This document shows positions 1-64,000 of a stretch of 64,000 nucleotides of DNA, piece by piece. The notes under the pieces were generated by a model. The model worked only from the letters and a program-made list of their open reading frames with translations, did no database searches and was not told where the DNA came from. This DNA comes from Acholeplasmataceae bacterium. GTDB taxonomy: Bacteria > Bacillota_I > Bacilli_A > Acholeplasmatales > Acholeplasmataceae. A program made the position numbers and the translations under genes. Where the stretch lies: assembly GCA_041654835.1 (NCBI GenBank), contig JBAZCQ010000002.1, forward strand, positions 74,476-138,475, in the 5' to 3' direction. Position 1 is the first letter of the stretch, and each line of letters begins with the position of its first letter.

Positions 1-2330
1 TGTTGGAGACGATAGATGATTTTTTCCATGATTTCATCAACAGTCTCTGTTTCTAACGTTTTCTTTGCATCGTTAAAAAGCAAGTGGAAAGCAATTGATT
101 TTTTTCCTGCCTCAATGTTATTGCCTTGATAAACATCAAAGACTTCAACGTTTTGTAATAATTTTCGCCCACTTTCTTTAATGATTTTTATTAAATCATT
201 GGCTGTGACTGTCTCAGCTACAACCAGAGCTAAATCTCTTTCAATATTGGGATATTTAGAAACAGGTTGATAGTTAAATGATATTTGCTCATTTAAAAAT
301 GGTTCTAATTTTAGTTCTAAAACATATGTTTCGGCTAGATTTAATTCTTTTTGAATTGTTGGATGAAGCTGTCCCATAAAGCCTACGACCTCATCTTGCC
401 ACTTAATATGGGCTTGACGATATGGATGTAGGTTGGAATAGTTTTCACATGTCTCAAGGACAAAGGTTACGTTAAACATCTTAAATGTATTTTCAAAAAG
501 TCCTTTTAATGTATAAAAATCAGTTTTTATTACTTGTTTTTGCCATGGTTGATAATGCCAATCACCACTCATTAATAATGCTAATTTGTTAAATTCTTGA
601 TCTTTAGCATAGACATGACCTATTTCAAATAGATGCATATTTTTTGTTTGGCGGTTACGATTATATTCTGCTGTTTTAAGAAGACCAGGAATTAAACTTT
701 GACGTAAATATTTTTTATCTTCTGACATTGGCGCAACCACTTGAATCGGCTCACCGATATTTTCATATGCATGAATGGTATCAAGTGCATTTAATGAGTA
801 AGAAATCACTTCGTTTAACCCACTTGCAGCTAAACGGTGTCTTAACATTCTCAAACGTTTTTGTTTAAACGTTAATAATCCTGTGTGGGTGCTTTTATGT
901 TTAGTCATAGGAATTTCATTCAAACCATAAATCCGTGAGATTTCTTCTAAAAGATCGGCCGGGATTTTTAAATCTAAACGATCAGATGGTGGTTGAATGA
1001 TATATTCATTTTCAGTTTCTTCAACTTGATAACGATAACGGTCAAAATAGGTTTTTAACGTTTCTTCAGTCATGTTAATTCCTAAATGTTCATTAAAGTA
1101 TGTTTTTGAAACAGTAATTGAAGGGCGTAACTGACGGCGATGAAGATGTTCTGCAACTCCTGAAGACACCTTCGCATCTGCAAGTTCAATAAGGAGTTTT
1201 GTTGCATACTCTAAACCTTGATAAACACGTTCCTCATCAACACCACGTTCAAAACGAAGTGAAGTATCACTTCTTAAATTTAACCGTTTTGATGTTTGTT
1301 GAATTGCTTTTGGTTCAAATAAAGCTGCTTCTAAAACAACACTCGTCGTCTTATCAGTAATCATTGTGTTTTCTAAGCCCATAACGCCCGCTAAAGCGAT
1401 GGGTTTTTCTTGATCGGTAATTAAAAGGTCATCAGCTGTTAATTTTCTTTCAATCCCGTCTAAGGTTACGACAACTTCATCAGCTTGTGCATTTCTAATG
1501 ACAATCTCGTTCGTCTCTAGCTTAGCTGCATCAAACATGTGTAAAGGAGTTCCATATTCAAGAAGGACTAAATTGGAAATATCGACAACATTATTAATTG
1601 ATTTCATATCATAAGCCATCAGTGTATTTCGCAACCACATGGGTGATGGTTTAATTGTTACATCGGTAAAATAACGTGCATAGTAACGAAGACAGCCATC
1701 TGTTTCTATCGTTACTTTATAAGGATTTAATGTCTTTGTTTCTTTAATTTGATGTTGGGGCAACTTAATTGTCTGATTACTAAAGGCTGCTAAATCATAG
1801 GCAAAGCCTAAAACTGAAAGTAAATCGGAACGATTAGGTGTCAGTCCCAGTGTCATTTTCCAGCCATCTAAATGAAGAGCTTCAAGCGCATCTGAACCTA
1901 ACGTTTTCTCTTCATCAAAATAGTAAATGCCACCTTTATACTGTTCTGGAATTAAATCGAGTGGAATCCCTAACTCTTCCAGTGAACAAATCATCCCATT
2001 TGATTCTTGACCCCGAATTTTCGTCTTCTTAATTTTAAAATTACCTGGTAACACTGAACCAACTGGCGCAACAATAACGGTTTGACCCGCCTCAACATTA
2101 TTGGCGCCACAAACGATATGTTCGACTTGGCCTCCAATATCAACAGTTGTTACTTTAAGACGATCTGCATCAGGATGAGGGTTACAAGTTAATACTTTTC
2201 CAATAATCAGACCTGTCGCTTCAACTAAAGGTGAAAAAGCTTCGACTTCAATGATTTTCTGATTGGTTAGTTCCGCAATCTGATCGGGTATTTTCATCCA
2301 TTTTTGTAAACTGTTTTTTGTAATAATCAT
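1..2330 (-). CDS. pheT: Phenylalanine--tRNA ligase beta subunit (3' end runs off the window)
   Basis: Minus-strand frame is open from ATG at 2330 to position 1. It is absent from the ORF track because it is truncated. My translation begins [57 protein letters not shown], the tRNA-binding N-domain typical of PheRS beta. The start overlaps the pheS stop (ATGA). Confidence 0.93.
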
Positions 2331-3346
2331 GATGATACCCCCTCTTTAAATTGGCGTAAAAAGCGAATGTCGTTTGTATAAAAATGACGAATATCATCAA
2401 TGTGGTATTTCAATAAGGCGATCCGTTCAACACCGACACCAAAAGCAAAACCACGATAAACTTGTGGATCATAGCCGCCCATCCGAAGCACTTCTGGATG
2501 AACCATGCCAGCACCTAAAATTTCAATATATTCAGTCGTTCCATCTTGTTTTTGCATAAGAACGTCCACTTCCATTGACGGTTCTGTAAAGGGGAAATAG
2601 GACGGGCGTAAACGAATCTCTCTTTCAGGTCCAAACAAATGACGTACCATTGTTAAAAGGGTATCTTTTAAATGTGCCAATGTAATGTCTCTATCGATAA
2701 CCAATCCTTCAATTTGCATAAATTGATGTGAATGTGACGGGTCATCGTCATCTTTTCGATAGACCTTACCAGGGCAAATAATTTTTAATGGCTCCCCTTT
2801 CATTTTCAGCATGGCTCGTGCTTGAACCGGTGATGTTTGTGTTCTTAATAACGTTTTATCATCGATATAAAACGAATCTTGCATGTCACGTGCAGGATGG
2901 TCTTTAGCAATGTTCATCATTTCAAAATTAAATAAGTCAAGTTCAACTTCAGGTCCTTCTTCAACGGTATAACCCATTCCTAAAAATAAGTCTTCAACTT
3001 CTTCGATGACTTGATTTAACGGATGAATCGATCCTTGATAAAGGTGGAGTCCTGGGAGCGTCACATCGAGTTGTTCTTTTTGTAGGGTTGCAATAAGGAT
3101 GGCTTCTTCAAGATTTTGTTTTCGTGCCGTCCACGCAGCTTCAATGGCAACTTTAATGGTGTTGACAGCTTGACCAAAGGCTGGACGCTCTGCTGGATCC
3201 AAATGACGCATTTGCCCCATTACTTCAGTTAAACGGCCCTTTTTCCCAAAATAGCCCACACGGACAGCCTCTAAGGCTCCTATCGTTGTTGCTTGTTCAA
3301 TTTCAAAAAGAGCTTCGGTTTTAATTTGCTTCAATAACTCTTTCAT
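2327..3346 (-). CDS. pheS: Phenylalanine--tRNA ligase alpha subunit
   Basis: 339 aa. Class II motifs FPFTEPS and [12 protein letters not shown] are present. A T-box leader lies upstream and pheT immediately downstream. Confidence 0.97.
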
Positions 3347-3361
3347 TTTTCACTTCTCCTT

Positions 3362-3570
3362 TAATTTGCTATAAAAAAATCCCTAGACAAATGTCTAAGG
3401 ACGAAAAATTCCGCGGTACCACCTTAGTTCCAGATACAGATCTGGCCCTCTTTTTCTTTAACGCAGAAAACGGATGGGATTAGCATCTCTCAAGAATGAA
3501 TTCAAAATCGACCACTTGCATCGTTCACACTAGCCGATGCTCACTGAAAAAGCTTTACAATTTTTACTAT
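3362..3570 (-). promoter_or_regulatory. T-box riboswitch leader of pheST (putative Phe UUC specifier)
   Basis: The minus strand reads AACTAAGGTGGTACCGCGG (complement of 3411-3429), the conserved T-box sequence. It is preceded by a stem III hairpin CCAGATctgtATCTGG (3430-3445). It is followed by a terminator CCTTAGA...TCTAGGG plus a U-run (3372-3400). GAA-UUC-A on the 3' side of the presumed Stem I places the codon at 3498-3500. Confidence 0.85.
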
Positions 3571-3591
3571 TTTCTCTCACTGATTTTTAAT

Positions 3592-4350
3592 TTAATTTCT
3601 TCTTGATGCAATAATTAATAAAAATCTTAGTAATTCAACGTAAATCCAAACAATTGTTACCATTAAACCTAAAGCAACAACCCACTCATACATTTTATCA
3701 GCGCCACTTTCAACAATCGTTTCTGCACGATCAAAATCCAGTGTTAACATCAGAGCTCCAAAAATAATTAACGCACCAGAAACGATAAGTGCGAGCCCTG
3801 TATTTTGACTGACTAAGGCAACAACGCCAGGGGCGATGAAATATAGGAGACCAAAAACAACAGATAAAATTAAGATGGAAAAGAGTGCACCATACATAAT
3901 TTTACGGAATCTGTGGGTCACACGAATGGCTCGACTTGAATATAAGAAAAGCATAACAACGAAAATTGTTGCGGTTGCGATAATCGCAGTAATCGCAATT
4001 CCTGGAACAATGATTTCAAGAATGAGTGTTAAAAAGCCTAAAGCAACCCCTTCTGATACTGCATAAAGAATCGAAAAGGGCATCGCCAATCTTGGAACAA
4101 ATGAGGCGACTAACACAGAAATAAAAGCAACAGCCATTGATCCAAATAACAAACCACTTAAACTGGACACATCCATAGAACCGGTAGATGACTGCCGGTA
4201 TAAACTTGAAATTAAGAAAACGCCAGATAAAACGGCAAGTCCTAAAAGCAACATTGTTTTTAAACTAATGCCACGATAACTCGCTGTATTCGCACCAACA
4301 TACGCTTCTTCTCTTTGAATTTTACTAAAAACAGGGTTTGAACTTCTCAT
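3592..4350 (-). CDS. Bax inhibitor-1/YccA family membrane protein
   Basis: Polytopic membrane protein starting MRSSNPVFSK, an N-terminus I associate with the BI-1/YccA family. AAGGAG lies 8 nt upstream of the ATG at 4350. The track start at 4359 is a GTG inside that spacer. Confidence 0.7.
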   Translation of the reverse strand: MRSSNPVFSKIQREEAYVGANTASYRGISLKTMLLLGLAVLSGVFLISSLYRQSSTGSMDVSSLSGLLFGSMAVAFISVLVASFVPRLAMPFSILYAVSEGVALGFLTLILEIIVPGIAITAIIATATIFVVMLFLYSSRAIRVTHRFRKIMYGALFSILILSVVFGLLYFIAPGVVALVSQNTGLALIVSGALIIFGALMLTLDFDRAETIVESGADKMYEWVVALGLMVTIVWIYVELLRFLLIIASRRN

Positions 4351-4405
4351 GAAAATCACTCCTTTGCTGTATTAAATCACTGCTTACATTATAACTTGTT
4401 CACTT

Positions 4406-7400
4406 TTAAAGTGCAAACAAACCTGACTCAATCACATGATTTTCCGAATTTAAATCCTTGAAGGCACCATAACTCTCCATTTTTTCAAAAACAGTCTTAT
4501 TAATCCTTGTTCGGTCACGAACATCATCTAACGAAGTAAAGGCACGCTCATTTCGTTTAACAACGATATCTTCGGCTACTTGATCACCAAGGCCATCAAT
4601 CGCTGTAAAAGGCATTCTTAACCCATTTTCTTCCATAATAAATTCTTTCGCATCTGATTTCATAATGTCAACAGGTAAAAATTTAAAGCCACGTCGCGTC
4701 ATTTCTAAAGCAACCGATAAGGTTACATTCAGTGCTTCGTCTTTTGCTTTTAGTAAGTAATTTGGAATTTTTTGAATTTCTTGAAGGCGGTTACGGATGG
4801 CATTTGAACCAATCATCATCGTCTCATATTCAAATTGAGTGGCCCGCTTTGTAAAGAAGGCACTATAAAATAAAAGGGGATGATAAATCTTAAACCAAGC
4901 TATACGCATGGCCATAATGACGTATGCCGTCGCGTGTGCTTTTGGAAACATATATTTGATTCTACTTGCGGACCAAATATACCAATCAGGAATCCGGTGT
5001 TTACGCATTTCTTGTTCGTAAGTTAACCATTTGGCTTTTTCTTTAGAAGGTTTTCCTCTTCTGACAAACTCCATAATTTCAAAAGCCTTTAGGGGTAACA
5101 TACCAAAGTCAGTTAATTGAACCATTATGTCATCACGGCACCCAATGATATCTTTAAAGGGGATTTTGCCGTATTCGGTTTGACCATTAATGAGTGCTTG
5201 TGCATTTTTTAACCATACATCGGTTCCGTGTGATAATCCCGAAATTTTTACTAACCCAGCAAATGTCGTTGGTTTTGTGTCCACAAGCATTTGTCTTGTA
5301 AATGAGGTACCAAATTCTGGAATGCCATAAGACGCAACTTCACTTAAAATTTCATGAGGTTCAAGACCAATCACTTTTGTCCCTGAAAAAAGTTGATATA
5401 CTTTTGGGTCGTCAAGAGGAATATCTTGGGCTTTATTAAAGGGGAATTGATCAGGATGTAAATAAACGTGGTCCATTAAATATTTAATCATCGTCGGATC
5501 ATCATGACCGAGTAAATCTAATTTTAATAAGTTATCTTCAAAAGAATGGTAATCGAAATGGGTCGTCTTCCACTCACTGTTGACATCATCTGCAGGATAT
5601 TGAATCGGGGTGACATCAAAAATGGATTTCGATTTTGGAACGACAACAATCCCACCGGGATGTTGGCCCGTTGATCGTTTTACGCCTTCAATTTTTTTCG
5701 CTAATCTTTCGATTTGTGCTGGCCGTTTTTCAAGTTGCTTATCTTCTAAATAGCCTTTGACATAACCAAAAGCATTTCGTTCCGCAACCGTCTGGATCGT
5801 TCCAGCCCTAAAGGTGTGATCGATGCCAATCAGTTCCCGCACATAATCGTGGGCTTTTGTTTGATAATCCCCAGAGAAGTTTAAATCGATATCTGGCACT
5901 TTTTCTCCTTCAAAACCTAAGAAAGTTTCAAATGGAATATCATGGCCATCTTTAATTAAAACCGCTTGACAAAAAGGACATTTTTGGTCGGGTAAATCAT
6001 AACCTGATTGAACGGCTTCAAAATAAGGTTGGAAAGCTTTTTCTTCTTGTGAAAGACCATATTTTAACTTTTCTTCGTCCGTTAATGAGAACACAGTGAA
6101 GTCTCCGTTAGGACAACGATAGTGTGGCTTTAATGGATTTACTTCTGTTACATTAAGAAGGGTTGCGACAATCGATGAGCCAACAGAACCGCGCGAACCA
6201 ACTAAATAACCTTCTTCTAATGATTTTTTCACTAAAAGATGTGAGATATAATAGTTTGCAGCAAACCCATTACCAATAATACTATTGAGCTCCTTTTGAA
6301 GTCTTTCTGTAACAAGCGGGTGGGGGTTATTTCCATAAAGAATTTCAAGTTGATCATAAACGAGACGTTTGACTTCACCTGAAATAGATTCAATCCCTAA
6401 TTGATCCACAAAGGCATCGTCTGGTAAAGCATATAGATGTTCAGAGAAAGCTTGAACATATTCGATTTGGTTATTTAAAAGTCGTGTATTTTTCACAACA
6501 ATTTCTTCAGCTAGTTCTGGATCTAAAAAGGAAAACGCTTGAAGCATTTCTTCTGTTGTTAAAAAATACTGTTCTGGCATCGTATCATATTTATGTAGTT
6601 GATGAATCCCACCACCAACAAGGGGGGTACGAATATAGATTTCTCGGTATAAAACATCATTTTTATCTAAATAATGGACATCACCGGTTGCGATAACTAT
6701 TTTCTTTTGTGCTTTTGCTAAATGAATAATTTTTGTTAGTGTCGCTTCAATAATTTCTTCAGCGAATTGGCCGATGTCTGTTTTTAAATGTTCGTATGCT
6801 TTTGGCGGTTGAACCTCAATGTAATCATAAAAAGCAATCGCTTCTTTCAAAGTTTCTTCATCTTGGTTTAAAGCAATCTCAAAAACATTCCCATTGGCAC
6901 AACCACTACCAACGAGCAATCCTTTACGATATTTTTCTAAAACTGTCTTTAATGTTCTTGGTCCATTATAAAAATGGTCGGTTAAAGCATCGCTGACGAT
7001 ACGAAATAAATTTTTGTATCCCGCTTGGTTTTGCACTAAAACATTAAGATGATAAGGCATTTGATGTTTCCATGCCTCTTTAACATCGATCGCTTGATGA
7101 AGTTCTAAATATGTGCGAATTTCTTCTTTCGCGAAGTCTTGCATCATGCTCAACCAAATTTGTGCAGTCACAGCAGCATCGTCATCAGCACGGTGATGTT
7201 GAGTTTGTTTCACTTTAAAGTGTTTTGCTACTGCTTTCAAATTAAACCGTTTTAACTTTTGTGAGTAGAAATAGCGAGCAATATTTAAAGTATCGACAAC
7301 ATATTCATGAGGAAAATCGATGTTTAATTTCCGCGCATTTTCTGCAATATGGCCAATATCGAATAAAGCATTATGGGCAACCAAAATACTCCCCTCTGCA

Positions 7401-8863
7401 AAAGCTAAAAATTCTGGTAATACTTGATCAATTGTTGGAGCATCTTTTAACATTTCATCAGTGATGCTCGTTAATTCTGTCGTAAATGTAGACAAAGATT
7501 CTTGAGGATTGACAAAGCGTTGAAAATGCTCAATAATACCTGATTGCTTTAATTTAACGGCACCAATTTCAATAATTTGATCACGAGCAGACGATAAACC
7601 TGTCGTTTCAATATCAAAAACAACGAAAGTCGCATCTTTAAAAGCGATGTCCTCTAAGGCAGGACTAACTACTTGAAAAGCTTCTTCATCAACAAAATCC
7701 AACTCCACACCATAAATGGGTTTAATCTTCTTGTTTTTCGTCGCTTGATGAATTTCTGGAAAGGCATATAAGCCATTGTGATCGGTAAAAGCGATTGCTT
7801 CATGACCCCATTTAATTGCTCTTTCAATATAACTGGAGGCATCGGTAACGCCATCCATATTACTCATTTTAGTATGGACATGAAACTCAACTCGTTTTTC
7901 TTTTGCTCGATCCATCCGCTCTTGTCGTTTCGGTTTTTCAACAAAATGGATGGCTCTAGCGAAAATTACAACATCTTTTTGGAACGTGTCAAATTGAGCA
8001 TTTCCTTCGACTTGAACTTGGTCGTCGTCCTTTAAGGCTTCGGCAATTTCAATATCTTTTGGAAATCTTAAAAAGTTTTTTACTGTAATTGCATCATCGT
8101 CATCATAAAGAACAAATGATAAAAGTCTGGTGTTTGTTAATTCACGAATTTCCAGTTTAGTAATTGTTCCTTCGATTAAAAAAGTAGTATCGCCTTTTTC
8201 ATTTTTATATTGATCTAACCGATATTGGTCCATCGGAACTTCTTTGATTTCAACTGCCTGGGGGCTGCTTTTACGAGAAAAGCTCTTTCTAACCGTTGGT
8301 TGATTTGCTTGACGAGCATATTCGCTTTTTTGTTCTAAAACTTTTTCTTGTGCTTGAATCGACTTAGATATCAATTTACTTGTTGGTTCTAACGTCTCAT
8401 CAATTCGAACCTGAATAGGAAAACGAATCCCTAATGGTTTTAATAGATTCGCTATTGCTTTAAAGTACGGTTGAATAAACTTGCTATCACGATCAACGAT
8501 AACAAAAACCGTTTCATCTTCATAAACGGTTTTAAAGTTTTTTAAAACTAAAAAGCGTGCTTTTTCTTTAGCAAGTTCAATGGCAGCTAAATCATAATAC
8601 GCACAGGCAAATTGAGAAAGATTAGTTTCATTTTCATATGTAATTTGAACATCCACTTTTTGAACAACTTTTGGAACAGTAAAATAACTTTTAAGTTGAT
8701 CAACGAAAGGAATCAGAACCGCAGGATCTAAAATTTCTTTAAGGCGTAAATGAAAAATCCATTTTTTCGCTTTCTCTTCAACGACTACATAAAGTAACTC
8801 AGCATCGTTTAATATCGGTGATTTAAAGGTCGATTGTTGTAAAAACAGTTGAAACTTATCCAT
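4406..8863 (-). CDS. polC: DNA polymerase III PolC-type (Gram-positive replicative polymerase)
   Basis: 1485 aa. It has a PHP region (HVHTKMSNMDG), an inserted 3'-5' exonuclease domain (FDIETTGLS, HNALFD, HRADDD) and a C-terminal Pol III alpha core. Confidence 0.98.
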   Translation of the reverse strand: MDKFQLFLQQSTFKSPILNDAELLYVVVEEKAKKWIFHLRLKEILDPAVLIPFVDQLKSYFTVPKVVQKVDVQITYENETNLSQFACAYYDLAAIELAKEKARFLVLKNFKTVYEDETVFVIVDRDSKFIQPYFKAIANLLKPLGIRFPIQVRIDETLEPTSKLISKSIQAQEKVLEQKSEYARQANQPTVRKSFSRKSSPQAVEIKEVPMDQYRLDQYKNEKGDTTFLIEGTITKLEIRELTNTRLLSFVLYDDDDAITVKNFLRFPKDIEIAEALKDDDQVQVEGNAQFDTFQKDVVIFARAIHFVEKPKRQERMDRAKEKRVEFHVHTKMSNMDGVTDASSYIERAIKWGHEAIAFTDHNGLYAFPEIHQATKNKKIKPIYGVELDFVDEEAFQVVSPALEDIAFKDATFVVFDIETTGLSSARDQIIEIGAVKLKQSGIIEHFQRFVNPQESLSTFTTELTSITDEMLKDAPTIDQVLPEFLAFAEGSILVAHNALFDIGHIAENARKLNIDFPHEYVVDTLNIARYFYSQKLKRFNLKAVAKHFKVKQTQHHRADDDAAVTAQIWLSMMQDFAKEEIRTYLELHQAIDVKEAWKHQMPYHLNVLVQNQAGYKNLFRIVSDALTDHFYNGPRTLKTVLEKYRKGLLVGSGCANGNVFEIALNQDEETLKEAIAFYDYIEVQPPKAYEHLKTDIGQFAEEIIEATLTKIIHLAKAQKKIVIATGDVHYLDKNDVLYREIYIRTPLVGGGIHQLHKYDTMPEQYFLTTEEMLQAFSFLDPELAEEIVVKNTRLLNNQIEYVQAFSEHLYALPDDAFVDQLGIESISGEVKRLVYDQLEILYGNNPHPLVTERLQKELNSIIGNGFAANYYISHLLVKKSLEEGYLVGSRGSVGSSIVATLLNVTEVNPLKPHYRCPNGDFTVFSLTDEEKLKYGLSQEEKAFQPYFEAVQSGYDLPDQKCPFCQAVLIKDGHDIPFETFLGFEGEKVPDIDLNFSGDYQTKAHDYVRELIGIDHTFRAGTIQTVAERNAFGYVKGYLEDKQLEKRPAQIERLAKKIEGVKRSTGQHPGGIVVVPKSKSIFDVTPIQYPADDVNSEWKTTHFDYHSFEDNLLKLDLLGHDDPTMIKYLMDHVYLHPDQFPFNKAQDIPLDDPKVYQLFSGTKVIGLEPHEILSEVASYGIPEFGTSFTRQMLVDTKPTTFAGLVKISGLSHGTDVWLKNAQALINGQTEYGKIPFKDIIGCRDDIMVQLTDFGMLPLKAFEIMEFVRRGKPSKEKAKWLTYEQEMRKHRIPDWYIWSASRIKYMFPKAHATAYVIMAMRIAWFKIYHPLLFYSAFFTKRATQFEYETMMIGSNAIRNRLQEIQKIPNYLLKAKDEALNVTLSVALEMTRRGFKFLPVDIMKSDAKEFIMEENGLRMPFTAIDGLGDQVAEDIVVKRNERAFTSLDDVRDRTRINKTVFEKMESYGAFKDLNSENHVIESGLFAL

Positions 8864-9640
8864 TTATTCGCCTCCTCTAGGAACCCGTTTAATAGCTCTA
8901 AAAGCGACAAAGTGATATAACGCTGTAATAAGCACTGCAATTGGGTTTAATGTTTCTAAATTAAATAGTGATAAAAGTAAACGTATAACAACATAAATAC
9001 TTGAAAGATAAAAAGCAAATTTAAACCTTAGGGTAAAATTCATTTGCAGTTGGTAATTAAAGAAATAAAAAGCAATTGTTAACATAAAAGCAACAAAAAC
9101 ATAATCTAATACATTGAGAAAATAGTGACCGAAAATCTCACCAAACAGCAACACTTTTTCTTTTTCATAAACCGTTTTAATCGCAACACTTAATTTGGTA
9201 ATCTCCCCATTATCTAAGGTGTTAAAGTCATAGTTTTCTAAAGCCAACGTTTCATAACGATGTGATGAAACAGGTATATCACGAACATAAACTTTTAATT
9301 CCTTTTCACTAAAGACAAAATTGAAAGCCCATTGATACTCGTTTCTTTCACCTAAATAAATGTTGTAGACACCAAAATCAGTAACTGCAAGTCCTTCTAC
9401 TATTAAAGTTCCATCCACGATTGAAGCGGGTTGTTGAACCCAATCAGATTTTAAAGCAGACTTCAGTTCATCATACGTTGACATGTCCATTTCTGGTTTA
9501 ATTGCGAGTTTAATAAGTGGCGGCACAGAAATAATTAACGTGATTGTAAGTAAATAAGCAATGATCCGAAACCACGAGTCAGTAAGAAAAAAAATCGTTT
9601 GTTGCGGCTTCGATATACTTGTTATAAATTTCTTGAACAT
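8864..9640 (-). CDS. Membrane protein of unknown function (possibly DUF1189-like)
   Basis: 258 aa. It has an N-terminal TM, a soluble middle region and several C-terminal TM helices. Its stop codon abuts the polC start with no intergenic base. The family assignment is only a recollection. Confidence 0.5.
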   Translation of the reverse strand: MFKKFITSISKPQQTIFFLTDSWFRIIAYLLTITLIISVPPLIKLAIKPEMDMSTYDELKSALKSDWVQQPASIVDGTLIVEGLAVTDFGVYNIYLGERNEYQWAFNFVFSEKELKVYVRDIPVSSHRYETLALENYDFNTLDNGEITKLSVAIKTVYEKEKVLLFGEIFGHYFLNVLDYVFVAFMLTIAFYFFNYQLQMNFTLRFKFAFYLSSIYVVIRLLLSLFNLETLNPIAVLITALYHFVAFRAIKRVPRGGE

Positions 9641-9691
9641 TTTGTCAACTCCTTGAATATTATTATATCATAAATCAGTATTTATGATAAA

Positions 9692-10654
9692 ATGAAAGCG
9701 GTGAAAAAGATGAATTTAACGACCGCTGAAAAACATTATGTAACCTTAAATAACTACCACCAACAAACATATCAGAAAAAAGTTTATAAAATTGCTTTAA
9801 ACGGTGGTTTTACTTGCCCTAACATCGATGGAACGGTGGCGACTGGAGGCTGTACTTTTTGTTCTGCTTTAGGAAGTGGTGATTTTGCAGGTAGAAAAAC
9901 AGATGATTTAAAAACGCAGTTTTCTAAAATCAAAGCGATGATGAAAAATAAATGGCCTGATGGCTATTATATTGCTTATTTTCAAGCAAACACCAATACC
10001 CATGCCCCTTTAGAGCGATTAAAACAATTGTTTGAAGAAGCGATTAAGTTAGATTCAAAAATTGTGATGTTATCAATTGCGACAAGGGCGGACGCATTAC
10101 CTGAAGATGTTTTAGATTATTTGGCGTTGTTAAACCAAAGAATTCCTGTTCAAGTCGAACTAGGCCTACAAACAATTCATGAAGAAACAACTGAACTCAT
10201 TAACCGTGCTCACAGTTTAGCATGCTTTGATAAAGCTGTTCACGCCTTGAGAAAACGTGGCATTGAAGTCGTCGTTCATATTATTAACGGCTTACCTGGC
10301 GAAACTAAAACGATGATGGTTAATACCGTAAAACATTTAAATACTTTAGATATCCAAGGGATTAAAATTCATATGCTTCACTTAATGAAAAAAACGAAAA
10401 TGGGTAATCAATATTTAAAAGAACCATGGCCACTCCTTACTTTAGAAGAATATGTTGATATTACTGTTGAACAACTTTTATGGTTGAAAAAAGACATTGT
10501 GATTCATCGTTTAACTGGAGATGCCCCACAAGCAACTTTGATCGCACCAACATGGACAAAGAAAAAATTTGTCGTTACCAATGAAATTGATAAAAAAATG
10601 CGGGCACTTAATTTATATCAAGGAGATTATTATGAAAAAAATGAACATCGTTGA
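9692..10654 (+). CDS. TIGR01212-family radical SAM protein (YtqA-like)
   Basis: 320 aa. The motif CPNIDGTVATGGCTFCS is the atypical radical-SAM cysteine motif of the TIGR01212/YtqA family. A YtqB-like methyltransferase follows. Confidence 0.85.
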   Translation: MKAVKKMNLTTAEKHYVTLNNYHQQTYQKKVYKIALNGGFTCPNIDGTVATGGCTFCSALGSGDFAGRKTDDLKTQFSKIKAMMKNKWPDGYYIAYFQANTNTHAPLERLKQLFEEAIKLDSKIVMLSIATRADALPEDVLDYLALLNQRIPVQVELGLQTIHEETTELINRAHSLACFDKAVHALRKRGIEVVVHIINGLPGETKTMMVNTVKHLNTLDIQGIKIHMLHLMKKTKMGNQYLKEPWPLLTLEEYVDITVEQLLWLKKDIVIHRLTGDAPQATLIAPTWTKKKFVVTNEIDKKMRALNLYQGDYYEKNEHR

Positions 10655-11180
10655 ACTCGGTCATCAGTTTATGAAAGCTGTGATTAAAGAAAATGACATC
10701 GTTTTAGATATGACGATGGGCAATGGATATGACACTGTTTTTTTAGCACAAATAGCGAAAATGGTGTATGCTTTTGATATTCAAGATGAAGCAATCAAAA
10801 TAACCAAAACAAGATGTCAAGATCAGTTTATTACTAATGTTAAACTGATTCATGACACCCATGAAAATGCGCATCTATATGTGCCGCTTTTTCATCATGC
10901 AGTATATAATTTAGGTTATTTACCGAATGGTGATAAAATCATTACAACCATTGCAAAAACAACGATTAAATCGTTAAAACGGGTTCTTAAAGAAATGGAA
11001 AGTATGGGTTATGTTTTTATAACAGTTTATGAAGGACATGAGGAAGGGCTTCAAGAAAGTATAGCCCTTAAAGAATATTTGCATACACTACACCCACAAG
11101 ATTTCCAAGTTTTTCAAGTGACATTGCCTTATCAAGATCAAAATCCACCTTATCTTCTCATTATCCAAAGACTAAAATAA
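10632..11180 (+). CDS. mnmM: Class I SAM-dependent methyltransferase, YtqB/MnmM-like
   Basis: SAM-binding motif DMTMGNGYDTVFLA is present. AAGGAGA lies upstream of the ATG at 10632. The track ORF start at 10569 lies inside the upstream gene. This is the conserved ytqA-ytqB pairing. Confidence 0.7.
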   Translation: MKKMNIVELGHQFMKAVIKENDIVLDMTMGNGYDTVFLAQIAKMVYAFDIQDEAIKITKTRCQDQFITNVKLIHDTHENAHLYVPLFHHAVYNLGYLPNGDKIITTIAKTTIKSLKRVLKEMESMGYVFITVYEGHEEGLQESIALKEYLHTLHPQDFQVFQVTLPYQDQNPPYLLIIQRLK

Positions 11181-11182
11181 AA

Positions 11183-11197
11183 AGTGGCCGAGCCACT
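11183..11197. terminator. Bidirectional intrinsic terminator between the mnmM-like gene and leuS
   Basis: Hairpin AGTGGC-cga-GCCACT is flanked by an A-run on the left and a T-run on the right. Confidence 0.7.
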
Positions 11198-11201
11198 CTT
11201 T

Positions 11202-13613
11202 TTATCGTACAACAATATTGACTAACTTATTTTTAATAACAATCACTTTGAGAATCTCAAGATTTTCAAGGTGTTTTTTAACGTTTTCTTGTTCTAACGC
11301 AAGCGTTTCTAAAGCTTCATTTGTTAAGCCAACCTTTTCAGTAAAACGAGCTCTTACTTTTCCGTTGATTTGGACGACGTACTCAACTTCATCAACGACT
11401 AAGTATTTTTCATCGTATGTTGGCCACTCAGAATAAAGTAATTCTTCATTTATTTTTAAAATCGTTTCATTCAGCTCTTCTGTTATGTGTGGCGCAATCG
11501 GATTTAATAGTTGTAAGAAGCCGCGTGCTTGTTTTTTACCAATGGTTTGAGCTTTATACACTTCATTAACGAAAATCATCATTTGACTTATTGCAGTGTT
11601 TAAGGCGAGCTTATCGTAATCTTCAGTCACCTTTTTAATTGTTTGGTGATAGACAGTCTGTAACGCTTCAACGTCTTCTTCTTGGACGGGAAAATCAAAC
11701 ATACGCCAAACTCGATCTAAAAACTTCTTCGCTCCATTTAAATTGTCTTCTGACCAAGCCTTTTCTGCTTCTAAAGGTCCCATAAACATTTCATAAAGAC
11801 GCAATGCGTCTGCACCATGCGAATGGAAAATATCATCAGGATTTAAGACATTACCTCGTGATTTACTCATTTTTGAATGATCAGAACCTAAAATCATGCC
11901 TTGATTAAATAACCGTTTGAATGGTTCTTTATGAGAAATTAAGCCAATATCATAAAAGAACTTCGTCCAAAAACGAGAATATAATAAATGGCCAACAGCA
12001 TGTTCAGCACCGCCAATGTATAAATCAACAGGAAGCCATTTATCTAGTGCTTTTTTAGCATCACTTGAATTTAAAGGAATCATTGCTAAATGACTTTTTA
12101 AAACATAACCGAGGAAATACCAAGAACTACCCGCTAATTGAGGCATTGTATTGGTCTCACGTCTCCCCTTCACTTTGCCAGTGTTGACATAAAGCCAATC
12201 GGTTGCATTGGCAAGTGGTGATTCGCCTGTACCACTAGGACGAAAGTTTTTTAACTCTGGTAATTCAAGGGGTAACTCATCATCTTCTAATAAGTGAATC
12301 TCACCTTCTTCATCAAAAATAACAGGGAAAGGTTCACCCCAATAACGCTGACGAGAAAAGACCCAATCGCGTAACTTATACATATTATGTGCATAACCTA
12401 ATTTGGTTTTCTCTAAATATTCAATAATTTTTTGGATGGCTTGTTCATTGTTTAAACCATCGATAATTCCACTATTAAAATGGATACCATCACCAGTAAA
12501 AGCGCCTTCTGCTTCACCTTGGACAACTTCGATTATATCTAAACCATAAACTTGAGCAAATTCAAAATCACGATCATCGTGAGCTGGCACTGCCATGACC
12601 GCACCTGTTCCATATCCAGGTAGAACATAGTCCGCGACCCAAATAGGAATCTTTTTATGATTTAACGGATTGATCGCATAAGCACCGGTGAAAACACCTG
12701 TTTTCTCATGAGCTGCGCTCCGGTCAATTTCTGTTTTCGCTTTAGCAGACTCAATATAAGTATTGACTGCATCGTATTCATCCGATGTGGTAATTTCTAA
12801 AACAAGAGGGTGTTCTGGTGCTAAAACACAATAGGTTGCGCCATAGATGGTGTCGGGTCTTGTTGTGAAGATTTCAAACTCTAAATCTGAATGAGCAACC
12901 TTAAAAGTCATCATCGCCCCTTGGGATTTACCAATCCAATTGCGTTGCATCTCCTTTAAATGCTCAGGCCAATCTAATTGATCCAAATCTTCTAATAAGC
13001 GATCTGCGTATTTAGTAATTTTTAGAACCCATTGACGCATGGCTCGTTTAACGACTGGATAACCTCCTCGTTCAGAAACCATTTTGCCATCAACGATTAA
13101 AACTTCTTCATTAGCTAATACCGTTCCTAGACCTTCACACCAATTGACTTCAATATCTTTTAATTCAGCCAATCCATGTTCATATAACTTTTTAAAAATC
13201 CATTGTGTCCATTTAAAATAACCAGGGTCAGATGTGGCAAATTCTCTTTCCCAATCAATCCCTTTGCCAGACTCAATAATTTGTCTTTTATAGTTTGCAA
13301 TGTTTTCATACGTAAAAGCGCGGGGATCTTTACCTGTTGCAAGCGCATATTGTTCTGCAGGCAAACCAAAAGCATCCCATCCCATGGGATGAAGCACGTT
13401 GTAGCCTTGCATCCGCTTAAAGCGGTTAATAATGTCACTTGCCGTATAACCCTCAATGTGGCCTACATGAAGCCCAGAGGCACTCGGATAAGGAAACATA
13501 TCTAGAACATAATATTTTGGTTTAAATCTGTCATCTTGGGTCTTGAAAAGTTTATTTTCATGCCAATGTTTTTGCCATTTTTTTTCAATTTCTCTAAAAA
13601 GATAATGTTTCAT
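11202..13613 (-). CDS. leuS: Leucine--tRNA ligase
   Basis: 803 aa. HIGH-type motif (HVGHIEGY) and KMSKS are present, with an editing-domain insertion. Confidence 0.98.
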
Positions 13614-13693
13614 AAAATCCCTACTTTCAATTTAACTCTATTATACACAAAAAAATAAGTAAACCCAATAAAAAAAGGGTGAACCCCTTATTT

Positions 13694-13921
13694 TTATTGT
13701 AAAGCTTCAACGTACTTAACGAGATCCGCAACAACTTTAATATTTTGTGCTTCTTCGTCGCTAACTTCAACGTTAAATTCCTCTTCGATTTTCATAATTA
13801 ATTCAACCGCATCGATGGAGTCAGCTCCTAAATCTTCTGCAAGTCGTGCATCTAGAGAAATCTTTTCTGCTTCTACACCTAAACCTTCAACAATTAATTC
13901 TTTCACGCGTTCGAATACCAT
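13694..13921 (-). CDS. acpP: Acyl carrier protein
   Basis: 75 aa from the ATG at 13921, preceded by GGAGGA. The phosphopantetheine site is LGADSIDAVEL. The longer track ORF (to 13978) has no RBS. Confidence 0.9.
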   Translation of the reverse strand: MVFERVKELIVEGLGVEAEKISLDARLAEDLGADSIDAVELIMKIEEEFNVEVSDEEAQNIKVVADLVKYVEALQ

Positions 13922-14038
13922 AAGTATATCCTCCTTCATTTGCATATGTATTATAAGTGATTTATAAAATTTTGTCAACGAAATATGATTAAATATTTGA
14001 AATTCAAACCATTATGTGTTTTTAACCATTTTTATTAT

Positions 14039-15511
14039 TTAGTCAATTCGTGCTCGACCTGATAAAATCGTGAGCCACTTGACTTTATAGCGAAGACTCT
14101 TCGTTAAATCTCGCTTTATGAAGCGCCATTGCCAGTTTTTCCCTACGGTTGCTGGTTGGTTCATCCGAGCACGATCTGTTAAATTAAGATAATCTTGAAG
14201 AGGAATAATGACAGTTTCTGCAGCAGATTGAAGCGTAGTCCAAATGATTTGTTCAGATATCGGTAAACCTTTTTTAGCCATGATATACGAACGGATATAA
14301 CGGCGATTCTTTCGGTCCATGTCACGATACCATGAACGGGTTGTTTGATTATCGTGTGTTCCAGTATATGCGATTGTATGAATCGGGTAAAGGTGGGGTT
14401 GATATTCATTTTCTTTTTGATCAGAAAAACCAAATTGAAACACTTTCATCCCAGGATAACCGGTTGTTTTTAAAAGGGTTCGTACATCTTCTGTTAAAAC
14501 TCCTAAATCTTCCGCAATAATATTAACATCACCTAACTCTTCTTTAAGAGTATTGAAGAACGTTTCCCCCGGTCCTTGAGCCCAAACACCATGTTCTGCT
14601 GTTTTGGCTCCATAAGGGATGCGATAAAATCGAACAAAACCAATAAAGTGATCAATTCGAACATGATCGTATAAGTTTAAAGCGTAACGAACACGATGAA
14701 GCCACCATGCATAATTTTGTTTGTGTAATACTTCCCAATGATAAAGGGGATTACCCCATAGTTGGCCTTCACTCGTAAAACCATCCGGTGGTACACCAGC
14801 TACATCGGTAGGTTTGCGTTTTTCATCAAGTAAAAAGAGTTCTGGATGGGCCCAAACATCACTACTATCGTATGCGACATAAATAGGCATATCACCCACT
14901 ATTTCAATCCCTCTGCTATTGGCATGTCGTTTTAATTTTAACCATTGCTGGTGAGCTTTAAACTGTAAAAACTGATGAAAAGCAATTTCTTCTTGATATT
15001 TTTCTTGATAGGTAAGTAAAGCCTCTGGCCTCCGCATCCGAATGTTTTCATCCCAATAAAGCCAAGATTGATCTTTAAAAGCTTTCTTTATTGCCATAAA
15101 CAAAGCATAATCATTAAGCCAAGACGCCTCTTTTAAAATAAAAGTTTGATAATCTTCTGTCGGTTCAAAGCGGGAAAAAGCCAATCTTAATAAAGGTGTT
15201 CTCGTTTCATACAAGTGACCGTAATCTATCTTTTTCTTTCGTTTTTTAGCTGTTTTTGTTTCTTCCACATTTAATAAGCCTTCAACAACTAATAAATCAA
15301 TATCGATAAAATATGGATTATGAGCAAAAACAGAAAACGATTGGTAAGGTGAATTACCAAACGAAGTCGGTCCTAGTGGTAAGATTTGCCAAAGAGATTG
15401 TTTTGTTTTGACAAGAAAATCAATAAAATCGAATGCCGTTTGACCATAACTACCGATTCCATAAGGATTAGGCAAACTGGAAATATGGCATAAGATACCG
15501 CTTTTTCTCAC
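14039..15511 (-). CDS. malQ: 4-alpha-glucanotransferase (amylomaltase, GH77)
   Basis: 490 aa. The N-terminus GILCHISSLPNPYGIGS and the overall GH77 pattern fit amylomaltase. Confidence 0.93.
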   Translation of the reverse strand: MRKSGILCHISSLPNPYGIGSYGQTAFDFIDFLVKTKQSLWQILPLGPTSFGNSPYQSFSVFAHNPYFIDIDLLVVEGLLNVEETKTAKKRKKKIDYGHLYETRTPLLRLAFSRFEPTEDYQTFILKEASWLNDYALFMAIKKAFKDQSWLYWDENIRMRRPEALLTYQEKYQEEIAFHQFLQFKAHQQWLKLKRHANSRGIEIVGDMPIYVAYDSSDVWAHPELFLLDEKRKPTDVAGVPPDGFTSEGQLWGNPLYHWEVLHKQNYAWWLHRVRYALNLYDHVRIDHFIGFVRFYRIPYGAKTAEHGVWAQGPGETFFNTLKEELGDVNIIAEDLGVLTEDVRTLLKTTGYPGMKVFQFGFSDQKENEYQPHLYPIHTIAYTGTHDNQTTRSWYRDMDRKNRRYIRSYIMAKKGLPISEQIIWTTLQSAAETVIIPLQDYLNLTDRARMNQPATVGKNWQWRFIKRDLTKSLRYKVKWLTILSGRARID

Positions 15512-15527
15512 AAAAATGCCTCCAAGA

Positions 15528-17375
15528 TTAAGGTTTATATTTTAAAATAAGGGCAGAGAAGGGACCCAACCGTGGCTGGAGATGGTGTTTAAATGGACCT
15601 CTTTCTCCTACTTTTGTTATAAGTGTTTTAGGATTGATTAAGCCTGTACCTTGATATGTTTCATCATTACTATTTAAAATTTCTTGGTAGTTCCCTGAAT
15701 AAGGAACTCCGATATCATATGTTTGGTGGGTATTGGGTGTCATATTTAAAACAACGATAATCGTCTCATCATCTCCATATCTTGCAAAGGCAAAAACCGA
15801 TTGGTTTTTATCATCAACAACTGACCATTGAAAACCTTTTGGTTTATGGTCATATTGATATAAAGCAGGGTGATTACGGTAAACCCAAGCCAGTGATTTA
15901 AAATAAGCATGTTGTTTTTGATAAACTGGATCTGCTAAAATTTCCCATGGTAATTCTCGATGAACATCCCACTCATGAAAGCCAGCAAACTCCTGTCCCA
16001 TAAACAATAATTTCTTTCCTGGATGCGTCATCCAAAAAGCAAGTAAAAGCCGCCACTGCGCGTGTTTCTGCCATAAATCACCAGGCATTTTATTTGCTAG
16101 ACTCCCTTTCATATGAACGACTTCATCGTGTGAGAAAGGCAATACAAATTGTTCGTTATACGCATAAACCATGCTAAACGTTATTTGATTGTGGTGATGT
16201 TTGCGAAAGAGAGGGTCTGCTTTAAAATAACTTAAGACATCATTCATAAACCCCATGTTCCATTTGTAATTAAAACCTAGACCACCTTGGTCAACAGGAT
16301 GAGTCACTTTCGGATAAGCTGTAGAGTCTTCAGCTATGAACAAAAAGCGGTCATCTATTTTAAATAAATGAGTCGAAGCTTGTTTCAAAAAAGCAATTGC
16401 ATCTGGATTAACACCTTGATTCATATCACCTAAGTAATAAATTAAGTTAGCGACTGCATCTAAACGAAAACCATCGATATGAAACACTTCTTGCCAAAAG
16501 GTTAAGGCTGATAACATAAAACTTCTTGTAATACCTTTTGAAAAATCTAAATTATTTGTTCCCCAAACAACGTTTTCTCGGTGGAATGTATCGGAATATT
16601 CATAAAGAGGAGTTCCATCAAAAAAGCTGAGCCCATGCGCATCACGGCAAATATGACCAACAACAAAGTCCATAATGACGCCAATACCAGCTTGATGGAG
16701 CTGGTCAATTAAATACATAAAATCGTGTGGTGAACCGTATCTTGAAGTTGCCGCAAAATAACCGGTCCCTTGATAACCCCAAGAATCATCTAATGGATGT
16801 TCGTATGCGGGGAGGAATTCAACATGAGTATAACCGTAATCCTGTAAGTAATGAATAAGATCGGGGGCGAGTTCTCCATAGGTTTTATATTGACCATATT
16901 TTCGTTGCCACGACCCTAAATGCATTTCATAAATTAAGACAGGCTCTTGATAACTTTTCTTTTTTGTTTTATGCCATTTTTCATCATGCCACTGGTAGTG
17001 GTCTAAACGACAAACTTTTGAACCTGTATCAGGTCTTACTTCACTAAAAAAAGCAAATGGATCCGCTTTATATAAAATATGACCATCATGCGTATGAATT
17101 TCATATTTATATGTTTCCCATTCTAAATTTCCAGGAATTTCAATACGATAAAATCCTTGATGATTAATTTTAGTCAAAACGTGTTTCCAACCTTCATACT
17201 GGTTAAAACTAGCAATTAAACGAACTTCTTTGGCGTGTGGAGCATAGACAGTAAACTGGGTGCTAATGACTTCACCCTTTTCATTTTTCAATAAATGAGC
17301 GCCTAAAAAACGGTATGCATAAGCATGCGTTCCTTGTAAATATGTATCGATATCATGTTGATCAATGATACGCAT
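15528..17375 (-). CDS. glgB: 1,4-alpha-glucan branching enzyme (GH13)
   Basis: 615 aa. GH13 regions DFVVGH, GFRLDAV, IAEDST and FSHDEV are present, with an N-terminal CBM48-like region. Confidence 0.92.
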   Translation of the reverse strand: MRIIDQHDIDTYLQGTHAYAYRFLGAHLLKNEKGEVISTQFTVYAPHAKEVRLIASFNQYEGWKHVLTKINHQGFYRIEIPGNLEWETYKYEIHTHDGHILYKADPFAFFSEVRPDTGSKVCRLDHYQWHDEKWHKTKKKSYQEPVLIYEMHLGSWQRKYGQYKTYGELAPDLIHYLQDYGYTHVEFLPAYEHPLDDSWGYQGTGYFAATSRYGSPHDFMYLIDQLHQAGIGVIMDFVVGHICRDAHGLSFFDGTPLYEYSDTFHRENVVWGTNNLDFSKGITRSFMLSALTFWQEVFHIDGFRLDAVANLIYYLGDMNQGVNPDAIAFLKQASTHLFKIDDRFLFIAEDSTAYPKVTHPVDQGGLGFNYKWNMGFMNDVLSYFKADPLFRKHHHNQITFSMVYAYNEQFVLPFSHDEVVHMKGSLANKMPGDLWQKHAQWRLLLAFWMTHPGKKLLFMGQEFAGFHEWDVHRELPWEILADPVYQKQHAYFKSLAWVYRNHPALYQYDHKPKGFQWSVVDDKNQSVFAFARYGDDETIIVVLNMTPNTHQTYDIGVPYSGNYQEILNSNDETYQGTGLINPKTLITKVGERGPFKHHLQPRLGPFSALILKYKP

Positions 17376-17384
17376 CTAATCACC

Positions 17385-19340
17385 TCACTTTTTCTGTTTG
17401 TGAAAAATAATGACTCCTGGATGTTTTGTATAAAGGAAATTGTTTTTAATTTCAACATTTTGTGAAGAAAAAAGTAAATCTCCTTCTGGTAAAGCCCATG
17501 TTTCTGGCTTAAAATCAGTTTTTAGATAATGGGTCAATTGATGTTGTTCGTCTTCTAACTGATATATTATCAAAGACCCATGTTTTTGAGTTAGAGTTTT
17601 GTTTTCATTCGTTACTTGACGGTACATGGAAAATTGTTTTCGAATGGCCAAGATTACTTGTAGACGATCTACTGAAGTTGGATAAGAATGCCAACGGATT
17701 CCATTGATATGATCAGAGTCTTGATAAGAATTAGCAACCCCTTGTTTACTGCGGTATAATTCTTGGCCTGCATGATAAAAAGGGATTCCTAAAGCGATTG
17801 CTACCAAGTGGTTGACAAAATCTTGCAGTTGATGGTTTTCCTGAAGCGAATGATGAGAAACGCTCATCAGTTTATCGAAGTAAGTCATGTCATCATGACA
17901 TTCAACATAATTAATTGTTTGATTTAAAGATTGATATCCTTTTGGACTTCCTACTAAGGCTTCCATCGCTTGATTTATCAATTGAATGTTACCCATCGCA
18001 TACCCTTTTTGGTTAGTCTCGCCTCTCATGGTATTTCGAAAATAATCATTAAAATGAGCATACATAGGAAAATTGTTTTGGTTGGCCATCGTTGCTCGTT
18101 CTTCTAGTCTCATGACAGAATCCATCATCCAGCCTTCGCCATAGAGCATCACGTTAGGATTGATAGATTTTAGTTTCTTTTCAATTAGTCGCATCGTTTC
18201 TATATCCATGAGTCCCATTAAATCGAAACGAAAACCATCGACACGATAAACTTCTGCTAAAAAGACTAAACTATCTACAATCATTCGTCTAACCATAAAA
18301 CGTCTTGTTTCTACATCTGGGCCACAACCACATGACTCAGTTAATTGGTTATTTTTATCGTGGCGATAAAAATAGCCAGGAATGATTTTATCATAGGCAA
18401 AAGTCTTTCTTGTAAAAACATGATTGTAGACAACATCTAAATTGATTCCTAAACCAATGCTATGTGCATGTTTGACCACATTTTGAAAAGCAGTTATCTT
18501 TTCAAGCGGATTATTATTGTTTTTAATAAACCATCCTTCTAAAGCAAAATAGTGCGCTGGATTGTACCCCCAATTATAATGGGAATCTTTGTTTATTTCA
18601 TCTACCCCATAAAATGCTAAAATGGGCAACAACTGTAAATGAGTCATCCCTAAGTTTTTGATATATTCTAAAACAGTTCCTTCAAGCTTTTCACTGCGTG
18701 CAATTAAACCATCGAAAAGACCTGGATCGGAAACATCTAAAAAGCGAGTTAAATCTCGGACATGGCCTTCATAAATTACTGCATCAACATTATTTTTTAA
18801 CATAATCGGTGATGGTTCAAGTTTTGGAACTCGATTTAAATCAACAATGATGCCTTTTTGTTGGTAGATTATTTTAGCATAAGGATCATCGACTTCATCC
18901 AAGGCATCAACTAAACGCACTTGAAAATGATATTTTTCTAAATGATAATCGCCAGGTAAAGAAAGATGCCAAACGGGCATCTTATAAGTCATGGGATAAG
19001 ATTTCCCCCCAACAACAACAAAAACGGCTTTCGCTACAGGCGTAAATAAATAAAAATCTGTTTGTTTTTTTGTACAAACTGCACCTAAAGGACCTTCATA
19101 ACGAAATCGTTGATCAAAGGTCTCTTTTAAAGTGACTAAACCAATTTGTAAAGCAAGCTTTTCATTATCAACCCAAATCGTATCTACAAGATGGAGCTCA
19201 AGGTCACGATCAGTTTCAAAAAATTGGTTATTATTTTCATTTTTCACCCATTGAAGGTTGTATCCAGGTAAGTGTATTTGTGTAATATATCCTGCATCTT
19301 CAATGCGAATGACGCGAAAATCATCGATAAAAGCGAGCAT
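17385..19340 (-). CDS. pulA: Type I pullulanase / debranching enzyme (GH13)
   Basis: 651 aa. It contains YNWGYNP, the type I pullulanase signature (YNWGYDP-like), plus GFRFDLM and YGEGW. Confidence 0.9.
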   Translation of the reverse strand: MLAFIDDFRVIRIEDAGYITQIHLPGYNLQWVKNENNNQFFETDRDLELHLVDTIWVDNEKLALQIGLVTLKETFDQRFRYEGPLGAVCTKKQTDFYLFTPVAKAVFVVVGGKSYPMTYKMPVWHLSLPGDYHLEKYHFQVRLVDALDEVDDPYAKIIYQQKGIIVDLNRVPKLEPSPIMLKNNVDAVIYEGHVRDLTRFLDVSDPGLFDGLIARSEKLEGTVLEYIKNLGMTHLQLLPILAFYGVDEINKDSHYNWGYNPAHYFALEGWFIKNNNNPLEKITAFQNVVKHAHSIGLGINLDVVYNHVFTRKTFAYDKIIPGYFYRHDKNNQLTESCGCGPDVETRRFMVRRMIVDSLVFLAEVYRVDGFRFDLMGLMDIETMRLIEKKLKSINPNVMLYGEGWMMDSVMRLEERATMANQNNFPMYAHFNDYFRNTMRGETNQKGYAMGNIQLINQAMEALVGSPKGYQSLNQTINYVECHDDMTYFDKLMSVSHHSLQENHQLQDFVNHLVAIALGIPFYHAGQELYRSKQGVANSYQDSDHINGIRWHSYPTSVDRLQVILAIRKQFSMYRQVTNENKTLTQKHGSLIIYQLEDEQHQLTHYLKTDFKPETWALPEGDLLFSSQNVEIKNNFLYTKHPGVIIFHKQKK

Positions 19341-19360
19341 GTTTCGTCTCTTTTCTTAAA

Positions 19361-21748
19361 TTATGAGTGAAGCCACGTAAAAGGGCGTAATTGCCAAATA
19401 TCTGTATTATAATCTTGAATGGTTCGATCGGATGTGAAAAAACCTGAATGAGCAATATTCATAATCATCATTTCTAACCATTTGTTTCGGTCCTGGTATA
19501 AAAGATTGGCTTTTTCATGCGCTTCAACATAACTAGCAAAATCTTTTAAAACAAGGAAGTAATCTGTATTTAATAAATTATGCATAATAAAATCATAATG
19601 TCCAGGATTGTCTTTTAATTTTCGGATAAACTTAAAAACATCTTTTAACCGTTGATCATTTTCATAAATTTCGTTGGGTTTATAATGATTATGACGATAT
19701 AGAGCAACAACTTCTTCAGAAGATAAACCAAAAATAATATTGTTTTCGCTTCCTGCTTCTTGGACAATTTCAACGTTAGCGCCATCCATTGTTCCAATGG
19801 TAATTGCACCATTCATCATAAACTTCATATTTCCTGTTCCACTCGCTTCTTTCGAAGCTGTCGAAATTTGTTCTGATAAATCAGCTGCTGTCATAATGTA
19901 TTCTGCGTAAGTCACATTGTAGTTTTCAACAAAAACAACTTTAAGTAAGTGATTTGTTTCTTCATCGTGATTGATTGTTTGGGCTGCATCATTGATGAGT
20001 TCAATAATCATTTTCGCCATCCGATAACTAGGTGCTGCCTTCGCTCCAAAGATAAATGTATGGGGAACGTAGTTGGCTTTAAAATCAGCATCCGTTTTCA
20101 AACGTTGATATAAATAAATAATGTGCAAAATGTTCATTAGTTGACGTTTGTATTCATGCAGCCTTTTTACTTGAATATCAAAAATGGAATTAACATCAAT
20201 AGTGATGTTTTCACGTTGCTGAATTTGCTCAGCTAAAATACGTTTTCTTGTTAACTTGACTTCCTCAAGCCGTTTTTGAACTTTAATATCTGTTTTAAAT
20301 TGAGCAAATTCCTTCAGTTTAGTTAAATCTTTTCGCCAGTCAATACCAATGGTATCGTCTAATAATTGGACCAATTCAGGATTGGTATGAATGAGCCAAC
20401 GACGGTGAGTCACACCGTTGGTTTTATTGTTAAACTTATGTGGATATAGTTGGTAAAAATCATTCATTTCTTGATGCTTTAAAATCTCTGTGTGAAGCGC
20501 AGCAACACCATTGACACTAAATGCCCCAAAGAGGCAAATGTGAGCCATCCGCACACGGTGTTGACCTATCAAACCCATTTGATATATTTGTTCGTTGTTA
20601 AAGCGACCATCCGCTTCTAATTCTCTTTTAAAGCGGCGGTTCATTTCTTGAATGATTTCATAAATTCTCGGTAGTAAAGTCCGGAAAATATGGATATCCC
20701 ATTTTTCTAATGCTTCTGATAAAATCGTATGGTTTGTAAAGGCACATGTTTGTGTCGTAATCTTCCATGCTTCATCGTAGCCCAAATGTTCTTCATCCAT
20801 TAAAATCCGCATCATTTCTGGAATAACAAGAGTTGGATGGGTGTCATTGAGTTGGAACGCATAATAATGGTGGAAATGACGGAGATCACGACCCAAATTG
20901 CGATGTTCTCTAATTGCAAGTTGAACCCCTGCTGCACTAAAGACATAAGACTGGGTTAAACGCAATGTTTTCCCTTGGTCGGTTGAATCATCGGGATATA
21001 AATGATCATCAATTTGGGAAACCATCTTTAAATAGCCCTCATCTTGATGTTTTTGTAAATCTGACGGTTCTGTTCCCCAAAGTCTTAGATGCGTCACGAC
21101 ACCGTTTTGATCGCCAACAATTTTCACCGTATAAGGAACTGCTTTAATCCAAACGGGATGTTTCAGTTGGGTGTGTTCTACATAACCAAAAAGCGGCAGA
21201 TGGATTGCGTTTTCTTCATCCTTCTCTTCCCATATAAACGGTGTGTTTAACCATGTATCAGGATATTCAACTTGTTGGTTATTTTCAAATTTTTGTCTAA
21301 AAAAACCATGTTTATATCGTAAACTGTTACCATAAAGCGGCAAACCCAATGATGCAGCTGAATCTAAGAAACAAGCAGATAAGCGGCCTAAGCCACCATT
21401 GCCTAAACCTGCATCAACTTCAGCGTGTTCAACTTCATTTAAATCATAACCAAATTCATAAAACGCTTCTTTAACAAGGTTATAATATCCGCTGTTTTGT
21501 AAGTTATTAGTAATTAAACGTCCCATTAAAAACTCCATCGAAAAATAAATGGTTCGCTTTAATTGGTTCGTTATTAAATCTTGATTCGTTTTCTCAAAAT
21601 CAGTTTTAAAAGCGTCATCTAATAAATGTGCTAAAATATGATATCTTTGAGCAACACTTGCCTTCTTGGGGCTGGTTTGATAAATCGTTTGAAGTTTTTC
21701 AGTAAAAACTTCTTTAAATTGTTCTTTTGATTGAAATGCGTGGGTCAC
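19361..21748 (-). CDS. glgP: Glycogen/maltodextrin phosphorylase (GT35)
   Basis: 795 aa. The PLP-lysine motif EASGTGNMKFMMNGA is present. Confidence 0.96.
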   Translation of the reverse strand: MTHAFQSKEQFKEVFTEKLQTIYQTSPKKASVAQRYHILAHLLDDAFKTDFEKTNQDLITNQLKRTIYFSMEFLMGRLITNNLQNSGYYNLVKEAFYEFGYDLNEVEHAEVDAGLGNGGLGRLSACFLDSAASLGLPLYGNSLRYKHGFFRQKFENNQQVEYPDTWLNTPFIWEEKDEENAIHLPLFGYVEHTQLKHPVWIKAVPYTVKIVGDQNGVVTHLRLWGTEPSDLQKHQDEGYLKMVSQIDDHLYPDDSTDQGKTLRLTQSYVFSAAGVQLAIREHRNLGRDLRHFHHYYAFQLNDTHPTLVIPEMMRILMDEEHLGYDEAWKITTQTCAFTNHTILSEALEKWDIHIFRTLLPRIYEIIQEMNRRFKRELEADGRFNNEQIYQMGLIGQHRVRMAHICLFGAFSVNGVAALHTEILKHQEMNDFYQLYPHKFNNKTNGVTHRRWLIHTNPELVQLLDDTIGIDWRKDLTKLKEFAQFKTDIKVQKRLEEVKLTRKRILAEQIQQRENITIDVNSIFDIQVKRLHEYKRQLMNILHIIYLYQRLKTDADFKANYVPHTFIFGAKAAPSYRMAKMIIELINDAAQTINHDEETNHLLKVVFVENYNVTYAEYIMTAADLSEQISTASKEASGTGNMKFMMNGAITIGTMDGANVEIVQEAGSENNIIFGLSSEEVVALYRHNHYKPNEIYENDQRLKDVFKFIRKLKDNPGHYDFIMHNLLNTDYFLVLKDFASYVEAHEKANLLYQDRNKWLEMMIMNIAHSGFFTSDRTIQDYNTDIWQLRPFTWLHS

Positions 21749-21829
21749 GTCTTCAACTCCTATTCATAATGTCACAACTATTTTAACATAAAATGCTTAT
21801 TAAAGCGTCAATATCCCCTTAAATCCCAT

Positions 21830-21858
21830 TTAAAAAAGGTGAAGCATTTTCACCTTTT
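21830..21858 (-). terminator. Intrinsic terminator downstream of the nucleotidase lipoprotein gene
   Basis: Hairpin AGGTGAA-gcatt-TTCACCT is followed by a U-run on the minus strand. Confidence 0.7.
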
Positions 21859-21859
21859 T

Positions 21860-24010
21860 TTAGTCAATAATAAAGTAATCCGTTGTCTCACTTCTTCTTC
21901 TAAGTTCATTCTCAAAAGCAGTGCGATCGACAACTTCGGGATAGTAAATATCTTGGTAGGTTTGAAATTGCTTATAATTACCAAAGACATAATCATTCGT
22001 TGCAACCCAATACCATTCATTTGCTTTAATATTTTGAAGTGATAAACCGGGTTTAAAGTTTAGAGCAACACTCGAGTTTTGTGAGAGTGAGATGACTTGT
22101 TGACCCGAAATGAGTGCTGAGATAATTTGGTTATCGAAAGGGAAGAGGCGGTAAGTTGTTGCAACTGTCATCGGTTCATGATAAGCTAAACTATCTCGGG
22201 TTCCCCCGTAGTTATGAACACCAATATCAGCATCGGCACTTTCACGAATGATTTGAGCCATGAAAGTCGTGAGGGTGTCACGGCTATAACCAAATGAAGC
22301 CGTCAAAATCACATCATTCATTAAACCATCAATTTCACTTGCGTAATCTTGAATAATAGCCGATAACTCTTGATGAGGTGTATTTAAATTGCTGTTGCCT
22401 TTGTAATAATTACCATAACCGGTGTTTGTGAGTTCTTTATTAACAACCGTATATGACATGTAACCTAGGGCGCGAGCATTTGATAAAGATTGAATCACTG
22501 GAATATCATATTGGGTCTTTTCAACTTTGTTCGCGTGTAAATGACCGGTGAAAACACCTTTGACTAGCGGATTTGCGCTTACAGCATCATTAAAATATGT
22601 ATCATAAGCATGTGTTACGACAAAAACTGCATCAACATCAAAGTCTTCAATCAGTAAATTAATATAATAATTCGTCCATGTCGTTGGGTTAGCAAACTGA
22701 TAGCCTTCAATCCGACTTCTTGCAATTGAACTTTCTAAACCATAACCCATCGTTCCTACAACACCAATTTTTAAATCGCCTTTGGGAATGATGGCGTATG
22801 CATCAATGTAGTCAGGACGAGTGGTTGTGCCTTCATAAAAGACGTTGGCACCTAAAAGGGGATACTCTGCTTGAATATCCTCATAAAAAGGGTTAAAGTA
22901 ACGAGTAATCATTTCAATACCCCAGTCAAATTCATGGTTTCCAAGGACAAAGACGTCTAAATTCATGACATTAAGTAAGTCAATCATCGATGCCCCGTAG
23001 TAGTAATTTGATAAGATGTTACCTTGTAAAATATCACCACCAGCGACAAACATTGTCTCTTCGGGTTTATTTTTCGTTGTATCTAATAAGAACCCACCTA
23101 TTTTTGCTAATCCAATGTCACTATCTGTTTCTAAGATAGAACCGTGGGTATCATTGATATTATAAACATTTAACGTATCAATAGCTTCATCTGAAGATGC
23201 CATGACTTGCACACTAATCACTTGTTCAGTGCGAAGTCCGTATGAGTCTTCAACGTAATAAGTTAATGGATAAACACCAGGAATATCTAATTGAACTAAA
23301 TCATCAATGATACCGATTTGATCAGTTAAATCTCCATCTTCTAAATCATTTGCCTGAATATAAGCAAAATAATTAGGGGCATCATCATTTAAAAAATAAT
23401 ACACCCGGTGGTAATCAAATAATGTTGGTGCGGTATTATTCATCACAATGACATCATACTGATCAATTTTACGATTACCAAAACTATCATAAACTGTAAT
23501 CGTTATTTGATATGTGCCAGGTCTTTCAAAATCAACATCACCTTCAAAAATAATTTGTTCGGTTAATTCACCATCTACTTCATCAAATGCTTGAATATGT
23601 GCCTGATAGTCTGGAACTTCTTCACCGATGGTGTAATAAACATTGGCAACACCAACAAAATAAGGCTGAGTATAATCAATTTCAATAGGTTTAATTTTAA
23701 CGATAACGTAAATTTTTTGGGAAACTGCTTCACCCTCATTATCCAACACAATAAAATAGACATAATAAATGCCTGGTGTTTCATAATCCACTTCATCATC
23801 ATTAACGGTAATCTCAGTGATTGGATCACCAAATTCGTCAGTAATTGTTACTCCAGTTAAATAATCGGGTAAATCATCACCAATATAAAAAGTTGTATCT
23901 ACCAAACCACTAAACTCAATCTGAGTACGCGGATCTTCAGGTTCTTGGACACAACCAACTAAAAAAATTAGTACGAATATGGTCATTAAAATGAATTTAA
24001 ATGTTTTCAT
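21860..24010 (-). CDS. Lipoprotein: three Ig-like repeats fused to a metallophosphatase/5'-nucleotidase
   Basis: 716 aa. A signal peptide with lipobox LVGC (Cys20) is present. Three repeats of about 75 aa follow. The phosphoesterase motifs are NDTHG, GGDILQG and GNHEFD, followed by a 5'-nucleotidase-type C-terminal domain. Confidence 0.85.
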   Translation of the reverse strand: MKTFKFILMTIFVLIFLVGCVQEPEDPRTQIEFSGLVDTTFYIGDDLPDYLTGVTITDEFGDPITEITVNDDEVDYETPGIYYVYFIVLDNEGEAVSQKIYVIVKIKPIEIDYTQPYFVGVANVYYTIGEEVPDYQAHIQAFDEVDGELTEQIIFEGDVDFERPGTYQITITVYDSFGNRKIDQYDVIVMNNTAPTLFDYHRVYYFLNDDAPNYFAYIQANDLEDGDLTDQIGIIDDLVQLDIPGVYPLTYYVEDSYGLRTEQVISVQVMASSDEAIDTLNVYNINDTHGSILETDSDIGLAKIGGFLLDTTKNKPEETMFVAGGDILQGNILSNYYYGASMIDLLNVMNLDVFVLGNHEFDWGIEMITRYFNPFYEDIQAEYPLLGANVFYEGTTTRPDYIDAYAIIPKGDLKIGVVGTMGYGLESSIARSRIEGYQFANPTTWTNYYINLLIEDFDVDAVFVVTHAYDTYFNDAVSANPLVKGVFTGHLHANKVEKTQYDIPVIQSLSNARALGYMSYTVVNKELTNTGYGNYYKGNSNLNTPHQELSAIIQDYASEIDGLMNDVILTASFGYSRDTLTTFMAQIIRESADADIGVHNYGGTRDSLAYHEPMTVATTYRLFPFDNQIISALISGQQVISLSQNSSVALNFKPGLSLQNIKANEWYWVATNDYVFGNYKQFQTYQDIYYPEVVDRTAFENELRRRSETTDYFIID
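23201..23923 (-). repeat. Three tandem coding repeats (Ig-like / DUF5011-like modules) within the lipoprotein gene
   Basis: The units share the pattern Y-x-IG-(D/E)-x-PDY...D-x-(E/D)-DG-(E/D)-LT...PG-x-Y-x-(I/V/L)-x-Y-x-V-x-D-x-x-G. One example pair is TFYIGDDLPDY...PGIYYVYFIVLDNEG and VYYTIGEEVPDY...PGTYQITITVYDSFG. Confidence 0.75.
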
Positions 24011-24070
24011 ATGGCTTCCTCTCGTTCGTCAAATATTATAACATAGCCATACCTTTTTTTTCATGCAATA

Positions 24071-24079
24071 TGTTATAAT
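24071..24079 (+). promoter_or_regulatory. Extended -10 promoter element (TGtTATAAT) upstream of the chrA pair
   Basis: Exact TGnTATAAT lies 23 nt upstream of the ATG at 24102. AGGAGA is at 24087-24092. Confidence 0.5.
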
Positions 24080-24101
24080 GTTGCTTAGGAGACATGAACC
24101 T

Positions 24102-24671
24102 ATGAAACAAAAATTAAGCTTATGGGACATCTTTTGGACTTTCTTTAAAATTGGCGCTTTCACCTTCGGTGGTGGCTTAGCCATGATGCCTGTTATGCGG
24201 CGGGAAGTCGTTCATAAAAAAAATTGGGTTGACGATGAAGAAATTTTAAAAATTCTCGTCATTTCTGAATCAACCCCAGGCGTATTCGCGGTTAATTCCG
24301 CGACTTTTATTGGTTATAAACTGCGGAAGTTTATGGGTTCTTTAGTTGCGACGTTGGGTGTTGTCTTACCTTCTTTAATTACCATTTCCATTATATCGTT
24401 ATTTATTATTCAATTTCGTGAAATCAAATGGGTCAGTTACATGTTCTCAGGAATTCAAGTTGGCGTGGCGATTTTAATATTTAAAGCGGCACTATCTTTA
24501 AGTAAAAAACTAACGATGACCCTTTTTACAGGACTTGTTTTGGCCATTGTCTTTTTACTCGCTCTATTTACAAACATCAACGTCATCATTTTAATTTTCT
24601 TAAGTGCACTTGCAGGTGTCGTCTTCCATTACTTCTTAAGTTTAAAGGAGGCGAAACAACATGTGGCTTGA
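24102..24671 (+). CDS. chrA: Chromate transporter family protein (short ChrA, first of pair)
   Basis: The motif FKIGAFTFGGGLAMMP and a polytopic layout fit the family. The RBS-supported start is at 24102. Confidence 0.85.
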   Translation: MKQKLSLWDIFWTFFKIGAFTFGGGLAMMPVMRREVVHKKNWVDDEEILKILVISESTPGVFAVNSATFIGYKLRKFMGSLVATLGVVLPSLITISIISLFIIQFREIKWVSYMFSGIQVGVAILIFKAALSLSKKLTMTLFTGLVLAIVFLLALFTNINVIILIFLSALAGVVFHYFLSLKEAKQHVA

Positions 24672-25239
24672 GCTTTTAACTTTGTTTTGGATCTTCTTTA
24701 AAATTGGTGCCTTCACCTTTGGTGGTGGCTACGCAATGATTCCTTTGATGGAACAAGAAATTGTTGGCAGAGGCTATATTGATTTACAGCTTTTCGTTGA
24801 TTTTATCGGCATCTCTGAATCAACCCCAGGACCGATTTCAGTCAACATGGCAACTTTTATTGGTTTTCATGATTATGGTGTTTTAGGGGCTATTGTCACG
24901 ACAACCGCTGTTATTCTTCCTAGCTTTATTGTGATTTTAGTGATTGCGGCATTTGGCCAAAAATTCTTAGAGTCTAAGTTTGTTAAAGATGCTTTTACAG
25001 GCCTCAAGCCAGCTGTCATTGGACTTATTTTCTCAGTCGCATTTACGCTTTTAGTAAGAACGTTATTTCCTCACATCCATTTCACAGAAATGATCTTTGA
25101 TTTTCAAGTTTTTAATTACCGTAATTTAATTATTTTAATCGTCCTTCTCGCTGTTCTTTTCATTAAGAAAAAAACATCGCCGATTTTACTTATTTTACTA
25201 TCAGCAGGTTTAGGACTTTTAGTCTACGCTTTAATGTAG
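24661..25239 (+). CDS. chrA: Chromate transporter family protein (short ChrA, second of pair)
   Basis: The motif FKIGAFTFGGGYAMIP is present. It overlaps the first half-gene by 11 nt, the classic split-ChrA pair. Confidence 0.85.
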   Translation: MWLELLTLFWIFFKIGAFTFGGGYAMIPLMEQEIVGRGYIDLQLFVDFIGISESTPGPISVNMATFIGFHDYGVLGAIVTTTAVILPSFIVILVIAAFGQKFLESKFVKDAFTGLKPAVIGLIFSVAFTLLVRTLFPHIHFTEMIFDFQVFNYRNLIILIVLLAVLFIKKKTSPILLILLSAGLGLLVYALM

Positions 25240-25248
25240 GAGTTTAAA

Positions 25249-25989
25249 ATGAAAAATTTAAGTTGGTTAAAACATGATTTAATTGCCCATCGTGGTTTAT
25301 ATTCACAAGATCAACAAATACCCGAAAATACCATTGCAGCTTTTCAAAATGCTTTAAATCATGGATATACGATTGAACTTGATGTCAATCTTTTAAAAGA
25401 TGGAACCGTTGTTTCTTACCATGACCCCACTTTAAAACGTTTATTCAATAAAGCGACACCTCTTAGTGACTTAACTTTTGAAGACCTTAAAAAGTACCGC
25501 TTCTCTAATGGAGAAGGCATCCCTAGTTTAGAAGCGGTCCTTCAATTTGTGGATGGAAAAGTTCCTTTACTTATTGAATTAAAACCTTTCGGTGATGTTA
25601 AAACATTGTGTCACCAAGTGATGAAAGTTTTACAAAACTATACTGGATCTTACGCTTTATTTAGTTTTCATCCGCGCGTCGTCTATTGTTTAAAAAAGTA
25701 TTATCCCCACGTTATAAGAGGACAAATTGCGGAGACATATAAAACAAATAAACGACTTAACTTTATTACAAAATGGCTTTTAAGAACAATGGTGTTTAAT
25801 CTCTTTACAAAGCCAGATTTCATTAGTTATTGGATTCATGATTTACCTCTTAAACGTTTAGATAGGTTAAAGACAAAAGGGATGACCATCATCAGTTACG
25901 CTGCTCAAAACCAAGCTGAATTTTCGATGGTAAAAAAACATTATCATAATGTTGTCTTTGAGTTTTTCCATCCAAAAATTAAAAACTAA
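25249..25989 (+). CDS. Glycerophosphodiester phosphodiesterase family protein
   Basis: 246 aa. The IAHRG ... ELDV ... LIELK pattern of the GDPD fold is present. Confidence 0.8.
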   Translation: MKNLSWLKHDLIAHRGLYSQDQQIPENTIAAFQNALNHGYTIELDVNLLKDGTVVSYHDPTLKRLFNKATPLSDLTFEDLKKYRFSNGEGIPSLEAVLQFVDGKVPLLIELKPFGDVKTLCHQVMKVLQNYTGSYALFSFHPRVVYCLKKYYPHVIRGQIAETYKTNKRLNFITKWLLRTMVFNLFTKPDFISYWIHDLPLKRLDRLKTKGMTIISYAAQNQAEFSMVKKHYHNVVFEFFHPKIKN

Positions 25990-25993
25990 AAAA

Positions 25994-26016
25994 AGGCTTT
26001 GCACTATGCAAGCCTT
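25994..26016. terminator. Bidirectional terminator between the GDPD gene (+) and the MFS gene (-)
   Basis: Hairpin AAGGCTT(T)GCA-cta-TGCAAGCCTT is flanked by A-run and T-run. Confidence 0.7.
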
Positions 26017-26027
26017 TTCTTTTTTTA

Positions 26028-27635
26028 TTAATCCATATCAACATCGAAACTTTCAAGTAAACCTTTTCTTTCAACAAACTCGGCATCGCCGTGTTTCGTA
26101 AAGAACATCGTAATAAAGCTTAAACCAACAAAGATAGCAGCATAGGGGAATAGGACCAATCTTGTCTTAAAGACATAGTCCATAAAAATGCCTGATAAAA
26201 TCGGTGTTAAAATTTGAGCTGCCATTGAGAAGGTGTAGTAATATCCGGTATAACGACCCACATTGGATCCTTTCGCTAGCTCAACAACCATCGGGTATGA
26301 GTTCACGTTAATCGTGGCCCAACCAATCCCAGTTAAACCAAAGACGATGTACATAATCCAGCCGGTATTTTCATTGACGAAAGCTGCTGATCCAAAGCAT
26401 ATTGTCAGTAGGACAACTCCAATTAAGATGCTCTTTTTTCGACCAATTTTGGTTGAGATAATGCCAATGGGAATGAAGGCAATAATTGCAGTCACATTCG
26501 CAACTAATAAAGGCATCGTAAACGAAGAAATTCTTAAGACGTGAGGAACATAGTCTGAGACTTTAGAAATAACAGCGTTATAGCCCATAAACCATAGGAA
26601 GACAGACGCTAAAATTAAGATGAGTGAGAGACGCTTATCTTTTGATAAATGGCCGCCAGTTTCCTCCTCTTCTTCATCTTCTGTTAAATCAAACTGTTTC
26701 ATTTCCTCTTGATTTAAAGCAACAAGTTTCGGTTCTTTTACTTTCCAAAGGAAAATAATTAAGACAATGAGCATAATGGCCCCAACTGCGACGAAAGCTG
26801 CCGTATAGTGGACATACGATTTTCCATCTAGACCTAAGACAGTTAATAAAATAAGTGATGTGGTTCCCGCAGCTGCGCCCATTAAGTTAATGATTGCATT
26901 CGCTTTACTTCTTAATGGTTTTAAAGTGACATCGGGCATTAAGCTAACTGCCGGTGAACGGAAAACGGACATCGCGACTAAGGCAATTAAAAGGGTTGTA
27001 ATAAAAATAACGAAGTTAACGGGGCTTTTGACTGTTTCTTCCCAAGCAAGCTGGGATAAATATGTTTGGTAGTAGTCATTTAAGAATGCAAGGTCACCAA
27101 CATCTAATTCTGGGCCTGCGTTATCATTTAAAATCGCAAGAATTTTACTCTCGGTTTGGTTTTCCCATTTATCAAACGTTGCTTGGTTGATTGCGCCAGA
27201 GGTGAGTTTCGCTTGTCTTTCAGCACGCATATCGACTAAGAGCCCATCCCAAAATGTTTCTAGACGGCGGACATCACTTTCACGATATTCGGTGTATAAA
27301 CCAATAATTTCGGTTTGTTCAATGCGTTTCGTTTGGATGTTATCCATCAATGAAAGTCCCATAAAGGCAAATGCAGCAACAACCGTACCAACAATGATAT
27401 ACGGCGTTCTTCGCCCTCTTTTATGATTGGTGCGATCTGATAAGGCACCAAAGAGAGGTAACATAAATAAGGCAAGCATATTGTCTAAAGCCATAACGAC
27501 CCCAGAGGCTGTTTGGTTCAAGCCAAACTTATCGATCATGATTTTGGCAATAATATTGTCATATGTTTGCCAGAAAATAGTAATGATAAAAAAGGCAAGT
27601 CCAACATAAAAAGTTTTTTTGTAATCTAATTTCAT
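26028..27635 (-). CDS. MFS transporter with a large hydrophilic insertion
   Basis: 535 aa with about 12 TM segments. A soluble loop of about 100 aa follows the first TM bundle. The motif DRTNHKRGRR resembles the MFS loop 2-3 motif. Confidence 0.8.
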   Translation of the reverse strand: MKLDYKKTFYVGLAFFIITIFWQTYDNIIAKIMIDKFGLNQTASGVVMALDNMLALFMLPLFGALSDRTNHKRGRRTPYIIVGTVVAAFAFMGLSLMDNIQTKRIEQTEIIGLYTEYRESDVRRLETFWDGLLVDMRAERQAKLTSGAINQATFDKWENQTESKILAILNDNAGPELDVGDLAFLNDYYQTYLSQLAWEETVKSPVNFVIFITTLLIALVAMSVFRSPAVSLMPDVTLKPLRSKANAIINLMGAAAGTTSLILLTVLGLDGKSYVHYTAAFVAVGAIMLIVLIIFLWKVKEPKLVALNQEEMKQFDLTEDEEEEETGGHLSKDKRLSLILILASVFLWFMGYNAVISKVSDYVPHVLRISSFTMPLLVANVTAIIAFIPIGIISTKIGRKKSILIGVVLLTICFGSAAFVNENTGWIMYIVFGLTGIGWATINVNSYPMVVELAKGSNVGRYTGYYYTFSMAAQILTPILSGIFMDYVFKTRLVLFPYAAIFVGLSFITMFFTKHGDAEFVERKGLLESFDVDMD

Positions 27636-27765
27636 GTAAACACCTATATCTTTCTTCAGTTTTTTTAATTTCTTTCATTATAGCATTAAAAAGCCAATAA
27701 CGATATTTTTATTCGTTAAATCTATGATGAATCTATCACTTTAAAAATCTTTTTCAATCTTTCGT

Positions 27766-27796
27766 AAAAAAAACCATCTCTATTTTGAGATGGTTT
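27766..27796 (-). terminator. Intrinsic terminator of the leucine dehydrogenase/oxidoreductase operon
   Basis: Hairpin AACCATCTC-loop-GAGATGGTT is followed by a U-run of 8 on the minus strand. Confidence 0.8.
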
Positions 27797-27812
27797 TTCC
27801 ATATCATTGTTT

Positions 27813-28349
27813 TTAAAGTTGAACGTATTCGTGACCAATCGCGACTGCTTGACGGTTCACAGGTAAGAAGCGTTCTTTTCCATTACTAAAGAAAAACTCT
27901 AAACTTTTATCAATCGTCTCTTCTGTAAAAATACCTGTTACTTTTAAGAAGGCGCCGAGCATGATCATATTCGCTACTTGTGGTGTTGATAATTCATTTG
28001 CCAAGTCATTCATCGGAACACCATAAATATTTTTTGGTCCCTTTACTTCATCTTGGATTAATGATGAGTTATAAATGAGATTTCCATCATCTTCTACTTG
28101 ATCGATAAACTTATGTAAGGATGGTAAATTAAAAATTAATAAATCATCTGCTTTTTTAAAGATAGGTGAATAAATCGGTTGATCACTAACAACAACAGAA
28201 CAGTTGGCCGTCCCACCGCGTGTTTCTGGTCCATAAGTTGGAACCCAAACACAATTTAATCCTTGAAGGTTTGCAGCATAGGCAATCATTTGCCCGGTTA
28301 ACATAACACCTTGGCCACCAAAGCCAGCAATTTTAATTTTTCTAGTCAT
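27813..28349 (-). CDS. 2-oxoacid:ferredoxin oxidoreductase, gamma subunit
   Basis: 178 aa. The N-terminus IKIAGFGGQGVMLTG is typical of the gamma subunit. Confidence 0.88.
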   Translation of the reverse strand: MTRKIKIAGFGGQGVMLTGQMIAYAANLQGLNCVWVPTYGPETRGGTANCSVVVSDQPIYSPIFKKADDLLIFNLPSLHKFIDQVEDDGNLIYNSSLIQDEVKGPKNIYGVPMNDLANELSTPQVANMIMLGAFLKVTGIFTEETIDKSLEFFFSNGKERFLPVNRQAVAIGHEYVQL

Positions 28350-29085
28350 CTTTCATCACATCCTTAAAGACGCCCAATGGGAAGACAGGAACCATTTCTT
28401 CTTTGACGCGTTCCATCGCGGCAAAAGGATCCATTCTCCAGTTTACGGGGCATGTAGATAAAACTTCAATTAAAGTAAAGCCACGACCTTCTAATTGATA
28501 CGTAAAGGCTTTTTTAATCGCCCGTTTTGTTTTACGGATGTTACCGACATCGGTTAACATGACGCGCTCAACATAAGCTGTTCCATCGATTTGAGCAAGG
28601 ATTTCAGCCATTTTAATTGGATTACCATGTTGTGCAAGCACTCTTCCATCTTGGGAAGTCGTTGTTTTTTGACCGATTAACGTTGTTGGAGCCATTTGAC
28701 CACCCGTCATGCCGTAGGTCGTGTTATTTGCATAAATAACGGTAAAGTTTTCACCACGGTTTGCGGCATGTAATGTTTCGGCAATCCCAATCGACGCCAA
28801 GTCGCCGTCACCTTGATAGGTAAAAACAACACTATCTGGTAGAGAACGTTTAACACCGGTTGCCAATGCACAGGCACGGCCATGAGCTGCTTGTTGCATG
28901 TCGCAGTTAAAGTAATCATAACTTAAAACGGAACAACCAACAGAAGCGATGCCAATTGTTTTATCTAAAACGTTCAGTTCATCTAATACTTCAGCTACAA
29001 TTTTATGAAGAATTCCGTGGGTACAACCCGGACAATAGTGAGTTGCGTTTGTCGTTAGACCAGCACTTCTTTCATATTTAATCAT
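28342..29085 (-). CDS. 2-oxoacid:ferredoxin oxidoreductase, beta (TPP-binding) subunit
   Basis: CPGCTHG and the TPP motif GDGDLASIG are present. The ATG at 29085 lies 1 nt after the alpha stop. The longer track ORF overlaps alpha. Confidence 0.88.
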   Translation of the reverse strand: MIKYERSAGLTTNATHYCPGCTHGILHKIVAEVLDELNVLDKTIGIASVGCSVLSYDYFNCDMQQAAHGRACALATGVKRSLPDSVVFTYQGDGDLASIGIAETLHAANRGENFTVIYANNTTYGMTGGQMAPTTLIGQKTTTSQDGRVLAQHGNPIKMAEILAQIDGTAYVERVMLTDVGNIRKTKRAIKKAFTYQLEGRGFTLIEVLSTCPVNWRMDPFAAMERVKEEMVPVFPLGVFKDVMKDD

Positions 29086-29086
29086 C

Positions 29087-30154
29087 TTAGTCCACCACTC
29101 TTTCATCAAACGTTAAAATTGCTTCGACAATTTCTTCAGGCTCAGGAACCATTCCCCCAGAACGGCCATAAAAGGCAACTGGGAAACGACCCTTATTAGA
29201 AATTAAGACATCATCAAGCATTTGTCCGTGTGACATTTCCGCAACCAAAATGCCTTTGGTTGTTTTAGGAATAAGGTCAAAAGCTTTTTTCGGATAAGGC
29301 CATAATGTAATCGGACGGATCATGCCAACATTAACACCATTTTCAGCTAAACTTTGAATGGCAGAACGACAAATTCTCGCAGTTGTTCCATACGCAACGA
29401 TGACGTAATCCGGATTTTCCATGTTAATCATTTCAAATTGAACTTCATTTTTAGTAATTTCTTTATACTTCGCTTGTAAGCGTAAGTTATGCGCTTCTAA
29501 ATCTTGAGCTTGTAAAAATAAGCTGTTAATAATATTTCTTCCTTCATGGTTTCTTGTTCCTGTTGAAGCCCATGTTTTTGGTGGTAATTTTCTTTCTTTT
29601 ACCGGACGATCTAAATCAACCGCCTCCATCATTTGACCAATTAAACCATCAGCTAATACCATAACTGGGTTTCTGTATTGATCGGCAATGTCAAATGCTT
29701 CTTTCATTAAATCGACTGTTTCTTGAACAGATTCAGGTGCTAAAACAACAACGTTATAGTCACCATTTCCACCACCGCGAGTTGCTTGATAGTAATCACC
29801 TTGTGAAGGTTGAATCGAACCTAAACCAGGACCACCACGCATGACTGAACCAATTACACATGGTAATTCAGCTCCACATAAGTAGCTAATCCCTTCTTGT
29901 TTTAAAGCGATTCCTACTGATGATGAAGATGTCATCACCCGTTTACCAGCACCAGCAGCTCCGTAAACCATATTGATTGCGGATACTTCACTTTCAGCTT
30001 GAACAAAAACCTTACCTTCGTCCAACATTAATTTTGATAAATATTCTGGAACTTCGTTTTGCGGTGTAATTGGATAACCAAAGAAACAATCCAATCCAGC
30101 TTTCATTGCTGCGCGAGCAATCGCTTCGTTCCCTTTCATTAAGACTTTACTCAT
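29087..30154 (-). CDS. 2-oxoacid:ferredoxin oxidoreductase, alpha subunit (VorB/PorA-like)
   Basis: 355 aa. The N-terminus is MKGNEAIARAAMKAGLDCFFGYPITPQNE. Confidence 0.88.
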   Translation of the reverse strand: MSKVLMKGNEAIARAAMKAGLDCFFGYPITPQNEVPEYLSKLMLDEGKVFVQAESEVSAINMVYGAAGAGKRVMTSSSSVGIALKQEGISYLCGAELPCVIGSVMRGGPGLGSIQPSQGDYYQATRGGGNGDYNVVVLAPESVQETVDLMKEAFDIADQYRNPVMVLADGLIGQMMEAVDLDRPVKERKLPPKTWASTGTRNHEGRNIINSLFLQAQDLEAHNLRLQAKYKEITKNEVQFEMINMENPDYVIVAYGTTARICRSAIQSLAENGVNVGMIRPITLWPYPKKAFDLIPKTTKGILVAEMSHGQMLDDVLISNKGRFPVAFYGRSGGMVPEPEEIVEAILTFDERVVD

Positions 30155-30375
30155 GTTCCTAACACCTCCACTTTAATGACTGAGTCTGGACAAATGATTG
30201 CACAATTCGCGCAACCAATGCATTTATCCATATCGGACACAGAAATGAGATGATAGCCTTTTTTGTTTGAGCGATTTTTGTCAAGACTCAAAATATGAAC
30301 TGGACATACATGCGTACAAAGTTCACAGCCTTTACAAATTTCATCGTCAAAGCTTACTCTTCCTTTTCTAGCCAT
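30151..30375 (-). CDS. 4Fe-4S ferredoxin-type delta subunit of the oxidoreductase
   Basis: 74 aa. It carries two CxxCxxCxxxCP motifs (CKGCELCTHVCP and CIGCANCAIICP). Confidence 0.88.
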   Translation of the reverse strand: MARKGRVSFDDEICKGCELCTHVCPVHILSLDKNRSNKKGYHLISVSDMDKCIGCANCAIICPDSVIKVEVLGT

Positions 30376-30387
30376 CTATTAACTCTC

Positions 30388-31467
30388 CTATCTTTTAATG
30401 TAATTACTTCTGACTAAAGCAATCGTTTCCATCCGCTTAGTCGCGAAAATTTTCGCGGCTTCTTGGGTATGGGTATTTTCTTTATCAGCAATCTTATAAA
30501 TTTCTAATAAACGGTCATAAATTCTTTCAATGTCTCGTTTGGCGCGATCTTTTTCATAGCCTTTTAATTCGTGAGCAACGTTAATGAGTCCCCCAGCATT
30601 AATCACGAAATCCGGCGCATATAAAATCCCGCGGTCTTTTAACATTTGACCGTGAATATCTTCTTCTAATAAAACGTTATTTGCCGTTCCTGCAACAACT
30701 TTCGCTTTGATTTCAGGAATGGTCTTATCATTTAATGAGCCCCCTAAAGCACAAGGTGATAAAACATCGACATCTAATTTAAAATAATCTTCTGGTTTAA
30801 CAAATTCAACTTCTGGATGTTCTTCAGCTAAACGAGCGATATGTCTTTCGTTAATTTCTGAGAAATAAACTTTTTTTGCTTGGTGTTCAAGTAAATATTT
30901 AATAAGATAATATCCTGTTTGACCTGCACCTTGAACCGCGAACGTATATTTAGAAATATCATCATCGCCAAATTGGTGCTTTAAAGAAGCACGAATCCCG
31001 CAAAACGCACCCCACGCAGTCATGGGTGATGGATTTCCACTTTTACCTTCTAAACCAACAACATGGTCTGTTTCCATATTGACATAATCTAAATCTTTCG
31101 TTGTCGTGTTCACATCTTCTGCTGTAATATAACGACCGTTTAATGATTGGACAAATCTTCCTAATGCACGGAAGTAAGCTTCTGACTTCACTTGATCAGC
31201 ATCACCGATTAAAACCGATTTGCCGCCCCCCAAGTTTAATCCTGCTGCCGCTGCCTTATAGGTCATGCCGCGGGCAAGTCTTAAGCAGTCTAGCGTTGCT
31301 TCATCTTCAGATGCATAATTCCATAAACGTGTTCCCCCCAACGCAGGTCCTAGCGTGGTGTCGTGGATTACAGTAATTCCTTTTAAACCTGTGGTTTTGT
31401 CATAAAATTTGACAACTTGTTCAAAACCGTATTTTGACATATAGTCAAAAACTTTAAAATCGCTCAT
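30388..31467 (-). CDS. Leucine (branched-chain amino acid) dehydrogenase, Glu/Leu/Phe/Val dehydrogenase family
   Basis: 359 aa from the ATG at 31467, preceded by GAAGGGAG. The catalytic region GGGKSVLIGD and the Rossmann motif VQGAGQTG are present. Confidence 0.88.
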   Translation of the reverse strand: MSDFKVFDYMSKYGFEQVVKFYDKTTGLKGITVIHDTTLGPALGGTRLWNYASEDEATLDCLRLARGMTYKAAAAGLNLGGGKSVLIGDADQVKSEAYFRALGRFVQSLNGRYITAEDVNTTTKDLDYVNMETDHVVGLEGKSGNPSPMTAWGAFCGIRASLKHQFGDDDISKYTFAVQGAGQTGYYLIKYLLEHQAKKVYFSEINERHIARLAEEHPEVEFVKPEDYFKLDVDVLSPCALGGSLNDKTIPEIKAKVVAGTANNVLLEEDIHGQMLKDRGILYAPDFVINAGGLINVAHELKGYEKDRAKRDIERIYDRLLEIYKIADKENTHTQEAAKIFATKRMETIALVRSNYIKR

Positions 31468-31510
31468 CGTTTCTACTCCCTTCAATTTTCATAAAGCGCT
31501 TACATTAAAC

Positions 31511-31519
31511 ATTATAACA
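31511..31519 (-). promoter_or_regulatory. Extended -10 promoter element (TGtTATAAT) upstream of the leucine dehydrogenase operon
   Basis: The minus strand reads TGTTATAAT about 45 nt upstream of the start codon. Confidence 0.45.
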
Positions 31520-31578
31520 TAGTTATGTCAAGAATAAAGCCCTTTTTATCATAATCTTTTTAAAAAGAAAAGGATACT

Positions 31579-32196
31579 TTAGTATCCTTTCAATCGCATT
31601 TTTAATTGGTGGATGAATAAGCCAACATGATAGCCATCACAGAAGGCGTGATGAACCTCGATAGTAAGCGGTAATTCGCCTTTTTTAGTAATTTTCCCCC
31701 AGCCAATTCGCGGAATTGCATCGTGGGAGTCGAAGTTGGTTACGTTGGTTGCGTGGGTAAATGTTTCCCAAGGAAAGGTGGAAAAATAGAGCCAATCTTG
31801 TCGTGATTCTAATGTTTCATTTATAAATTGATCACCCTGTTTTAAAGCAGCAGCCTTTAATTTTTGTTCGAAAGTAATTAAATCATCCGCATATTCACCA
31901 TGGACAATTTTAAAACGGGAGCCATCACCAACTTTTTCAGTAAAGGAGGGATGGACATTCGCGAATAAAACGGGTTCGTTATCAACAAAACGATAGCGAA
32001 ATGCTTCTTGTTCATGGACGATTTTTAAAATGAGCCACATCATCCCATAATAAAAACTAACTTTATTTTTCTTTAAGTAGCGCAAGTATCTTTTAATGTT
32101 GACGTTTACTGTCATTTGAAATCTAGGCATCGAAAAGTTTTCATAAAAGCGAAAAATTTCTTTCCGTTCCCATTGTTCAACGTTGATCTTTTTCAT
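31579..32196 (-). CDS. CatA-like (type A chloramphenicol) O-acetyltransferase family protein
   Basis: 205 aa. It aligns by eye with CAT: W-x-R-x-E-x-F-x-FY at the N-terminus, STFPW, and the catalytic motif HHAFCDGYH (CAT consensus HHAVCDGFH). Confidence 0.8.
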   Translation of the reverse strand: MKKINVEQWERKEIFRFYENFSMPRFQMTVNVNIKRYLRYLKKNKVSFYYGMMWLILKIVHEQEAFRYRFVDNEPVLFANVHPSFTEKVGDGSRFKIVHGEYADDLITFEQKLKAAALKQGDQFINETLESRQDWLYFSTFPWETFTHATNVTNFDSHDAIPRIGWGKITKKGELPLTIEVHHAFCDGYHVGLFIHQLKMRLKGY

Positions 32197-33112
32197 TATT
32201 TTCTCCTTTTAAAAAAGCACTTCTTTTTTGGATGATTTCCTTGACAAATGGACTGTAAAAAGCGGCATCATACCCATGAACGGTTTGTTTTGTTTCATTT
32301 ATAACAACAGGAATTCCTGTTTGTTTAAGGCGCTCACCAAATAAAAGTCCTTCATCGCGTAAACAATCGTATTCAGCTGTTTCAATATATGTTTCAGGAA
32401 AACCGGTTAGATCAGCATCAAGAAACCTTGCATAACGAATCATTTCATGATTTCGATCGGGCAAATACAAAGACCACATATGATGATTAAGTTGAGCGTT
32501 CCACATCGGTGTATCCGTAAATTCTTTCATTGATGCGGTTTCTTGTCTGTCATCGATGACAGGGTAGATAAGAAGAAGTTTTTCCATTTGACGTTGAAGT
32601 CGATCACGGACAAGCATCGTTAATCCAATAGCCAGATGACCACCAGCACTATCACCAGCAACAGCGATTTGATTGGGGTCAATATCAAGTCTATCAGCAT
32701 TTTCAAGGAGCCATAAATAAGCAGCGTAACCTTGTTCTAGCGCATACGGAAAAGGGTATTTGGGGGCTAAGCGATATTTGACATAAATCGCTGTTTGCCG
32801 TTCATCATTTAAAAAAGCAGTCATCATTTTTAAATGAACCATTGTTCCTACATTTTGAAAGCCACCCCCATGAAAGAAAAGTAACGCTTTTTTGTGTGGG
32901 GTTTGTTTTTTCTTACTTAATAAAATAATCGTTGTTTTTTGACCGGGAATTTGAAAATACCGTTTCTTAACATTTTTAGGTGGACGATAAAAAATGATGC
33001 TTAAACGAAAGACAAAATTTAAAATAACCATTTGAAGCCATGAATTGGTTTTAGGTTTAATTTTAGCAAGCCACTTTAAATCTGGGTGAATGTTAAGATT
33101 TTGTTTCATCAT
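32177..33112 (-). CDS. Alpha/beta hydrolase, hormone-sensitive-lipase-type esterase
   Basis: The oxyanion motif HGGGF and nucleophile elbow GDSAGG are present. GGAGGAA lies directly upstream of the ATGATG at 33112/33109. The gene overlaps the msrB 3' end and the CAT-like 5' end. Confidence 0.82.
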
Positions 33113-33539
33113 TTCCTCCAAAAAGAGAGAGATATTGACCATAGCCTTCTGTTTCCATTTGCTCAAGAGGAATAAATTTTAAGGCAGCTGAGTTAATGCA
33201 ATACCGATAGCCGCCTAAATCAACAGGGCCATCACTAAATAAGTGACCGAGATGATGTTCACCTTTAAGCGAGCGAACTTCTGTACGAATCATTTGAAAC
33301 GAACGATCCATTTTTGTAACTAACTTTTGGATTGGTTTAGCAAAACTAGGCCAGCCACATGAACTTGGAAACTTATCTAAACTTGAAAAAAGAGGTTCGC
33401 CAGTAATAACATCAACATAAATTCCTCGCTCAAAATGATTCCAATATTGATTTTTAAAGGGAGGTTCGGTTCCGTTTTCTTGAGTAACATGGTAAGCCAG
33501 TGGACTCAGTTTCTTTTTTAAATCGGTTTTATTTTCCAT
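33093..33539 (-). CDS. msrB: Peptide-methionine (R)-S-oxide reductase
   Basis: 148 aa. The motifs CGWPSF and RYCINSAAL (catalytic Cys) are present. Confidence 0.93.
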
Positions 33540-33566
33540 GGTGATTCCTCCTATTGATGAGACAAA

Positions 33567-34664
33567 TTATGTGCCGCTTCTTCTAATAACTGTTTTATTT
33601 TCATCTAAAAATAAGACTTGATTGATTTTTAAATCTGAACGACCGTAACTGAAATCTGTTGATAAAATTTGGGCTCCGCTTAAGATGGCGTCATTTGCTC
33701 TTTCTTGATTAAAAAATAAATCAGAATCCATCCGTGTTCGAACAATAAAACCTGCTTGAACCAACGTTTGAATTTTATTAATGTTTACATCATTGTGTAC
33801 AAAAAAGGATGCATAATCTGGGTAAGTCTCCTGATCATAGGAACCAATAAAAAGGCTTTGGCTTTGCATCGATGGATCATTGTCATAATACATCTCATTA
33901 AATTTGCCAGGGTGAATGACAAAAATAAATTGATTCATCAAATCTTTGACCAAGGGCCAACCGCTTGTCGTAATTTTATCTTTAATCGTTACACTTGGAC
34001 CAACAAAATCACTGGGAGCAAAAAGCGCATCGCCTAATACTTCTTGGATTAAAGTATCAAACTGTTGGAAGACTTCAGGTGAATAACCTTCCAATGCTGG
34101 ATCTAACATCATCCAATCGTCTTTAATTTCAATTAAAACAATAACCGGTAAGTGAATTTGATAAGCAGAAAACAATTTCATTTCTTCCAATAATAACCGA
34201 AAATCAACGGCTGTTGTAGATGCATCAACCAAAGGCACATGAGTGACTTCAAAAATTCCTTTGCGATAACGAACATCAAACTCAAAGCTTCGAATCCCTT
34301 TTTCTAATTGGGTTGTCACATCATGGTAAGCATAACGCATCGCTTTCGCTTCTTGAGGAGTATCCCCTAAAGCAACAAAGAAACGGCCTAAAGCAGGTCC
34401 CCGTTTTTTATAGCTATTGTGGGTCGCAAGCATTTGAATTTCATTTAGGCGTAAGTTGGGGTCTGCTAACGAAAAGTTAACGAACTCGCTTTCATCAATG
34501 AGTTCGATTGTTTCAGCTTCATAAGCTGCTTCTAATTTTTCTAAACGTTGTTTTTGTTTGCGTAAATCACTTCCACGAATAAGCGATAAACGAAGCAAGC
34601 TATAACCAAAGAAAACAATCGCTCCTACTAAAATTAAGATCAGTATTTTAATTATTTTTTTCAT
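33567..34664 (-). CDS. Membrane-anchored PLC-like phosphodiesterase (PI-PLC X-domain-like)
   Basis: 365 aa. It has an N-terminal TM helix. LATHNSYK and FEFDV resemble the catalytic TIM-barrel motifs of PI-PLC-like enzymes. Confidence 0.6.
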   Translation of the reverse strand: MKKIIKILILILVGAIVFFGYSLLRLSLIRGSDLRKQKQRLEKLEAAYEAETIELIDESEFVNFSLADPNLRLNEIQMLATHNSYKKRGPALGRFFVALGDTPQEAKAMRYAYHDVTTQLEKGIRSFEFDVRYRKGIFEVTHVPLVDASTTAVDFRLLLEEMKLFSAYQIHLPVIVLIEIKDDWMMLDPALEGYSPEVFQQFDTLIQEVLGDALFAPSDFVGPSVTIKDKITTSGWPLVKDLMNQFIFVIHPGKFNEMYYDNDPSMQSQSLFIGSYDQETYPDYASFFVHNDVNINKIQTLVQAGFIVRTRMDSDLFFNQERANDAILSGAQILSTDFSYGRSDLKINQVLFLDENKTVIRRSGT

Positions 34665-34742
34665 GCGTTTTCCTCTCTTTTTAAAATCCGTAGTTGTCTT
34701 TTTGATAATAGTCGCTATAATGAAATTATGGAGGTGTTATCA

Positions 34743-34985
34743 ATGGATCAACCCGTTATTGCTCAAAAATTCCCTTACAAAGTCGAATTGGAAGGTGGCA
34801 AAAAATATTTATTTTGTACGTGTGGCCGTAGTGTAAACCAACCTTTTTGTGATTTACAAAGCCACAAGGAAACACCCTTTCGGCCGAAAACATTTAGTGT
34901 AGAAAAAGACGGCACCTATTTTTTATGCGGTTGTAAACGTTCAGAAAAACAACCTTTCTGCGACGGCACCCATAAAAAATTATAG
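34743..34985 (+). CDS. CDGSH iron-sulfur domain protein (two motifs)
   Basis: 80 aa from the ATG at 34743, with GGAGGTG 6 nt upstream. The motifs are CTCGRSVNQPFCDLQSH and CGCKRSEKQPFCDGTH. Confidence 0.85.
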   Translation: MDQPVIAQKFPYKVELEGGKKYLFCTCGRSVNQPFCDLQSHKETPFRPKTFSVEKDGTYFLCGCKRSEKQPFCDGTHKKL

Positions 34986-34987
34986 GA

Positions 34988-35845
34988 TCATTGGCCAAAA
35001 TCGCCTTGAATATGAAGCATTTCTAAGGTGATATCCCAAAACCGATCGACATTGGCTGCTTCTTCAATTAGGGGGTTTGCTGGAACAATCTGTCCATGCT
35101 TAACATACGCTCCAGAGTGTTGATTGAAAGAAGGATCATATAAGATCGTTGTTATATGTTTAGCAGAACGAAGAGGTGAATCACCTCTTTTTGAACGCCA
35201 ACGCCAAATGAAACTAGCAAGTTTAGATGTTTGTTTTGTCCCGATTGGGGTTTTTACGAGTCCTGGATCGATCGCAAAAATGGGAATCCCCGAGTACTTT
35301 TTGCTAAAGCCTTTAACGAAAAGAACATTATAAAGTTTAGAACGTTGATAGGCTCGCATAATGTTGTAACCTCTTAAAGATTCTAAATTGTTAAAATCTA
35401 AGCGAGCACGATAATGAGACAGTGAAGAAATGACAATAATTCTTGATGATAAAGCTTTTACCATAAAGGGTAGTAATTGATGTGTTAAATGAACAACTGC
35501 TAAATGGTTCACTTGAAATGTGAGTTCGTGATTGTCTGGACTGCGTTGTTTTTTTGAATTCACTTGTCCAGCAATGTGACACAAATCGGTGAGTTGCCAC
35601 TTTTTATCATTGAGGAGAACCTTTGTTTTTTCAACAAGTGCTTTCACTTCTTCATGGCTGTTTAATGATCCTTGAATTGGAAAAAAATGGGTGAAGTCGA
35701 GGGCTTTAAGTTCTGCTTCTAAAGCGTTTAATTTTGCTATAGACCGACCAACACCAATGACAACGCCACCTTTTTTTAACAGTTCGATAACGAGACTTTT
35801 GCCAATTCCTGAAGTTGCTCCTGTAACAAAAGTGATTCTTTTCAT
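34988..35845 (-). CDS. Short-chain dehydrogenase/reductase (SDR)
   Basis: TGATSGIGKS and the catalytic YQRSK are present. There are three consecutive ATGs, and the third has the best spacing from the GGAGAA. Confidence 0.88.
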   Translation of the reverse strand: MKRITFVTGATSGIGKSLVIELLKKGGVVIGVGRSIAKLNALEAELKALDFTHFFPIQGSLNSHEEVKALVEKTKVLLNDKKWQLTDLCHIAGQVNSKKQRSPDNHELTFQVNHLAVVHLTHQLLPFMVKALSSRIIVISSLSHYRARLDFNNLESLRGYNIMRAYQRSKLYNVLFVKGFSKKYSGIPIFAIDPGLVKTPIGTKQTSKLASFIWRWRSKRGDSPLRSAKHITTILYDPSFNQHSGAYVKHGQIVPANPLIEEAANVDRFWDITLEMLHIQGDFGQ

Positions 35846-35940
35846 CATCATTCTCCTTTCTTTCTATTATACAACAGAGCGATTTATCTTTTGATACATA
35901 CGGTAGAATAAAGCACCAATCTTTTTTGTTATAGAAAAGA

Positions 35941-35962
35941 ATAGCAGCTCATCGGCTGCTAT
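35941..35962 (-). terminator. Intrinsic terminator after the esterase gene
   Basis: Hairpin ATAGCAGC-loop-GCTGCTAT overlaps the stop codon. T-rich sequence follows on the minus strand. Confidence 0.6.
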
Positions 35963-36717
35963 TTTTTCTTTTCACCAAACATCCATTTGATGACTTCTTG
36001 AATATATAAATCCCATAAACGCCATTCATGGCCTCCCGGTGTTTCTAACAATTCATAAGTCATTTTTTCTTGACTTAAAAAGCTTTTGAGTTTGGTATGA
36101 TGTCCTAGTAAATGATCGTCAGTGCCACATGCAAGAAATAAATCAGGCACCTTTTTCGCATCGTTTGCTTGTTTAAATAAATGATATAAATCATCACTTG
36201 TTCCTACAACAGGCAACGTTTTAAAAACTTGGTTAAATTTGGTTCGATAATCTGAATTTGTTGCGTTGTTATAAAGTGCATCGATATCGATGACACCTGA
36301 TAAACTCGCCACTTTATGGAATTGATAAGGCGGGGTTAATGCCAGCTTAAGAGCACCGTAACCTCCCATTGATAATCCCGCTATATAGCGATCTTCTTTC
36401 TTTTTTGATACATGAAACATTGTTTCAATGGTTTCAGGTAAGTCGTTGAAAACAGCATCGAAATAATTGTTTCCTGAAGGACCATTTGTATAAAAGTGGT
36501 TATAACCACTAGGCATGACGACACAGACAGGATAATCACGAATATATCTTTCAATTGCCGTCAGGCGCACCCAGTCCATATAATGACCCATATACCCATG
36601 TAAAAGGTATAACACCTTAACCGGTGTTCCCTCGGGGACATGATCGGGGTAAATAACATTAACCGATGTATTTCTTACCAACGCTTTAGAATAAACTTGA
36701 CACTGTATAAAAGCCAT
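35959..36717 (-). CDS. Esterase family protein (esterase D / tributyrin esterase-like)
   Basis: 252 aa. The nucleophile elbow GLSMGGYGA is present, with LHG near the N-terminus and a C-terminal GGHEW. Confidence 0.82.
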   Translation of the reverse strand: MAFIQCQVYSKALVRNTSVNVIYPDHVPEGTPVKVLYLLHGYMGHYMDWVRLTAIERYIRDYPVCVVMPSGYNHFYTNGPSGNNYFDAVFNDLPETIETMFHVSKKKEDRYIAGLSMGGYGALKLALTPPYQFHKVASLSGVIDIDALYNNATNSDYRTKFNQVFKTLPVVGTSDDLYHLFKQANDAKKVPDLFLACGTDDHLLGHHTKLKSFLSQEKMTYELLETPGGHEWRLWDLYIQEVIKWMFGEKKK

Positions 36718-36735
36718 GAATTGTACCTCTTCTTA

Positions 36736-37548
36736 TTAATCGATGAGTTGAATCATTTCGTAAATTAAAAGAATTTCTTCTTGGATTTCTGTAAAAAAGG
36801 ATTCGTCAATTGGTTTAAACATTTTTAAATCAAAGGTATCTTTTCGTGTATCGATGGCAATATAAATTTTATCCTTTTTAAAACCAAACATCACCCGATG
36901 GGCAATATTTCTAAACTCAATCAGCTTTTCTATAAAAACAGGTTTTAACAAGAGATATGCACTATGCTTATCTTCTGTGTAGACATTATAAGTTTGGTTA
37001 AATTCGATTGACTCTAATTCAACTTTTTCTAAATGTGGTAACCAACGGCTTAAAAACTGTCTTGGAAAAACGTAAATTTCTTTAGAAAAAAACTTCTTCG
37101 CATCAAAAATGAAAAACCGACCTTGAAAAACGGTAACGACTGTCGTCGTTTTTCCTGTCGAACGCACATCTTGTAAGTGAACATCTGCGCTTTCAAAGAA
37201 ATACCCTTGAATTTCTCCTGCTAAATAGTCTTCACTACTATAACGGTCTTCTTTCCGTAAAACTTTCGAGTCATAAACGGTTTCCTTAGGAAAACCCCGA
37301 TAAGGATCAAAGGCAAGATGAGGATACTCCTCGTGAATGACGTCTTTTACAAAGTTAGTTTTAAAATAAATCGACAGCTTTTTTACGGAAGTGCTCGTAT
37401 AAATCATGCCGATACCACCAAATAAAAAACCGATAAGTAAAAATGGATAAGCCATAAACAAAATAAAAGACAGCCCCGTGACGACACCACTGACAATAAA
37501 GAGATTTTCAAAAAGTTGTTTTTTACGTTTAATATCAGCTAATTTCAT
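36736..37548 (-). CDS. Two-TM membrane protein, DUF3137-like
   Basis: 270 aa. An N-terminal hairpin of two TM helices precedes a soluble domain of about 200 aa. The family is named from memory only. Its ATG overlaps the NYN gene stop (ATGA). Confidence 0.55.
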   Translation of the reverse strand: MKLADIKRKKQLFENLFIVSGVVTGLSFILFMAYPFLLIGFLFGGIGMIYTSTSVKKLSIYFKTNFVKDVIHEEYPHLAFDPYRGFPKETVYDSKVLRKEDRYSSEDYLAGEIQGYFFESADVHLQDVRSTGKTTTVVTVFQGRFFIFDAKKFFSKEIYVFPRQFLSRWLPHLEKVELESIEFNQTYNVYTEDKHSAYLLLKPVFIEKLIEFRNIAHRVMFGFKKDKIYIAIDTRKDTFDLKMFKPIDESFFTEIQEEILLIYEMIQLID

Positions 37549-38429
37549 TTTTCATTGAGGTGAACCCATTGGCTATTGACAGTGACTTGTTTGATACTAC
37601 CGATAAACTTGCCAAACTGGGAATACCCATACTCCTTATAATTAAATCCTGAAAAAGTTGCTTCAAGCTGTTTTTTCAGTTTTGTTAATAACATCTTCTT
37701 TTCTTTTTGTTTAGTTAAGATTTTTAACGTTTCTTCAACAATTGTTTCCATTTGAATACCAGAATGAAACTCAACGATCATATCATTATGGGTTGTCATC
37801 ATTCCACTAAAGGTGTTGACAAGACTGGATAAGTTTTTAACGCCATATTTTCTTACGTCAAAGTCAGAACTACGATTTCTTAGCATGTTTCCTAAATCGG
37901 ATAGAGGCATTTTATTACCTCGCTCGATAATCATATCTTTAATGATTTTTTCGATATCTTCATAATCGTCATTATCATCATGATCTTCATCATCTTCTAA
38001 ATAAGCAAAATATTTAAATTCGCTGCAAGCGGATTTAAACGCTTGAGAAACTTTGTTTTCTTCACCCATACCAATAACGGTCATCCCACCTTCTCTTAAC
38101 TTCATGGCAAGAGGGGTGAAATCGCTGTCGCTTGTAACTAAAAAAAACGTGTTCACTTTTTGTTGATACATCATCTCTAATGCGTCGATAGCCATTGCCA
38201 TATCGGCTGCATTTTTTCCTGAAGCGACATTGTATTGGTGTACGGGTTTAATCGCGTAATTTAGAGCTGTTTCATTCCATTCTTTTGATAATTTATATAA
38301 ATCTCCATAAAATCTTGAAATAATAATCCGCCCATATTTAGCAATTTCATTCATCATAGGTTTAATATATTTCGCAGAAATATTTTCTGAATCAATAAGT
38401 AAAGCTATGCGGTAGTCTTTGGTTTCCAT
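37545..38429 (-). CDS. NYN-domain (LabA/limkain-b1-type) protein with C-terminal OST-HTH/LOTUS-like domain
   Basis: The N-terminus YRIALLIDSENISAKYI...FLVTSDSDFTPLA is the NYN/PIN-like nuclease pattern. An acidic linker follows, and the C-terminal region of about 150 aa looks like two LOTUS-like units. AAGAGGA lies upstream of the ATG at 38429. Confidence 0.75.
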   Translation of the reverse strand: METKDYRIALLIDSENISAKYIKPMMNEIAKYGRIIISRFYGDLYKLSKEWNETALNYAIKPVHQYNVASGKNAADMAMAIDALEMMYQQKVNTFFLVTSDSDFTPLAMKLREGGMTVIGMGEENKVSQAFKSACSEFKYFAYLEDDEDHDDNDDYEDIEKIIKDMIIERGNKMPLSDLGNMLRNRSSDFDVRKYGVKNLSSLVNTFSGMMTTHNDMIVEFHSGIQMETIVEETLKILTKQKEKKMLLTKLKKQLEATFSGFNYKEYGYSQFGKFIGSIKQVTVNSQWVHLNEK

Positions 38430-38461
38430 ATAATCCTCTTTTCTTCGCATCTTATAGTGTT

Positions 38462-38470
38462 AGTATATCA
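38462..38470 (-). promoter_or_regulatory. Extended -10-like element (TGaTATACT) upstream of the NYN gene
   Basis: The minus strand reads TGATATACT about 30 nt upstream of the start. Confidence 0.35.
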
Positions 38471-38500
38471 CACTGTCATTTTTAATAAAAATGAAGCTGT

Positions 38501-39316
38501 CTAAACAATGATTGATTTTTTATCAAATAGAACGATACTTCCAATAAAGAAAGCTACACCAACAATAAGTGTTAAAATGAGCTCCAAAAGACCATGGATT
38601 CCGCCAGCTAATAGATGGGAAATATGAATGAGCGAGTATGGGGATAAATATTTAAGAAAATGGGTTGCCTCATTAATTTCACTCAACATTTTAATGATGA
38701 AAAAACCAATTAATAAAAGACTTGAAAGCCCCGTCGCTTGACTCGAATCAGCCATCCATATACTGAGAAAAAATGTCAGTCCAGCTAACATGAAATGAAC
38801 CCCAAAAGTAACGAAGTTTAACATGAGAAAAGGGCCTATTTGCAGTGTTTTCGGAAACATAACACTAGCCATAATCATCATCACCGCAACATTGATAAAT
38901 AAAACAAAAAAGAGGGTAGTTATTAAAAAGACAAGTTGTGTTACGACAATTTTCTTACGGGAATAAGGCATGGTGATTAAATAAACTAAAGAGCCTTGGC
39001 TTTGGTATTTACCAATCAAACGATTGCCTAAAATGATAATAAAGATTGCGGGAAATAACACCATGATAAAGCCATATAAATAATGGGCAACATAGCTCGT
39101 TATTTCCGTTCCAAACGATGTGAAACCAAGCATTTTTAAAAGCGCTTCTGGCACCATTTGTAACATCGCTTCAAGCGCCTCAGAGCTACTTGGATCATAC
39201 ATCCCTATACTAATGGTGCTATATAAAAGAATGATCAGTGTGAAACCAATAATAATGCCTTTGTTTTCTTTTAAATTAAACACAAACAATGTTTTAATCA
39301 TTTTTTTCATCTCCAT
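38501..39316 (-). CDS. ABC-2 type transporter permease
   Basis: 271 aa with six predicted TM segments. It overlaps the 3' end of the upstream ATPase gene. Confidence 0.8.
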   Translation of the reverse strand: MEMKKMIKTLFVFNLKENKGIIIGFTLIILLYSTISIGMYDPSSSEALEAMLQMVPEALLKMLGFTSFGTEITSYVAHYLYGFIMVLFPAIFIIILGNRLIGKYQSQGSLVYLITMPYSRKKIVVTQLVFLITTLFFVLFINVAVMMIMASVMFPKTLQIGPFLMLNFVTFGVHFMLAGLTFFLSIWMADSSQATGLSSLLLIGFFIIKMLSEINEATHFLKYLSPYSLIHISHLLAGGIHGLLELILTLIVGVAFFIGSIVLFDKKSIIV

Positions 39317-40172
39317 AATACATCATAAAAATGTCTTCAATCGATTGTCGTTTATTTTCGATTTTCACAACATCAAACTGAGATAAAAAGCCCAACGCTT
39401 CTTTTAGGTTGTCTTTAATAAAGAGTTCATATTGTGTAGCCGTTTTTTTAATTATTTTAAAAGAACCCTTTAAAATATTATCATTTTCCTTATCAAGGGT
39501 CACAGTATAAAGTTCTTCTACTGCCGTTTTTTTCTTAGTAAAGTCCTCGATTGTCATCACACGACCCTCTTTAATGAGAAGGGCTCTATCACATACTTTT
39601 TCAATTTCTTCAAAAATATGTGATGACATTAAAATTGTTTTTCCTCTTGCCTTTTCTTCAATAACAAGAGATAAAAAACGGTTTTGCATGAGTGGGTCAA
39701 GGCCGCTGGTTGGCTCATCTAAAATCAAAATTTGTGGGTCATGCATAAAAGCCGCAACTAACGCGAGTTTTTGTTTCATCCCTTTAGACATCTTTTTAAT
39801 AGGAACCGTTTCATCAAGTTCAAAATATTGTAGTAAAGTTTCTCTTTTTGTCATATCTTTCATTTGGCGCATTTGCGAAAGGAAATCTAAAAACTGCTTC
39901 CCAGTAAAACGGTTAAAAAAATGAATTTCACCCGGTAAATAACCAACCTGTTGATTGACTTCTACAACATCTTTTCTCGGGTCTAATCCATTAATTAAAA
40001 TGGAACCTTCGGTTAAATTCATTTGTCCTAAAAGACCTCTAATCGTCGTTGTTTTTCCTGATCCATTCGGCCCTAAAAAACCAAAGATTTCGCCAGCTTC
40101 AATCGTAAAACTCACATCAAAAATACCTTTTTTAGAAGGATACATTTGCGTTAATTGGTGGACACGAATCAT
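39294..40172 (-). CDS. ABC transporter ATP-binding protein
   Basis: Walker A GPNGSGKT, signature MSKGMKQK and Walker B ILILDEPTSGLD are present. The ATG is at 40172. The track start at 40181 is a TTG. Confidence 0.9.
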   Translation of the reverse strand: MIRVHQLTQMYPSKKGIFDVSFTIEAGEIFGFLGPNGSGKTTTIRGLLGQMNLTEGSILINGLDPRKDVVEVNQQVGYLPGEIHFFNRFTGKQFLDFLSQMRQMKDMTKRETLLQYFELDETVPIKKMSKGMKQKLALVAAFMHDPQILILDEPTSGLDPLMQNRFLSLVIEEKARGKTILMSSHIFEEIEKVCDRALLIKEGRVMTIEDFTKKKTAVEELYTVTLDKENDNILKGSFKIIKKTATQYELFIKDNLKEALGFLSQFDVVKIENKRQSIEDIFMMYYGDEKND

Positions 40173-40241
40173 GGACCTCAACCTTTCTTTTGTTTGCTTT
40201 CATTATAACTGTTTTTTCTAAACGATTCAATCTAATAAAAG

Positions 40242-40258
40242 AGCCATCAATGATGGCT
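40242..40258 (-). terminator. Intrinsic terminator after the PII-like/DUF1538 operon
   Basis: Hairpin AGCCATC-aat-GATGGCT has T-rich sequence after it on the minus strand. Confidence 0.6.
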
Positions 40259-40264
40259 TTTCAT

Positions 40265-40939
40265 TTATACATTGAGTCCTTTTTGCAGACCAAAGGTTTG
40301 GTTTACATCTTGAACAAAAACAATGCCGTTTCCAGGTTTTTCAATTTCCAAGGCTTGACTAATACTGTTTACAATTCCTTTGGTGAGTTGTGTTTCACAC
40401 AAAACAAGAACGATTTCTTTTTCTGGTAAAACTTCCATATTAAATAACTTCACTGTTTCGTGAATACCAGAACCACGGGCATTAATAATCGTGCCTCCTC
40501 GTGAACCTGCAGCTTTGCTTGCATCGATCACAAGATGAGCTTTTCCTTTATCTACAATGGTAAATACGGCTTGATACATAGGTTCTTCAACTCCTTTGTT
40601 TGGATTTTCTTCGGGAAATAATCGTGAACCAATGACTTGATGAATGGGGACACTAAAGGCAATCCCTTTATTTGGCTTATCAAACTTAAACTTTTCACTC
40701 ACTTGTTTTAAAGCAATTTCACCTTTAATTGTTTCAGCCAACATAAAGATGATTTCTTTTTTAATCGTTGTTAAATCTAAAAACTCAAAAAGTTTTGAAA
40801 CTCGAACCGTGCCCATTCCATAAAACACTGTCGCTCCGGTAAAGCCCAATTGTTTTGCATAGCGGACAATCGTATTGGCTTGACCATAATTGGCGATAAT
40901 GACGTATAGATCGATTGCATGGAGAAATTTATTTTCCAT
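40265..40939 (-). CDS. Tandem P-II-like signal-transduction protein (two PII-like halves)
   Basis: 224 aa, equal to two units of about 110 aa. Each starts with a beta-alpha-beta pattern (LYVIIANYGQANTIVRYAKQLGFTGATVF and YQAVFTIVDKGKAHLVIDASKAAGSRGGTII). It overlaps the DUF1538 gene by 11 nt. Confidence 0.7.
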   Translation of the reverse strand: MENKFLHAIDLYVIIANYGQANTIVRYAKQLGFTGATVFYGMGTVRVSKLFEFLDLTTIKKEIIFMLAETIKGEIALKQVSEKFKFDKPNKGIAFSVPIHQVIGSRLFPEENPNKGVEEPMYQAVFTIVDKGKAHLVIDASKAAGSRGGTIINARGSGIHETVKLFNMEVLPEKEIVLVLCETQLTKGIVNSISQALEIEKPGNGIVFVQDVNQTFGLQKGLNV

Positions 40940-42434
40940 CTTGAATAACCCCCTCCTTTTTCGATTTTAACTTAAAAAATAGTCCTAATAATTGTAATGT
41001 GATCATCGGTGCCATTGCGACAAGCGCAATCATTCCTAAACCATCCATAATAAGATCGGCATCAGCAATCGCACTGGCTGCTCCTTGTGTAAAGGCTAAA
41101 ATAAAGGTCGTCGTCATCGGTCCTGTCGCAACGCCTCCCGAGTCAAAGGCAATCCCAACAAAGATTTTTGGAACGAAATACATTAAAGATACTGCGATGA
41201 TATAGCCAGGTAGTAAAATATGCCATATTTGTAAGGATGGAATAAAGACTTTTAAAACAGAGATGCCAACGGCTAAACCAACACCAAGACCTAAAGCAAA
41301 CAAAACGGACTTTCTTGAAATCGAACCACTTGTAACATCTTCCACTTGGTGGGTTAAAATGTAAACTGAAGGTTCTGCAAGGACCGTTACTAAGCCTAAA
41401 ATAAAGGCGACAATGACAGGAACAAATTTATAAGGTAATGCTGCCAATCCTTTGCCTAATGCTGAACCAACTTCCATAAAACCAGCGTTGACACCTGTTA
41501 AAAAGAGAAAAACACCGACAAAAGTATAAATAAACCCTAAAATATACGTTCGAATATTTCTGCGGTGAAGCTTAAATGAAAAGTGATTGAAAATAATAAA
41601 GATAACAATTAAAGGAACAATAATAATGAGTGATTGTAAAAGAATTTGCGGCATCACTTGAAAAAAAGGCTTAAAGACAGATGTATCGCCGCTAATATCA
41701 ATTTCTAAGGATGAGTGGTAGTCATTACCACGCATGAAAAGACCAGTGATTAAGAGCGCTAAGACAGAGCCTGTTGAAACCATTGCCAGCGTCCCAAAAC
41801 TATCCTCTTCTGACTCAATCCCGTCTTTACTTAAACGAGAAAAACCGATCGATAACGCTAAAATAAATGGGAGTGATAATATTCCTGTTGCTGAACCAGA
41901 CGCATCAAAAGCTAAAATTAAAAATTCTGGTTGCGTGAAAATCGCGACAACTAAAATAATGCCATACAATCCCGTTAGTAAAAAATGTAAAGGAATTCTA
42001 AGCGCTGTTCGTACAAAAGCAATCGCTAATAAAACAGCCATGCCAACAGCAACAACTAAAACCAAACCAATCGCAGAAATGTCGCCTTTTGTCACTCGAT
42101 CGATTTGAATACCATAAATATGTAACCCTGGTTCAGCCATGACAATAATAAAACCTAAAACCAAACCAATTAAAATGACAAACCACATTTTATTAGAGCG
42201 AACGGTTGTTTCACCAACTTCACTACCCAAAGGTGTAACTGCTTTATCGATTCCTAATAAAAAAAGTGTTAACCCAATGGTAATAAAAACAGCACCAATG
42301 GTAAACCTTAACATTCCGCGCCAACCAATAATATCAGGATAGATAAGATTTAAAATGAAAACGAGTAAAACAATGGGAACGATTGAAAAAAGTAATTCTT
42401 TAAGTTTTGCTGTTAGTTCATTCATTATTATCAT
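40929..42434 (-). CDS. DUF1538-family polytopic membrane protein
   Basis: 501 aa with about 12-14 TM segments and an internally duplicated layout. The family is named from memory of the conserved DUF1538 plus PII-like pairing. Confidence 0.65.
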   Translation of the reverse strand: MIIMNELTAKLKELLFSIVPIVLLVFILNLIYPDIIGWRGMLRFTIGAVFITIGLTLFLLGIDKAVTPLGSEVGETTVRSNKMWFVILIGLVLGFIIVMAEPGLHIYGIQIDRVTKGDISAIGLVLVVAVGMAVLLAIAFVRTALRIPLHFLLTGLYGIILVVAIFTQPEFLILAFDASGSATGILSLPFILALSIGFSRLSKDGIESEEDSFGTLAMVSTGSVLALLITGLFMRGNDYHSSLEIDISGDTSVFKPFFQVMPQILLQSLIIIVPLIVIFIIFNHFSFKLHRRNIRTYILGFIYTFVGVFLFLTGVNAGFMEVGSALGKGLAALPYKFVPVIVAFILGLVTVLAEPSVYILTHQVEDVTSGSISRKSVLFALGLGVGLAVGISVLKVFIPSLQIWHILLPGYIIAVSLMYFVPKIFVGIAFDSGGVATGPMTTTFILAFTQGAASAIADADLIMDGLGMIALVAMAPMITLQLLGLFFKLKSKKEGVIQDGK

Positions 42435-42518
42435 CTCCTTTTATTCGTTGAAGCACCTATTTATTATAACATTTTTTTATCAATCTGTAACCCCTTTACT
42501 GAAAAAAAGAAAAAGCGA

Positions 42519-43523
42519 TTACTCGCTTATTTCCATTTCTATCATCACTTTTTTCGCAATTTCATCATAAATGACTGCGGCTGTTTCTTTATTTTTAAAA
42601 ATGTAGCTTCCATCTTGAGGTTGACCAATAGGAATTTGGCCAAAGACTTCAACTCCTAGTTTTTTAGCGACATCTTCGCCGCCGCCTTCGCCAAAGATGT
42701 ATTCTCTTTTTTGATTACAAGTATTAAAGTAATAACTCATATTTTCAACAACACCAATGACTTCATGACCGATGTTTTGAGCACCAATACCTGCTTTCAC
42801 TGCAATTGAACTTGCATTTTTATGCGGCGTCGTTACAACTAACACCTTACTTTTTGGAACATATGCCTTCACATCTAAAGCAACGTCACCAGTTCCTGGA
42901 GGTAAGTCAATCAAAATAATATCAATCTTATCTTGCCAGGCAACACCTGAGAAAAAATGAACAAGCATTTTTCCTAACATTGGCCCTCGCCACATCAATG
43001 GTTTTTCAGGTGGCATGAAAAATTCAGTCGAAATAACATCAATACCATCTTTGTTTAACGGTATCATCCGTTCATCTTTGGTTGAAGAAAGTGGTCTTAC
43101 TTCAAGCTGCATCACATTAGGAATGCTTGGGCCGTAGACATCCGCATCAATAATACCGACAATCAAGCCTTGGCGTGCTAATGCAGCTGCTAAGTTTCCT
43201 GTCACACTTGATTTGCCGACGCCGCCTTTCCCTGAGGCAACAGCTAAATATTTTACAGCCTTCTCACCTTCGGGAACAAATTCAGAGTCGAAAAAATCTA
43301 TTTTTATTCCGGGAAATTGAAGTTCAACTTTCACCAGTTTAATAATCTCAATTTTTACTTGTTGTTCGTGCGTTCGTTTATCTTTTAAATAAATTTCTAG
43401 TTCTGTAACCCCGGTAGGACCAACAACTAATTTTTTTATTCCCCCAACTTCTCCTAAAGGCTTATCAAACCCTGGATCCACAATCGCTTCAATTCGTTTT
43501 CTTAATTCATCGTACGAAACCAT
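42519..43523 (-). CDS. Mrp/NBP35 (ApbC) family Fe-S cluster carrier ATPase
   Basis: An N-terminal DUF59-like domain is present. The deviant Walker A is SGKGGVGKSS, and a CNQ motif region follows. Confidence 0.9.
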   Translation of the reverse strand: MVSYDELRKRIEAIVDPGFDKPLGEVGGIKKLVVGPTGVTELEIYLKDKRTHEQQVKIEIIKLVKVELQFPGIKIDFFDSEFVPEGEKAVKYLAVASGKGGVGKSSVTGNLAAALARQGLIVGIIDADVYGPSIPNVMQLEVRPLSSTKDERMIPLNKDGIDVISTEFFMPPEKPLMWRGPMLGKMLVHFFSGVAWQDKIDIILIDLPPGTGDVALDVKAYVPKSKVLVVTTPHKNASSIAVKAGIGAQNIGHEVIGVVENMSYYFNTCNQKREYIFGEGGGEDVAKKLGVEVFGQIPIGQPQDGSYIFKNKETAAVIYDEIAKKVMIEMEISE

Positions 43524-43701
43524 TTATCTTTTCGCGCTCGTCTTTACATCAACGACGCTCTCCTTTCATCGTTCCTTTTATAAAAGCTCAATACCTTACA
43601 TATTATAACAAAAATCCCCCTTTTTAAAAACGAAAATGATATGAAGATGATAAATTATTCATAAATAGGCTATAATAAACATAAGGCAAAGGAGACCATC
43701 G

Positions 43702-44136
43702 ATGATCTTTGAGTTTTATAAACCAATTACTGGCAAATATGAAGACATTTCGGCAGCCCCCGACAACGTTTTTCAACAAAAACTTGTTGGGTCTGGTTTT
43801 GTTGTCAATCCGACAAAGAAACGTTTTCTCTCGCCCATTTATGGTAAAATAACGATGATCTACCCAACCCATCATGTGATGGTTATCCATCATGAGAATT
43901 TTGATTTGATGATTCACGTGGGGTTTACTGATGTTTTAAGAGATCATCATTATTTCACTTATCATGTGACTGTAGGTGATGTGGTTTCACCTGGTGATCC
44001 TTTGTTTGATTTAAACTTTGACTTTTACAAGTATCATCCCCATGATTATTTAACTGCTTTGGTCTTTGTTCAAAAGCCACAATTAGAAATCATTGAAACC
44101 ACCGATCAACTCTTTCATTTAAAATTGCCGCTATAA
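43702..44136 (+). CDS. crr: PTS EIIA(Glc)-family protein
   Basis: 144 aa. It aligns with E. coli IIA-Glc. Both active-site histidines are retained (PTHHVMVI and LMIHVGFTDV versus TNHAFSI and LFVHFGIDTV). AAGGAGA RBS is present. Confidence 0.8.
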   Translation: MIFEFYKPITGKYEDISAAPDNVFQQKLVGSGFVVNPTKKRFLSPIYGKITMIYPTHHVMVIHHENFDLMIHVGFTDVLRDHHYFTYHVTVGDVVSPGDPLFDLNFDFYKYHPHDYLTALVFVQKPQLEIIETTDQLFHLKLPL

Positions 44137-44149
44137 AGGATGTGAATTC

Positions 44150-45868
44150 ATGTTAAAAGGTGTTACTGCCAGTCAAGGCTATGCCATCGGAACTGTTTTA
44201 AAACTTGATCAACAAGTGATCGATAGTAGCCGTAAAAAAGTGTATAGCATTGCCAATGAAATTAAAGCGCTCCACCGTGCAATTAAAAAAACGGTCCAAC
44301 AAATTAAACAACTCCAAACACTTAGTCAAGATAAATTCGATTTTGAAACATCTTCTATTTTTGATGCACACATGATGATTGCTCAAGATCCTGAAATGAT
44401 TAAACTAGTGGAAGACAAAATTGCTAGTGAACATTGTAATCTTGTTTTCGCAATTAGAGAAGTGATGAATCAAGTGACTGATGGTTTTAAAGATTTTGAA
44501 GATGACTATATGCGTCAACGCGTCTCTGACTTGCTCGAAGTCAGTGATAAAATCATTAAAAATCATTTAGGAATTAAGCAAATTAATTTAAGTAAAATTA
44601 AGGACAAAGTGATTTTAGTTGCTCATGAATTTAGTGCTTCAGATACAGCGATGATTAATCCTGATATGATCTTAGGAATGATTTCAGAAGTTGGTGGAAA
44701 AAATGCTCATAGCGCCATTATCGCACGGATGCTCGGCATCCCTGCATTGGTTGGTGTGAAACAAGCTTTAACCAAACTAAAAGATGACGACAAAATTATT
44801 TTAGATGCGTCTGGCGGCAAAGTCCTCCGTAAATTTGATGACGAAATTGAAAAAGAATACGAACATAAAATTACCGATTTTATTTTAGAAAGACATAAAC
44901 TTGAATCTTTAATCGATGTTGAACCAATGACCGCAGACCACCGCTTCATTGAGCTCAATGTCAACATAGGTTCTTATCAAGATGCCCTTCAGGCAAAAAA
45001 AATCAACCCTTATGGTATTGGTCTTTATCGAACTGAAATCTTGTTTTTTGACCGCTTTGAACTACCTGGTGAAGAAGAGCAATTGAAAGAATACAAACGT
45101 GTCTTAGAAGAATATAATCCTCTACCAGTAACAATTCGGACACTTGATATTGGTGGCGATAAACCACTTCCGTACGTCAAACATCAAAAAGAAGCCAACC
45201 CTGCTTTAGGTGACCGGGGCATCCGCTTTTCTTTGTTACATTTAGATGTCTTTAGAACCCAAATAAAAGCGTTGTTAAGAGCCAGTGCCTATGGTCATTT
45301 AAAAATGATGTTACCGATGGTATCAACACAACACGAATTTTTAACTTTAAAAGAAAGCATCCTTGAGATACATCAAGAACTGGTTGATCAGAAGATTCCT
45401 GTAGGTACGTATGAACTTGGGGTTATGATTGAAGTTCCTTCTGCTGTTATGATCGCTGATGAACTTGGTGCAGTTGTCGATTTCTTCTCAATTGGAACAA
45501 ACGACCTCATTCAATATACGTTTGCGGCAGACCGCTTAAATGCCAATCTAGAATATTTAAACCAACCGTTTCACCCTTCCATCTTAAGACTTATTCATAT
45601 GGTTACTGAAGCTGCTAAAAAGCATCAAATTAAAACTGCGGTGTGCGGCGAAATGGCTTCTGATCCAAAAGCAGCTCTCTTATTAATTGGTTTAGGTGTT
45701 GATGAACTCTCGATGAGTTCACCTGCACTTCTCGCAGTAAAAGATCAACTATTAAAATATAATTACAGTGACTTAAAACAATTATCCGCTCTTTGTTTAA
45801 AATGTAGCAGTGAAACCGAAGTCATTGAACAAATCAATCATTTTATGGAAACCCAACAAGCCGATTAA
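44150..45868 (+). CDS. ptsI: Phosphoenolpyruvate-protein phosphotransferase (PTS Enzyme I)
   Basis: 572 aa. The phosphohistidine region GGKNAHSAIIARMLGIPALVG, the PEP-binding regions LGIGLYRTE-like and IGTNDLIQY, and the catalytic Cys region AVCGEMA are present. Confidence 0.96.
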   Translation: MLKGVTASQGYAIGTVLKLDQQVIDSSRKKVYSIANEIKALHRAIKKTVQQIKQLQTLSQDKFDFETSSIFDAHMMIAQDPEMIKLVEDKIASEHCNLVFAIREVMNQVTDGFKDFEDDYMRQRVSDLLEVSDKIIKNHLGIKQINLSKIKDKVILVAHEFSASDTAMINPDMILGMISEVGGKNAHSAIIARMLGIPALVGVKQALTKLKDDDKIILDASGGKVLRKFDDEIEKEYEHKITDFILERHKLESLIDVEPMTADHRFIELNVNIGSYQDALQAKKINPYGIGLYRTEILFFDRFELPGEEEQLKEYKRVLEEYNPLPVTIRTLDIGGDKPLPYVKHQKEANPALGDRGIRFSLLHLDVFRTQIKALLRASAYGHLKMMLPMVSTQHEFLTLKESILEIHQELVDQKIPVGTYELGVMIEVPSAVMIADELGAVVDFFSIGTNDLIQYTFAADRLNANLEYLNQPFHPSILRLIHMVTEAAKKHQIKTAVCGEMASDPKAALLLIGLGVDELSMSSPALLAVKDQLLKYNYSDLKQLSALCLKCSSETEVIEQINHFMETQQAD

Positions 45869-45889
45869 AAAACAAATCGTAACAAGATT

Positions 45890-45920
45890 AAACGAGTCGG
45901 TTAAAGTATCGCGCTCGTTT
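45890..45920 (+). terminator. Possible weak terminator after ptsI
   Basis: AAACGAG ... CTCGTTT forms a 7-bp stem with a 17-nt loop. There is no clear U-run beyond the stem. Confidence 0.35.
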
Positions 45921-46163
45921 CTATAATCGATCAAATACATAACAATTATACGAATATAGAAATATTACGTCCAATTGTTTCGGTATTAACAAACTTGCAG
46001 TAGTCTGATACGTTAAGTATTGGACTTTTTATATTGTTTTAATCAAAAATTGTTAAAACTAACAAAGAATAGTGTTGATGAATTTGATAAAAAACTTCAG
46101 TTTAAATTTATGACAGAACAGCAACAAAAGCAAACCATTATATTTGATACTTGTAGAATACAT

Positions 46164-46192
46164 TTGACTTACATTAAATATGTTGTTATAAT
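46164..46192 (+). promoter_or_regulatory. Near-consensus sigma-A promoter of the peptide-maturation cassette
   Basis: TTGACT (46164-46169), a 17-nt spacer, and TGt-TATAAT (extended -10; hexamer at 46187-46192). Confidence 0.7.
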
Positions 46193-46234
46193 TAACAAGA
46201 AAGGAGAGGGTAGTCTTTCTACTCAACATAGCTG

Positions 46235-47854
46235 ATGAAACTAAAAATATTAAAAAAGTCAAAGGCATTGAAGTGCATGGTTGTTCTATTATTTACAATA
46301 AGTATTTTACTGTTTGTTATTATGGGTTTGTTTTCTTTATTTCAAGGGAGACTAATTGATTCGATATCAGAATCAAGGGAGGACTTTTTAAAAAATATTT
46401 TATATCTTGGGATTATCATTGTTATTAGTTCTTTATTATACTATTTTATGAACAAGTTGACTATGAAAGTTGCAGTTAAGGGTTCTTTTTTAATTAGAGA
46501 CGATGTATTTCAAAATGTCATTAACAAAGACTATCTGGACTTCACAAAGAAAAATAAAAGCGAATATTCGTCGCTTCTTTTAAATGATGTAAGACAGTTA
46601 GAATCAAACTACTTAAATCCAATGCTAATGTTAGCAGGTGGTATAACCTCAGTTGTTGTATCCACTGTACTTATGATATATTCTAATTTTGTTCTTGGAT
46701 TAATAATCATCGGTATAACGATTGTTTTGTTTTTCTTGCCATTATTTGTATCTGGGATCATGATGAGATTGCAAAGAGAATATTCAGACCAAGTTTCCCA
46801 GTATACTTCTACAATCAACAATCTTTTTGATAATTACTTAACAACAGCAACCAAAGGAATCACCGGTTATGTGATAAAAAGATATCAGAAAACCAATTTA
46901 AACCTATTTAAATCTCATCAACAATTGGGTAACAAAAAATCTTTGGTAGAAACAATAGGTCAAATTAGTCATTTTTTGATAACTGCAATCGCTGTGATTG
47001 TATCTGCGATTTTTGTTTTTGATAACAAAATTTCAATTGGTGATCTAACGGTTTTTGTAGCATTAACGGGGACGTTCACTTCAAGCTTATCACTTATTTT
47101 TCAAATTGTTCCAGTTGTAAAAAGCATGTCTCCAATTATTGAAAAAATTAATTTTTTTTCGGAAGTAAAAGCAAATGAGACAAATCAATTATTCACCATA
47201 GAAAGCGCCATCCACAGCATTAAAGCCGATAGATTATCATTAAATATAGGTAATAAAAATGTCCTTAATGAGATAAGTTTCGATATTAATCATGGTGATA
47301 AGGTTATTTTTACCGGTCCAAATGGAGGAGGGAAAACAATGTTATCTTACATTATTATGGGATTATTAAGAGATTATAGTGGCAGCATAAAAATTAACAA
47401 TCAAGAATTAAATTATATAAAACAAGAATCCTTATCGAAAACAATCAGCTATATACAACAAAATCCCATACTATTTGACGGATCAATAAAGGATAACCTC
47501 ACGCTTGATAACTCAATTTCAAACGACGTCTTATTACAAACAATTAATTTTGTTGGATTGACTGAGTGGTTTTCAAACCAACATGACGGATTAGATAGTA
47601 TTATAAATAATGATAATATAAAAATGTCAGGTGGGGAAAAGCAAAGGCTTTTTATCGCTAGATCAATCTTAGAAAATAAAGACATAATTATTTTAGATGA
47701 ACCGGATAGCGCTGTAGATATTATCGGAAGACAATGGCTAATGGATTTTATAACTAAAACAGATAAAACAATCATCATGATATCTCATAATATTAAAGTA
47801 TACGATTTAAATATTTTCAACAAAAGTTTTTTTGTTGGTGAGGAGATTTTATGA
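46235..47854 (+). CDS. ABC exporter, fused permease/ATPase (no peptidase domain)
   Basis: 539 aa. The N-terminal six-TM type-I exporter domain starts at about residue 15. Walker A is GPNGGGKT, the signature is MSGGEKQR and Walker B is IIILDEPD. The start codon choice is uncertain (weak RBS; alternative ATG at 46277). Confidence 0.88.
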   Translation: MKLKILKKSKALKCMVVLLFTISILLFVIMGLFSLFQGRLIDSISESREDFLKNILYLGIIIVISSLLYYFMNKLTMKVAVKGSFLIRDDVFQNVINKDYLDFTKKNKSEYSSLLLNDVRQLESNYLNPMLMLAGGITSVVVSTVLMIYSNFVLGLIIIGITIVLFFLPLFVSGIMMRLQREYSDQVSQYTSTINNLFDNYLTTATKGITGYVIKRYQKTNLNLFKSHQQLGNKKSLVETIGQISHFLITAIAVIVSAIFVFDNKISIGDLTVFVALTGTFTSSLSLIFQIVPVVKSMSPIIEKINFFSEVKANETNQLFTIESAIHSIKADRLSLNIGNKNVLNEISFDINHGDKVIFTGPNGGGKTMLSYIIMGLLRDYSGSIKINNQELNYIKQESLSKTISYIQQNPILFDGSIKDNLTLDNSISNDVLLQTINFVGLTEWFSNQHDGLDSIINNDNIKMSGGEKQRLFIARSILENKDIIILDEPDSAVDIIGRQWLMDFITKTDKTIIMISHNIKVYDLNIFNKSFFVGEEIL

Positions 47855-49065
47855 AATACAAATTTTGTAAAAATATACGATGTGAAAAAGTAAAAAATGA
47901 ATATATTGTAGGTGATATTTTTACTGGGACAATTATAACGCTTACTAAAGATGGTGAAAAACTCATTAAACACATACAGAAAAACAAAGATATTAATGAC
48001 ATCGAGTTTCTTAGTAATGAACAACAGGAGCTATTTTCATTTTTGTTATCTAACAATTTCATTATAGAAAAAAACAAAGAAGAGAAACAAATTAATTACT
48101 TAAGAACTGTATATTTGCACGTTAATAATGTTTGTAATTTTTCTTGTCATGGGTGTTATTCTGGTTCGTTGAGAAGTGGGGCATTTAGATTTATATCAAA
48201 TGAAGAAACCAAAATTTTGGGGGAACAACTGGTTTCGAAGGGATGTAAACAGGTTATTGTTTCTGGGGGAGAGCCAATGATGTCAACAAATATATATGAT
48301 GTAGTGAAAACTCTTAAGGAAGAAGGAATATCATTTATAAGCTTAATCTCAAATGGGTTTGAAAATACAGACAAATACCTTAGCATGTATGACTATGTTG
48401 ACAACATATCTTTTTCATTAGATGGATATAGTGATACAAGCAGCACTATAAGGCCAAAAAGCACAGTTAGAAAAATAAAGGGATTGGTAAAAAAGCTTCA
48501 TGATTATGAGAAAAATGTCTCATTGATTATTACTATACATCATTTCAATCTAAGAGACATTGATTTGTTTATAGAGATGGTGGATAATTTGAGGGTTAAT
48601 TTTAATTTTAGTGTTTATCTATCGTTTGATGATAATGACCCTTTTAGATTAACAAAAGAAGATTTTTATTTCTTAAACGATTGGATAGACAAACATTCTA
48701 TGCATAAATACTTTGAAGAATCAAATTTGGCATATAAAGAAACTTGCGGCCTTGCTAAACATATTTGTTCTATTGATCAAAATCTCGATGTTTACCCTTG
48801 TCACATGATGATGAGAGAAGAATATAAACTAGGAAGTCTAAAAAAAGATAGATTACATAGCATTTTATCGAAACCAGAAACAATCCGTTTGCAAACGAAC
48901 TTCGTGTTTAAGAATGAAGAGTGCAAGATGTGCGAAGTAAAACACTTTTGTGGTGGAGGGTGCATTGCAAGATCTATAAGCGAAGAAAAAAATAAAAATA
49001 CTGTAGATCCATTGTGCAAATCGTATAAATGTCAAATATCATCGTATCTTGAATCCATCTTTTAA
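47851..49065 (+). CDS. Radical SAM / SPASM-domain peptide-modifying enzyme with N-terminal RRE-like extension
   Basis: 404 aa. CNFSCHGC (CX3CX2C; C95/C99/C102) follows an N-terminal extension of about 90 aa. The C-terminus has C299, C306, C317, CKMCEVKHFCGGGC (C358/361/367/371), C389 and C394, which is a SPASM pattern. The ATG overlaps the exporter stop (ATGA). Confidence 0.9.
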   Translation: MKYKFCKNIRCEKVKNEYIVGDIFTGTIITLTKDGEKLIKHIQKNKDINDIEFLSNEQQELFSFLLSNNFIIEKNKEEKQINYLRTVYLHVNNVCNFSCHGCYSGSLRSGAFRFISNEETKILGEQLVSKGCKQVIVSGGEPMMSTNIYDVVKTLKEEGISFISLISNGFENTDKYLSMYDYVDNISFSLDGYSDTSSTIRPKSTVRKIKGLVKKLHDYEKNVSLIITIHHFNLRDIDLFIEMVDNLRVNFNFSVYLSFDDNDPFRLTKEDFYFLNDWIDKHSMHKYFEESNLAYKETCGLAKHICSIDQNLDVYPCHMMMREEYKLGSLKKDRLHSILSKPETIRLQTNFVFKNEECKMCEVKHFCGGGCIARSISEEKNKNTVDPLCKSYKCQISSYLESIF

Positions 49066-49108
49066 GTATTTGTTGTGGTTCTAAAATTTTATAGAAGGGA
49101 GAAAAAAC

Positions 49109-49183
49109 ATGAAAAAAGCAATTGTTACACCTAATGGATGGTGTTTTGGAATTGGTCCATTTTGGATTGGCAAAATCACATAA
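49109..49183 (+). CDS. Putative precursor peptide, 24 aa: MKKAIVTPNGWCFGIGPFWIGKIT
   Basis: It is not in the ORF track, being far shorter than any ORF the track lists. GAAGGGAG (49094-49101) lies 7 nt upstream of the ATG at 49109, and the TAA is at 49181-49183. It lies 43 nt downstream of, and co-directional with, the rSAM/SPASM gene, and a stable hairpin follows. Confidence 0.7.
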   Translation: MKKAIVTPNGWCFGIGPFWIGKIT

Positions 49184-49196
49184 TCTTAAATGGTAG

Positions 49197-49234
49197 CAAA
49201 AGCGGATCTTCTGAATCAAGAGGGTCTGCTTTTG
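49197..49234 (+). terminator. Stable hairpin downstream of the peptide ORF (terminator/attenuator or mRNA stabiliser)
   Basis: CAAAAGCGGATC (49197-49208) pairs with GGTCTGCTTTTG (49223-49234). This gives 12 bp including two G-U pairs, with a 14-nt loop. There is no extended U-run beyond the UUUU inside the 3' arm. Confidence 0.4.
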
Positions 49235-49367
49235 ATAATTGCAGTAAGGCTTGTAAGATTGAAATTTTTATAATAAATATAATGGGAGTTAAAAATAGCA
49301 TTTAGCAGTTTTTAAAAAAAATAGTTGGTGTATACTAGTAGTGTAGTAGTGATTGGAGATGCATAAA

Positions 49368-50351
49368 ATGAAGTTAACAAAAGAAGCAATATATATAAAT
49401 GTATTATTGTTGATTAACCTTGTACTCAATGAGTCACCTAAAGATATTATAAAATTATATGAAGATACTCTCTCTAATGTTTTCAAATTAAATATAGACG
49501 AAAACACAAAACAAATACTAAAAGAATATGAAGAGTTTTATGTCCAATTTGAAAAAAGGTTAGATAAAGAAAATTTAAGCGATATCTTTAGATTGAAAGA
49601 CACTTTTTATAATTTAATATCAATATATATGAAAGTTGAAAATCGTGAAAACAAAAATATTTTAAACAACATATATGATGAATGGCTGCTAGATAAAGAT
49701 TTGACTTTAGATAAATCAATTGATGCTTTGCCACTTTCTGCAAATGATAAGTGGATTTTATTTAAATTTATTAGTGACTACGATGAACATATAAGTAATG
49801 TGTTTGATGTTGTTTTAGAACAAAAGAAATTTTTTAATGATTTGCTACCCCTTTTAAAGAATTCATATTTAAAAATAGATAACTTCAAAGACATGGTTAT
49901 AAATAATACAGCACTAAACGATACAGCATTCTCTTTAAGTAATGACATTGAAGAGATTGTTCCGCTTATTTCTGCCCCATTTGCGACACTTATACAAGGA
50001 AAGAAAGCTTATAGAGGGATTTTGATCGATTTAATAGTAAATGATAAAAGTGAAGATAAAATAGCAAAAAATTTAACGATATTAAAATCAGTTATTGATA
50101 ATACCAAATTTGCTATATTATCTTCAATTGCCCAAAAACCAAAATATGGTGCTGAACTTGCTAAAGAATTGAATTTAACACCAGGAACTATAACATATCA
50201 CACAAATGAGTTAACTGCCTTTAAATTAATTTCTCCAACTGCAGTTGGAGGAAAAATATTTTATTCAATAAACAATCAAAGAATAAATTCTGCATTTGAT
50301 GAAATTAAAAAGCTACTAATCTTGCAGAAAAATGATGAGATTAAGAACTAA
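49368..50351 (+). CDS. Transcriptional regulator: about 240-aa helical N-terminal domain of unknown function plus C-terminal ArsR-type winged HTH
   Basis: The C-terminus FAILSSIAQKPKYGAELAKELNLTPGTITYHTNELTAFKLI matches the ArsR/SmtB wHTH pattern. GGAG lies 9 nt upstream of the ATG at 49368. The track start at 49353 is a TTG. Confidence 0.72.
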   Translation: MKLTKEAIYINVLLLINLVLNESPKDIIKLYEDTLSNVFKLNIDENTKQILKEYEEFYVQFEKRLDKENLSDIFRLKDTFYNLISIYMKVENRENKNILNNIYDEWLLDKDLTLDKSIDALPLSANDKWILFKFISDYDEHISNVFDVVLEQKKFFNDLLPLLKNSYLKIDNFKDMVINNTALNDTAFSLSNDIEEIVPLISAPFATLIQGKKAYRGILIDLIVNDKSEDKIAKNLTILKSVIDNTKFAILSSIAQKPKYGAELAKELNLTPGTITYHTNELTAFKLISPTAVGGKIFYSINNQRINSAFDEIKKLLILQKNDEIKN

Positions 50352-50608
50352 TTTTTTACTAAACTATGATGCTTTGGTTCACTTGTGATTTAAAAGGAAC
50401 TGTAAATAAATAAAATTTTTATATAAAAAGTTTCGGTCAATTGATCGATTAAAAATGAAAACATTTTAATATATTAATGTACACAATAAAAAAAGATATA
50501 GAATAATTGAATAATCATCTACTATGAAACTTAATATTTGCTAAGTCTTTACATAAATATGCCCAAAAATTTTTTTTATTATTTATATAGATTAAATGTG
50601 AAAAAAAT

Positions 50609-50656
50609 GGGGCTGTAATCCATGATACATAAAATGTTTCATTTCTTTACAGCCCC
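50609..50656. terminator. Bidirectional terminator at the right edge of the AT-rich insert
   Basis: GGGGCTGTAA (50609-50618) pairs with TTACAGCCCC (50647-50656). An A-run lies on the left and a T-run on the right. It serves the minus-strand ABC-2 operon and possibly the plus-strand regulator. Confidence 0.7.
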
Positions 50657-50667
50657 TTTTTATTTAT

Positions 50668-51969
50668 CTATTTTCTTTTACCCTTTTTTTGAAACGCCTT
50701 CTTAAAGTATGAACCAATTCGTTTAAAGAACTTCGTTTGATCATAACTTAAGATCGCTACTTTGTACACAGGCGCAAACGCTAAGGTTGCTAAAACTAAG
50801 AAAATAATCATCACAATTAAAGCAATGATAGCCTCAACTAGTGTGATACTTCCAGCAGCGAAGGCGACAGGTGCTAAAATCGGCGTGAAAATCGGTACGA
50901 ACGACATGATTTTCATAAAACCAGAACCGCCAGCCATCGGTGCGAAAATACCGATATAAAAACCACCTAGTAACATAAGCATAAGCGGAGATTGGAATTG
51001 TTGGTAATCTTCTTGTGTAACCGCCATCGAGGCAAACAAAGCTGCGATGACTAAATAAAAGAGGGTGCCAATAATCATAAACAACACAGAAAATAACACA
51101 ACAGTCGGCCAATTGGGGAAAAGATCTGCCACATATTTCAATAAATGAACTTCAGGGCCTCCAGGCATCCCTGTACTTCCACTTAGTTGCTGATTGCCAA
51201 TCAGAGCCGCAACCGCACTATATACTAGAATAAGTCCACCTTGAATAACGACGAAGAAAATACTTGAGGTAATCTTTGATAAGAAATGGATATTTGCTGG
51301 AACACTTGAAATAATTGTCTCAATTGCTTTGGTTGATTTTTCTTCAATAATATCGATCCCAACAAACTGGGTTGCCATCGTAATTAAAATGAACATCGGT
51401 AAAATCAAAATCGTCATCATCGATGATAACAACATCTCTTCTTCTGGACTTTCATAATCTGGGGGCATCACCGGAGTTATGACCGGAGCTTGATAATCAT
51501 CAATTTGGTATAAAATAATGAGTCTTTCTAATTGTCCATATAAAAGCGGATTATGTTCAGGTGTTTTTGAGTAAAGATCAAAAATTGGCGCTGCGACCGA
51601 TCCTTTAAAAACAATGACAACATCCCAATCTTCATCATCCCAAAAGGCTTTTTCTTGTTCCGGATCCGTTAAATCAATATCAGTAAAAGACGTTGTTTTT
51701 TCATCAATCAAGTAATACTCATACCCACCAAAAGATTCATTTAAAATAACACTCAATTGGTCACTCACATCGGCTTGTGCCGTTTCATTGTATAAGTCAA
51801 TATGAATATTCGTAATCGGATCTTCTTCTGGTGTAAACCAACCAATAATCGTTGGTAAATTAACAATTGCAATTAACAAAATGGCGATGACGATATTCGC
51901 AATCACAAAGGCTTTTCGATAAACTCTTTTTTTCAAACCAAACTTCACTAAGAATTTAAATTTCTTCAC
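50668..51969 (-). CDS. ABC-2 type transporter permease (NatB/YhaP-like architecture)
   Basis: 433 aa. An N-terminal TM is followed by an extracytoplasmic loop of about 150 aa and five C-terminal TM segments. Confidence 0.8.
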   Translation of the reverse strand: MKKFKFLVKFGLKKRVYRKAFVIANIVIAILLIAIVNLPTIIGWFTPEEDPITNIHIDLYNETAQADVSDQLSVILNESFGGYEYYLIDEKTTSFTDIDLTDPEQEKAFWDDEDWDVVIVFKGSVAAPIFDLYSKTPEHNPLLYGQLERLIILYQIDDYQAPVITPVMPPDYESPEEEMLLSSMMTILILPMFILITMATQFVGIDIIEEKSTKAIETIISSVPANIHFLSKITSSIFFVVIQGGLILVYSAVAALIGNQQLSGSTGMPGGPEVHLLKYVADLFPNWPTVVLFSVLFMIIGTLFYLVIAALFASMAVTQEDYQQFQSPLMLMLLGGFYIGIFAPMAGGSGFMKIMSFVPIFTPILAPVAFAAGSITLVEAIIALIVMIIFLVLATLAFAPVYKVAILSYDQTKFFKRIGSYFKKAFQKKGKRK

Positions 51970-52858
51970 GAGATTTACCTACCTTTGCTATAAATATTTC
52001 ACTTAAAGACGCTTTTTCAACGTCGTATTTTGTAATGTTGTCGCATTTTTTCACATAATCAAAGACAGCGTGGCTCACTTCTTTATTGGCAATCTTAACG
52101 ATATAGGAGTGCTTGTTTTTAATCACTTCTTCGACACCTTCAATTTGTCGTAAGACATCAGGGTCGACATCACCTTCAATTTGAATATTTTGTTTTTGGA
52201 AAGCTTCTTTAATTTCTTCTAAGTTACCACTAATAATCGCTTCGCCTTTTTCTAAAACGACAACCTCTTCACAAAATGATTCAACGTGGTCTAATTGATG
52301 TGAAGAAAAGACAACCATACTTCCCTTTGCTTGAAAATCATGAATTACATCGACAAACAATTTTGTATTAATAGGATCTAAACCACTAAAAGGTTCGTCT
52401 AAAATAAGCAATTTAGGATTGTTAATAATCGCTGAAATAAACTGAATTTTTTGTTGGTTTCCTTTTGAAAGTTCTTTAATCTTTTTATCGCGATAATCAA
52501 CAATATCAAACCGTTCTAACCAATAATCGAGGCGCTCTAAAATTACTTTTGGTTCCATGTCCTTTAGTTGACCATAATAAAGCATCAGTTCTTTAACGGT
52601 AATTTTTGTCAACAAACTTCTTTCTTCAATCATATACCCAATTTCATTGACATTGTGGTATCCAATTTTATCGCCAAAATAAAGGACTTCGCCTTCCGTT
52701 GGTTCGAGTAAGCCCATAATCATTCTAAACGTTGTCGTTTTTCCGGCACCATTGGTTCCTAAAAGACCAAAGATGTCACCGGGTTTAATTGTGAACGAGA
52801 GTTGCTCAACAGCGACAAAGTCACCGTACATCATTTTCGCATTTTTGACTTCTAACAT
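51956..52858 (-). CDS. ABC transporter ATP-binding protein (NatA-like)
   Basis: Walker A GTNGAGKT, signature LSKGNQQK and Walker B LLILDEPFSGLD are present. Confidence 0.9.
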   Translation of the reverse strand: MLEVKNAKMMYGDFVAVEQLSFTIKPGDIFGLLGTNGAGKTTTFRMIMGLLEPTEGEVLYFGDKIGYHNVNEIGYMIEERSLLTKITVKELMLYYGQLKDMEPKVILERLDYWLERFDIVDYRDKKIKELSKGNQQKIQFISAIINNPKLLILDEPFSGLDPINTKLFVDVIHDFQAKGSMVVFSSHQLDHVESFCEEVVVLEKGEAIISGNLEEIKEAFQKQNIQIEGDVDPDVLRQIEGVEEVIKNKHSYIVKIANKEVSHAVFDYVKKCDNITKYDVEKASLSEIFIAKVGKSREEI

Positions 52859-52920
52859 ACCGTTCCTCTTTTCTTTTTGGATTACGAGTTTATCTTATCA
52901 TAAATCCACTTAAAAGAAAA

Positions 52921-52944
52921 GAACACAAACTCAAGTTTGTGTTC
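52921..52944 (-). terminator. Intrinsic terminator after thrS
   Basis: GAACACAAAC-tcaa-GTTTGTGTTC forms a 10-bp perfect stem, with a U-rich tract after it on the minus strand. Confidence 0.8.
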
Positions 52945-52950
52945 TCAATT

Positions 52951-54882
52951 TTAATGAATTGGTTGGACCATTTCTTTAGCAACCATCTCCAAGAAAACTT
53001 CAAGAGAAACGGTTGTTTGTTTTTGGTTACCGTATTTACGGTAGGTAACACTTTGATCCTTTACTTCATTATCACCAATGACTAAAGCGTAAGGAATTTT
53101 TAAAGTTTGCGTTTCCCTAATCTTATAACCTAACTTCTCATCACGGATATCTGTTTCAACACGATAGCCGTGTTTTTTGAGTTGATCACTGACATGTTCT
53201 GCATAAGATGAATGAAACTCATTATTAACCGGTATTACAGCAACTTGTACTGGTGCAAGCCAGTAAGGGAATGCACCTTTATATTCTTCAGTTAAATAAG
53301 CCACGAAGCGTTCCATTGTTGAGACGATCCCACGATGAATAACGACAGGGCGATGCTCATTTCGGCCATCTTCACCAACATACGTTAAATCAAAGCGTTC
53401 GGGCAACAAGAAATCAAGTTGAATTGTTGATAATGTTTCACTATGACCTAGGGCTGTTTTTACTTGAACGTCTAATTTAGGGCCATAAAAGGCTGCTTCT
53501 CCAACTGCTTCATAATAGGGTAGGCCAAACTCATCCATCGCTTCTTTAATCATCGCTTCAGCTTTGTTCCACATCTCATCATCTGGGAAGTATTTTTCTT
53601 TATCTTCTGGATCACGATAACTTAGACGGAGTTTAAAATCGGTGATGTTGAAGTCTTCGTACACTTTTAGCATTAAATCAATGGTCCGTTTGAATTCTTC
53701 TTTGATTTGGTCTGTGCGGACAAAAATATGTGCATCATTTAAAGTCATTTCACGAACTCTTTGAAGACCAGAAAGAGCCCCTGATTTTTCGTAACGATGC
53801 ATTTGGCCAAGTTCAGCAATGCGAATCGGAAATTCACGATAAGAGTGGACATCGTTTTTATAAATTAACATGTGATGAGGACAGTTCATAGGTCTTAAAA
53901 CAAGTTGCTCTCCATCGCCTAAATCCATTGGTGGAAACATTGAATCTTGGTAATGATCCCAATGTCCCGATGTTTTATATAATTCAACATCAGCTAAAAC
54001 GGGAGTATAAACATGTTGATAGCCCAAAGCCAATTCAACATCGGTAATATATCTTTCAATAACTCTACGAATCGTCGCTCCTTTTGGGAGCCAAAAGGGG
54101 AGACCTTGTCCGGCTTGTTTCGACAACATGAACAATTCAAGTTCTCGGCCAAGTTTACGGTGATCCCTTAGTTTTCTTTCTTCTAGTAAATGTAAATGTT
54201 CATCCAACGCTTTTTTGCTAAAAAAACTGGTCCCATAAATACGGTTTAACATAATGTTGTTGCTATCACCACGCCAATAAGCGCCCGCAAGACTTAATAA
54301 CTTAAAGTGTTTAATGTATTTTGTTGAAGGAACGTGCCCACCACGGCATAAATCGATAAAGGATCCTTGTCCGTATACTGAAAGCTGAGCATCTTTATAA
54401 TCTTCTATAATGGCCAGTTTATAAGGATCTTTTTTGAAAATTGTCTTTGCTTCATCATAACTCACTTCTTTTCGAACAATGGGATAATCTTCTTTTTGAA
54501 GTTCATGCATTTTTTGTTCAATCCGCACCAAATCTTCATCGTTAATTTTATGTTCCCCTAAATCCATATCATAATAAAAGCCTTCTTCAATTGCGGGGCC
54601 AACACCAAAATGCGCTCCTGGATATAATTCAGTAATTGCTTGAGCCATCAGATGGGCAGTTGAATGATTCAGAACATCTAACGCTCGTTCGTCTCGCTCG
54701 GTTAAAATAGCGAGATTGCCGTCTGTCATTAAAGGTCGGTTACTTTCGATATATTCATCGTTAAAAACAGCAGCAATCGCTTGTTTTGCAAGTGAAGGTG
54801 AAATCCCTTCGGCAATTTCAAGTGGGGTTATCCCTTTAGAAAATTGTTTTTGACTTTTGTCAGGAAAAATAATTAAAATCAT
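52951..54882 (-). CDS. thrS: Threonine--tRNA ligase
   Basis: 643 aa. It has the TGS N-terminus ([13 protein letters not shown]), an editing domain, and class II core motifs (FRxE-type region [16 protein letters not shown], then GIVSTMERF). Confidence 0.97.
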
Positions 54883-54904
54883 TGTTTTAGCTCCTTTTTT
54901 AAAA

Positions 54905-55112
54905 AAATAAAACGTCCTTAATTGCTAAGGACGCATATAGCGCGGTACCACCTTAGTTCTAGATTGTATCTAGCCCTCGATTTGTGTTAACGGACACACC
55001 CGGATAATCTTTTCCATTATCTACTCGAAAGAGAGTAGCTCGTATCGGTCACAGCTTTCACCATCCTGTGTCGCTACCTTTGATACAAACCATGTTCTTC
55101 GTCATTGTATGT
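54905..55112 (-). promoter_or_regulatory. T-box riboswitch leader of thrS (putative Thr ACC specifier)
   Basis: The minus strand reads AACTAAGGTGGTACCGCG (complement of 54941-54958). It is preceded by stem III CTAGATacaATCTAG. It is followed by the terminator GCGTCCTTA-gcaat-TAAGGACG plus a U-run (54912-54933). The candidate ACC codon is at 55047-55049, just 3' of a hairpin with loop GAUGGUGAAAG. Confidence 0.85.
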
Positions 55113-55118
55113 ACTCTT

Positions 55119-55127
55119 ATTATAGCA
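55119..55127 (-). promoter_or_regulatory. Extended -10 element (TGcTATAAT) of the thrS leader promoter
   Basis: The minus strand reads TGCTATAAT immediately upstream of the T-box leader. Confidence 0.5.
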
Positions 55128-55152
55128 CTATCCTCTGAAAACTCAATCTATT

Positions 55153-55968
55153 TTATTTCTTTTCATAAGGCGTATCTGATAATTTAACTAAATGCATTAA
55201 ATCTTGAAGCCTCTGGGCAAGTCGCCCAGCTTTCATCCGATTTGTATCGTCTCTTTCCAATGTTAGAGCATCCATTAATTGTGTCAAAGAAAAGTTTGAA
55301 GTCATAAAAACAGGAAGTTTAGCAGATAAACGATACTGCAGCACAGGAACAATGATTTCATCACGGAACCATGCGCTCATATGTTCACCACCAAAATCAT
55401 CTAACATTAAAATATCTGCTTGCTTAAGTTTATTGACTCTTTCTTCTAAATTCCCTTCATTCATTCCTTGACGAATGGAACGAGTTAAATCAGGTACATA
55501 AACAAATAAAACGATAATCCCCTTAAGGGCTAATTCTTGGGCGATGGCAGACATTAAATATGATTTACCTGTTCCATAACGACCATGGAAAAAAAGACCC
55601 TTTTCATAACGATCTTTACGATAGTTATCTAAAAACGTTTTCGCTTTTTCATAGGCTTGAACACGTTCATCGTTAAAGCATTTAAATTGTGATAATGAAG
55701 CATCTTGAATGTACACTTCACTATCGTAAAAACGCAAATTACGTTTAATTTGCAAATTACGTAACTCAAGTGCTTTTTCGCGTGTGGGCCGGTAAATGAT
55801 TTCGATATAAGGATCCGTTTTTAAAATGACTTCATAACCATCTTTAATTGGCTTGGTTTGTTTTTGGATGATGTATTGATAGACCTTATTGACATCGACA
55901 TCGGCAATTTGTAAATTTTTTGTTTCTGGATATTCAGAAATCACTTGTCGCATTTTTTCAATGTTCAT
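55153..55968 (-). CDS. dnaI: Primosomal helicase loader DnaI (DnaC/IstB-like AAA+)
   Basis: 271 aa. Walker A GRYGTGKSYL and Walker B LMLDDFG are present. It lies directly downstream of the dnaB (DnaD-domain) gene, as in Bacillota. Confidence 0.88.
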   Translation of the reverse strand: MNIEKMRQVISEYPETKNLQIADVDVNKVYQYIIQKQTKPIKDGYEVILKTDPYIEIIYRPTREKALELRNLQIKRNLRFYDSEVYIQDASLSQFKCFNDERVQAYEKAKTFLDNYRKDRYEKGLFFHGRYGTGKSYLMSAIAQELALKGIIVLFVYVPDLTRSIRQGMNEGNLEERVNKLKQADILMLDDFGGEHMSAWFRDEIIVPVLQYRLSAKLPVFMTSNFSLTQLMDALTLERDDTNRMKAGRLAQRLQDLMHLVKLSDTPYEKK

Positions 55969-57122
55969 GATGATTCCTCCAATTTCTTTAACTCATTGAC
56001 GTAATCGTCCATCCAATCAGGTTCAGCGACACGCTGGCGTTGCGGTTTTCGTTTCCACGATGTTTCTAACTCTTGCGTATGTTTAATCGCATCTTCTGCG
56101 GTGCGAATCCCTTTATTAAGCCAATCGTGTAAAACCGTTTCCATGTATTTTAAGTTTGGTAACACACCTTCTTTATGTTTTAAGATAAAGATTAAAATGA
56201 CATTAATTAAACCTGGATCAACATGATTTCTTTCAAGCAAACTTGTCGCGGTCGAAAGGGCCATTCCTTGAGCGTTGGTTTTACTGTATTTTTGAATAAT
56301 AATTTGTGGGGGTAATTGACTAATGATTTCTGCTTTAGGCAAATCTTTTTCCGTAATTTCTAAAGTTTGGTTTTTGGATTCGTAATAAAGTTTCGCCCGA
56401 TGATTTAAAACCGGAAAACTAACTATTTCTCTTGACTTAGCGGCTTCTGTATAAACTTCAATCATTTCTTGAACGCTAAATTGATAAACATAAGCAATTT
56501 TAGATATTTGTTTTTGTCGGTTTTGATTAAGAAGCTGTGCTTGTTTTAATCGTTCTGGTAAACCATCAATAAATTTATGATAATCAAACTGATCATTAAT
56601 AACACTGCCACCATTATGGGTCCGCCCTTTAAAGGTTTTATCTAGTTTCAATAAACTCAGCTGTTTCACTTCGTACATGCTATCAAAAGGTTTCGTAATA
56701 TTTTGATATTGTGAAAAATCAGGTTTTTCCATTTGGAAAAAATCAGTAATAGAGTTTAATAACTCATCACCAATTTCTGATTGTAAATAACTTCCAAAAA
56801 TCGTATCAAGTAAAAATTGTTGTGCTGTTAAGGGTGTTTTTAAATAGTAAATGTATTGGTCTCCTGCCTGAAATACTTCTAACAAATTGAGTGCTTCAAG
56901 TTTGTTACGCATTTTTAGAAATTCGGCTTGTTTTAAATCAACCAAATCAAAAAAGGCTTGATGAGTCATTCCTTGGAATCGACCGTTTAAATGATACAAC
57001 GTTAAATAAAGGCTATGGGCGTCCATGCCTAAAAGCGGTTGGTATAAAAGCGACATCACCTTATAATCTTGATCGGCGAGGTCAAAGGTTTTATAAATTT
57101 CAAACGTTGCTTTATTCCTCAT
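55965..57122 (-). CDS. dnaB: Replication initiation and membrane attachment protein (Bacillus-type DnaB, DnaD-like domains)
   Basis: 385 aa. The call rests on its position before dnaI with a 4-nt overlap and on the C-terminal DnaD-like region (LEDWLNKGIRT-type: VLHDWLNKGIRTAEDA). Confidence 0.8.
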   Translation of the reverse strand: MRNKATFEIYKTFDLADQDYKVMSLLYQPLLGMDAHSLYLTLYHLNGRFQGMTHQAFFDLVDLKQAEFLKMRNKLEALNLLEVFQAGDQYIYYLKTPLTAQQFLLDTIFGSYLQSEIGDELLNSITDFFQMEKPDFSQYQNITKPFDSMYEVKQLSLLKLDKTFKGRTHNGGSVINDQFDYHKFIDGLPERLKQAQLLNQNRQKQISKIAYVYQFSVQEMIEVYTEAAKSREIVSFPVLNHRAKLYYESKNQTLEITEKDLPKAEIISQLPPQIIIQKYSKTNAQGMALSTATSLLERNHVDPGLINVILIFILKHKEGVLPNLKYMETVLHDWLNKGIRTAEDAIKHTQELETSWKRKPQRQRVAEPDWMDDYVNELKKLEESS

Positions 57123-57723
57123 CTAAAAATCCTTTCAAAAATTGGTCAATTTGGTAATATAAGTAATTTAAGTCACCTTGGTTATCAAAAATAATGTCGA
57201 CTTTGAGTTTTTTCTCTTCAATAGACATTTGTGATTTTAAACGGAGGAATGCGTCTTCTTTAGACATTTGATCACGGATCATTAATCGTTCGATTTGGAT
57301 TTCTTCCGTGGTATAAACTAAGCATGTAACATCGCATTTTTTTTCGTAACCTACTTCAAAAAGAAGTGGCATATCGACAACGATCAGTTTTTGATCTTGA
57401 TGCATCGCTAATTGCTTTTCGAGTTCTAAAAAAACAAGGGGATGAACAATATCGTTGAGCTTTAAGCGCATTTTACGGTCGTTAAAAATAATTTGGCTAA
57501 TTCTTTTTCGATCTTGTTTGGTTTTAATTTCAAAATCGAAAAGTGCTTCAATTTTACGGACCATTTCATCATTGGTTTGCCATAAATGTTGAACAATTAG
57601 ATCACTATCTAAAACAACGATTCCACTTTTTTTAAAGTAGTTTGCGGCAACCGACTTACCTGAGGCAATGCCACCAGTTAGGCCAATGATATACGGTTTA
57701 TTTTTGACATTTGGGACAGACAT
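57112..57723 (-). CDS. coaE: Dephospho-CoA kinase
   Basis: The P-loop IGLTGGIASGKS is present. The ATG at 57723 (or the GTG at 57732) overlaps the mutM 3' end. Confidence 0.92.
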   Translation of the reverse strand: MSVPNVKNKPYIIGLTGGIASGKSVAANYFKKSGIVVLDSDLIVQHLWQTNDEMVRKIEALFDFEIKTKQDRKRISQIIFNDRKMRLKLNDIVHPLVFLELEKQLAMHQDQKLIVVDMPLLFEVGYEKKCDVTCLVYTTEEIQIERLMIRDQMSKEDAFLRLKSQMSIEEKKLKVDIIFDNQGDLNYLYYQIDQFLKGFLDEE

Positions 57724-58507
57724 ACGTACCACGTCCTGTTACTTTTATTTTAATGATGGGCGTCCCACAAACTGGACAAGGTTCTCCTGCTTTTGTATGA
57801 ACCTTTAATTCGTTTTGAAAGCGTCCATGGACACCTAAACTGGAAGTATAAGAGCGAATTGTGGTGCCACCAAGGGCGACTGCTTTTGCTAGTACCTCTC
57901 GTGCTGCTAAAACAATGTTTACCACTTCTTTTTCTTTTAAATCTACTGCTTTTCTTTCAGGATGGATTCTTGCTTGAAACAGCGTTTCATCTACATATAT
58001 GTTACCGAGTCCAGACATTTTTGTTTGGTCTAATAAAATTGCTTTAATCGGTCTTTTCGAATCTTTTATCCTTACGTAATATTGATGTAGGTTGGTGTCT
58101 TTTGGTTCTGGCCCAACTTGATTGAGTGGGGAAACTTCTTGATACGTTTCAATCGGCAAAAGATGTGCTGTGCCAAATTTACGAAAATCATGATATCTAA
58201 GTGTCCTTCCACTTGATAAGTAAAGAACAAGATGCTCGTGTTTATCAAAAGGTTCATCTTTTTTAATGAAAAATTTACCTTCCATCCGTAAGTGAAAGAT
58301 GAGGACATCTGTGTCTAGTTCAAAAATAATGAACTTACCCTTACGGTGGATATCCTGAATGGTTTGACCAATGGGTTTTGTTTGAAACACACTTGAATCG
58401 GTTTTAACCATCTTAGGAAAAAGTATTTTCATAGCCGTTATGGTTTCTTTAATGAGACGTGGTTTTAACGTTTGGACAACTGTTTCAACTTCTGGTAGTT
58501 CTGGCAT
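57698..58507 (-). CDS. mutM: Formamidopyrimidine-DNA glycosylase
   Basis: The N-terminus MPELPEVETV and the C-terminal zinc finger CPVCGTPI...CPKCQ are present. Confidence 0.95.
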   Translation of the reverse strand: MPELPEVETVVQTLKPRLIKETITAMKILFPKMVKTDSSVFQTKPIGQTIQDIHRKGKFIIFELDTDVLIFHLRMEGKFFIKKDEPFDKHEHLVLYLSSGRTLRYHDFRKFGTAHLLPIETYQEVSPLNQVGPEPKDTNLHQYYVRIKDSKRPIKAILLDQTKMSGLGNIYVDETLFQARIHPERKAVDLKEKEVVNIVLAAREVLAKAVALGGTTIRSYTSSLGVHGRFQNELKVHTKAGEPCPVCGTPIIKIKVTGRGTYVCPKCQK

Positions 58508-58516
58508 ATGGGCTCC

Positions 58517-61135
58517 TTAATCTAAATCGTACCAAGTGTTGCCTGTCGAACTAGAAGCTTTTAATTCAACTTCGAGTTGAACGGCATTTTTCATAACAAC
58601 AGGCACCATTTTCTCCATTAATTTAAGTTCATGCATTGGAACTTCTAAAATTAGTTCGTCATGGACTTGGAGTAAAATTTTGGCATCTAATTTTTCTTTT
58701 TTAATTTGTGCAGCCAAATCAATCATGGCTTTTTTCAAAACATCTGCTGCACTACCTTGGATTGGTGCATTTAATGCTGTTCGCTCACCAAAAGCACGTT
58801 GCGCAAAAACAGGTGATTTAAGCTCAGGAATGTATCGTCTTCGGTTCATAATGGTTTTAACATAACCATTGTCTTTCGCAAACTTAACGATATCAGTCAT
58901 ATATTGTTTAATTTCTGGATAAAGTGTTAAATACTGATCAATAAATGCTTGAGCTTCAGTTGGTGAAACATCAATATCTTCTGCTAAAGACCAAGAGCCA
59001 ATTCCGTAAATAATCCCAAAATTAACCGCTTTAGCAGCTCTTCTTTGATCGGGAGTCACTTCATTCACTTTAAAGATTTCTTGAGCTGTTGATGTGTGAA
59101 TGTCTTTGTCTTCTTTAAATGCGTTAATGAGTCGTTCTACGTTTGCCATTGAGGCGAGTACACGAAGTTCGATTTGTGAGTAGTCAGCTCCAACAAACTG
59201 CTTTCCTTCATGTGCAATAAACAGTTTTCTAATTTGTCGACCTTCTTCAGTGCGAACAGGAATGTTTTGTAAGTTTGGTTCAAGTGAAGAAAGACGGCCT
59301 GTCGTTGTCAGTGCTTGGGTATAAATGGTATGAATTTTCCCGTCTGGGAAAATATTTTGTTCTAAACCAATGATATATGTTGAGTATAGTTTGGTCAGTT
59401 GACGATAATCTAAAACCTTCGCAATAATAGGATGTTTGTCGATGAGTTTATTTAAAACATCGACATTGGTTGAATAACCAGTCTTTGTCTTTTTACCATA
59501 CGGTAGTTCTAGTTTTGTAAAAAGGATGTCGCCTAATTGTTTGGGGCTTGCGACGTTAAATGGTTCGCCAGCTAGCGCAATAATATCTGCTTCGAGTTTT
59601 TGAATGCGTGCGTTTAAGTCGTATTTTTGTTTTTTAAGTTCTTCTTGATCGACTAAAATCCCTTGCCATTCCATCTCTGCTAAAACATAGGAAAGTGGAA
59701 GTTCAATATCAGTTAAAAGTGATAATTGGTCTTGTTCATCTAATACAGACAATATTTCCTCTTTTAATAAAAATGTTGCTTTCGCTTTCGAGACAATGTG
59801 TTTTTCATAAATTTCTGGTTCAGGTAGTCCTTTTTTCGCACCTTTACCATAGATGAGTTCATCATACTGCACATCTTCATATTGGAAATTTGCGGCAATT
59901 CGTTTAAATTCTTCTTTACCTAAATGTGAATCTGCTAAATAGGCTGCAAGCAATAAGTCAAAAGTGACATGAGTGATCGAGTGTTCATGCCACAAAAGAA
60001 AAACTTGCATAGCCTTTAAATCATAGACATATTTTTCATAGTTATCATTTTTTAAATACGTATGAAATGCGGTTGAATTCATCGCGAGTTCAGGTGTTAA
60101 ATACACGTGTCGTTTACCATTTGATAAACCGATGCCCCAAAGATCTGCACGATGGTAGTTTGCGTCACTAAATTCAAAATGAATTGCAAGGGTTTCGTTT
60201 AAAAAAGATGATATGTCTGCTTCATCAGTTAGTTTTTCATAAATCCAATCTGTCGTACTTGGCTGATTGTTTTCCATTTTTCTAACAAAAGCATGTAAAT
60301 CTAATTCTTGGAAAAAGCGAATAAGATCATCGGTTTGGACCGGTGTTTTAGCGATATTATCAGGATGAAATTCGATGTTTGAATCGATTAGAATCGTGAC
60401 TAAATCCAAACTTAAACGCGCGAGTTCTTCATGTTCACGGATATTTTCACCTAACTTACCCTTTATTTCATTCTTATGAACAAAAACTTGTTCTAAAGAA
60501 CCATAGGTTTGTAGAAGTTTAATTGCCGTTTTTTCACCTACGCCAGGAATTCCAGGAATATTGTCCGATGGATCGCCCATCAACGCTTTTAGATCAATCA
60601 ATTGGGTGTGATCCAAACCATACGTTTCTTGAATCATTTCGGGAGTAAAATGATGGACATCTTGCATGCCTTTTTTTAAAAGGTGAACCGTAATATGTTC
60701 ATCAACGAGTTGCAATAAGTCGCGGTCACTTGAGAAAATGTCGACTTGATATCCTTTTTCACTTGCTTCTTTCGCAACGGTACCAATAATATCGTCTGCT
60801 TCATAACCACCTTTTGAATAGGTCTTAACTCCATTTAATTCGAGATATTCATGGATTAAAGGGATTTGTTGAGCCAATTCTTCCGGCATCTTTGCTCGTC
60901 CTGCTTTGTATTCTTTGTAAGCCAAGTGTCTTTTTGTTGGTTCAGATGTATCAAAAGCAACTAAAACATGTTCAGTTTCTTCCGTGACAATTTTTTCAAA
61001 CATCCCAACAAATGCGAAAACGGCGTTGGTATAAACACCTTTTGCTGACTGCATCAGTTTGGCGCCTGGATAAGCGGTTGCGTAATAAGCTCTAAATAAG
61101 ATTGAGTTTCCATCAATTAGCGTAATTTTTTTCAT
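58517..61135 (-). CDS. polA: DNA polymerase I
   Basis: 872 aa from the ATG at 61135 (MKKITLIDGNSILFRAYYA, 5'-nuclease domain), with AGAGGA RBS. Polymerase motifs RRAAKAVNFGIIYG and QVHDELILE are present. The upstream 18 codons of the track ORF have no RBS. Confidence 0.96.
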   Translation of the reverse strand: MKKITLIDGNSILFRAYYATAYPGAKLMQSAKGVYTNAVFAFVGMFEKIVTEETEHVLVAFDTSEPTKRHLAYKEYKAGRAKMPEELAQQIPLIHEYLELNGVKTYSKGGYEADDIIGTVAKEASEKGYQVDIFSSDRDLLQLVDEHITVHLLKKGMQDVHHFTPEMIQETYGLDHTQLIDLKALMGDPSDNIPGIPGVGEKTAIKLLQTYGSLEQVFVHKNEIKGKLGENIREHEELARLSLDLVTILIDSNIEFHPDNIAKTPVQTDDLIRFFQELDLHAFVRKMENNQPSTTDWIYEKLTDEADISSFLNETLAIHFEFSDANYHRADLWGIGLSNGKRHVYLTPELAMNSTAFHTYLKNDNYEKYVYDLKAMQVFLLWHEHSITHVTFDLLLAAYLADSHLGKEEFKRIAANFQYEDVQYDELIYGKGAKKGLPEPEIYEKHIVSKAKATFLLKEEILSVLDEQDQLSLLTDIELPLSYVLAEMEWQGILVDQEELKKQKYDLNARIQKLEADIIALAGEPFNVASPKQLGDILFTKLELPYGKKTKTGYSTNVDVLNKLIDKHPIIAKVLDYRQLTKLYSTYIIGLEQNIFPDGKIHTIYTQALTTTGRLSSLEPNLQNIPVRTEEGRQIRKLFIAHEGKQFVGADYSQIELRVLASMANVERLINAFKEDKDIHTSTAQEIFKVNEVTPDQRRAAKAVNFGIIYGIGSWSLAEDIDVSPTEAQAFIDQYLTLYPEIKQYMTDIVKFAKDNGYVKTIMNRRRYIPELKSPVFAQRAFGERTALNAPIQGSAADVLKKAMIDLAAQIKKEKLDAKILLQVHDELILEVPMHELKLMEKMVPVVMKNAVQLEVELKASSSTGNTWYDLD

Positions 61136-61205
61136 CTTTTTTCCTCTTTTCCTTATTTTAACATGCGAAGGGCAAATACTTTCCCACAATATTTGTGGAT
61201 AAAAA

Positions 61206-61234
61206 AAGGGTCAGCGAATGCGAAATTGACCCTT
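61206..61234 (-). terminator. Intrinsic terminator overlapping the ffh stop
   Basis: AAGGGTCA ... TGACCCTT forms an 8-bp stem, with a U-run of 7 after it on the minus strand. Confidence 0.7.
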
Positions 61235-62617
61235 TCCTTTACCTTTACCCTTCTTTTGTTTCTGATTTTGTAAAACAGATTGAGGATTTTTTTGTAAGTT
61301 TTCGATGCCTTGTTCATCCATATTCGCCATTTTCTTCATCATCTGTTTTTGTGTGTCTAGTGCTTGCCTTAAACGGTTCACATCTTGAACTTTAAGACCT
61401 GAACCTGATGCAATCCGCGACCGTCTTCGAGAACTTTGATCGACAAGGTGTGGGTTTCTTCGTTCCTCTTCAGTCATCGAGTGAATGATAACACTCATTT
61501 TTTCAAATTCTTTATCATCAACATTTTGAGCTGCCTCCCGAATTTTTCCCATCCCAGGAATAAATCCAAGAATTTTACTCATTGAGCCCATGCGTTTAAG
61601 CATGCGAAATTGTTTCATCATGTCGTTATAGTTAAAGGAGTCACTCATTAATTTTTCCATGAGTGAAGCGGCTTCATCTTCATCGATGGCATCAGTTGCT
61701 TTTTCAATTAAGGTCAGAACATCACCCATACCTAAAATTCGAGATGCCATCCGTTCTGGATGAAAGACCTCAAAGGCATCCATCTTTTCCCCTGTCGAGG
61801 AAAACTTAATTGGAATACCGGAAACTTCTTTAATTGATAAGGCCGCACCACCACGTGTGTCGCCATCCATCTTCGTTAAAATAGCTCCAGTCGCTTCTAA
61901 TTGGTCATGAAAACTTTTTGCAATGTTTGCCGCATCTTGGCCAGTCATGGCATCAACAGTTAATAGAATTTCGCTTGGTTTAGCAATTTCTTTAATATCT
62001 ATCAGCTCTTGCATCATTGCTTCATCGATATGTAAGCGGCCCGCTGTATCGATAATTACAACATCATAGCGATGCTCTTTCGCGTATTCTAATCCTTTTT
62101 TTACAATCGATCGAGCATCTTTTAAGCCTTCTTCATAAACTTCTATGCCGATTTGTTTACCAATGGTTTGGAGTTGTTCAATCGCGGCAGGTCGGTAGAC
62201 GTCTGCAGCAATGAATAACACTTTTTTCTTATCGTTTTTACGGATATGAACACCGAGTTTACCAATCGCAGTTGTCTTTCCTGAACCTTGGAGACCAATG
62301 GTCATAATCGTCGTTAAACCTGATAAAGAAAAGCGAATCCCCTCAGCCTCTTCTCCCATCACGCGTTTCAGTTCATCGTGAACAACTTTAACAACTTGTT
62401 GACCAGGGTTTAACCCTTTTAAGATCTTTTCACCAATCGATTGTTCTTTCACACGATTGACAAAATTACGAACAACACGAATGTTAACGTCAGCTTCTAA
62501 TAAGGAAAGACGGACTTCACGCATCATTTCATCGATATCATTTTCATTGAGTTTACCGCGTCCTGTAATACGACGCATAGCCATTTGGAGACGTGATGAT
62601 AATGTGTTTTCGCTCAT
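61211..62617 (-). CDS. ffh: Signal recognition particle protein
   Basis: 468 aa. The NG domain has GLQGSGKTT and DTAGR. A Met-rich M domain and a basic GKGKGKG tail follow. Confidence 0.97.
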   Translation of the reverse strand: MSENTLSSRLQMAMRRITGRGKLNENDIDEMMREVRLSLLEADVNIRVVRNFVNRVKEQSIGEKILKGLNPGQQVVKVVHDELKRVMGEEAEGIRFSLSGLTTIMTIGLQGSGKTTAIGKLGVHIRKNDKKKVLFIAADVYRPAAIEQLQTIGKQIGIEVYEEGLKDARSIVKKGLEYAKEHRYDVVIIDTAGRLHIDEAMMQELIDIKEIAKPSEILLTVDAMTGQDAANIAKSFHDQLEATGAILTKMDGDTRGGAALSIKEVSGIPIKFSSTGEKMDAFEVFHPERMASRILGMGDVLTLIEKATDAIDEDEAASLMEKLMSDSFNYNDMMKQFRMLKRMGSMSKILGFIPGMGKIREAAQNVDDKEFEKMSVIIHSMTEEERRNPHLVDQSSRRRSRIASGSGLKVQDVNRLRQALDTQKQMMKKMANMDEQGIENLQKNPQSVLQNQKQKKGKGKGKGQFRIR

Positions 62618-62931
62618 AAGTCTTCTCCTTCTTTTAAGATTGTTAGTGCTTCTTTGTATGCGCCTTTTTCTAACGCATCGATCGCTTTTTGTCGTCGCTC
62701 ATTGTCGGTCAGTAAATGCAGTTTTGCCTCATAGTTTAATAAATGTGATTCAACTTTTTTTAATTGGTCAAAAATTGCATTACGGCTGACATTAAAAATT
62801 TCCGATATTTCTTGAAGAGAATAATCTTGGTGGTGATAATAACGAAAATACTCCGCTTGCCTATCGGTTAAAAGCGGTGCATACAAATCAAAAAGTCGAT
62901 TTAAATGTTCTTTTTTCGCTAATGGTTCCAC
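62614..62931 (-). CDS. ylxM: YlxM/UPF0122 putative DNA-binding protein
   Basis: 105 aa. It has a sigma-70 region-4-like HTH (YSLQEISEIFNVSRNAIFDQ). It sits in the conserved position between ftsY and ffh and overlaps ffh by 4 nt. Confidence 0.88.
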   Translation of the reverse strand: MEPLAKKEHLNRLFDLYAPLLTDRQAEYFRYYHHQDYSLQEISEIFNVSRNAIFDQLKKVESHLLNYEAKLHLLTDNERRQKAIDALEKGAYKEALTILKEGEDL

Positions 62932-62943
62932 ACTTTATTCCCC

Positions 62944-63900
62944 CTAAAAGAAATCTCTAAATAAACCATAAATATATTGTTCTATATCAAAGTAGACCAA
63001 ATCATCAATTTTTTCACCTAAACCGACATATTTTATCGGCAAATCGTATAGATGACGAATTGCTAAGACGATGCCGCCTTTAGCAGTTCCATCTAGTTTC
63101 GTTAAAATGATGCCGCTAACGTCTGTTGCTTCTTTAAAAACTTCTGCTTGCCGCATGCCATTTTGACCCGTGGTTGCATCAATCACAAGCAAAGTTTCTT
63201 GGGGTTGGTTAGGTAGTGTTTTTTGAATCACCCGTTTCATCTTCTCGAGTTCTTTCATTAAATTCACTTTCGTTTGTAAACGTCCAGCAGTGTCACATAA
63301 TAAAACATCATACTGTTCTTTTTTTGCAAGTTGAATGGCATCATAAATCACACTCGACGGGTCTGTGCCTGTTGGCTTCGTAAAAACAAAGGTTCCACTT
63401 CTTTCGCCCCAGATGACCAGTTGATCAATGGCCCCTGCCCGAAATGTATCTGCTGCAACCAGCATCACTTTTTTACCTTCACTTTGTAGTTGTTTTGCTA
63501 ATTTTCCAATCGAAGTTGTTTTGCCAACACCATTGACACCTACAAATAAATAAACGTTGACTTCATTTTCAAGATATTTCAGATCCGTTATTAAAAATTC
63601 ACCTTTTAAATACAACTCAAACATCTTGTCAACGATGATTTCTGCTAAAGCATTTGGATCATCAATTTTTTGGTTTTGAACTTCATCGCGAAGTGACTGC
63701 ACAAAATGAATAACAGTGTCAACGCCAATGTCTGCTTGTATAAATAAATCCTCTAAAGCATCGAACAAATCATCGTCAATTTGTTTTGATTGACTTAAAA
63801 TTTGTTTTAAGTTACCAAGGTTTTCTTTTGTTTTATGAAGCCCTAAAGCGTATTTTTCATTTTTCGGTTTTCTACCAAATAATTTGCGAAATAATCCCAT
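62944..63900 (-). CDS. ftsY: Signal recognition particle receptor
   Basis: GVNGVGKTTSIGKL, DTAGR and TKLDG motifs are present. GAGGGA lies upstream of the ATG at 63900. The track start at 63912 overlaps that SD. Confidence 0.95.
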   Translation of the reverse strand: MGLFRKLFGRKPKNEKYALGLHKTKENLGNLKQILSQSKQIDDDLFDALEDLFIQADIGVDTVIHFVQSLRDEVQNQKIDDPNALAEIIVDKMFELYLKGEFLITDLKYLENEVNVYLFVGVNGVGKTTSIGKLAKQLQSEGKKVMLVAADTFRAGAIDQLVIWGERSGTFVFTKPTGTDPSSVIYDAIQLAKKEQYDVLLCDTAGRLQTKVNLMKELEKMKRVIQKTLPNQPQETLLVIDATTGQNGMRQAEVFKEATDVSGIILTKLDGTAKGGIVLAIRHLYDLPIKYVGLGEKIDDLVYFDIEQYIYGLFRDFF

Positions 63901-63927
63901 ACGTTCCCTCATTTATAATCCGAAGTA

Positions 63928-63936
63928 ATTATACCA
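63928..63936 (-). promoter_or_regulatory. Extended -10 element (TGgTATAAT) upstream of ftsY
   Basis: The minus strand reads TGGTATAAT 27 nt upstream of the ftsY ATG. Confidence 0.45.
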
Positions 63937-63949
63937 TAACGAAAAGAAA

Positions 63950-63970
63950 ACCGAAAGTTAAGCTTTCGGT
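63950..63970 (-). terminator. Intrinsic terminator of the gene upstream of ftsY (that gene lies outside the window)
   Basis: ACCGAAAG-ttaag-CTTTCGGT forms a perfect 8-bp stem, with U-rich sequence after it on the minus strand. Confidence 0.65.
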
Positions 63971-64000
63971 AAGTTTCTCATAAAGTTTAAGAGTTGGTCA

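Follow-up and report, generated by a model that had tools for sequence, protein, structure and literature searches.

The window, that is, the whole 64,000-nucleotide stretch of Acholeplasmataceae DNA that was analysed, contains four co-directional genes 3' of a strong promoter: an ABC exporter, a radical-SAM enzyme, a 24-codon ORF and a regulator. The features of the locus are as follows.

46164..46192, + strand: sigma-70-type promoter, TTGACT-17 nt-TATAAT with a TG extended -10; 11 of 12 matches plus the TG
46235..47854, + strand: fused ABC exporter (TMD + NBD), 539 aa; PF00664 and PF00005
47851..49065, + strand: radical-SAM/SPASM peptide maturase, 404 aa; PF04055, PF13186 and TIGR04085
49094..49102, + strand: Shine-Dalgarno sequence GAAGGGAGA of the precursor gene, 7 nt 5' of its ATG
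49109..49183, + strand: precursor peptide gene, 24 codons, MKKAIVTPNGWCFGIGPFWIGKIT; conserved ortholog MKKAVVTTKGWCVGIGPIWFGKVS
49197..49234, + strand: stem-loop 3' of the precursor gene; 16 bp stem, U-rich 3' side
49328..49336, + strand: GTGTATACT motif 5' of the regulator gene, kept in the ortholog
49368..50351, + strand: regulator, 327 aa (332 aa from TTG 49353), with a C-terminal ArsR/SmtB/SdpR-type wHTH

All the sequence features listed in the earlier note, among them the near-consensus promoter and the four co-directional genes, were present. The promoter pattern (TTGACA-N14-TGnTATAAT, at most one mismatch) has a single occurrence in the 64 kb, where shuffles gave an expectation of 0.05. 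Its spacer contains the palindrome ACAT-N5-ATGT, and 43 nt separate the promoter from the first ATG, that of the exporter. The hairpin previously described as separating the small ORF from the regulator was recovered, although with a predicted stem of 16 bp including G-U pairs rather than 12 bp. This stem-loop has a centroid energy of -23.7 kcal/mol (z-score of -4.6), no shuffle folded equally well, and its predicted structure is likely to act as a terminator or attenuator. Further 3', no run of conserved columns in the intergenic alignment of the window with the orthologous locus L012 is longer than GTGTATACT; if the regulator has a separate promoter, this motif might be its -10 element or operator.

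The regulator harbors an ArsR/SdpR/HTH_24-type wHTH at approximately residues 242-322. The C-terminal ArsR-type domain assigned to it earlier was therefore confirmed. A minor correction concerns the start of the gene, which is more likely ATG 49368 than TTG 49353. No family was detectable in the N-terminal ~240 aa, and apart from the ortholog in L012 and L092 (39% identity), a search of 5.8 billion proteins gave no homolog. As for the exporter, its alignments to the NCBIfam models of peptidase-containing exporters begin only at model position ~150; therefore, it lacks an N-terminal C39 peptidase domain. Two CPBP queries from related loci detected no CPBP protease in the 64 kb, in agreement with the earlier claim that both a C39 domain and a protease are absent. 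Against the model of the streptosactin exporter GggC, the exporter reached 140 bits (cut-off 750).

The maturase matched PF04055 (72 bits), PF13186 (28 bits) and TIGR04085 (56 bits), all exceeding the cut-offs. Its ATG overlaps the exporter TGA as ATGA, and it is predicted to be translationally coupled to the exporter via this overlap. The CX3CX2C motif is formed by C95/C99/C102 within the radical-SAM core, and the SPASM region spans residues 299-394, with C299, C306, C317, C358-x2-C361-x5-C367-x3-C371, C389 and C394. The motif from residue 95, the full SPASM cysteine set and the overlap had all been described before, and all three stand. Among the aligned sequences, the extra Cys306 occurs only in this maturase and its ortholog. 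Residues 1 to ~85-87 are predicted to fold as beta-beta-beta-alpha-alpha (model pLDDT of 82), and the best PDB fold matches of this N-terminal domain are almost all RiPP recognition elements (RREs): TbiB1 (TM of 0.64) and lasso B1 (TM of 0.67-0.69), followed by CteB, MccB, ThcOx, SuiB and PbtF. The RRE fold of the predicted structure thus supports the RRE-type extension proposed earlier.

Over the full length of the maturase, the best match by fold and profile alike was CteB (5wgg), a thioether-forming RiPP maturase, which outranked anSME by fold and PqqE, SkfB and anSME by profile. The profile E-values were 1.4e-29 for CteB, 5.7e-25 for SkfB (the third PDB profile match) and 2.4e-7 for SuiB. 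The top three curated NCBIfam models were StsB (89 bits, cut-off 625), WgkB (67, cut-off 650) and DynA (65, cut-off 450). All non-RiPP SPASM families stayed far under their cut-offs, with 54 bits against 349 for the anaerobic sulfatase maturase model, and the distinctness from such enzymes asserted in the earlier note is upheld. The closest non-self relative among 1.84 billion cluster representatives shares 35% identity with the maturase.

The precursor ORF begins 43 nt 3' of the maturase stop; the 24 codons, this gap and the strong Shine-Dalgarno sequence had been reported before and were verified at 49109-49183. The encoded peptide has a pI of 9.8, one Cys (C12) in 24 residues, and the glycines G14, G16 and G21. 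Its ortholog, MKKAVVTTKGWCVGIGPIWFGKVS, occupies the corresponding place in L012 and L092, shares 15 of 24 residues, and is preceded by the Shine-Dalgarno sequence GGAAGGAGA at an equal distance from the ATG. Six codons differ synonymously only, every replacement is conservative, and the DNA on either side is unalignable. From this comparison, the peptide ORF shows a pattern of purifying selection, and we regard it as a real gene. W11, W19 and K22 are kept in both known peptides of the window type.

The sole orthologous cassette found belongs to an Izemoplasmatales MAG and has an identical gene order, and the four-gene cassette is also kept in a JGI contig. Identity is 56% for the exporter (only 24% to those of the wider family described below), 54% for the maturase, 15 of 24 residues for the peptide and 39% for the regulator; L012 carries a different hairpin at the matching place after the precursor gene. 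In the ortholog, an in-frame TGA falls on the Cys371 codon of the maturase, and a frameshift is also present in two of three assemblies; decay of the system in this lineage is possible. The sequence beyond this TGA is still conserved in frame. Because a second wall-less order retains the reduced set of four genes at 39-56% protein identity, long-term selection appears to have acted on the reduced form.

The host of the window cassette is an Acholeplasma-like, wall-less bacterium. The cassette has a GC content of 27-31% against 34-38% in the flanks, and it occupies a variable slot between ptsI and a thrS-linked ABC-2 pair, where Mariniplasma has other genes. It is probably a horizontally acquired low-GC island in the Acholeplasmataceae genome. 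The flanks examined (PTS genes, the ABC-2 pair and thrS) contain no sulfatase, heme or PQQ genes.

The label of orphan given to the cassette earlier has to be dropped, as the maturase is a divergent member (at most 35% identity) of an uncharacterised Firmicutes family comprising ~95 clusters at 50% identity. The enzymes of this family, its closest relatives (27-35% identity, E down to 7e-55), are found in Streptococcus, Enterococcus, Staphylococcus, Neobacillus, Veillonella, Lachnospiraceae and Kandleria, and share with it the motifs YPCHMM, CGGGC and H(V/L)TN.CN. No specific name for these systems was found in RefSeq/PGAP or NCBIfam. Besides the rSAM/SPASM enzyme and MLFxxKK..GC precursors, the canonical loci encode a CPBP protease, a small membrane protein, an exporter and an immunity-like pair of ABC ATPase and permease, with LytTR/HK/AgrB regulators. 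The earlier note would have been refuted by homologues that never adjoin a conserved small ORF, and this is not what was observed: among 80 listed GTDB loci, 24 have short Cys-containing precursor genes beside the enzyme, as do 20 of the best 40, and relatives at 27-35% identity adjoin one to six such genes.

These precursors are short and Lys-rich, with the Cys directly after Gly or Asn. Across 29 curated precursors, this one Cys is the sole invariant residue, and the L093 peptide and the two window-type peptides have it as well. A precursor profile built only from the wider family missed the window peptide (outside the top 8, where the eighth E was 2.5); precursor homology to the wider family is therefore one of qualitative resemblance only. 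Since the precursor often lies just 3' of the maturase in this family, the maturase-precursor order is not atypical, as had been supposed; the missing protease, also named as atypical, is a real difference from the canonical loci. We regard the window cassette as a reduced, protease-less offshoot of the wider family.

All the comparative evidence obtained supports the earlier proposal that a crosslinked peptide would be made and exported here, and we consider it quite likely that the locus is a self-contained radical-SAM RiPP cassette. The strong promoter would place the exporter, maturase and precursor on one transcript, which the hairpin would end or attenuate, the regulator probably having its own promoter. 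The maturase RRE may bind the Lys-rich N-terminal strand (MKKAIVT...) of the 24-aa peptide. The radical-SAM core and SPASM auxiliary clusters would install an intramolecular cross-link in its Gly/Trp-rich C-terminal half. The preferred chemistry, held tentatively, is a thioether from Cys12 to a downstream backbone or side-chain carbon, with a loss of 2 Da and with Gly21 of the conserved G-K as the most attractive acceptor. The peptidase-less exporter would secrete the product, possibly with the leader still on. The product would be a hydrophobic cationic peptide, most likely a membrane-active bacteriocin or cannibalism-type factor against competitors or siblings; alternatively, it could be a signal sensed by the linked regulator. 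Against this reading, we count that the maturase reaches no curated NCBIfam cut-off, and that the putative leader of at most 10 residues is short for RRE-dependent recognition. The lack of a leader protease, the miss of the window peptide by the wider-family precursor profile and the interrupted maturase of the ortholog count against it as well.

The conserved Trp pair and Lys (W11, W19 and K22), together with WgkB as the second-best model, also count against the thioether and fit a Trp-based carbon-carbon bond instead. The same cassette and logic would then yield a cyclophane-type cross-link at Trp11 or Trp19, for example Trp19-Lys22 in the conserved W-x-G-K, as in streptide, tryglysin or darobactin, with Cys12 structural or free. 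DynA in third place, WgkB as the best model for the family member L032 (146 bits), and the K-x-W ends of many wider-family precursors point the same way. CteB leaves the auxiliary cluster I site open for a substrate Cys. Cys306 could complete the ligation of this cluster, and the thioether model would therefore be weakened. However, the Cys is universal and several wider-family precursors have no Trp; the WgkB and DynA scores are far under their cut-offs, the SuiB profile is much weaker than that of CteB, and the W-x-G-K spacing fits neither the WGK nor the KGDGW motif. Overall, we judge the cyclophane rather unlikely.

It is improbable that the cassette is a non-productive remnant that lost the CPBP protease and immunity genes of the larger family cluster and gives no mature product. 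The CPBP protease, the ABC ATPase/permease pair and the small membrane protein of canonical relatives are indeed all missing in the window, and the ortholog maturase is interrupted; however, the four window ORFs are intact, every Fe-S cysteine is kept, the promoter pattern is unique in 64 kb, the reduced set persists in the second wall-less order, and in-frame conservation continues past the TGA of the ortholog. The RRE fold, the synonymous changes in the small ORF and the enzyme-adjacent precursor genes across the wider family make it very improbable that the maturase acts on another substrate (protein, cofactor or lipid) and that the 24-codon ORF is incidental. Non-RiPP SPASM enzymes do exist, and the profile matches included anSME, NirJ, AhbD and PqqE, but all non-RiPP models scored far under their cut-offs and the flanks examined carry no sulfatase, heme or PQQ genes.

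The cassette thus most likely specifies a cross-linked peptide whose type is uncharacterised; the cassette is of use for genome mining but is not a new kind of system. Compared with the wider family, it lacks the CPBP protease, the immunity-like ABC pair, the small membrane protein and LytTR/HK/AgrB, and has an ArsR-type regulator instead. The SCIFF/ranthipeptide thioether maturase CteB has the same three parts, with the RRE at the N-terminus followed by the radical-SAM core and SPASM domain, and its substrate is likewise short and Cys-containing. Its profile match covers residues 8-381 of the window maturase; the two enzymes share only ~19% identity. In contrast, the SCIFF maturase model gave 58 bits against a cut-off of 425, SCIFF precursors have six Cys in ~45 residues instead of one in 24, and Cys306 is absent from other family members.

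The sporulation killing factor (SKF) system of Bacillus subtilis (SkfA/B/C/E/F) follows the same logic as the wider family: a thioether-forming rSAM enzyme is accompanied by ABC genes and a protease of the CAAX/CPBP type. In SkfA, ..KAAG closes the leader and Cys opens the core. The SkfB profile match to the window maturase stops at residue 344, and the SkfB auxiliary cluster is twitch-type, not a full SPASM domain. Because the window has no CAAX protease, it offers no candidate enzyme for SKF-style leader removal and head-to-tail cyclisation. The streptide/tryglysin-type Lys-Trp maturases (StrB/SuiB, WgkB) and streptosactin GggB/GggC are likewise encoded with a short-peptide precursor and an exporter, and both GggC (140 against 750) and WgkB (67 against 650) were among the window matches. 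These systems are under Rgg/SHP regulators, whereas the window regulator is ArsR-type and the peptide motif is different.

In Streptomyces sparsogenes, the cross-links of StsA join Cys to Gly alpha-carbons, and StsB works with the separate RRE protein StsC (PMC10288494); StsB makes three nested bridges. Among the curated enzyme models, this Cys-to-Gly sactisynthase lies closest to the window maturase, and the window peptide likewise has a Cys and is rich in Gly. The window enzyme is not a member of the StsB family, as it scored 89 bits against a cut-off of 625; its RRE is fused, and its peptide has a single Cys.

The locus at window 46164-50351 is supported as an RRE-dependent radical-SAM/SPASM RiPP cassette with an unusual host and a minimal gene set. 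Its parts are as follows.

46164-46192, + strand: sigma-70-type promoter, TTGACT-17 nt-TATAAT with a TG extension
46235-47854, + strand: ABC exporter, 539 aa (PF00664 and PF00005)
47851-49065, + strand: radical-SAM enzyme (maturase), 404 aa (PF04055, PF13186 and TIGR04085)
49109-49183, + strand: precursor ORF of 24 codons, encoding MKKAIVTPNGWCFGIGPFWIGKIT, which begins 43 nt past the maturase gene
49197-49234, + strand: stem-loop of 16 bp (predicted fold, z-score -4.6 versus shuffles)
49368 (ATG) or 49353 (TTG) to 50351, + strand: regulator, C-terminal ArsR/SmtB-type (profile matches)

The earlier note, made from the sequence without database searches, had described four co-directional genes behind a near-consensus promoter, and this layout was found as described, including the lengths of exporter and enzyme and the maturase ATG that overlaps the exporter stop codon as ATGA. 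When at most one mismatch is allowed, the promoter pattern TTGACA-N14-TGnTATAAT has a single match in the 64 kb, against 0.05 expected from shuffles, and is therefore more than chance in AT-rich DNA. Within the promoter spacer lies a palindrome, ACAT-N5-ATGT, at 46172-46184. A terminator-like hairpin with a T-run at 46002-46026, 3' of ptsI, is probably the end of the PTS operon, just 5' of the island promoter. The exporter aligned to peptidase-containing exporter families from model position ~150 onward; it therefore has no C39 domain, in agreement with the first reading. The 24-codon ORF has the strong Shine-Dalgarno sequence attributed to it (GAAGGGAGA, 7 nt 5' of the ATG). The hairpin noted behind the ORF is also present, although its stem is 16 bp rather than 12.

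The C-terminal 80 residues of the regulator gave a weak but consistent match to the ArsR/SmtB, SdpR and HTH_24 models, as expected of the ArsR-type wHTH assigned to it. Comparison with the database entry and with the ortholog makes ATG 49368 the more likely start over TTG 49353. Among 5.8 billion sequences, no regulator homolog was found beyond the protein itself, and the copy in the orthologous cassette is the sole relative detected. The motif GTGTATACT stands 5' of the regulator gene in both lineages, at window 49328-49336 and at ~3080-3088 of L012, the Izemoplasmatales contig that carries the orthologous cassette. It lies within otherwise poorly conserved intergenic DNA and is a candidate -10 element or operator.

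In radical SAM enzymes, the CX3CX2C motif is the ligand of the SAM-cleaving [4Fe-4S] cluster. The maturase carries it as C95-x3-C99-x2-C102, the motif is invariant in 8/8 family members aligned, and PF04055 scored 72.3 bits against a threshold of 29.5. The SPASM domain coordinates two auxiliary [4Fe-4S] clusters through a C-terminal seven-Cys pattern, of which CX2CX5CX3C is a part. The corresponding residues were located at C299, C317, C358-x2-C361-x5-C367-x3-C371 and C389, plus C306 and C394, and both PF13186 (28.4 versus 21.5) and TIGR04085 (55.9 versus 27) passed their cut-offs. These results bear out the earlier description of a CX3CX2C motif that starts at residue 95 and of a full C-terminal SPASM cysteine set.

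A profile of eight family members retrieved CteB (5wgg) as the best solved relative (E 1.4e-29, alignment from residue 8), followed by PqqE, SkfB and anSME. The AlphaFold model of the full maturase (pLDDT 70) again matched CteB best, over the full length. The RRE is a PqqD-like recognition element, composed of a three-stranded sheet and helices, that binds the leader peptide. When residues 1-87 were modelled separately (pLDDT 82), three strands and two helices were obtained (beta-beta-beta-alpha-alpha), and the best PDB fold matches were almost all RREs: TbiB1 with its leader peptide (5v1v, TM 0.64), lasso B1 (6jx3, TM 0.67-0.69), the CteB N-terminus, MccB, ThcOx, SuiB and PbtF. By sequence, a search at E up to 10 with PF05402, the Pfam PqqD model, gave no match among the first 90 residues, and TbiB1 matched this domain marginally (E 0.99). 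The RRE assignment is therefore based on predicted fold, and at that level it is supported. The HMM check proposed in the earlier note was passed for PF04055 and TIGR04085 with no match to PF05402, so that its RRE-type N-terminal extension stands by fold and not by sequence.

The maturase does not belong to the curated sactisynthases or ranthisynthases. StsB, the nearest curated model, scored 89 against a cut-off of 625, the SCIFF maturase 58 against 425 and PapB 49 against 340, and AlbA was outside the 25 best NCBIfam models listed. WgkB (67 versus 650) and DynA (65 versus 450) came next after StsB and likewise place the enzyme outside the streptide/tryglysin/darobactin-type maturases. An anaerobic sulfatase-maturating enzyme was rejected, as it had been from the sequence alone: TIGR03942 scored 54 against 349, the CX3CX2C motif comes only at residue 95, after the RRE domain, and no sulfatase gene was present in the flanks examined. 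The earlier note saw in the peptide no resemblance to a named class; for the enzyme, every curated family stayed below its cut-off. Measured by identity (35% or less) and by scores far below each curated cut-off, the maturase is distant from every characterised family.

The GTDB scan yielded one close relative, L012, a 4-kb contig of an Izemoplasmatales MAG with the same four genes in the same order. Identity to the window is 56% for the exporter, 54% for the maturase and 39% for the regulator, and 15 of the 24 peptide residues are identical (L012 peptide, MKKAVVTTKGWCVGIGPIWFGKVS). Six codons of the peptide ORF differ only synonymously, all replacements are conservative, both peptide genes have a strong ribosome-binding site at equal spacing, and the DNA flanking the ORF does not align. 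The small ORF predicted beside the enzyme is thus conserved beside an enzyme homologue, in the same position. Judged from this comparison, the 24-codon ORF is a real gene, and the locus has what marks a RiPP cassette in general, a conserved and presumably translated precursor gene adjoining a modifying enzyme. A degenerate DNA pattern for G-W-C-x-G-I-G-P-x-W-x-G-K detected one more copy in the JGI metagenomes, in the same Izemoplasmatales-type strain and again adjoining maturase and regulator genes; the pattern had no match in viral contigs. Pfam and NCBIfam have no family for the window or wider-family precursors.

The Izemoplasmatales-type strain is represented by three independent assemblies with 99.4-99.5% mutual identity. 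At L012 2773-2775, and also in L092 (a JGI contig) and L004, TGA stands against window TGC at 48961-48963, the codon of Cys371, which by its place in the SPASM motif is a predicted cluster ligand. The ortholog protein sequence is still conserved in frame past the TGA, and no convincing SECIS-like hairpin was found in the 80 nt 3' of it (fold z-score -1.0). The TGA could represent selenocysteine, recoding, recent decay or early pseudogenisation, or phase variation. Additionally, a one-base T-run deletion (TTTGTTATATG versus TTTGTTTATATG) frameshifts the maturase in two of the three assemblies (L012 at ~2480-2487, and L092 on the reverse strand), with L004 (~900) intact; possible explanations are phase variation, decay and an assembly error at the homopolymer. 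The window is unaffected by these changes, as its Cys371 codon is TGC and all frames are intact.

As for the host, the window ThrRS shares 78% identity with its counterparts in Mariniplasma anaerobium and several Acholeplasmataceae MAGs, and the standard genetic code fits the long table-11 ORFs, which no TGA interrupts. The order thrS, ABC ATPase, ABC-2 permease, three unannotated genes, ptsI and EIIA is common to Mariniplasma and a related MAG. The window has the same gene frame, with the cassette filling the slot between ptsI and the ABC-2 permease; in Mariniplasma anaerobium this slot is taken by three unannotated genes unrelated to it (99, 435 and 96 aa), and the region has no cassette. 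Compared with L095 and L096, the Mariniplasma-type loci, the window has a low-GC island at ~45900-50660, with 27-31% GC versus 34-38% on both sides. No convincing direct or inverted repeats flank the island. The cassette is a variable-slot island that was probably acquired horizontally. The ABC-2 pair 3' of the cassette was considered as immunity genes and rejected; its core-genome GC and its synteny with thrS in Mariniplasma, where this region is without a cassette, place it outside the system. A T-box leader (RF00230, 118 bits) at window 3394-3589 on the - strand is unrelated to the cassette.

More distant relatives of the maturase are numerous. The word-indexed protein search returned only 13; 95 of 1.84 billion cluster representatives matched at E 1e-30 or better, with a top non-self match at 35% identity; and the GTDB scan resulted in 337. 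The 80 GTDB loci listed contain relatives at ~23-34% identity, from Streptococcus, Enterococcus, Staphylococcus, Neobacillus, Lysinibacillus, Veillonella, Kandleria, Clostridium and many Lachnospiraceae. These wider-family loci are strikingly uniform in gene content. Beside one to six short precursor genes in tandem and the rSAM/SPASM gene, they encode an intramembrane protease of the CPBP (Rce1-like) type, a fused ABC exporter, a ~250-aa permease together with an ABC ATPase, and a ~150-aa membrane protein; LytTR/histidine-kinase and AgrB genes are frequent additions. Examples of typical precursors are MLFATKKSTTKPNCVSFGVFLCVSYGKNW, MLKFSTKKTKKAGCVSVGALVSVSIGHYIKEIKSTV, MAEKKKKKKTGCVNIAIVSVGITAGVVSI and MSEQRKDVKKNGKKKGGCINILIVQAGYDGKKWTI, and the closest relative (35% identity) has MLFSSNNKKGCGTFKVWRIPVTVGVFGV. 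In their common plan, a short N-terminus rich in Lys is followed by Gly or Asn (Ser once), an invariant Cys and a hydrophobic Gly-containing core. The wider family is accordingly defined here as a Firmicutes rSAM + CPBP family with 'MLFxxKK..GC' precursors. Several of these genomes have the precursor directly 3' of the maturase, as in the window; this order is therefore normal for the wider family, and the earlier view that the gene order is atypical is dropped.

In several wider-family loci (L032 959-1648, L035, L022, L016 and L037) the precursor genes stand in tandem, as many as six of them, and their cores differ slightly; L032 has five '...GGCINILIVQAGYDGKKWTI'-type genes and one short 'MLKKHSGCINISIVNAGFKK'. 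Such tandem variants suggest combinatorial product sets. In Lachnospiraceae-type clusters, an AgrB-like gene lies directly 3' of the exporter (L002 8555-9205; L003 6414-7010 and 8461-8985; L006 5961-6578; L010, L032 and L051). Processing of the rSAM precursor by AgrB is one possible reason for this linkage, and agr-type control of the cluster is another. One cluster is carried by a Streptococcus salivarius megaplasmid (L097, NZ_CP018188.1, record 119688-128966), with CPBP, rSAM, exporter, ABC pair and LytTR/HK genes; in place of the 5' part of its maturase stand an ISSag10 transposase and lnu(C), a lincosamide-resistance gene. Contigs of S. salivarius and S. anginosus very commonly carry the 36-aa precursor that matches this locus. 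A plasmid or phage origin of the window cassette was rejected, the sole plasmid match being this disrupted wider-family cluster.

Wider-family members have no specific names, and their RefSeq names are generic. In Pfam and NCBIfam, no specific family was found for the window enzyme or five relatives, and no enzyme model reached its cut-off. The full-text literature covered had no description of the wider family; subscription journals, including the 2022 radical-SAM RiPP atlas, were outside this scope, and a prior bioinformatic mention is possible. Gnavucin D was rejected as a relative, as it is thurincin-H-like and unrelated.

By analogy with established knowledge of CteB, SuiB and related enzymes, the operon would encode RRE-guided radical modification of the 24-aa peptide. 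Sactipeptide thioethers join the Cys sulfur to the alpha-carbon of the acceptor, and ranthipeptide thioethers to its beta- or gamma-carbon. A putative thioether at Cys12 is a tentative assignment, to which we give somewhat less than an even chance. Cys is the sole residue invariant in 29/29 curated family precursors and recurs in the peptide of L093 (another compared locus) and in both window-type peptides, and thioether formers are the nearest curated model (StsB) as well as the nearest structure (CteB). Conserved G14, G16 and G21 are available, G21-K22 matches the conserved G-K of the wider family, and StsB links Cys to Gly alpha-carbons (PMC10288494). However, W11, W19 and K22 are also conserved between the window and L012, and the next-best models are WgkB and DynA. 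A putative Trp-based C-C cross-link is rather unlikely in our estimate. The precursors of Trp cross-linking families carry the motifs WGK, KGDGW or W-x-W-x-K, and the W-I-G-K of the window peptide differs from these. The remaining probability goes to other chemistry, namely epimerisation, other bonds or no activity.

A further point against the thioether comes from Cys306 (window 48766-48768), which the window enzyme shares with its ortholog alone; elsewhere in the family alignment this position is Ile, Leu or Val. The spacing C299-x6-C306-x10-C317 resembles that of anSME, in which auxiliary cluster I is fully ligated. In all other family members auxiliary cluster I has the CteB-like two-Cys pattern, which leaves a site open to a substrate thiolate. 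Cys306 may thus be a fourth protein ligand of auxiliary cluster I, with altered chemistry and loss of the CteB-like open site.

The unmodified 24-mer is cationic (computed pI 9.8) and hydrophobic, with a computed monoisotopic mass of 2663.412 Da ([M+3H]3+ 888.811). The absence of a protease noted earlier was confirmed, as the exporter has no C39 domain and no CPBP protease was detected in the 64 kb (phmmer, two family CPBP queries, E up to 1e-4); for this reason export may leave the N-terminus of the product in place. The product may be a toxin or a signal, and the dedicated regulator with its large N-terminal domain is compatible with either. We consider it quite improbable, taken as a whole, that Acholeplasmataceae and Izemoplasmatales share a minimal protease-free RiPP pathway in which a Cys306-ligated maturase installs an undescribed cross-link in a near-leaderless 24-mer that is membrane-active or a signal. 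Such a cross-link would be, for example, a Trp-Cys or Trp-Lys/Gly linkage, and the product would hit the exposed membranes of other wall-less bacteria or be their signal.

If this pathway exists, it would give the first characterised RiPP from Acholeplasmataceae/Izemoplasmatales; no link between Acholeplasma and radical-SAM RiPPs was found in the literature. The cassette would show free-living Mollicutes-like bacteria gaining and keeping systems for competition or signalling by peptides. Catalogues already list thousands of rSAM RiPP clusters without characterisation, and the existence of one more is no surprise to a specialist. New peptide chemistry comes steadily from radical-SAM RiPP enzymes, and this cassette is a compact experimental target, with a single enzyme, a single 24-aa substrate and a single exporter, and no need of a protease. 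As the substrate can be made synthetically, it offers an easy entry to an uncharacterised enzyme family whose wider members are common in human-associated streptococci, Veillonella and Lachnospiraceae.

Compared with the wider family, the window maturase is homologous over its full length, including the N-terminal domain (27-35% identity over >90% of the length, E 1e-38 to 7e-55). Statistically supported homology of the precursor was withdrawn: the E of 4e-11 came from a circular HMM that included the window peptide, whereas with a leave-out HMM, built from 29 wider-family precursors with the window type excluded, this peptide was not among the 8 best of 2958 small-ORF variants. The likeness is qualitative only and comprises the length, K2-K3, G10-(W11)-C12, a G-K near the C-terminus and the C-x3-G spacing (CFGIG in the window peptide, CVSVG in the wider family). 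The window cluster has neither the CPBP protease nor the immunity-like ABC ATPase/permease pair of the family, it is without the small membrane protein and the LytTR/HK/AgrB genes, and its exporter is only 24% identical to wider-family exporters. With these components absent, a divergent exporter and a regulator whose only detected homolog is that of the orthologous cassette, the window cassette is, on sequence comparison, a reduced, divergent offshoot of the wider family, seen so far only in two wall-less lineages.

Follow-up and report, generated by a model that had tools for sequence, protein, structure and literature searches.

A probable 24-codon gene beside a radical SAM/SPASM enzyme in an Acholeplasmataceae bacterium, candidate precursor of a minimal thioether peptide

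The window analysed here, a continuous stretch of 64 kb (64,000 nucleotides) from an Acholeplasmataceae bacterium, contains between 46.0 and 50.4 kb a gene island in the order promoter, ABC exporter, radical SAM (rSAM)/SPASM enzyme, short open reading frame (ORF), hairpin and winged helix (wHTH) protein. The features are as follows.

46164-46192, forward strand: putative promoter, TTGACT-17-TATAAT with an extended TG, 11 of 12 consensus matches, 43 nt upstream of the ABC gene
46235-47854, forward strand: ABC exporter, 539 aa, fused transmembrane and ATPase domains (Pfam ABC_membrane and ABC_tran)
47851-49065, forward strand: radical SAM/SPASM peptide maturase, 404 aa, CX3CX2C and a 7-Cys SPASM motif
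49094-49101, forward strand: ribosome-binding site (RBS) GAAGGGAG, ending 7 nt before the ATG at 49109
49109-49183, forward strand: candidate precursor peptide ORF, 24 aa, MKKAIVTPNGWCFGIGPFWIGKIT, net charge +3, with the family-invariant residues C12, G16 and G21
49197-49234, forward strand: 16-bp stem-loop directly 3' of the ORF, -25.9 kcal/mol, z = -5.0
49368-50351, forward strand: wHTH protein, 327 aa, C-terminal ArsR/SdpR-type winged helix, preceded by an N-terminal region of about 240 aa without an assigned family

The promoter is called by consensus match only. The 3' end of the exporter gene overlaps the start of the rSAM gene by 4 nt. The exporter carries no C39 peptidase domain, and its weak matches to bacteriocin and streptosactin exporters in NCBIfam all fall below cutoff. 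The hairpin is a probable operon-end terminator, lacking a clean T-run, and it was not flagged in a scan for consensus terminators. The wHTH protein is a probable regulator of the cluster. GC content is 25-31% in the island but rises to 35-38% in the PTS and ABC-2/ThrRS genes on either side, which is consistent with an acquired block of DNA. No rgg or shp genes were found adjoining the cluster, the neighbours being PTS genes and the ArsR-type wHTH protein. A 71-aa ORF with a TTG start (46020-46235) was considered as an alternative precursor and rejected; it matches no family and overlaps the promoter.

The 24-codon ORF starts 43 nt after the rSAM stop codon, with an ATG at 49109 and a TAA stop at 49181-49183. 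These positions, and the RBS 7 nt upstream, are as a preliminary description of the locus had given them. An in-frame stop at 49082 leaves no room for a longer form. The same description called the ORF unannotated, and so it is in the resources searched. Two public contigs match this part of the window at 100% identity and neither JGI nor Logan gene calls report the ORF, or indeed any gene between the rSAM gene and the next, and an exact match to MKKAIVTPNGWCFGIGPFWIGKIT is absent among some 15 billion catalogued proteins. The ORF would thus be a gene overlooked by every annotation pipeline. By itself it is unremarkable. In 15 kb of this AT-rich DNA we count 168 ORFs that reach 20 aa or more, so a length of 24 codons is within chance and the case for a gene rests on comparative evidence.

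The rSAM enzyme is rare, matching 13 proteins among 5.8 billion, with one cluster above 35% identity. The sole close relative belongs to a Candidatus Izemoplasmatales species known from metagenome-assembled genomes, here termed the sister species and represented by six contigs (L004, L009, L089 and L097-L099). The four cluster genes are found there in identical order. At the protein level the ABC exporters share about 55% identity (56% with the L009 orthologue), the rSAM enzymes 54-56% and the wHTH proteins, which are syntenic, 37-38% (38% with the L089 orthologue). The window exporter shares 28% identity with the exporter of one locus in the wider family described below.

In all six contigs an orthologous ORF, MKKAVVTTKGWCVGIGPIWFGKVS, occupies the same position and encodes a peptide identical to that of the window at 16 of 24 residues. 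Conservation of the reading frame had been proposed as a check on the precursor idea, and the frame is kept in the sister species over the full 24 codons. Nucleotide identity is 55/75, with the differences distributed 6/1/13 over first, second and third codon positions. The dN/dS ratio (NG86) between window and sister species is 0.08-0.12 and the dN of 0.178 is the lowest among the four cluster genes. Each of the remaining five frames of the region contains stops. The intergenic flanks have diverged between the window and L009 except for the RBS core, GGAG; directly after the L009 ORF there is a hairpin of unrelated sequence and comparable strength (z = -6.9). Two polymorphisms occur in the peptide gene within the sister species, both synonymous. 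Peptides of the window type are known from these two species only. A metagenome scan with the degenerate pattern WCxGxGPxWxGK returned one true match, from the sister species, together with five others in high-GC sequence without ORFs, about the number expected by chance.

That the ORF arose by chance within the 3' untranslated region of the rSAM gene is most improbable. AT-rich DNA such as this is full of short ORFs and no gene caller reports this one, but a dN/dS near 0.1 with change biased to third positions, the conservation of length, start, stop and RBS while the flanks diverge, and a motif common to more than 60 peptides all argue for a coding sequence, and an Rfam scan of the region gave no match. 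On the pattern of substitution the ORF is under purifying selection, and it is very probably a translated gene. It is co-inherited with the ABC exporter, the rSAM/SPASM enzyme and the wHTH protein.

The rSAM enzyme has the characteristic CX3CX2C motif at Cys95, Cys99 and Cys102, and SPASM cysteines at positions 299, 317, 358, 361, 367, 371 and 389. Exactly ten cysteines are invariant across 54 family sequences, the three of the rSAM motif and the seven of the SPASM domain. Shared between two [4Fe-4S] clusters, the seven would leave a single coordination site free, and in the structure of CteB this open auxiliary-cluster site is reportedly where the substrate cysteine binds. In an AF2 model of the window enzyme, of only moderate confidence (pLDDT 70), a beta-beta-beta-alpha-alpha domain at the N-terminus precedes the rSAM barrel and the SPASM domain. 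The N-terminal domain, residues 9-67, has three beta strands and two helices (pLDDT about 60-70) and an RRE-like look, although a Pfam scan of the enzyme N-terminal domains for PqqD/RRE gave no match at E<=10. Foldseek ranks CteB first (E 1e-17), followed by anSME, SuiB and SkfB, and the full-length alignment is to CteB, which bears an RRE.

Six positions of rSAM maturases have been defined by their proximity to the catalytic site (Precord et al. 2023, PMC10288494). Read through the alignment with CteB these are, in the window enzyme, Tyr103, Ser138, Ile166, Ser189, His318 and Met319. This YSISHM combination recurs in nearly all family members despite an overall identity of about 27%, compared with Y-T-I-S-K-L in StsB and F-F-T-S-H-Q in CteB. 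The shared pocket argues that the window enzyme carries out the same reaction as its relatives. It does not, however, reach any NCBIfam cutoff: the scores are 89.4 bits for StsB (cutoff 625), 49.2 for PapB (340), 58 for SCIFF (425) and 66.9 for WgkB (NF050035, 650), and the curated AlbA family is also missed. Five further family enzymes fail every NCBIfam cutoff, scoring about 60-130 bits. For the six enzymes scanned the highest-scoring models are those of StsB, PapB or WgkB; the scores are about 50-130 bits where the cutoffs lie at 340-650.

Genome collections searched with an alignment built from the enzyme and its relatives yielded 80 loci. Those at 25-33% identity derive from Bacillaceae, Streptococcus, Enterococcus, Staphylococcus, Kandleria, Lachnospiraceae, Oscillospiraceae, Veillonella and Coriobacteriia. 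The family enzymes are adjoined by one to six copies of very short ORFs, and in 41 of 53 related loci in this range of identity we find a total of 62 peptides, 20-47 aa long and based on a Cys-X3-Gly unit. Examples are MLFATKKPATKPNCVSFGVFLCVSYGKNW (Neobacillus, three copies), MLKFSTKKAKKAGCVSVGALVQVSVGHYIKEIKSTV (S. orisratti), MLFSKLTKSGNCVSVGIGIFAVSYGPSWAWGF (Veillonella) and MLFAIEVQSKRPCRIIGGIRIGF (Enorma). A second subtype, type B, is exemplified by MAQKKDKKKKSGCINIYIVTAGYNGKNWTI and follows the pattern GC[IV]NIxIVxxG; the L060 peptide, MLFLGKKKSLLGCINILVVSAGYSGKKWSL, bridges the two. The peptide gene starts less than 700 nt after the rSAM stop in 21 loci, often within 2-80 nt, as it does in the window. 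The strict pattern M[LI][FK]..C..G gives 38 matches in 61 family loci, and none either in 23 loci of more distant rSAM enzymes or in shuffled sequence.

The window shares with this family the YSISHM residues, exactly seven SPASM cysteines, and a neighbouring peptide of 20-47 aa with a cysteine at positions 9-17 and glycine four residues after it. A loose form of the family pattern has a single match on both strands of the window, namely the ORF. The N-terminal M-[LI]-[FK] (MLF in the family) is absent from the window peptide and its orthologue, which begin MKKA, and type-B relatives lack it also. In relatives there is a tandem C-x-S-x-G duplication. The window segment C-F-G-I-G-P-F-W-I-G-K aligns closely to C-I-S-V-G-P-F-G-V-C-I-S-Y-G-K of the L041 peptide and reads, on that alignment, as a form from which the second C-x-S unit has been deleted. 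The preliminary description had seen two loosely similar units in the peptide. Relatives bear out the notion of a repeat, though in the window itself the second unit is vestigial.

Six of the peptides, searched against NCBIfam at E<=10, match no family. Family peptides in the protein catalogue are named only as hypothetical, and the exact sequences of the window and orthologue peptides are absent from it. In the searchable literature, with figures, supplements and paywalled work outside reach, queries on CX3G peptides, on sactipeptides with CPBP/CAAX proteins and on Veillonella SPASM enzymes returned nothing relevant. We found neither a curated model nor a structure of the enzyme clade or its peptides, and no database name or searchable paper devoted to them; the family is apparently uncharacterised.

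In common with sactipeptide systems generally, an rSAM enzyme with a SPASM domain is found here with a Cys-containing precursor. The initial proposal that the ORF is the precursor of the adjacent enzyme gains support from the orthologue and from the co-occurrence of such peptides with this enzyme family, and the ORF most likely encodes the substrate of its rSAM neighbour. Cys12, picked out at the start as a key residue, is invariant in an alignment of 26 peptides. The only other invariant positions are Gly16 and Gly21 (window numbering), neither of which the preliminary description had singled out.

The particular cross-links first suggested have fared less well. It is now quite improbable that Cys12 forms a beta-thioether with Asn9 in an NxxC motif, that Trp19 and Lys22 are joined by a carbon-carbon cross-link of the streptide or tryglysin type, or that both occur. 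The segment N9-G-W-C12 does match NxxC, NxxcB tolerates other acceptor residues (PMC9389541), Trp11, Trp19 and Lys22 are kept in the single orthologue, and C-terminal tails rich in lysine and tryptophan (GKNW, GKKWTI) recur in relatives. Against this, the orthologue has lysine in place of Asn9, and lysine predominates three residues before the cysteine in the 26 aligned peptides. The W19-I-G-K22 spacing is conserved only in the orthologue and has no aligned counterpart in most relatives, some of which are free of tryptophan; Lys22 does match a G-K frequent at that position in the Bacillaceae-type peptides, whilst Trp19 has no counterpart. A Trp/Lys cross-link is further disfavoured because the substrates of many YSISHM enzymes, those of L002, L048, L036 and L043 among them, have neither tryptophan nor a C-terminal lysine. 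Nor does the order of residues suit the known linkages. W-I-G-K is not the contiguous W-G-K of the WGK type, for which the enzyme also falls well short of the WgkB cutoff, and tryptophan preceding lysine is not the KxxxW arrangement of streptide, SuiB being only a distant structural match. An Rgg/SHP module is lacking as well, and the LytTR-linked S. orisratti locus (L016) encodes MLKFSTKK..GCVSVG.., not an NxxC peptide.

A further reservation was that the leader appeared unusually short for recognition by an RRE. This now carries less weight, since throughout the family, with precursors of 20-47 aa, just 8-14 residues precede the cysteine. PqqA, which binds the archetypal RRE protein PqqD, is of similar length.

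Which residue, then, would accept the cysteine? For peptides chosen without reference to glycine, Gly occupies the +4 position relative to the first cysteine in 33 of 39 cases. Counting every cysteine the figure is 59 of 66, compared with an overall glycine frequency of 11%. Gly16 is the favoured acceptor because each cysteine in the multi-Cys relatives has its own glycine at +4. The assignment is nevertheless a guess based on motif statistics, and a link from Cys12 to Gly21 (+9) is a serious, live alternative. Type-B relatives have no glycine at +4. An invariant glycine at +9 is found in them and in the single-Cys Coriobacteriia peptides of 23-25 aa, and Gly21 of the window is at +9. In the 26-peptide alignment Gly21 stays invariant even where the second cysteine has been lost. 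The L012 peptide, whose enzyme sits next to that of the window in a neighbour-joining tree (28% identity), has glycine at +10 and +14 only.

The +2 residue is Gly14 in the window and Ser, Asn or Thr in relatives.

Taken together, a thioether formed from Cys12 of the same precursor by the same enzyme to some other acceptor, be it Gly21, the +2 residue or, as in ranthipeptides, the beta or gamma carbon of a residue other than glycine, is unlikely but deserves to be kept in mind. For one family member the PapB ranthipeptide model does top the NCBIfam matches, with 103.6 bits, below cutoff. On the other hand, the two-Cys peptides have a Gly at +4 for each Cys, so in-line CX3G units fit better than a long bridge, and the +2 position is variable (S, N, T, G, A, P or K). 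With moderate confidence we favour the ORF as precursor of a small rSAM-modified peptide carrying a single thioether from Cys12, probably to the Cα of Gly16, and exported by the cluster.

The sister species introduces a complication. In each of the eight catalogued variants of its rSAM gene, an in-frame TGA stands at the codon for SPASM Cys371. The gene is undamaged apart from this in some strains, with 370 codons, the TGA and 33 in-frame codons, 404 in total; in others it also carries frameshifts. The peptide, exporter and wHTH genes are intact nonetheless. Selenocysteine at the TGA is unlikely, given that no hairpin follows the codon (z = +0.34) and that neighbouring genes contain no in-frame TGA. 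A fixed nonsense mutation is more likely than either selenocysteine or a variant genetic code, and the maturase of the sister species is on that reading probably dead. That the peptide persists beside it may mean that the decay is recent, or that the peptide has a function in its unmodified form.

Since the peptide, exporter and wHTH genes remain intact beside the TGA-bearing gene, the peptide may not strictly need the enzyme. Taken further, it would be real but not, or not only, a substrate, and might be exported unmodified as a signal or membrane peptide that is sensed through the wHTH protein, itself part of the conserved cluster, with the rSAM enzyme dispensable. We consider this improbable. 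The polymorphism of the sister-species peptide gene is solely synonymous, but two sites are too few to show selection. Short peptides co-occur with this enzyme family throughout, and the enzyme of the window species is intact, with a dN/dS of 0.17 over 370 codons in comparison with the sister species.

If the peptide is indeed the substrate, a plausible sequence of events can be outlined. The short, lysine-rich N-terminus of the peptide would dock on the RRE-like N-terminal domain of the enzyme. The thiolate of Cys12 might then ligate the open site of an auxiliary [4Fe-4S] cluster, the seven SPASM cysteines holding two clusters as in CteB. The 5'-deoxyadenosyl radical would take a hydrogen atom from the acceptor carbon, leading to a single thioether, and with the Gly16 Cα as acceptor the product would be a Cys-X3-Gly sactionine ring. 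Parallels for such a ring would be the in-line CX3D rings that PapB forms, the Cys-Gly links of StsB and the short unnested rings of streptosactin. The ABC pump would export the cationic, hydrophobic product with little or no removal of a leader. We suggest that most of the 24 residues are retained because the cluster encodes no protease and the exporter has no C39 domain.

With a charge of +3 and a hydrophobic body the product is probably a membrane-active bacteriocin. Typical family loci lend support to such a role: they contain immunity-like ABC-2 pairs, several copies of the precursor and CPBP/Abi-type proteins, and their regulation is of the agr or LytTR type. Loci L001-L003, L005, L006, L016, L019, L023 and L025 encode a CPBP (Rce1-like) protease together with a membrane protein about 150 aa long; the window and L009/L097 have neither.

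A broader proposal, which we put forward tentatively, is that the ORF represents the minimal form of a new class of RiPP, the "CX3G peptides", defined by ultrashort precursors and an rSAM/SPASM clade beyond the curated models. The class might span Bacillota, Coriobacteriia and Veillonella, human-associated genera included. It is possible that the window cluster, having no protease, immunity-type or membrane accessories, yields a near-leaderless 24-mer with one cross-link. The cross-link could be of a type undescribed for small in-line rings, for example a Cys-Gly Cα link at i/i+4, or something other than a thioether.

The ORF leads to a broad family of very short, putatively rSAM-modified peptides, apparently uncharacterised in the resources searched. 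A repeated Cys-X3-Gly unit on tiny precursors would make a convenient system in which to study near-leaderless rSAM recognition and enzymatic peptide stapling, and the window version, comprising enzyme, peptide and exporter, is the smallest construct for testing, just three genes. With members in Streptococcus, Staphylococcus, Enterococcus, Veillonella and Collinsella, the products may matter in competition within the microbiome. Judged from sequence, the window carries a pared-down and divergent representative of this family, one that would fall among the rSAM/SPASM thioether RiPPs, and comparisons with characterised systems help to place it.

SkfA/SkfB offers the precedent of a single cysteine thioether installed by an rSAM enzyme, and SkfB is among the structural matches of the window enzyme. 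A membrane protease of the CAAX/CPBP type (SkfC) and ABC export (SkfEF) are features that the skf operon has in common with typical family loci. However, SkfA has 55 residues and a long leader, the acceptor is methionine, and the product is cyclised head to tail. SkfB has a twitch domain instead of a full SPASM domain, and the window cluster is without the CPBP protease. The streptococcal RaS-RiPPs NxxcA/NxxcB and WgkA/WgkB likewise combine short precursors with rSAM/SPASM enzymes. The resemblance in motif is superficial; the motifs are not conserved, the WgkB cutoff is missed and Rgg/SHP regulation does not occur in the window.

Streptosactin is a 14-mer with a pair of 4-residue macrocycles, that is, unnested sactionine rings (PMC13361665). 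Its system (GggA/GggB/GggC) pairs an rSAM enzyme with a dedicated ABC exporter and the GggC model weakly matches the window exporter, though at 140 bits against a cutoff of 750. It is Rgg/SHP-regulated with a different precursor motif, and the window enzyme is not of the GggB family by any available model.

In freyrasin biosynthesis one rSAM/SPASM enzyme, PapB, acts on repeated in-line Cys-X3-acceptor (CX3D) units of PapA (PMC9413430). The i to i+4 spacing is that of CX3G in the present family. The PapB acceptor, however, is the beta or gamma carbon of Asp or Glu and a carboxylate is needed, whereas the +4 residue in our family is glycine. PapA is much longer than the window peptide, with a normal leader, and the enzyme reaches only 49 bits with the PapB model, for a cutoff of 340.

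Closest by NCBIfam score is StsB of Streptomyces sparsogenes, like the window enzyme an rSAM/SPASM maturase, which links cysteine to the Cα of glycine (Precord et al. 2023, PMC10288494). With 89 bits against a cutoff of 625 the window enzyme is not a member of that family. StsA acquires three nested hairpin links (C-x-C-x-C ... G-x-G-x-G) and is served by a separate RRE protein, whereas the window system combines one cysteine and CX3G spacing with an RRE-like domain predicted to be fused to the enzyme itself.

In the sister species, an Izemoplasmatales MAG species carrying the same four genes in the same order, the codon for SPASM residue Cys371 of the radical SAM (rSAM) enzyme is TGA in all strains seen (contigs L004, L009, L089, L097, L098 and L099).

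L097:3829-3831, in-frame TGA of the sister-species rSAM gene, orthologous to window codon 371 (window 48961-48963)

The 33 codons 3′ of this stop keep the frame and are conserved (DPLCKSY) and, with the TGA counted, the gene has 404 codons, the same total as the window enzyme. Some strains carry extra frameshifts, located at codon 274 and, within a poly-A run, close to codon 16. A search 3′ of the TGA showed no SECIS-like hairpin, and the adjacent peptide, exporter and wHTH genes are intact. Judged from these sequences, the TGA most likely represents a fixed nonsense mutation or a pseudogene.

The four-gene cluster (window 46000-50400) lies between ptsI upstream and an ABC-2 pair and thrS downstream. 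Its GC content, 25-31%, is below the 35-38% of the flanking housekeeping genes and for this reason suggests an island acquired horizontally. Two further features lie in the window, where RF00230 is the sole Rfam family matched.

3394-3589, minus strand, T-box leader (RF00230, 117.7 bits)
46020-46235, plus strand, 71-codon ORF with a TTG start, 5′ of the ABC gene

The ORF, which has no family match and overlaps a promoter-like site, is probably spurious.

At some loci of related rSAM enzymes, between three and six precursor genes stand in tandem and their cores differ slightly; Mediterraneibacter agrestimuris, for example, has six.

L029:923-1648, L032:850-1180 and L019:7293-7799, tandem precursor arrays
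L060:7198-7290, peptide MLFLGKKKSLLGCINILVVSAGYSGKKWSL
L002:8555-9205, L003:8461-8985 and L006:5961-6578, regions encoding AgrB-like proteins
L023:2393-3733, SEFIR/TIR-domain protein (446 aa), just 5′ of the Staphylococcus caeli cluster

The L060 peptide has both the MLF N-terminus of one precursor subtype (MLF...CX3G) and the GC-I-N-I core typical of the second (type B, GC[IV]NIxIVxxG) and, on its sequence, joins both into a single family. AgrB-like proteins are encoded in several loci (L002, L003 and L006), with LytTR response regulators also in the first two and a histidine kinase in L002, a gene content that suggests agr-type quorum-sensing control of such clusters. The regulator of streptococcal locus L016 is likewise LytTR, not Rgg/SHP, which would explain its being overlooked by Rgg-based mining.

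Directly past the window cluster is a convergent transporter pair.

50668-52858, minus strand, ABC-2 permease (433 aa) and DrrA-type ATPase (300 aa)

No counterpart was identified 3′ of the sister-species cluster (L089, L097). The pair could have a role in self-immunity, like the immunity-type ABC-2 pairs of typical family loci.
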